Under the pieces are notes generated by a model. It worked only from the letters and a program-made list of their open reading frames with translations, did not search any database and was not told where the DNA came from. A stretch of 62,925 bases of DNA, filler included, from Kipferlia bialata (taxonomy: Eukaryota), in NCBI GenBank assembly GCA_003568945.1. It is 5 parts of 5 records of this genome, joined end to end, with 100 filler letters (N's around TTAATTAATTAA, not from the genome) between each part and the next. Parts side by side here need not be neighbours in the genome. Positions count along the whole stretch, not along the records: positions 55,598 to 62,925 come from BDIP01000923.1; 4 more parts are not named here. One strand, 5' to 3'. How positions within the stretch are numbered: the stretch's first letter is position 1; each line of letters opens with the position of its first letter. The position numbers and the translations under genes are program-made. This document shows, in pieces, positions 1 through 62,925 of the stretch.

Positions 1-28349: not shown

Positions 28350-31300
28350 ACTGGGGGAGGACAGTCACCATCTGCTCTAGTCTGGGTATGAGAGAGACTA
28401 TACAAACACACATATATAGAGAGAGAAATAGAAATGTCACTGTGTGCATGAATTATACCTAGGTCTCCTGGGGCACGTGACTGAGTACTGGCCAAAGAGA
28501 CTGTCACTGGGGGCAGACTTCCACGTGCCTGGGGTGATGGGTGAATACAGAAAATACACACATATCCATTATCTACTCAGTGACAGAGACATAGAGATAG
28601 AGCATATACTCACCCTGCTCGATGACTATGTCCCCACAGACCCCGTCCAGCTCCTGGGGGTGAGAGAGAGACATACTGACGAGAGGCTAAATGACACTGA
28701 GACTGAGACTGAGAGCATCTTGAGATTAAGATGATAGAACTATAGGGTACTGGTACTGAGACACACTGATAGAGGTAAATAACATATGTGCTCCATAATG
28801 TAAATGAATATGTACTCCATACCATGTGGTCTCTCCTCCGTGTCAGTATGTGTCCTACTAGTTTGACAAGGGCACCGGCAGCTATGAAGGCTGGAGGTCA
28901 AAAGAGACACATGGAAATAGTATACACTCAGAAGTTAACCATATATATATACATATCTATATATAGGTCTGTATGTAGTCCATTGTACCTGCGCTATGCC
29001 TCTCCTCCTGGTTAAGTGGTGCTCCAGCCACTCTGGTTGTGTTGTGCTTCTTGTAGTAGTCGCAGAACAGAGTGGTCACCTTGGTGGGGACCTGGGTGTA
29101 AAGCAGACGTACACATAACATATTTACTATAGTAATACTAGTGATACACACATATATGTATATACTCCGACAGAACAGGGTGGTTAGCTTGGTGGGGACC
29201 TAGGTGTGAGGGTACCATCCATGTATATAGTGGTAGGTAAAGGATTACTAAGATGTGCTCCACATATCCTCTACATGTATATGTGTATGTGTATATATAT
29301 ATATTACTAATATAAATATATACTCTTACCCTCTCAATGGCCCCCTCTATGTGTGACCCCAGCTTGGACGATGATGCAAAGGGCACGTGACAGGCCAGGG
29401 ACAGCAGGACACGGAAGCAGATGACTGAAGCAGCCTTCTTCTTGGAGATACCTAGGATTGGAGAGATGGGGGGAGAGAGTCTCTAATTATATTCATATGT
29501 GTATGTGAATATCTATCTACATTAGCATTGGTACTCACCTATGCCGTACAAGGGGTGCTCATGACACCTGATGTAGTTCCCGTCCTGGGGGTCGAACCCA
29601 AGCTTGGCCATGATCTGGGTTGAGTTGAGATACATATATACTACACGACATTATACTATATACTGTATACAAAAGAATTATGTCAAATGTGTATGCATAT
29701 ATTCAAAGGACACAAGCTTGGCCATGATCTGGGTTGAGTAGGGATATACTTCATGTCATCATAATATCGAAATACATACTTAGAATAATCTAAGAACTAA
29801 TTACTTCACTTCACTAAAAGTAGTGTTACCTCTGGGTCTAACTCTTATACACATGTTATAGAAATACATTAACACACCTCACAGTCGGACTACGAGGAGT
29901 ATGCAACCTCGAAGCACGATTCATTATATATATATTACATGGAGAGACTATGAACACCCAATTATACTATATACCTCACTGTTTGACTCCGATGAGTATG
30001 CACTCTCACATCCACATCCACTTACATATATATACGTATACATACTGAGACTATGCATATACATCTCATGGATGTATGCTATATGTACCTCACTGTCTGA
30101 CTCTGAGGAGTATGCACTCTCGAAGCACAGCTTGGCAAGATGGCCAAAGGGGTTGGCCGTGCTGGGGTTATAGGGAATATATATATATATATGGATAGCT
30201 CCACTATATATCCGTGCTGGGGTTAGTCTATATTATCTCTACCTCTCACTTTATATACATGGTTATATGGTAACTACAAATGACTACATAAATGTACAGA
30301 TACACAATATGTACCTAGCTATGTTGAGTGACCCATCCCTCCCGTGGTAGGGTATGTCATGCACTGTGGATATATATATATATATATATACCACTCATAT
30401 ATATATCTATATACACTATACACCTAGCTATGTTGAGTGACCCATCCCTCCCGTGGTAGGGTATGTCATGTACAGCCTTGGATCTGATGGTGGGCTCCTG
30501 GTTCAGGACACGCCTGGGTTTAGAAGATGAACACATAGATAATTATAGACACATACACAGATCCAATAGTGTAGAGTTAGCGGAAGAGTAATTTTAATTA
30601 AGTAATTTGTATGGGCTCCTGGTTCAGGACACGCCTGGGGTCAGGTTATACATATGTATCAATATATGTAGAGAGAGACAGTAATATGTGTATAATACAT
30701 GGATGGTGGGCTCCTGGTTCAGAACACGCCTTGGGTTAGATTACTATACTCTTTGATGATGAGCATAGGGTAACAGAGAACACTATATGGCGATACTATA
30801 CAGAAGTAGTACACCAATTAAGTGTACCTTACGAGTGTTGTCAATAGTGTGCGGCTGCTCTGCATGAAGAACAGGGTGTACTTCACTATCCAGTCGTCGA
30901 TGTCCTGAGGTAAGAGACTACACGAATACGTATATACAGTTATATATACGTATACATAGGTGTTGTAGAAGGAGAAAGGCAAGAAAGAGGAATTACACAC
31001 GTAGTATTCCCAACTCACCCCTGTGATGATGGGTATTGGCTGCCCCTCTGTGATGCAGTACAGTGCGTTGTATATCTCCTCTGACACATCCGGTGCCACA
31101 ATGACAGCGGGGGGCTTGGGCACAAACATGTCGGGCATGCCCCTTATATTAGCATTATGAAACAGAATATAGGGTAAGAAAAGCCGAAATAATATTTAGA
31201 GACATTCAAAATTTCGATACAACCATGTCGGGCATGCCCCTGTGTATTAGCTATAATGTAGCTATTATAAGACTATAAATCACTGATAATATATATAGGG

Positions 31301-34300
31301 CTTGGGCACAAACACGTCGGGCATGCCCCTATAGATTAGCTTTAATATAGCTCCAATTAGAGAATTAATCACTGTATATGTATATATGACTTGGGCACAA
31401 ACATGTCCGGCATGCCCCTTATATTAGCATAAATAAGACCACAAATTACTATTTATATGTATTGATCGATATTTAGACTATTACTATCTACTATCTATCT
31501 CTCTCTATATATATATATACAAGAGAATTGTTACATATACACATACCCATGTGCTATGAAGGCGTCGTGTCTGGGCTTGAGGGCCCTGTCAACACCGAAG
31601 CCCCTGACGGTAAGAGTCAGTGATAAATACATATTAGTAACAGAGATACTATACACATATACAACTAGTGTCGGGACTTGACGGCCGTAGCCGCTTGGAT
31701 GTGATAGTGTAATGTATATATACACGTACTGTATATAATATACCTAGGGTGGTCTCTCTTCTGAATGCCAAGGGCACTGTATGTGGAGTGCCTAGCCCCG
31801 TACTTGTCGAACTGGTCCATGTTCGCCTCCTTCTTCACATGGGGGTGGGGGCCCATCGACTGGAAGGCTGGTGTAAAGTACGGTATTTACAATACTTGTG
31901 TAAATGAACCAAATTCTAAGACACGCAAGATATTATTATAGAAACGTACCCATGGGCTCTGGCGAGTACATGTCTGTGTGACCGGGCTGGTAGGACTTGG
32001 TCTCTCTCTGATATCCCTGCAGGTTAGTACTACTTTAACATGGACACAAGCAACAAACAAATGCACATTACAAACCAATACTAATATGCACAATAATACT
32101 AAAAGGAGGGGAATGAGGCTACAGTTTAAAAATTGTAAATAGTGATATATACCTTTGTGGGCTCTGATGTGAACACTGGCTGTGCTTCAGTCATCTCGGT
32201 GTCGCCTGGAGTGAGATACTATCGAATGTAGATATATATGCATATATATATATATATATGTATATATATGAGAGAGAGAGCGACAGTCATCTCGGTGTCG
32301 CCTGGAATATGAGATGAGTATAGATATATAGATATACATAAGTGCATACAAGAGAGAGTGAGAGAGAGACTTCTAACCTGCCTCCGAATGGGTTACTGCT
32401 ATACTGCATATCATGAAGAGTATACGGTATAATATCCTCATATCTGTACACTAATGTATATAGATTACTAACCGGCCAGATTCCCGAATGGACTGTCCGA
32501 GAGTGCCCCTTCCAGAGACAGGGAGTATGCAGTGGATAGGCCTGTGGTTAAGGTATAGTATTAAGACACTTGGATCTATGTATGTGCATGTATATGTGTA
32601 TGGCTGTGCATACACATATACATACACATACATAGACACAAGTATCCAGATATATCCATACATGGTAAACACTTTCATGGTATCTTATTGTATAGACGTG
32701 TACCTGGTGATGTCAATGGCACACCGAACGCTATGTCCGAACTTGGGATACATGGTAATATAATATACACATATAATGTGACAATACTATATATAATACA
32801 CATAATGCAGTGAACCTGGTGATGTCAATGGCACCCCGAACTCAGGGTACCTGAGATACATGGATATACACATTATACATATATGATATATATATATATA
32901 TAAATATAAGTTGTATATGCATTGTAATTTAATATACCTGGTGATGTCAATGGCACCCCGAACTCAGGGTACTTCAATGTGAATACATGATATTTACACT
33001 ATACATATATGAATATAAAAATAATCATATAGAGTAATGTATATACATACCTGGAGATGTCAATGGCACCCCGAACTCTGGGTACTTGAAGGATGACACA
33101 TCCACAGGGACAGGGGGGGAGGGGGGGCGGACGTCCTAACGATAAGAACAGGTTCCAAACAGCTTACAATATAGTTCCATACTAATCATATGATTATATG
33201 ATATATAAATATATTATGATTATATGATTTATATGATAGATAATATATTCATATGATATGCAGGTACCTGGCAGTTGATAGTCTGGTTCATAGAAACAGA
33301 GCATAACTGAAACAATAATAGTATACATGTACTTTTACACATGCACACATGCAGGTACTTGTCTCAGCTGGTAGTCTGGCCCACAGACCATAATCTAAAC
33401 TGTAAACATATGAATATATATATGTATAGTAACATATATATAAAAATAGAGGCGTGTGCAATACCTGTCTCAGCTGGTAGTCTGGCCCACACACCCTGTC
33501 CACCTGACCAAGTACCTCCAGGGCACTCTCTCTCTCCTCCTTGGTGCCTGTGCCAACACCCCTAATGGTAAGCAGGTATAAAGATACTTATATATATGTA
33601 CCATATATTTATACATATACACTGACTCCAAGTGACGTTACCTCTCTGGTAGACGGATTGACAGCATGTTGTAGTTGGGTCCGTGTCTTCCAAGCATGGT
33701 GGAGCGACAGGTGCCTGAAGAGTCAGAACTAAGAAGTCAATATTTCACAATATAGAATATGGATACCTGGTGCTCCCTCCACGTATGATAGACCCTCCCT
33801 ATATAGGGTGGGTAGGTACCCGAGGCACGACGGGAACACCACGGCATAGTCCTTGAAGACAGGGGGGGTGACACTCACAGAGGTGGGGGTCGGGAACTCA
33901 ACCTAGTAAGGTCAGTGACGCCACGAAAGAAGGGTGGGGATTGATACACCCTATGTTGAAATATATAAATATATATCCTCATACACACCTTGTTGTGCCT
34001 AAGGATGTCTCTGTTGAAGCACACTGATAGGCATATGGCATTGGTACCCAGGGACAGGACGGGTGAGAGATAGTATGTGAGACCATTGCCATCCTTCTCG
34101 GACAGGGGGGGGAGGTTCCAGCTGGGAGTCAGTGTATAGGTAAAGATATATACATACAATGTATATATATGAATGTATGAATAGGAATATATGGATATAC
34201 ACTAGATATGTTGCAATCCTTCTCGGACAGGGGGGGGAGGTTCCAGCTGAGGGTGAGTATAGGTTCATATGTACTAACTAATGACTAACATACTAATGAA

Positions 34301-34415
34301 TTAGTATAGAGAGACCTATACATATAGCATACACTCACTTCTTGAGGAATGCCCTTGTGTATGTGCTGTCCGCTGTGCTGATGGACAGAGAGTGCATGGC
34401 CTTGATGCAGCAGGT
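27925..34415 (-). CDS. Large hypothetical protein (~20 exons, both ends uncertain) with a dsRBD-like motif
   Basis: Phase-consistent spliced reading from MHSLSISTADSTYTRAFLKNWNLPPLSEKDG through FQSMGPHPHVKKEANMDQFDKYG, NPFGHLAKLCFE..YGIGISKKKAASVICFRVLLSL, to RLERMVTVLPQFFWYGLDGPQ; continues toward the scaffold edge. Confidence 0.7.
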
Positions 34416-34430
34416 CTAGGGTAAGAGAGG

Positions 34431-34461
<31 letters not shown>

Positions 34462-34572
34462 GTGGAGAGAGATTGTGCATTGCCTTGATACAGCAGGTCT
34501 AGAGTTGTAGCGGGGGGGGGGGGGGGGGGGGGAGGGGAAAAAAAGAGGCACAGACATAGATTGGAGAGAGTT

Positions 34573-37500
34573 ATGGGTCCAATTGGCACGTTTCATGCAC
34601 CTCCCTACCGTATTGGGTTCACGGTCCCCTTCCAAGAGTGCATGGAGGTGAGACAGCTTCTATATAATTGTATTCAGTAGTATATATGTAGTCACCGTAG
34701 TACGGTATACAGGGTATATGTTGTGTTTAGAGTGTATATAGTATGCGTATTTACCAGCAGAGTATCCCTCTTGTCCGTGAGGCTGTGCTGTGGTATGCCG
34801 AGGAGGAGATGCACAGATACAAGTTCGAGTGCAATACCTACGATGGACACGAGAGGTACAGTGTGTTACTGACACTACAGCAGTGTTCCGTTAGTTTGCT
34901 TTGTGTCTCTGTGTTCCATACTATTCCTTCCGTCCCAACTATTATAATATCTGAGTGTTTTGTATCTCCATGTAATAGCACCATTTAGAAAGTGGCACTT
35001 ACACTGGTATATATATGATGTATTGTAATGCAATTATGTCTCTGGTCTCATTATGAACTGAGTACTCATGTAAGGAAAGAAGAGATGAGTGAGGAGGAAC
35101 TACTCTCTCTTGTCTCCAACTACGGTGTGCCCATGACATACCACTCACACCACTCGGGTGAGTGTATGTATAGTAGTGTAAATTATGTACTATATATACA
35201 CTATATACTATATACTGTATATTGTATAGTATATAGACTATATAATATAGTGTATATATAGTGAGACCACTCACACCACTCGGGTGAGTACTACATATAT
35301 ATTCACTACTCACTGAGTGGTGAATATATAGTGTATATAGTATATTGATATATAATGATATTGATATATAGTATAGTGTACATAGTATGTACTACATACA
35401 CCACTCGGGTGAGCAGTGTATATAGTATGTATATAGTGTGTATATAGTGTGTATATAGTGTGTATATAATACATATGTGTGTATATGTAGTACATTCATA
35501 ACTACGATCTGCCCATGTCATATCTCTCACACCACGCGTGTGAGTGTATGTATAGTGTATATTGTATACTAGGTATTATATACTATATCCTATATATAGT
35601 GTATATATAGTGTATATATAGTGTATATATTGTGTGCCCATGACCTATCTCTCACACCACTCGGGTGAGCAGTTCATATTAGTTATAACCCATGGACATA
35701 TGTACAGTATCCAATATATGTGTGAACAGATACTGTGTCACACAGCATATATGTATCTACACAATTCTCACGCAGTCTGTCTCTGCTGCCATTCCAACTA
35801 ATTCTCCTATTAGAACTGAACATCTCTCTCTCTCTCTCTTTGTAGGAGTCTCTTTCTCCCTCTCATATACTTCTACCTCTCACCAATTTGCCATTGATTC
35901 GACAAGTCAGTATTTACATATACATGTTTAATATGTATGGCCTTTACAGTATAGGGAGAGAGGACTTACTGTCAGTCTACATCCACAATCTATGTCACGA
36001 AGATGATACATCAGTGCCTGACAGTGATACTGATACGTCAGTGTCTGACAGTGATTCTGACAGGTTCAGGGCCGTTCCCTGGCAGGTAAAGTCCCGCTAC
36101 AGTATATAGGTCTCTTGTTGCCTCAATTGTATCAGTATCAGTATCACTGTGTGTTGTTACATGATTCGTATCCTTGTCAGTGTAATCATGTGTTCTTACA
36201 ATTGTTGCAGTTTCCGACATATCAAATGTGGGAACTGTTCTAATAGAGGGTGAGAGAATCTATGTAAATAGTGGTTATCATGCCTATCCCCTTGATATAT
36301 ATGATATATAATATATATATAATATATAGCTAACACAGGAGTACGCCGAGGTAGAGGGGCTTGTCAAGGATTCCTCGTGGGTGGAGGTAATGTAATAGAG
36401 TATATTCTGTGTAGTATATAGGTAATGAATAATAGTATATACTCTATAGTACATTGATGCATATACCATATACTATATAGTATAGATATACACTCTGGAG
36501 CTCGTCAAGGATTCCTCGTGGGTGGAGGTAATGATATATAGTATATACAATATTGTAAATATATATACTCTCTACTGGATTGCTACCTACCCATACCTTC
36601 TTCTCTCTCTCTGTCTCTCTCTCTCTGTCCATTCGTATTTTCATCCTATACTTGGTTGGGTGGCAGTGATTCACTACTACTACATCTATTGTATATAGCA
36701 TATATATGTGACACTAGGTTATCCCGCCTAGTTGCACTGCTCTGTTGGGCTATCTCTCACTCTCCCTCTCTACTTCTCTCTCTGCATCTTTATAGGACTA
36801 GTATGGTAACAAGGTTGTACTAATTCATATATATAGTTAATATATAATTAATATATATCTAAATCAAGGTTGTCTTGCCCTGTTACACTGGTGAGAGTGG
36901 AAGGATGCTACAAGGGGAGGTGTTCTTCACGGTGGTGCAGGTATGGGCCATACGTACCCATATATCTTCTTTTCTGTTGATTCATTGACGACGATACACC
37001 ACTGTAAGTACACTATACCCTGTAATACTGCCAGTATGGTGACACAATACGACGCTACTTCAAACCTACTGATGCTCTAGCTAGACCTACTTCTGCGTCT
37101 CAAGACATAGTGACATACGCAATACCTACTGTTGTATGATAACATTTTGGCTCGAGCCTAGTAGTACTGGTCTATAACCCTGAACGACTAATAATACCAG
37201 CTGCTGCCCCCAAAGGGAATGGAATTGATTGAGGAGAGCAGCATGGACACCAGGTCAGTGAGACCAAGTCTTAGTCTAAGATACTATCTGAAATTTAGAG
37301 TCTGAATTACCAATACTGTACTCTTGTGATATTGCACAATGCCTGATATTTTGTCGACGAGAGTGTAGATATAATTGTGAATACATCGTGTGTCATGAAT
37401 AGTCTGACTCCTCCTTGTAAGTGCCCTTAGGCATTATTGTCTCTCTCTCTCTCTCGGTCAGTCTCCTCCTTGTCAGTGCCTTTAGGCAATAGTAAGAGTT

Positions 37501-37863
37501 CACTCCAAGAGATCATCTCTCTCCCTCTCTCCCTCTCTGTCAGTCTCTATCTCTCTCTCTTTCTCTCATCCTAGTGTGGCAGAATACGCAGACAGGGGCC
37601 TCCTGGACTTCAAAGAGATGCTAGGTACACAGTGCATATATTCAGATATGTATATATTTACATATATCCTACATATATGCTAGTGTATATAGTGTGTATT
37701 CTATAGATGTTGCATACTATGCATAATACATATGAATTCTTATGAAAACTAGGTCCATACATGTATACTATATACTATTTACATGTTGTCAGGTACAAGC
37801 AGACCTGACTGGGTATACCATACAGTACAGCCGCCATTCTTCTCACTCGCACAAACTAGATAG
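34573..37863 (+). CDS. Hypothetical protein (~9 exons)
   Basis: MGPIGTFHAPPYRIGFTVPFQECME|QSIPLVREAVLWYAEEEMHRYKFECNTYDGHER|KEEMSEEELLSLVSNYG..|GREDLLSVYIHNLCHEDD..|EYAEVEGLVKDSSWVE|VVLPCYTGESG..|LLPPKGMELIEESSMDT|SVAEYADRGLLDFKEML|GTSRPDWVYHTVQPPFFSLAQTR*; phases are consistent. Confidence 0.6.
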
Positions 37864-39070
37864 CTCAGTATAATCAGTATCCCTTACCCTCACAGAGAGA
37901 GACTCTCCTCCACCGTTGTGATACACTAGTATCCTACTTATATAACAATGCATCCTTCACATATATGGTATTCTCACTCTAAGAGAGGGAAACGCGTCTC
38001 CACTCCTACCTGACTGGTCATGGTCTGCGGCCAGAGAAGACTGGACTAGTCTCTGCCATGCTCACAAGGTCATGGGGTTAATTAGTCATTATGTTACTGG
38101 TAATTATTAGTAATTACAAATATGAATAGAGAGAGAGAGAGAGAGCGAGAAGTCTCTGCCATGCTCACAAGGTGGTGGGGATAATTAGTTATAAACAGAG
38201 AGAGGAGAAGAGCACATTTGGTAATTGGTAAATGAACAGTGAGGGTGAGAGTGCTCACCAGTCTATGGGGGTAATAGCCATGTCACTTTGATACTGATAC
38301 ATGTGTGTTAATAAACATAGAGAGAGAAGGTGATAAGTTCATGGGGTAAGACCCTTACCATAAGAGTACTAAAACCACCAGAGAAGGATCTCTGAGGAAT
38401 AGAATGCAATTATACTCACATTGTCATTGGGAGACTCTTTGGAGATAGCTTAAACCCCAACAAACAAGTTTTCAACATCAACCCTTATCACACAGTGTCA
38501 CACTGATCTGTGTGACCCTCTCTTAGCCTAAATTCTTGCAGTCTATCGTCCGCGTGACAAAGGTAAGCCCTTCCCTAACATTGCTCACTCTTCCCCCAAT
38601 ATGGGCTAGATTGCATTCCTATACACTGCTGTGATAAATGTATTGCTCACGAATTGTCTCTCTCTGTCTCTCTCTCCAATTTCGCTCGCTCCCCCGTATC
38701 TCCCCATATAGTTCTTCATGTATCTCGCCACAGGCTTCTCTCCCAATCTGTCTCTCAACCCCCCACCCCCCCTCTCTCTCACTCTCTCTCTCTCTAGATA
38801 TTCGCCTTCCTTTCTCCTCACCTATCCACTGCTGTACTCATTGATAATACCCAGAAGATATATATATATATGTATTAATATTGGTGAAGCAGACTGGTAC
38901 ACTGAATATACAATGATACCTTGTGGTGTGTGAATGTGTTTACTACTTGGTAATACCCAGAAGATATATATATATGTATATATATACATGGGTGAACTAA
39001 CACTGACTGCACAGTGTTACCTTATAGTATAGAGCACTGGACATATATTTACTAATTGCTCATACCCAGA

Positions 39071-39100
<30 letters not shown>

Positions 39101-39101
<1 letters not shown>

Positions 39102-39820
39102 TGGCTGCAGCAGAGTGGTACACTGACTGCAGAGTGCTGCCCAACATACAATGGGATGGAAACAACAGGGAGAGGGCGGTGTGCATATCACTGGCCAACA
39201 TAGGTAAGAATGAATGCCATTCATTAAATGGTACAATTATTATGTATTAGGATAGTAAATGGATACCAGGTAACAACACAGCCATGCTGACATGCCATCT
39301 GTCAGGGGGTGACAGTATATGTATACATATGGATATGTATAGTACACACTGTGTACTTATACTGTATGTCCCACCTTAGGTCATAACACTACCATGATTA
39401 CATTATATATTCTACACGCTGTATACATATACTGTGTACCTCACCTTAGGCCATAACACTGCCATGGTTACATACCACTTGACAGGGGATGACATGTCTC
39501 AGAGGTGGATGGTACTGACACTCAATGATGAGAAGAGTATCGATACTCAGAGCATCTCAGGTATGTATAGGTATATATGCATATATATATATATATATAT
39601 ATATATTAGTATATTTATATATATGTATATGATATATTGAAGGGAGATCGAACTATAACTACTCAGAACATCCCAGGCAATCATATACTGGATATAGTGC
39701 GGGTACTATATGTATGCCTCTTAGTAGGAGACAATGACATTTACCCCTTCACGCTCTCTCTCTTTCTCTCTCTCCATACTAGGCCCTCCCAATCCAGAGG
39801 GTGTCATCGGCATGACTCAT

Positions 39821-39858
<38 letters not shown>

Positions 39859-41423
39859 TCTCTCTAAATATATATATTGAATCTAATCTTAGGCCCTTCC
39901 AATCCAGATGGTGTGTTCGGCATGAGTCTCTGTGTGTGTGTGTGTCTCTGTCTATCTCTCTCTCTCCTTACAGTATCTAATNNNNNNTGTGTGTGTGTGT
40001 CTCTGTCTATCTCTCTCTCTCCTTACAGTATCTAATATCAGGGCCTCCCAATCCAGGGGGTGTCTTCGGCATGTCTCCCTTTCTCTCTCTCTCTCTCTCC
40101 CACTCTATAAATATATATACAATTATAAATATTGGATCTAACCATAGGTCCCTCTAATCCAGAGGGCGTCTTCGGCATGTCTCTCACCAGGGTGGGGGAG
40201 GTGGTTGTAGCATATGGGGGCAATGCAATGAAGGGAACCAATGCTACATTCCAGTATGCATGGTTCATGGCAGTGTACTCAATCGACACTGCAGAGTGGA
40301 AGGCACTGCCATATATTGAGGGTGTTTGCCCCCAACCGCGTAAGTTTCCAATCACTTTTGCCGTTGGTGACTGTCTAGTGGTGACTGGGGGGTGGAGCAA
40401 GAAGAAGAGGACGAAGCAGGTTGGTATCGTTCCACACACACATATATATATATACATACATGTGTGTGTGTGTAAGTATAGAGGATCTTGTGGTGACATG
40501 GGGGGTGGGGCAAGAAAAGGAGGATAATACAGGTGACCTGTTCACAGATCCATATGTACATATGCATATATGTATATATAGATAGATAGAGAGAGAGGTA
40601 TGGAAGAAGAGGACTATACAGGTACACCTCTGAATACATATTTGTATGTACATCTCTTTGCATATATATATGTGTGTGTGTATTTGTTCACTACTATATA
40701 TACTGTAGGTTATGGTATACATGTTCACTCTCCTAACACCTAGGACACCTGTGAGTGGTCTCCGGAGACTCCATGGACTGTTTTGTATATTTTAGTATAT
40801 TGAATGTCCTCTCCTAGATACTAACTACCTAGGACACGTGGGAGTGGTCCCTTGATACAAGGGAGTGGACACAACGGGGGGACACTCCACTGTGTCCAAC
40901 AGCGGCAGGTATGGTCGTATACCTATATGCTGATGCCTAAGAGCTACCCACGGCACCTTCCACCACAGCTACTGTATATCTTCTATACTATAGTGTATGT
41001 ATAGTTATGCATATATGTAGGTAGTAACACACAGGTGTCACTCACGGTACATCCCACCACATCGACCTCGGTACCAAGCACATTGTATACAGCACTGGAG
41101 AGTGGCTTATGGAGTCCATACATACTAGCCCATGTGCACCTGGTGTGTTAGACATTCCCCTATACGGTGAGTATCGGCTATCGGCAAGGTTGGAGAAGGT
41201 TGAGGGGATGGGTAAGGCGGTACACGTGCCGTTTCTACGCGATAACGTCTCCCTGGAGTGTGTGCCACTGTCTCCCCTGCCTCTGAAGTACCATAAGTAC
41301 AGGCACTTGGAGAGGTCTAAGAGTGTCATGCTTAATCCTAGTACTATGCTGGTGGTGGGCAATGATATCACGTTGCTAGTGGAGATCAATAGCCAATATC
41401 TGGGACCTGCAGTGGATTGTTAG
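39101..41423 (+). CDS. Kelch-type beta-propeller protein (5 coding exons, probable 5'-UTR intron)
   Basis: MSLTRVGEVVVAYGG..FMAVYSIDTAEWKAL..PQPRKFPITFAVGDCLVVTGGW..DTWEWSLDTREWTQ: Kelch GG/Y/W pattern; paralogous to 54070-55140. Confidence 0.8.
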
Positions 41424-41607
41424 GGGAGCAGACTGGAATAGACTCGCTTAGTTTAGGGCGATATCAGAACCCGCTCATCTCTAGCATGCTGCATAACAGT
41501 ATATAGACTTAGACCCAGGTGTTGTCAGAGAGAGAAAGGTATATATCTGTTTAGAGAGAGAGAGACGATTTATTGGAGTGGACCCTTTTGCCAAAAAGGC
41601 AGAGTCC

Positions 41608-41707
41608 NNNNNNNNNNNNNNNNNNNNNNNNNNNNNNNNNNNNNNNNNNNNTTAATTAATTAANNNNNNNNNNNNNNNNNNNNNNNNNNNNNNNNNNNNN
41701 NNNNNNN
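41608..41707. other. Artificial scaffold spacer
   Basis: N44-TTAATTAATTAA-N44. Confidence 0.98.
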
Positions 41708-41895
41708 ATCCCCCCCATCCCCCCCCCACCCCCCCCCCCCCCCCCCCCGCCTTCTCTCAATACATAGCCCTTACCCCTAGTGCGCCGTCGCCATGTTCCA
41801 TTCACATTGTCTCTCTCTCTCTCTATATATATATGTATACTCCTAACCATCAGTGCGTCGTAGCCCCCTAGGTTGTCTCCATGCCAGTCACATAG

Positions 41896-41937
<42 letters not shown>

Positions 41938-41991
41938 AATACATATAGTCCTAACTTTCAGTGAGAAGGAACCATGCCCCAGGTTCCATTC

Positions 41992-42026
<35 letters not shown>

Positions 42027-42045
42027 ATGTGTATCTTACCCTCAG

Positions 42046-43720
42046 TGCGTCGTAGCCATGCCCCCCAGGTTGTGTCCATGCCTGTCACATTCACACCCTC
42101 CCAGATAGCACACAAGATGTCCAATGTGTATCAGGTATGCGTTGTTGTGTATACCTGTAGTATCCCTCTCATATCTTATGCTATTACATATATATACCCA
42201 ACATCAAGCGACCCCCCCCCCCCACCTCTGTCTCTCTTTGCGGCCATCTATCCATTTCTCTCTCTCTGTATATATATGCACATTCTTAACCTCAGGCCCA
42301 CAGTCAGACTCGTAATCTCTCTCTCTTCTTTTCTCTCTGTTACTGTACTACATATCTCTATCATTAATTAATCGATGATAGTAATCTAGTTTAACATTAA
42401 TATATCAGGTCCCCCCCGACAGAGTGATGCTTGTCACCACTGGCACCCAGAGTCTCTTCACCACTGGCACAGTCGGAGACATAGCAGGTATGTATGTATA
42501 TACATGTATATTTTGCAATTTACCATACTATCTTACCTCCAAGGGTAGGGGCTCTCTCTCTGAGGGTGTATTGTATTCGTGTCATATCTTCATCCCCCTC
42601 ACCCTCAGTGGATGGCACCCTGTCTCTGAGGGTGTGTCTCAGGGCAGCCCAAAGCACTCTGTGGAAGGTATCTCTCTCTCTCTCTCCATATTTGTCCCCC
42701 CCCCGCCCTCTCTGCCCCCCCCCCCCTTCCTTCATTCTCTCTCTCATTCTCTCTCTTTACCCCTAGACCACTGTGATGGAGCTCCTCCGTGAGTCCTACC
42801 ACACCACAGACGATGTCAACCCCATACTCCCACCCCTGCCTGCTCCCTTCTCAGGTATAGATATATTGATGTATATATATATATAGTGTGTATTCATATC
42901 CACCTTCTCAGGTGTGTGACCTATGTGCTATGATCACATATATATGTATATTTGCGGTATATAGAGTGGTCACTGTTGTTTACCCCCAGACACTCCTCCC
43001 TTTTGGCTGAATGAGACATGACTGAGAATTATTTGTTTGTTTGTAGTATGTATATATTTACCTAATATATTAGATTCTCTTAACCCCCAGACACTGCCCC
43101 CTTTTGGCTGAACGAGGACATGACAGAGAAGGGGAAGGAGGGGGAGAAGGAGGGAGAGAGAGAGACACCAGGACAGGACGGGCCCAGAGCATACGGTATG
43201 ATATATATGTATGCTGTTCATAAATATATATACATATATATTCATCATATTCTCTCTCTCTAAGTGTGTCCCACTTACTCACTCCAGGTGCTGACATTGC
43301 CGTCGGCAATGCTGAGCTCTTCATGTTCTCTTTCATACATGTAATACTATGTATGATGTATATACATTATTATTATACTTTGTATTCACTCCAGGTGCAG
43401 ACATTGCCGAGCGTCTCATGTTTGGCCAGGTGCAGCCAGGGCAGAACCACAGGGACAGGAGGCAGGTATGTATATGGTATAGTGTGCGCACTCAGCGTAT
43501 GTACTCTCTCTCTCTCTCTCTCATCTCTATTACGGCCCCTCACCCCAGATGGTGCATGTACCTTCTCAGTATGTGTTGGATATGTGTATAATATGTGTAT
43601 GAGTGTATTTCTCTATTACATACTGTCTTACCCCCAGATGGTGCATGTCCCCTCCCAGGACAACAGGGCCAAGGCAATGGCAAAGGTCATGGCCAAGGTA
43701 TAGCACTATACTCCATATAC

Positions 43721-43757
<37 letters not shown>

Positions 43758-43864
43758 GACACTAGGGCAAAGGCAATGGCCAAGGTCATGGCTAAGGTAT
43801 CAATTCATGTATAGATAAATATATATGTGGAGATATATGTATAAAGAGAGAGAGAGCGGGGGGG

Positions 43865-43900
<36 letters not shown>

Positions 43901-45167
43901 ACCAGGGCAAAGGCAATGGCAAAGGTCATGGCTAAGGTAGTGTTATGCTGTGTATGTTGTACATGTATGTACTATATATGTGTATCATATACTTTGAATG
44001 TGCCGTTGTCCTAACCTCCAGGCCAGCAGTGCCGACAGGGATAGAGGCAGGCGCCACAGGCTGAAGAACATGACCAGGGAGGAACTACGGTGAGACTTCT
44101 AACGACTCCTAATAACTTCTACTGCCTTCTAGTACCCAGTGTTTAACTACTATAGTACATGACTCAGGAACAACTCAAACATGAGCGCGAATCTCTTCCA
44201 GACTCTTTTCAATGACCTCTGTTGACTGCATATACTTTGTAATTTTTGACTCCTTCTGACACCTCAGGGCCCCTGTATATATATTGTATATATATTGTAT
44301 ATAGACTCTAATATTCTACTGGACCCTATATATACTACACATGACCCCTCAGGGCCCATGTGAATGAGGATGTGCCCAGTACTCCTCTCTACTTCTTCTT
44401 GCCAGTCATTGAGTGACTCATCTATATATACCATTTCTTACATCAGGGGGGGGCCCATGTATATATAGTGTATATATATAATGACTATTTCTTACCTCAG
44501 GGCCCATGTATATACATTGTATATATGTACTAGTACTGACTTCTACTGACTTCTACTACTATATTGACTATTTCTGACCCCTCAGGGCCTCTGTATATAT
44601 CTTGTATATATATACTAGTACTGATACCTCAGGGCCTATGTATATAGTATATATTGTTATACTCCTTCTGACCCCTCAGGGCCTCTGTGAAGGATGACGT
44701 GCCCAGATACATCCGGCGCCTTAGAGAGAGAGAGGCACGGGGGATCAGGTAGAGGTTATCTATTACATGTATCTATTACTATATATAGATAATATATACC
44801 ATATCTATACGAGACAGGGGGGATCAGGTTGATTATTGTTGTACTAACTCTCAGCTTCCGCCTGTCCCATGAGCAGAGGCAGCCCCCAATTATTGATATC
44901 TTATATATAACTCTACGTGTATACAATAATTACATTGTAATTATACTCTTATATACAGCTTCCGCCTGACCCGTGAGCAGAGGCAGCCCCCCAATTTTCG
45001 ATATCTTATGTATTACTCTATATATATGTACACAACATTGCAATAATGCTCTTATTTACAGCTTCCGGCTGACCCGTGAGCAGAGGCAGCCTGCCCACCC
45101 AGGGCAGAGGCCACAGACCAGACACTCACTGGAGGTGGTGCAGACTAGGCCAGGGAATATGGTGCAG
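42046..45167 (+). CDS. Hypothetical protein with possible ubiquitin-like segment, multi-exon, partial
   Basis: VVSMPVTFTPSQIAHKMSNVYQ|VPPDRVMLVTTGTQSLFTTGTVGDIA|VDGTLSLRVCLR followed by charged exons (RHRLKNMTREELR, DVPRYIRRLREREARG); no start or stop found. Confidence 0.55.
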
Positions 45168-45200
45168 GTACTTATGTATATATATACATATATACCCATA

Positions 45201-46744
<1,544 letters not shown>

Positions 46745-47080
46745 GTGTAACAGCATCGCTTAGAATGATACGCTAGGTCGGCAGCGCCCCAATAACACGT
46801 AAGTGTCGCCTGGCGAGGCCTAGCGCCCTATATATGCGAATGGAGAGGCAAGCAATCTCACACTGAACCGTACTGGCCAAACCGTCTCTATTCCAATATG
46901 ATTGATCGACTTTGGGGGCCACTTTGTTTCTAATCAATCTTTTGCTTTAGGCCTTGTAAAATCAGTTATTCTGAGTCAATTGTACGATGATACCCTCACT
47001 GGCTGCAGCAAAAGATTCCCTCATGGTAACGTGAGTGCCTGAGGGTGGGGTGCTCCTTCAGTAAGGGTGAAGAGGAGAGG

Positions 47081-47111
<31 letters not shown>

Positions 47112-49585
47112 TTAAGACTATCCAGCGTATGACGGGCCGCAATACTAGGAGCCCCTATCCAGCAGGGGATAGAAGACGAGATCATGCATGTTTCTCTGTC
47201 TTTGCCTATGGAATCATGGTCGTGACACTCATATTTGGTGAGTGCTCCCACTGTTTACAACACCTATTATGCTTAGTAGTACTACTAGGTGACCTATTAG
47301 TACCCAATAGTGCTACAAAAAGAAGGTCTATTGGCCCTGAGCTACCTAAAGGAGGTACACATTATTTGGAACCTGTCCTCACCCACAGTTAACTCTGTGA
47401 GCCACTATGTGTCCAATGCCACAGTGTTGGTGGCAGAGTTGCTCTGGCTTCTTCAGCTGGTTATAGTGCCAGTACTCCCATTCCAAACCCTGTCTCGTGT
47501 GTTGAGTCCTGACCTGCAGCAATCAGATGAGGTATTCTAAACAACCCTTGTACCATAACTGCCTAGCATTCTTCTACAACAGCTCATAACTACTTCGTTA
47601 TGATAAATACTGCCCTTGATACAACTAGATCTTTGACAACAGCCCTACAATACCTTGGTGGCTGCTGTATGCCGGTACCTTCCCCATCGAGACTATATCA
47701 TCCGAACCATGGACACTGTCAACGAGTCTAGTCCCGAGTACCAACACATACAAGAGTCTCTTCGGCAACTCCACAAGTTGACAAGACACCTGGATAATAC
47801 AAATGCAGAGGTCTTGTCACCCATGGAAGTGATTCGGCACTTGGACGAGATCTCTTTAACGGTCATTCTAAGGGATACATCAAATAGGTACATTAACTAA
47901 GAATATGTCTACTGCAACGCTTAGTGACCACAGGATAGTTGGTACATCAACTGAGAGTTCACATACTACATGATGTAGTATTACATTGTCACTCAATGAC
48001 CACAGGAGAGTTGGTGTCTCGTCCTGTCCTCACTCTGCTATATGTAATATGAGTCTCTTGAGTGGCGTCTCGCTGCATCTCCAGTTGCAGTTGGCGTTGA
48101 ATGTCAAGTGCACAAGAACGTGGCTCTCTCCACACATACTCAACAGGTTTGGTTGAAATTTCTATAGTATAGGAATCCTATATTATTACAAGTAGGTGTA
48201 TACTGAAACACAATATTCTAGTCATCAATATTACTTTGAATTCAATATCTTACGGCGGTGTTGTTATTGAGTCAGATACCTTCCCATAACAGAGTATCGA
48301 GACATATGAGAGAGACTTGCGGACATCTTGTCCCTCAACCCCATGACTCTTCCACACGCAGTGCATGTCATACGGTAGTAGCCTCCACACAGGTATTCAC
48401 TGTGAGAACTTACGTATTTCTTCTATGTATGGTTATAGTTCTACCTTTGGTGACACAGTACCAGTTATCATACTTCAATTCGGCATGAGTATTACTACTC
48501 ACCGAGACCTTAGAATACATATGTACTCTGTCTCCTTGTCTAACACCAAAGGCGGATGACCTTATCTCAATCCTGAAGTCGCTATGCTCTGACTTTGCTC
48601 TGTCTACTCAGACAGTCAGATACCTTAGAAACCTGGTCAGCAGCATTGCATCAGAACGGCTCTATCAGGTGTATACACCCGTAGTTTTGTCTTACATAAT
48701 TGCTGTATTTGCATCTAATCCTCCAGCCACATATGATCGTTACAGAATGTCTCAACATCAAGCGACGGAGAGCACTTTCCTCACAACAATGCAACAGTCA
48801 CTATATCGGCTTCAAGTGAGTGGCAACTGGTACTATCTCGAATCAAGATTCTCGATAGTAGGCTTCTACTTCTAGCAACAACTGGGGTACTCGGAATGTA
48901 TGACAGAATCTCTATACTCAACTTTAGGAATGGACACGTAAACTGGGATTCGGTGTCGTCTTCTGCGATAGAGTTCTCAGCCCCATCTGAGGCCCAAAAG
49001 TGAGTCCAGTTACATTCATACAGTATGATACAGTGTAGGCTATGATCGTTACATATTACGATAGACTTCCTATAGTTGGTGGCCGAAGAGTATGTGTTTG
49101 CCAGGTAGAATGAGAGATTTGTATGTGACGATGGTGCACAAGAAGAGCTAATATACAGGGACTGGTTCAGGCGATTACGGATTCTACAAGAGACAGAGCG
49201 GCAACAAGAGTTCGACTCTCGCTCTGAATTCCAGGTAAAATGATTGTTATTATCGGAACTGCCACCTGTTTTAGCATTCAGTGATCATATCTCTCTCACT
49301 CATAGTATTCCCCCACAGCGTCTCCAACGTCTCCAACCGTACCGAAGACACCAGCTGTAGGCCATGATCGCCGTCTGTCTATTATGGGTTGTGAGGTGGG
49401 TTCCACTCCATTGCCATAGTGTAGCACTAATGTGTCGATTCTAATGCTTTAGTCTGTAAACAGAGGCTCTATCTCAACTGTGCACGCCTATACTGCTCTT
49501 AAGTTTCTTACGCAAAGAACACCCATCTTGACCAGTTCGAGACACCCTATTCAACCAGAGGCTCCTGGTTCATGTGTACTGATGG

Positions 49586-49618
49586 AAATGTAAGTCAGAG
49601 AGACTCTGACTTACATTT
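49586..49618. repeat. 15-bp-arm hairpin spanning a splice donor
   Basis: AAATGTAAGTCAGAG-AGA-CTCTGACTTACATTT. Confidence 0.9.
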
Positions 49619-51093
49619 AGACTCAGAGTATCATTTTGGTTCTTCTTAACTTGTCTCTAGTAGAGACTCTCGACTGAGCAGATGTACCGCAAGTTAGACA
49701 ATCTTAGACCAGGTTGCAATCTCCAAGGATTGGCTGAGAATGATATACCGGACACGAAACCTGGTCCTATATGACTGTAAGTAAGAGTATTCTCAGTATC
49801 TGCAGTATATGTGCTAGAATAGTACTAGTGGTTCTAGGCCTAGTGGACCATTATGTACCACAAAACACTGATTCCCTGACACAGTTGTCTATGACCCTTT
49901 GGCCGAGATATACAGACGCATACACCCACAGGACAGGGGGTTTGTAGATGGTGCTCTTGCATCTGCACTATCAGAGGAGAGAAGGTGAGACCACTAGTAA
50001 CACTCAAAACATAACCTTCAACAATGTGTATAGCCTCCCAGTATGGACGCCTGTACTTAGTGTTGATATTGATGTGTCTCTAACCATCAGCTACCAAATC
50101 ACGTTCCGCTACTTTCAGATTGGCAACCCTCTGACACGAGAGATGTTTGAGACTTGTCCATTCTCCGGAAGTGGTACAGACAATGGCGAGGCTCCTTTGG
50201 GAGACCCGCACTCGATACACTCCCGCCTTCGGATGATGCACAGAGTGCATGTGCCATCGGCGCCCCCTTTAGTGGGTATTATGAGGGCGGTAGGATCGGT
50301 GGTGGGAAGGGATAAGGATGGGAGACCCACAATGCTGGCAGGTACTATCATGGACAATGGCATAGTACTGTACGGGACTATGAACGTGACATACTCTATT
50401 AGTCTTGAGTCAGTTGTGTATGTTGACATAGTAGAGATTACACGTGTGAAATATACTCACGCCAGGGCGACGATCTTCTAGTATTCTTATAGATCTAACA
50501 TTTAGGGGTCAATGAGATTCTCGGTCTATGTGACCCTTCCCAGGTGGAGTCCATGCCTGGACGGTACATAGACAGGTGCGGGAGTTTCTCGGTCCTTAGT
50601 GAGATAGAAACACTATACTGAAACTTAGACAAGCCTTTCAGTCTGAAAGGCTTATCATTCATCTCAGGGACGCCAGCAGCCACACTTCCGATCAGCCACA
50701 TGACCACTATTCTTCATTGTCACATACCACACCCCTTGAGAGGCAGGCGCCGGTGCCAGGTGGACAAGATGTCTCCGAAGGTAAATATATCATCTATAAC
50801 CAGTATGTCACTGAAACTTGTTGGTCTAAAGTACTCTCTTCCATAATCTCAGAGAGCGACCAAGTCTTTGTCCAAGACAGTCACAAGCCCGGTGCAAATT
50901 CGCTTACAGATGTCCAGAGACCACAAACAATCCATAGGTATACTCAATAGTATGTGATGTTTTACCTTCTACCGCTGCTCAGCTTGGAACACCAGTAATA
51001 ATAGGATGTCTTGTTACACTCATCCTTCAGACTGCCCGCTGACCTAGTGAGGGTGACACCTCTACCAGACTCCATCGGACACCTCTCGGTGAG

Positions 51094-51128
51094 TACTAAC
51101 TTAGTACTAACTTAGTACTAACTTAGTA
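51094..51128. repeat. (TACTAACTTAG)x3 tandem repeat
   Basis: Three 11-bp units; GTACTAA-C-TTAGTAC is self-complementary and recurs near 53465. Confidence 0.85.
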
Positions 51129-54069
51129 ACTAAGAGTATACCTAGATTATACCTAGATTTGTAGTGTATTTGCATTACTGCTCACCACTGCAGCAAGCTA
51201 ATCAGTGGATATCGCACTATAGAGACCTGAAAGACCACTGCCTTGTAAGAGCAACTCTTGATAGGGCCCTTCGTGGCCTGTCCTTCGACGCATTCGCCTT
51301 CAACAAGGGAGTTGGAGGTTTTGGGTTTGGATGGCTCTTTACCAACATATATGAGACATGCGGATTCGAGACCTCTACAGGAGTCCCGCTTTTGGTAAGT
51401 ATGGTATCTGGGTAAGATTCTGGCACTCATGCATTTTCATACTACTATATTCATCTCACAGGGACTGTATTGACCTCAGAGTATTATTTGTTTCCTCCAG
51501 AGTGTTTGGGCTCTGACACCTCACCACCCATTTACCAATGAGATTCATACTCTGGACTCGCTGCAGGTTAGTTTCTTGTTCAAAGCTCTGAAATTCAGTA
51601 TCTGACACGTGCAAGAATACAGTACACACTATGAATCATAGAGATTTGGAGGTGGTAATTATAATACTAGTACATAGAATCATTATGATACCTTTCCTCA
51701 CTCAGATGGCGTTTGCCCTAACCTCACCAACGGAGGGAACTACTGTCAGTATTCTCCCAGACTTGACTCGTCTGTTGCTCTATGTTGCAGTAGTGTGTCG
51801 TAACCTCGACCGGCCCTTGGCATCAGAGGCCTATATGACTGAGTCTAGAAATGCAGTGTTATCAGTACATGGCTCAGTTGCACCGTATGAGAAGCAGGTG
51901 GGTACAACGTTACACAATACAATACTAATTCTGTAGAGTAATCATATGTAGTATTGAAATACTTTGATTTCTTAGCAAGGCGACCTCCCTCGCTCTCCAT
52001 TTACTCTCGATCCACGGCATATTGGAGCACCTACCGCCTGATTCCGGGACCTTCATTAGGGACGTGATTCAAGCTACCAACGCCAATGCGATCCCTAGTC
52101 TTGCCTTTTGCGCCCGAAGACTCAAGTCTATCGCTGGTCGCGATCCGTCACTGAGGTATCCTTCAAGCTGATTACCTATTGGTAACTCAATCTATTCAAG
52201 TCTATATAGTAATTCACACCGCAGTAGCTGTGCTCAAGGAGATGGAATACTCCCTTTAGGTCTCTTTGACAGTGGTACACTTTCCTATGTGTCTCAAGTG
52301 CTGCTAGCCAAGTGTGTCGCCTCTCTCTCTGCGAGGACCAATGCAGCTAGGCCGTGGAAGGTAGATATCGTCTACCCAACTAGGAAGAGAAGTGGTATCA
52401 GTACCGTCGTCTCTTGCTGTGACTTAACATTTGGTGCTGTATTTTTCTGGTCTCGTAGACGGTTCATGGTATGATAGAGTTGTTGTTTACTCTAGGTGGC
52501 ACACAGGTTCGGTCTGCTTAACATGAGACAGGGCTTTGGCAGTGGCATTCTAGAGGCAGAGGCAGGTAAGGTTGATATCAGTGATCTCAGATCACCGCTA
52601 ATACCTATCATCACAAGACTACGTCTGTGAGGAATCGCTCCTCAAGAGAGTCAAGAATTTTCAGAATTTACCTCTTAGACAAAGCTGTGACCAAACTCTA
52701 TATCTATCCTGATACAGTTCTGGTAGAAACAGGTACTGATACTAGGTCTCTATGTACCGCGGCGACGCAACATGCTGAGAGGAGACCCAGTCCTCTCTGC
52801 ACATGAGTGTCAGAGCATGTTTCTGAGGAAGACACTCCTTCCTTTTTTAGGTCAGTAAAACAAACTCAGTATTCCTCTTTTCACTAGAACACTGTACGAT
52901 TGCATACTCTCTACCATTAAAGAATGCATATTGAATTCACAATGTACTTGATACCAGAGGCAGTCTCTCACATGCGTATAGCAGCAGAGGACAAGTGCGC
53001 CAGTTCTGCTCTCCTCCACGTAGACCCTCTCATTCGGCAGGTGAAAAGGATCATACACTATACACGTTATGCACGCATAGCAGACTGCTACTAGCAGTCA
53101 ATATCATCGTGTTTAGTCTTTCTCCACCGGTATGATTTACTGTTAATCATTACCCGCATGGTCTTTTCAGAGCTGTTCAACAACATCAGGCCACCTACAA
53201 TCAGGCCATGTGGGAGCTACGACCAATTGCCACTCAGTGTGACAAAGAACGACAAAGACCACCATCTAAACAGCACAAGTGGATAGAGGAGGGTCACATC
53301 GACCACTAGACTCCTTGAGCTCTGATGTTGATATGCATAAAGGACAATCATTTACTGAATAGAACCATCCAGAATATGTTAGTGATACTATACTATAGTA
53401 TATCATCAGGCTACTTGCTGTGGAAGATAGAAATGTGCTGTTATCGATATAATATACACAGGTTGTACTAACTTAGTACTACTCCTATAATGGTAGCTGA
53501 CAGCTACTAGCTGTTCTGGGGCGGACAATAGAGTGTAGCAAAAGACACGTCTCACTGAGCTGAGCTCTATGACATCTATTCACCGACTGCGTTGTCCTCT
53601 CAGAACGCCCTCGTACCATCTGCGTCTCCCCCCTCCTCGCCACCAGCTGCCACTGCTGCAGCAACGACGGGAAATATCTGGCCCACAAGGTAGTCTCTGG
53701 GAGACTTTCTCTCACCATGTCTCTCTCCCTCTCCCCTAGGGCAATACCTACACGCACTGCACATATGTCACCGAGAGCACTGAAGAGGGCGATTACCTCA
53801 ACACCCACAGCGTCTTTCTCAGCTAGGGTCAGGAGTAGCTTTTCCTGGTGCCGAACCGTAGTCCTTACACGTAGCTGGACACCACCTTAGGCGCCAGTGT
53901 CCAATAAGCATATTAATGCTTGGAACACTACAGTGGAGTAAGGTACCAATATGGGAGATACTGATGATTCCAACAGCAGATACCCTCAAAACACTGTGAG
54001 GGTTTCACTCTACAACCAAGGTTCACAGCCACCACTCTCACCTTTCCCTCCCACTTACCCCTACGCGTG

Positions 54070-55140
54070 ATGCAGCCTATGCCATGGTTCACTAGATGTG
54101 CCCAATACCCAAGTGTGATGCCAGAGGGGTACGGCTTCTCTGCCGTATCCATTGGTGTGAATGAGGTCATGCTGACATATGAGACATTTCAACGTGAAAT
54201 TCACGTAACAGATCCATTTAGACTCACCAGACGACATGACTGGGGGCTAATATCCGTCGCTAATGATGGAACACCGACCATGGCATCTATATTAGGCCCA
54301 GAGATTGAGCCAGATGTAAGGGTAGAGCTCTTCAGAGTGGGTGGGACTGTAGTGGCATACGCTACACAAATCTTGAGCGATTCCCCCGCCGTTCCTCCAT
54401 GGTTCATGTCTGTCTACACCATTGACACTGGGGATTGGGTAGATATTCCTTTCACAGTGGGACACACACCACCACCTCGCACACAGGCGGTCATATTTGC
54501 CATGGATGATAGACTTGTTGTCACTGGAGGGTTCTTACATTGTAGTGTGACATTTGGTAGCAAGGATGTGGCTGAGGATGGGGTGTGGGAGTGGTCACTG
54601 GATACGGGAGAGTGGACACAATACACCTCAAGAGAACCTGTGCTTTCATTTTCACGCACGGCCTACTGGGTAGACACCAATCACACCCCCTACTGCGTGC
54701 AAGGCTCAGTAATCTACCAATACACTGCTGAAAAGGACTACTATCCGGTAATGGAAGTATGGGAGCACATGTTAAAGTTACATCATAGCCCGACAGCCAT
54801 CATTCCCCTTGGGAGACACCACCTACAGGTATTTAAACACCAGTCTCAAGTGGCCGGGAACCCGTTTGATATGTGGCTCCGTGATAGGGTCTCCCTTGAT
54901 GTGATACCCCTAGTGACCCTTCCAATCACACTTGAGAACCCGCGGAACGAATTGGGTATGTTTGTACTCATCAACCCAACGAGACTGCTGTATGTGTCTT
55001 CTAGTCGAACCCTGGTGATCGACATTGATCCTGACCTATTCAGCCCTGAGTACCACACTTGCATGGCTATCGGGGAGGAGGTGAAAGCGTGTAGGCCTAT
55101 TGATGTTGAAGCATTGATCGCTCAGATGCGTCGTAGATAG
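54070..55140 (+). CDS. Kelch-type beta-propeller protein, intronless (~356 aa)
   Basis: Single ORF from ATG 54070; LFRVGGTVVAY..FMSVYTIDTGDW..PPPRTQAVIFAMDDRLVVTGG..VWEWSLDTGEWTQ. Confidence 0.85.
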   Translation: MQPMPWFTRCAQYPSVMPEGYGFSAVSIGVNEVMLTYETFQREIHVTDPFRLTRRHDWGLISVANDGTPTMASILGPEIEPDVRVELFRVGGTVVAYATQILSDSPAVPPWFMSVYTIDTGDWVDIPFTVGHTPPPRTQAVIFAMDDRLVVTGGFLHCSVTFGSKDVAEDGVWEWSLDTGEWTQYTSREPVLSFSRTAYWVDTNHTPYCVQGSVIYQYTAEKDYYPVMEVWEHMLKLHHSPTAIIPLGRHHLQVFKHQSQVAGNPFDMWLRDRVSLDVIPLVTLPITLENPRNELGMFVLINPTRLLYVSSSRTLVIDIDPDLFSPEYHTCMAIGEEVKACRPIDVEALIAQMRRR

Positions 55141-55369
55141 ACATCATTCTAGACGCTCAAGACAGCTACTGCTCTGCAATGTATAGAGTAACTGGCGTGT
55201 AGTGACCGATAATGAGAGACATAGATCAATAAATTGTCAAATATGTCCTGTTTCTCCATTTAGAGACATACATACAGCATCCTACCTATCCCTGTCAGGT
55301 AACTGTCAGCTGAACTTGGAACGTAGTACACATATCTCACTGACTTGAGCTCTACAACCTCTATTCACC

Positions 55370-55430
55370 GGAAGAGTTATGTACCCCTGGTATTTGTCGG
55401 TCTACACCATTGACACTGGTCTCATTGTAG
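55370..55430 (+). pseudogene. Kelch gene fragment
   Basis: Encodes YPWYLSVYTIDTG; GTCTACACCATTGACACTGG is identical to 54412-54431 of the upstream Kelch gene. Confidence 0.5.
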
Positions 55431-55497
55431 ACCGGTTTTCTGTCGCTAATTTCAGAGACCGGATCCCGGACCGGTCCAAAATTCCGGTCCCCGGAGT

Positions 55498-55597
55498 NNN
55501 NNNNNNNNNNNNNNNNNNNNNNNNNNNNNNNNNNNNNNNNNTTAATTAATTAANNNNNNNNNNNNNNNNNNNNNNNNNNNNNNNNNNNNNNNNNNNN
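55498..55597. other. Artificial scaffold spacer
   Basis: N44-TTAATTAATTAA-N44. Confidence 0.98.
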
Positions 55598-55648
<51 letters not shown>

Positions 55649-56007
55649 CGTCCATTACCCTATATGTTATCATGTGTATATGTAGTATACAGTCCCCACC
55701 TGAATATGGGCAGGGGTGGCTGTATCTGTCTGGTGGGTGATACCCCATCCCTCCCTGACCCCTGGCCACAGCAGGACAGAGCCCCTCCCATTCACACACA
55801 GGGTTACTGAGATACACCCAGGTAATACTCTTCCAACTAGAAGCGGCAGACCTTCTTATTCTCCACTATCAGGTCAATATACACTCAACTGAAGAGTCAG
55901 TGACTGATTCAGTGCAGCAAAAGGGTTCTGTTTGTGGGACATCTTGAGCGTATCAAATGCTGCTTCTCTTCTTATCATTCATTGCTCCTGAGAATGCTTC
56001 CCCCTAG

Positions 56008-59000
56008 GGGCCTTGGCCCGTGTCCCATATGCAGAGGCCAGAACCCAAGTATAGCGCTATACCCCTCTTATCCAGAGGCAGAGCGACAGCTGGACCGCAT
56101 CCTCAGTTCCATTGAGGAGGAGTGCCGAGGGTGGGTGTCTCAGTCTGGACCTGAACCATCCGTGTCATATCCTGGTGCTGATCCTGATAGTACTGCAGAA
56201 CCCTTTGGAGGGGCAGGCGGAGTGCTTGGCGTCCTCGAAGAAACTGTAGGTGTGGGTTGATATATTCATTCCTGTGTAGATCTATGACCATATGTCTCTT
56301 CTCTTCCTGTCTGTATACACTCTATTCTCATAATATTCCTGTTCCATGCCGGTAATGTGAACTCTACGGCTCCACATATATATATACATATAGGTATTAA
56401 TATCAGCATAACACATATTGTATATTATGTTTTCCTTCCATTCCTGATTCCAGGTCCATATCAGTTGATCAAGAGTGGTGTCTGTTCCCGACTTATGTCC
56501 CTTGTTCAGCAGTATGGACGGTCACTCGCAGTGGTCGAGGTGTGCTTTGCGAGCTTTCTGCGAATGAGCACAGGTATGGCTGGCTCTGTATTTGTGACTC
56601 TCTCTCTCTCTCTCTCTCTCTACAGGTGACACTGTGATATCCCCCGCCCCCCTATTTCTGTCCCACCCTCCCATATTTGTATTTCTATATACACATATGC
56701 TCTGACGATTGACCTTAGCAGGCCAAGATGACAGAATTGAAATTCCTGTATCTCTCTATGTCTCTCTGTAGATGAGTATTCTATTACGTATTACATAAAT
56801 ATGATTGATTCTGACCCTCTAGGAGATTTGGATGCCCACTGCCAGTGTGGCAATACCTCTCACCAGGCAGAGTTCATGAAGTATGGTATGTATGACTGGT
56901 TCAGCTCATATTCGTATTGAATACATTCAGGCGATCTTTTCAATATGTGTTGTTTATATGTGAGTCTATATACACACTAATATATATGTCTATATACATA
57001 CGGACATAGATCAAATATCTGTCAAGTAATACAGCTAGGACCCCTATCTTACTGTAGATGACCTGACCCGGCAGTTTCTGCTAGACAGTGGCCTCATCGC
57101 CACCCTCATCGATGTCACTACCCCTGAGACATGTCCCTTAGACACTATCAACGGGGCAAGGGTCACATACTATGCTCTGTCGATACTGGAACAGATGGCA
57201 CGGCTGGGTGAGTCCTAAGCCTCTTTGTGGGAATTCTCAAATACACACCAAAGTGTATTTATATATATCACTTATCCCAGAGGCTGCGCTGCCCGTGTTG
57301 ATTTCACCACCCCTGCAGCAGCTGTACAGAGACATCATCGACCTGGACGCACCTAACCTGAGACCCCTGAAGAAGAAGGCCCTAAAGGTGGTTGTGAAAG
57401 TGGTCACTGCAAGGAGCAGACCCGGCAGTCACATTGGTGAGGGTGGGTGTATACATGCATGTATGAATACTGCGCTCATACTGCTCTCACACTCCAGATG
57501 ATCTGCCTGAAGCTGCTGCCTTTATGGCATCTCTCTTACCAAGAGTCATCCATGAGGCCGAGTGCAACGTGGACGAGAACCCCCCAAGCTACCTGTTGAC
57601 TCTGCTGAATACACTTTGCGTGTGCATATGCAACAAGGGTACGGCATTACTGTCATATTAGTATCACCCCTCTAATGTGAAATATGTGGTAGTATTCCAC
57701 TGGTATTAATGTGAAAATAGCTATCCATAACGAGGTGTGTTGTTGGGTGTGAGTATGTATCACTGATAGTCTATGTCTGACCACAGACCTTGCCGATGCT
57801 GCTGTCTCTGGGGGTGCCCTGCCCCTATGCATCAGGGTACTGGAGGCCCAGCTGGAAGACATGCATGCATGTATGGCGGCAATCGTCTGCATAGATCGAA
57901 TCTCCAGATTCACACACGGTATGTGTAATCGCGTTGATTTGTTTCCCTTCTTTCTTCTGGAAGGAACTTACACCTCAGGGAATCGCAAGAGAGTTCTCCC
58001 TGGCTCCGATACTGCCCTTGCCGGTGAGATCATACCTGTCCTCATCTCTGCATTTAGAGCCTGGCCACTGTGCTCTCCCATTGTAGAGGATGTGCTGGAA
58101 ACCGTAGTCCTGCTGAGAAGCCCAGGTGGGTATGTGATGGTAGCGTGGAATCAGTTCATTCGTGAATACACTTGATATGAACTATTCCACATATTGTCTT
58201 TGTAGTCTAATTAGACTGTGTTTGAGGTAGATATCACTGATACTAGAGACCAAGGAGATTCTGCTATCCGAACAGGTTCATATACTTGCCATGGACGCTC
58301 TGTCAGAGCACTTGCAGGTATGCCTGTGTCCAGTGTATTCAGTATATATTCATACTATATATGTGTATAGCAAGATTTCTACACGCATATGTATGTGTGA
58401 CACATGGGACTGTTTGATAGTTACTGACCTCAGGATACAGAGGTTGTCCCCAAAACCATGGGGTTGCTAGTCACACTTCTAAAGGGTACGGTATACACTG
58501 ACAATAACCCGCGTCAGAGTCGATTACGACCTTAATTCCCCTTCAGTATTAGGTACTCTCAATGCTTAACACCCAGATCAACCAGATGTCCGCAACTACC
58601 TGATGCAGGACTTCAGTCTCCGCACAGTGATGGCTGCACTCAACTTCCACATCGACCACCCGGATGTGGCAGCTAGCGTCATGTTCTACCTGGGTACTCT
58701 GATGCAATTTCGTACGTATCCATAATACTTTGTTATCCATCATTGGTGAAGAGATATCAACCAGCAATGATATAGTTCACAACAGGCAACGACTATCCTA
58801 AGCTGAAGAAGTATGACATTCCAGGATGTGTCCAGAGGTAGGGTTACTGTATGTGGTATATTGATCGTCTTCCCCACTCAGTCTCAGATATGGAAAGAGG
58901 GTGCCTGGAAGTGCATTTGGTATGAAGCTGGCAAGGAAACTGCAGGTAGGTCAGGAGACCGAATGATACACTTCGGAGGGACAGAGTCGTCACCCCAAGT

Positions 59001-59818
59001 ATTATTAATACACATCGGATACTATCGTTCTCAACCATATTCTGATGTAAGCAAGCTGCGTTCATGGGTGAGATGTCCAACAACAAGATCATGTTGTCTG
59101 GTCAGACCGAATACCTATCCGACAGCGACATTGAGACTCTGATAGAGGAGTACCTCCGCCTACCCTTCCACGTCAGCAGGGAGGCCATGGGGAGGCATCC
59201 TGTCCCCCAGAGCTGCCGTACTAGGCTGCCCCCCAACCATGCTAGGGTGATCTACCTCCCTGACGTCGGTGAGGCTCAAGTGTCAGGGTTCTGTACTACC
59301 CTTGAGAACAATGGACTGTCCGTTGCCAACATCATGGCTGCTAAGAACCCCAGTGTCCTAAAGAGGGAGCTTGCTACAAGGCCTCAGATACTGGTCTGTA
59401 CGCACCGTGCTGTGCTAGCGAAGGACAATACGAAGCCTCATAGGCTCCACATGTGCATGTGGAGAGAGATGGTCAAGATGGGAGTTGTCGTTAGGGCATA
59501 TATGTTCCTGGATGAGGTTGGTATCCATATTTGACCGTGTGTATATTTGTTCTCGCACACTTATGTCAGGACAGTGTTGCTACTGATGAAGCAGTTGCCC
59601 GTAGCATGTACACTCAGCTTGCACACACTGTGGGTACACACTACCTGGAGAAGCAGCCAGCTGAGACACGGAAGGAGATGTGTGAAGAAGGTATTTGAAA
59701 GTTGCATATGTACTTTACCCTCGACGTGTATCTCACCCCAGGCAACACCCTGCAGTGCCTGCCAGCAGGACGGTACTTCGAAGAGGTGTGGGGCGGTGTA
59801 TGTCTTACATACGAATGA
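56008..59818 (+). CDS. Armadillo/HEAT-repeat protein with C-terminal degenerate DEAD-box-like domain, multi-exon, 5' partial
   Basis: ARM-like helices LIKSGVCSRLMSLV, FLLDSGLIATLIDV, AVSGGALPLCIRVLEAQL, EIIPVLISAFRAWP, TVMAALNFHIDHPDVAASVMFYLGTL; phase-consistent splicing into the 59064 ORF, ending YFEEVWGGVCLTYE* (TGA 59816-59818). Confidence 0.68.
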
Positions 59819-59960
59819 GTGAAGTGCATTCTTTCTGAGGACCCACACTATGTAACTCACATGCCATTCAGGGTGATGAATGGAGGGATGAGAACCCTCA
59901 CAAAGATCATTTGGAAGCAAAACTTGCTGTGTTTTCTTCCATTTCTATTCTATGTGTGTG

Positions 59961-61927
59961 TCATTGGTCATAAACCACACGACATGAGCATACTCTCTCT
60001 TGCTTGTTACAGCGTTGGACAGTGATCAGCACCCGATGACCCTGGGCTAGCCCCACTTCAATAACCTCTCTATGGTGTACACTGCTGTAGGTGGTACTAG
60101 GCATCTGGATCTCGGCCTCCTATATATCAGATATGATCATCATACTACATATAGCCAGCGGAATCAAGGCCATGAACAAGATACATAAATGTTAGTCACA
60201 GTAATGTAAATGTGACACTTGCAATTGCAATGTGCATGGGGATAGCCATGACGAGAACCCATGTTGCTACACCAGCGCCTCCATCCGTACCTCTCCCTCA
60301 GCGTTTAGGCAGACCACATAGTCGGTGTCACTCTCGGCATACAAGACCTGATCGTGGGATGGATACATGCATATTTGCATATATATAGCGAGTGTGTGAG
60401 AGAGAGAGAGCGAATGATGTTTTACTCTCGGCACACAAGACCTGGTAGTTAGGAGAATGTGATATATTGTGGTATATGAATAATGTAGATTCAGCCTCGG
60501 CATACAAGCCCTGGTAGTAACGACTTCTAACTCAGGAGAGTAAGACTATAGCTAGTATGGAGTTTATAGAAAATAATTTGTTTCATTCTGTATGCATGAG
60601 GCACTTGACTGTGGAACGGGTACAATTACACACATATATACGGAGAGCATATATGGAGAGAGAGTAAGAGAGAAATATCCCTACTCTCTGTATACATGAC
60701 CTGATGATTTTGTGATCAGAAGGGACATGGACGAAGACAGATATGCATTCACCAAGTACTCTGCCTACTCACACAATGGTGATCATCCGAAGGTCACTAT
60801 CTATACTATACAGTGTATAGTCTCTATATACACAATCACCTCAAGCAAGTTAATATATTACCCTACTTCTTACTCTGTCTCTTCACATACTGCGATGCAT
60901 ACATATATACATACACATTTCATATACATATATACATTGTATAGACACTGATACATACCTCATATTCTGTCTCTTCACACACTGCCATGTGTATCTCACT
61001 GTTTGTGCTGTTGACAGTGATAGCACGCTCTGGCTTCACAACCTCTCCTGTCAGCCAGTCCTAGGGGAATGAGGTATCTTCTCAATGCGATTAGAAATCA
61101 AAGAATAGACACTGTATACACTTTGTACCTTCCCTGTGATATGCCTGAGTCCCAGCCTGTCTCCCTCTGTGATGTACCAATACATACACACACATATATA
61201 CATTCATTATCATTACTAATATATATACACACTGTACCTTTCCCGTTAGGTATGCCCTGGGTCTCAGTCTGTCTCTATGATATATATATATATGTATGTA
61301 TTACTACCCATACTATGTACCTTCCCCGTTAGGTATGCCCTGGGCCTGCGTCTGTATGTCTCTATGATATATATATATATATATGTATGTATGTGTTACT
61401 ATCCATACTATGTACCTTCCCCGTAAGGTATGCCCTGGGTCTCAGTCTGGCCAGGTGGGGGGGAGGGGCAGGGGACCCCCTCCTCCTACACACCCTACCA
61501 TAGCAGGGGCCACACCAGAACAGATGATGCACCTGCTCCATCAGGGCTATGAGTGATTGGGGGGGGGGGGGATAATGGGAGTGATAGAACTCGCAGTCAT
61601 CTGTAAGATACCCTCTCCCCTGTAGATAACCCTTCTAGCGTGTTAAGTATATATATGTGTAGAATACATAGAATACATATATGTATACTAGCATGGGTGA
61701 CATGTCCCTACCTCAAGCACCTGTCCTTTGACTACGACCAGGTCCCCTATCTTCAGCTCATACAGGGGGAAGGACTCCTCAGTACACGGCTGCATCCTGG
61801 GTTGACAAGGAGAGGAGTGAATAAGGGGGGGGGGGGGCGGAATACTACAACACACTTGTGACACAGACAGCCACACACATTGACAAACACGTTACGCACA
61901 ACAAACCCCTTACCCAGCTATACCCAT
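59961..61927 (-). CDS. Divergent eIF5A-like paralogue lacking the hypusination motif (6 exons, ~177 aa)
   Basis: Exons 61927-61914, 61796-61712, 61532-61416, 61060-60959, 60347-60291, 60119-59961 give MGIAGMQPCTEESFPLYELKIGDLVVVKGQVLEVHHLFWCGPCYGRVCRRRGSPAPPPHLARLRPRAYLTGKDWLTGEVVKPERAITVNSTNSEIHMAVCEETEYEVLYAESDTDYVVCLNAEGEEAEIQMPSTTYSSVHHREVIEVGLAQGHRVLITVQRCNKQERVCSCRVVYDQ*. This is colinear with the eIF5A SH3-like and OB domains. Confidence 0.75.
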
Positions 61928-62373
61928 CTCAACAAAGATATGTAGAGTTAGTGGCAGTATAATTGTGGTGGCCTACCTGGGTGCCACAACTTGTGGTCAG
62001 ACAATTTGGGACTCGACCAAAAATATATCTGTTCCCATATTTTCACCTAGGGGGACAGAGTGGTTATATGGGATCTCTAGAGTGCTCTAGAGTTGAGTGG
62101 AGAGAGCAGCTTCATAGGCGGGGATAAACCCCTTGAGTTTTTGCTCCCTCAAGCACACCCGGGTAAAATCTCAAGCACCGGCACACCGTTCGTTGACCCT
62201 TTTTGTGAAACGCTGTGCTTGAGTGTCCAGCCTTACCACAAGAGAGACTAACGCATCGAGCTGGTGATGTGTTAGAAGTAGATCTAAGGGTGTAGAGTCA
62301 ACTTGTGTCACACACATCAGTGTGGCGTTCAAGTACTCTCTCCTGACTCTATACCACCAGACGCACACACCAC

Positions 62374-62850
62374 ATGCCGGCTGTTGACCCAACCTTGTTG
62401 GAGAGTGTGTGGGGTTCTGAGGCTCTGGCCGAGGGTGGGGAGGCGCCCTCTGACGCTGACTTTGCGGCAGTAGAGAGTGCCACTGGGTACGGCCTGCCCG
62501 AGTCCTACAAGGCATTCATGAGGCTGCACAACGGGGGGTACCCCCTGAGGAGTGACTACAACCCCAACGAGGAGGAGGACCCCTCCTCCCAGGTGGAGAC
62601 CTTCCTCAGTGTGGACAGTCTAGTGGAGGAGACTGAGTTCTATGGGGAGGAGTGGGGGTACCCGGCCATTGGATTAGTCATCGCAGAATGCCCCTCGGGT
62701 GGCCACGACCTCTTTATGCTGCACTACCCGGCTGGCAGCACAACAGAGCCCAGTGTGATACACGTGGACCAGGAATTGGACTACCGCTGCACCACGGTGG
62801 GAGAGACATTTGCAGAGTTCCTGGCTGGGCTGAGAGAGGCCCAGGAGTAA
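62374..62850 (+). CDS. SMI1/KNR4 (SUKH) family protein, intronless, bacterial-type
   Basis: PSDADFAAVESATGYGLPESYKAFMRLHNGG..EEWGYPAIGLVIAECPSGGHDLFMLHY..EPSVIHVDQELDYRCTTVGETFAEFLAGL: hallmark SMI1/KNR4 motifs. Confidence 0.88.
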   Translation: MPAVDPTLLESVWGSEALAEGGEAPSDADFAAVESATGYGLPESYKAFMRLHNGGYPLRSDYNPNEEEDPSSQVETFLSVDSLVEETEFYGEEWGYPAIGLVIAECPSGGHDLFMLHYPAGSTTEPSVIHVDQELDYRCTTVGETFAEFLAGLREAQE

Positions 62851-62925
62851 GGAAGGGGACCTTCACCTGACGCAACTGCATTAGTAGTGTTACAGGATGT
62901 GGAAGTTGGTCGTGCCCCCCCCCCC

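What the first reader, a model, noticed from the sequence alone, without database searches (positions are those of the whole stretch)
59961..61927. eIF5A paralogue with the hypusine loop replaced by a WCGPC-containing insert
Seen: the spliced protein follows eIF5A end to end (LKIGDLVVVKGQVLEV ~ LRKxGxVVIKGRPCKIV; AYLTGKDWLTG ~ VHLVGIDIFTG; EYEVL..DYVVCLNAEGE ~ DYQLI..GFLSLMxxxG; GHRVLITVQRCNKQERV ~ GxxLLVTVLSAMGEE). The invariant STSKTGKHGHAK loop is absent and replaced by HHLFWCGPCYGRVCRRRGSPAPPPHLARLRP. Established: the hypusinated Lys is essential to eIF5A; WCGPC is the canonical thioredoxin active-site sequence; fungal HEX-1 is a precedent for a neofunctionalised non-hypusinated eIF5A paralogue. 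No C-terminal PTS1 is present here (ends YDQ). Inference: a repurposed eIF5A fold with a redox- or metal-binding loop, possibly a ribosome regulator. The supplied ORF track shows only fragments of it.
Basis: partly seen in the sequence, partly recalled or inferred. Interest (0 to 1): 0.85.

Follow-up and report, generated by a model that had tools for sequence, protein, structure and literature searches.

The report
Hypusine-less eIF5A with a rebuilt loop
A free-living protist splices an mRNA for a protein predicted to have the shape of the essential translation factor eIF5A, but the loop that carries eIF5A's uniquely modified lysine is replaced by a longer arginine- and cysteine-rich loop with no lysine, so it likely acts as an unmodifiable ribosome-binding regulator rather than as normal eIF5A.

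Summary
Real and expressed. The gene is Kipferlia bialata KIPB_004355. One 717-nt contig of an RNA-like run joins six exons at GT-AG introns, including the 61712/61532 junction, so WCGPC is exonic. The start is 61795 (172 aa); 61927 lies in intron 1. eIF5A ancestry holds: profile score 26.5 bits against 4.2 at best in shuffles, and an independent model has TM 0.71-0.72 to eIF5A. The 7-residue hypusine loop is a 24-residue loop with no lysine. The fold is under selection (32 of 36 hydrophobic core columns kept), but only 6 of 31 near-invariant eIF5A residues remain. The basic-N/acidic-C charge pattern and the Arg27-equivalent survive, with the positive charge now in the loop. No relative was found, so cysteine conservation cannot be tested. 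Thioredoxin chemistry is unsupported. Whether Kipferlia also has a canonical eIF5A is unresolved. Best reading (0.35): an unmodifiable E-site-binding regulator. Close rival (0.3): a HEX-1-like role outside translation. New variant of a known kind.

The parts
61977..62092 (-). Exon 1, 5' untranslated; holds an in-frame 13-codon uORF (62038-61997) that stops 21 nt of mRNA before the main ATG
   Evidence: contig piece and joint; frames
61712..61796 (-). Exon 2: start ATG at 61795; residues 24-51, first strands of the N-terminal barrel, with K38 (yeast Arg27 equivalent) and K46
61416..61532 (-). Exon 3: residues 52-90; strand beta3, the replaced loop and strand beta4
   Evidence: both junctions; strands 48-58 and 84-91
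61440..61511 (-). 24-residue loop (59-82) in place of the 7-residue hypusine loop: no Lys, net charge +6, RRRG at its middle, Pro-rich, C61, C66, H77
   Evidence: model confidence below 50 at residues 60-70
61503..61517 (-). WCGPC (residues 57-61), at the end of strand beta3 and the start of the loop
   Evidence: exonic
61061..61415 (-). Intron 3 (355 nt), with three diverged tandem copies of the last 28-31 nt of exon 3 plus its donor; skipped in the contig
   Evidence: (D1, D4)
60959..61060 (-). Exon 4: residues 91-124, end of the N-terminal barrel (5-residue insertion) and linker
60348..60958 (-). Intron 4 (611 nt), with one diverged copy of the exon 4 end and two of the exon 5 start
   Evidence: (D3, D9)
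60291..60347 (-). Exon 5: residues 125-143, OB-fold strands
59880..60119 (-). Exon 6: residues 144-195 (stop 59963-59961, ends YDQ) and 3' UTR to at least 59880
   Evidence: Pfam eIF-5a weak hit over residues 121-190, E 0.06

Best explanation
This is a spliced, lineage-restricted gene for a protein predicted to keep eIF5A's two-barrel shape but lacking the hypusine lysine, and it likely works as an unmodifiable ribosome E-site binder that occupies eIF5A's site on idle or stalled ribosomes instead of promoting peptide-bond formation. Shown: transcript, exon structure, eIF5A ancestry, loss of the lysine loop, selection on the hydrophobic core, preserved charge pattern. Predicted: the fold. Inferred: origin by duplication of the cell's own intron-bearing eIF5A gene; docking of the acidic C-domain on uL1 and of K38 on the P-site tRNA or rRNA; the RRRG tip of the 24-residue loop standing in electrostatically for hypusine but being too long for the pocket beside an accommodated tRNA CCA end, so that it would block or park the ribosome; C58, C61, C66 and H77 folding the loop round a zinc ion or a disulphide, which could make it oxygen-sensitive.
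For: Ancestry and fold: (TM 0.71-0.72 over 145-147 residues, the Atlas's own model). Selection on the fold: 32 of 36 hydrophobic columns stay hydrophobic against a median of 20 and a maximum of 28 in 60 shuffles; 0 of 500 neutral simulations to 25% identity stayed stop-free; terminal branch 2.13 against at most 0.82 for 32 canonical sequences. Charge: N-domain +6 (canonical +4 to +7), C-domain -8 (canonical -6 to -13), all of the +6 in the new loop; K at the Arg27 position, which is R or K in 32 of 32. In yeast, Arg27 contacts the P-site tRNA, basic beta3-beta4 loop residues contact 25S rRNA and domain II inserts into uL1 (PMC4770232, passages). Precedent for a longer loop with an unmodified Arg tip in a paralogue: bacterial EfpL (10.1101/2024.04.15.589488, passages). 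Intron 2 sits at the RPCK|I/V phase-0 position found in 8 of 116 other eIF5A loci.
Against: Only 6 of 31 near-invariant eIF5A positions are kept (seven of the 31 are the lost loop, and one match is the start Met), so most of the ribosome- and DHS-facing surface has changed. The N-terminal extension that binds uL1 and eL42 in yeast is cut to 13 residues before the LK motif (canonical median 26, range 5-43). Without the loop the N-domain is neutral. EfpL's loop is 2 residues longer than EF-P's; this one is 17 longer than eIF5A's. The loop has no confident model. No relative exists to show conserved surface residues. The shared intron has about a 0.2 chance probability (9 recurrent phase-0 sites in 157 codons, 4 introns; arithmetic), and introns 3 and 4 miss common sites by one codon. 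No ribosome binding was tested.
Confidence: 0.35

Rival explanations
1. A HEX-1-like case: the duplicate left translation altogether, and the two barrels now serve as a structural, self-assembling or protein-binding scaffold, with the loop as a new binding surface.
For: Loss of 25 of 31 near-invariant residues with the core kept is the pattern expected when the old binding partners are gone. HEX-1 is an eIF5A homologue (E 6e-10 from a canonical eIF5A) that self-assembles into the Woronin body (PMC3713238, passages).
Against: The charge pattern and K38 are kept. No PTS1 (ends YDQ), unlike Hex1. No sequence kinship to HEX-1 (0 PDB hits at E<=10). The model scores Z 14.5 (rmsd 2.8, 141 aligned) on eIF5A against 9.7 (rmsd 4.7, 128 aligned) on HEX-1, though that model was built from an eIF5A alignment and leans that way.
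Confidence: 0.3
2. A hypusine-independent, working eIF5A: the arginine tip replaces hypusine as in EfpL and relieves stalling without DHS, DOHH, spermidine or oxygen, beside or in place of a canonical factor.
For: RRRG lies at the middle of the hairpin, where the lysine sits in eIF5A. The charge pattern is kept. EfpL does this in bacteria. No canonical Kipferlia eIF5A turned up by name, and Entamoeba seems to lack DOHH (PMC7909649, passages).
Against: A 17-residue insertion is hard to fit in the pocket described in PMC4770232. An essential factor should not evolve at this rate. eIF5A could not be bypassed in yeast (10.64898/2026.07.17.739231, abstract). The search lists only the 7 canonical proteins closest to the query of 6348 candidates, so it does not show absence.
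Confidence: 0.1
3. A duplicate under weak constraint, still folded and transcribed but with little function; the loop is accidental, for example a retained intron, and WCGPC is chance.
For: Singleton. The gene's introns are full of local duplications. The stretch 61498-61447 reads GTAGGG...CCAG and is 52 nt, close to the 51-nt net insertion, and a 51-nt intron exists next door. The protein has 9 Cys, and 35% of shuffles hold some CxxC.
Against: An open frame and conserved core at about 20% identity need long-term selection. Removing the 52 nt shifts the frame; all four GTA..YAG pairs in exon 3 are 3n+1. C-runs in this window are not enriched before YAG (24% within 10 nt against 34% at random). 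Exact CGPC arises in 0.15% of shuffles.
Confidence: 0.15
4. WCGPC is a working thiol-disulphide oxidoreductase site grafted on an eIF5A scaffold.
For: Exact match to the thioredoxin motif (recalled); about 2e-5 by this protein's composition; it sits at an exposed hairpin.
Against: The motif was picked after the fact. There is no thioredoxin-like flank and no following helix in the model; the eIF5A barrels take up residues 24-195. A third Cys and three His nearby fit metal binding as well.
Confidence: 0.07

Closest known systems
eIF5A (Pfam PF01287 eIF-5a, PF21485 IF5A-like_N)
   Same: Two-domain layout end to end, hydrophobic core, basic N-domain and acidic C-domain, Arg27-equivalent, one intron position.
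   Different: No hypusine lysine or KTGKHGHAK motif; loop of 24 against 7 residues; 5-residue insertion after DWLTG; short N-terminal extension; 15-24% identity; below Pfam's cut-off (13.9 bits against 24.2).
HEX-1 (Woronin body major protein of filamentous ascomycetes)
   Same: A eukaryotic eIF5A-derived protein; that it too lacks the hypusine motif is recalled, its homology to eIF5A is shown.
   Different: No PTS1, no detectable sequence similarity, a longer rather than eroded loop, an unrelated lineage; independent origin inferred.
EfpL (YeiP), bacterial EF-P paralogue
   Same: A paralogue with a longer beta3-beta4 loop and an unmodified Arg at the tip; fold match Z 8.9, rmsd 4.7, 126 aligned.
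   Different: EfpL has three domains, a 9-residue loop and hundreds of conserved members; this has two domains, a 24-residue Cys/Pro-rich loop and no known relative.
Entamoeba invadens eIF5A3
   Same: A very divergent protist eIF5A copy, 15-23% identical to E. histolytica eIF5As (PMC7909649, passages).
   Different: That copy keeps the Gly-X-Y-Gly motif round the lysine; this one has lost it.
Thioredoxin
   Same: The five letters WCGPC.
   Different: Fold, flanking sequence and the helix after the motif are not there.

Membership tests
eIF5A | N-terminal KOW/SH3-like barrel plus C-terminal OB fold | tested here: met
   Atlas model TM 0.71-0.72 over 145-147 residues; profile 26.5 bits against 4.2; Z 14.5, rmsd 2.8, 141 aligned (alignment-guided model)
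eIF5A | Hypusine-acceptor lysine in the STSKTGKHGHAK motif | tested here: not met
   Lys only at 38, 46, 90, 99 and 182; none in the loop; junctions confirmed
eIF5A | Seven-residue beta3-beta4 loop | tested here: not met
   24 residues between C58 and P83
eIF5A | Basic N-domain, acidic C-domain and the P-tRNA-contacting Arg27 | tested here: met
   +6 and -8, K38; the positive charge lies in the new loop
eIF5A | Binds the 60S E-site and relieves stalling | not testable with these tools
   needs ribosome binding and translation assays
HEX-1 | C-terminal PTS1 | tested here: not met
   protein ends VVYDQ; Hex1 carries PTS1
HEX-1 | Self-assembly into a crystal lattice | not tested
   no complex prediction was run
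EfpL-type paralogue | Extended loop with an unmodified Arg at the tip | tested here: inconclusive
   RRRG lies at the hairpin midpoint, but the loop is far longer and has pLDDT below 50
EfpL-type paralogue | Three-domain EF-P architecture | tested here: not met
   172 aa, two domains; eukaryotic eIF5A clusters rank first
Thioredoxin | CxxC motif | tested here: met
   WCGPC at 61517-61503
Thioredoxin | Motif at the start of a helix in the thioredoxin fold | tested here: not met
   residues 24-195 are occupied by the eIF5A barrels; W57-C58 end a strand; no Pfam thioredoxin hit at E<=10
Thioredoxin | Disulphide reductase activity | not testable with these tools
   needs a thiol-redox assay

The most novel reading that the evidence does not exclude
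A eukaryotic counterpart of EfpL: an eIF5A that works on the ribosome without hypusine, spermidine, DHS or oxygen-dependent DOHH, using an arginine-tipped loop whose shape is set by a cysteine zinc or disulphide switch, so that oxygen tunes translation in an anaerobe. At the boldest, it is Kipferlia's only eIF5A, which would break the rule that hypusinated eIF5A is universal in eukaryotes.
Probability: 0.1. Interest if true: 0.9.

Novelty: new variant of a known kind. Interest (0 to 1): 0.58.

Why it matters
eIF5A is among the most conserved eukaryotic proteins and its hypusine loop is treated as invariant; HEX-1 is the one repurposed eukaryotic derivative I know of (recalled). This is an independent, expressed derivative that keeps the fold and charge pattern and rebuilds exactly the functional loop. 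If it binds ribosomes, it is a natural test of what the eIF5A body does without hypusine, and a candidate ribosome-parking or oxygen-sensing factor in an anaerobic protist. The database calls it hypothetical. No paper in the library holds both 'Kipferlia' and 'eIF5A', and searches listed no such derivative by title or abstract start. The case is limited by being one gene in one species with no function tested.

Tried and rejected
No whole genome is held, so a direct search for canonical eIF5A, DHS and DOHH was not possible. Single exons gave no eIF5A Pfam hit (0 of 6 pieces of this gene); P0001 gave no PDB sequence hit at E<=10. Homologue searches returned only the protein itself: 1 of 3 candidates, 1 of 96, 1 among 1.84 billion representatives at E<=0.001; the Atlas search without eIF5A families gave only scores under 0.9. 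The single-sequence AlphaFold model was poor (pLDDT 41) and matched nothing at E<=0.001. The alignment-guided model and its fold matches are partly circular; no thioredoxin is among the rows listed, which does not exclude it. Fragment alignments A4-A7 put the motif in the wrong place and were dropped. The search for the canonical eIF5As closest to P0001 gave 7 of 6348 candidates at E 0.86-6.6, none named Kipferlia, six of seven clusters unnamed: no verdict on a canonical copy or on a donor. Giant-virus eIF5As scored best among 25 local sequences (18.9 bits), but no test of origin was made and four coding introns point to a nuclear gene. Retained-intron origin of the loop: length fits, frame and C-run test do not; its RNA fold is ordinary (z -0.53). 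In-frame splicing that would remove WCGPC needs GTT or GTG donors, while 6 of 6 confirmed introns start GTA; one contig cannot exclude rare isoforms. The annotated 23-residue N-terminal extension of P0001 needs an intron that the contig reads through. Contig depth was not used to rank expression. Supplements of PMC5874029 (3 files), PMC8516963 (10 files) and PMC11316075 (6 files) hold no eIF5A or hypusine term; one scanned PDF in each of the last two was not searched. Three look-ups of earlier findings were empty. No complex prediction was run.

Full report
What is there. The last exon retrieved one database protein, KIPB_004355 of Kipferlia bialata (P0001, 195 aa, named hypothetical). K. bialata is a free-living fornicate with 17,389 genes and 124,912 GU-AG introns (PMC5874029, passages and section 12). 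The one run that holds the region (X1, recorded as a guess of RNA) has a 717-nt contig that lies on six minus-strand pieces with 0 other letters and 0 gaps and skips five GT-AG introns, including 61711-61533. The pieces sum to 717 nt and give a 172-codon frame from ATG 61795, identical to P0001 residues 24-195. So the gene is transcribed and spliced, WCGPC is exonic, and the loop is not an assembly error. Exon 1 holds a 13-codon uORF in the same frame. One contig cannot exclude minor isoforms.

Ancestry. Pfam gives a weak eIF-5a hit on residues 121-190 (E 0.06, under the cut-off). A profile of 13 canonical eIF5As from viral contigs scores the protein 26.5 bits; the best of 2000 shuffles scored 4.2 and the reversed sequence -1.8. 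A profile of 32 canonical sequences gives 27.0 bits; hhalign aligns 100 columns at E 8e-5. The Atlas's own model matches eIF5A clusters with TM 0.71-0.72 over 145-147 residues. My single-sequence model failed. The alignment-guided model (pLDDT 70, loop residues 60-70 under 50) ranks eIF5A first (Z 14.5, rmsd 2.8, 141 aligned), then HEX-1 (9.7) and EF-P/EfpL (8.8-8.9), but it is partly circular.

The loop. Strand beta3 runs 48-58 and beta4 84-91. Between C58 and P83 lie 24 residues where eIF5A has 7. There is no lysine between residues 47 and 89, so DHS has nothing to modify (the acceptor is K50 in human eIF5A: PMC10042821, passages). W57-C58 stand at the end of beta3; RRRG is at the hairpin's middle; C61, C66 and H77 follow. 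Exact CGPC appears in 0.15% of 20,000 shuffles, any CxxC in 35%. The exon finds no thioredoxin in Pfam or among the 4 PDB hits at E<=10. I read the cysteines as a possible zinc or disulphide site, not as a thioredoxin; this is inference.

Selection. Against 32 canonical sequences, 6 of 31 near-invariant columns are kept (seven of the 31 are the loop, which I left out of that alignment), and the terminal branch is 2.13 against at most 0.82. Yet 32 of 36 hydrophobic columns stay hydrophobic, against a median of 20 and a maximum of 28 in 60 shuffles, and 0 of 500 neutral simulations down to 25% identity stayed free of stops. The fold has been kept while the eIF5A signature was lost. Net charge is +6 in the N-domain (canonical +4 to +7) and -8 in the C-domain (canonical -6 to -13); the +6 lies wholly in the new loop, and the yeast Arg27 position holds K38. 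In the yeast ribosome complex Arg27 touches the P-site tRNA, basic loop residues bind helices 74 and 93, domain II inserts into uL1, and the N-terminal extension lies between uL1 and eL42 (PMC4770232, passages). That extension is short here (13 residues before the LK motif; canonical median 26, range 5-43).

Origin. Of 116 metagenome eIF5A loci mapped (one of 117 left out), 8 have a phase-0 intron at RPCK|I/V, the position of this gene's intron 2; introns 3 and 4 miss sites seen in 5 and 52 loci by one codon. One match has about a 0.2 chance probability, so it only mildly favours duplication of a nuclear gene. A retained intron could explain the 17 extra residues (52 nt, GTAGGG...CCAG), but the frame and a C-run test do not support it.

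Relatives. None: 1 of 96 candidates and only itself among 1.84 billion representatives. Cysteine conservation is therefore untested. A search ranking canonical eIF5As by likeness to P0001 returned 7 of 6348 candidates, none named Kipferlia. Whether this genome holds a canonical eIF5A, DHS and DOHH stays open; since eIF5A could not be bypassed in yeast (10.64898/2026.07.17.739231, abstract), I expect it does.

How it most likely works. I commit, at 0.35, to an unmodifiable eIF5A-shaped protein that docks at the E-site and, with a loop too long for the hypusine pocket, blocks or parks ribosomes rather than helping them. The support is the kept shape, charge pattern and K38, and the EfpL precedent of an Arg-tipped longer loop (10.1101/2024.04.15.589488, passages). 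Against it stand the loss of most invariant residues and the short N-terminus. Rivals: a HEX-1-like role outside translation (0.3), a weakly constrained duplicate (0.15), a working hypusine-independent factor (0.1), a redox enzyme (0.07).

Comparison and verdict. It descends from eIF5A but fails the family's defining lysine and loop; it is not HEX-1 (no PTS1; PMC3713238, passages), not EfpL and not a thioredoxin. E. invadens eIF5A3 is as divergent but keeps the motif (PMC7909649, passages). No library paper holds both 'Kipferlia' and 'eIF5A'; the other searches were seen as listings only, apart from the papers cited. PMC9992855 and PMC6679479 (passages) gave background only. The library lacks most subscription papers, and bioRxiv supplements were not seen. 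Verdict: real, expressed, a new variant of a known kind; interest 0.58.

Noticed in passing
window 61121-61450, 60861-60992, 60322-60523 (minus strand): Introns 3 and 4 hold diverged tandem copies of their neighbouring exon ends with splice sites: three of the exon 3 end, one of the exon 4 end, two of the exon 5 start. The contig skips all of them. They look like intron growth by duplication of exon-intron junctions and could act as rare alternative micro-exons.
   Followed up: partly
window 62038-61997 (minus strand): A 13-codon uORF in the same frame as the main ORF, ending 21 nt of mRNA before the start ATG; it could lower or regulate translation of this gene.
   Followed up: no
window 62374-62850 (plus strand): Intronless SMI1/KNR4 (SUKH) gene, head to head with the eIF5A-like gene (Pfam SUKH_6, E 7e-19). 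The family is known mainly from bacterial immunity proteins (recalled), so lateral origin is possible.
   Followed up: no
window about 55900-59898 (plus strand): Multi-exon gene tail to tail with the eIF5A-like gene; the contigs overlap at 59880-59898 and one 51-nt intron is confirmed. None of 8 frames hit Pfam at E<=1. The frame 59049-59531 has words that recall a degenerate DEAD-box domain, but no helicase came up in the PDB search; its protein A hits are sums of weak repeats.
   Followed up: partly
window 13809-13908, 27709-27808, 41608-41707, 55498-55597: Paired N runs about every 13.9 kb suggest the window is several short scaffolds joined, so neighbours left of 55598 are probably not linked to this gene.
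   Followed up: no
L001-L017: 17 viral-contig loci carry canonical eIF5A with an intact hypusine motif, more than the seven viruses reported in PMC9992855 (passages).
   Followed up: no
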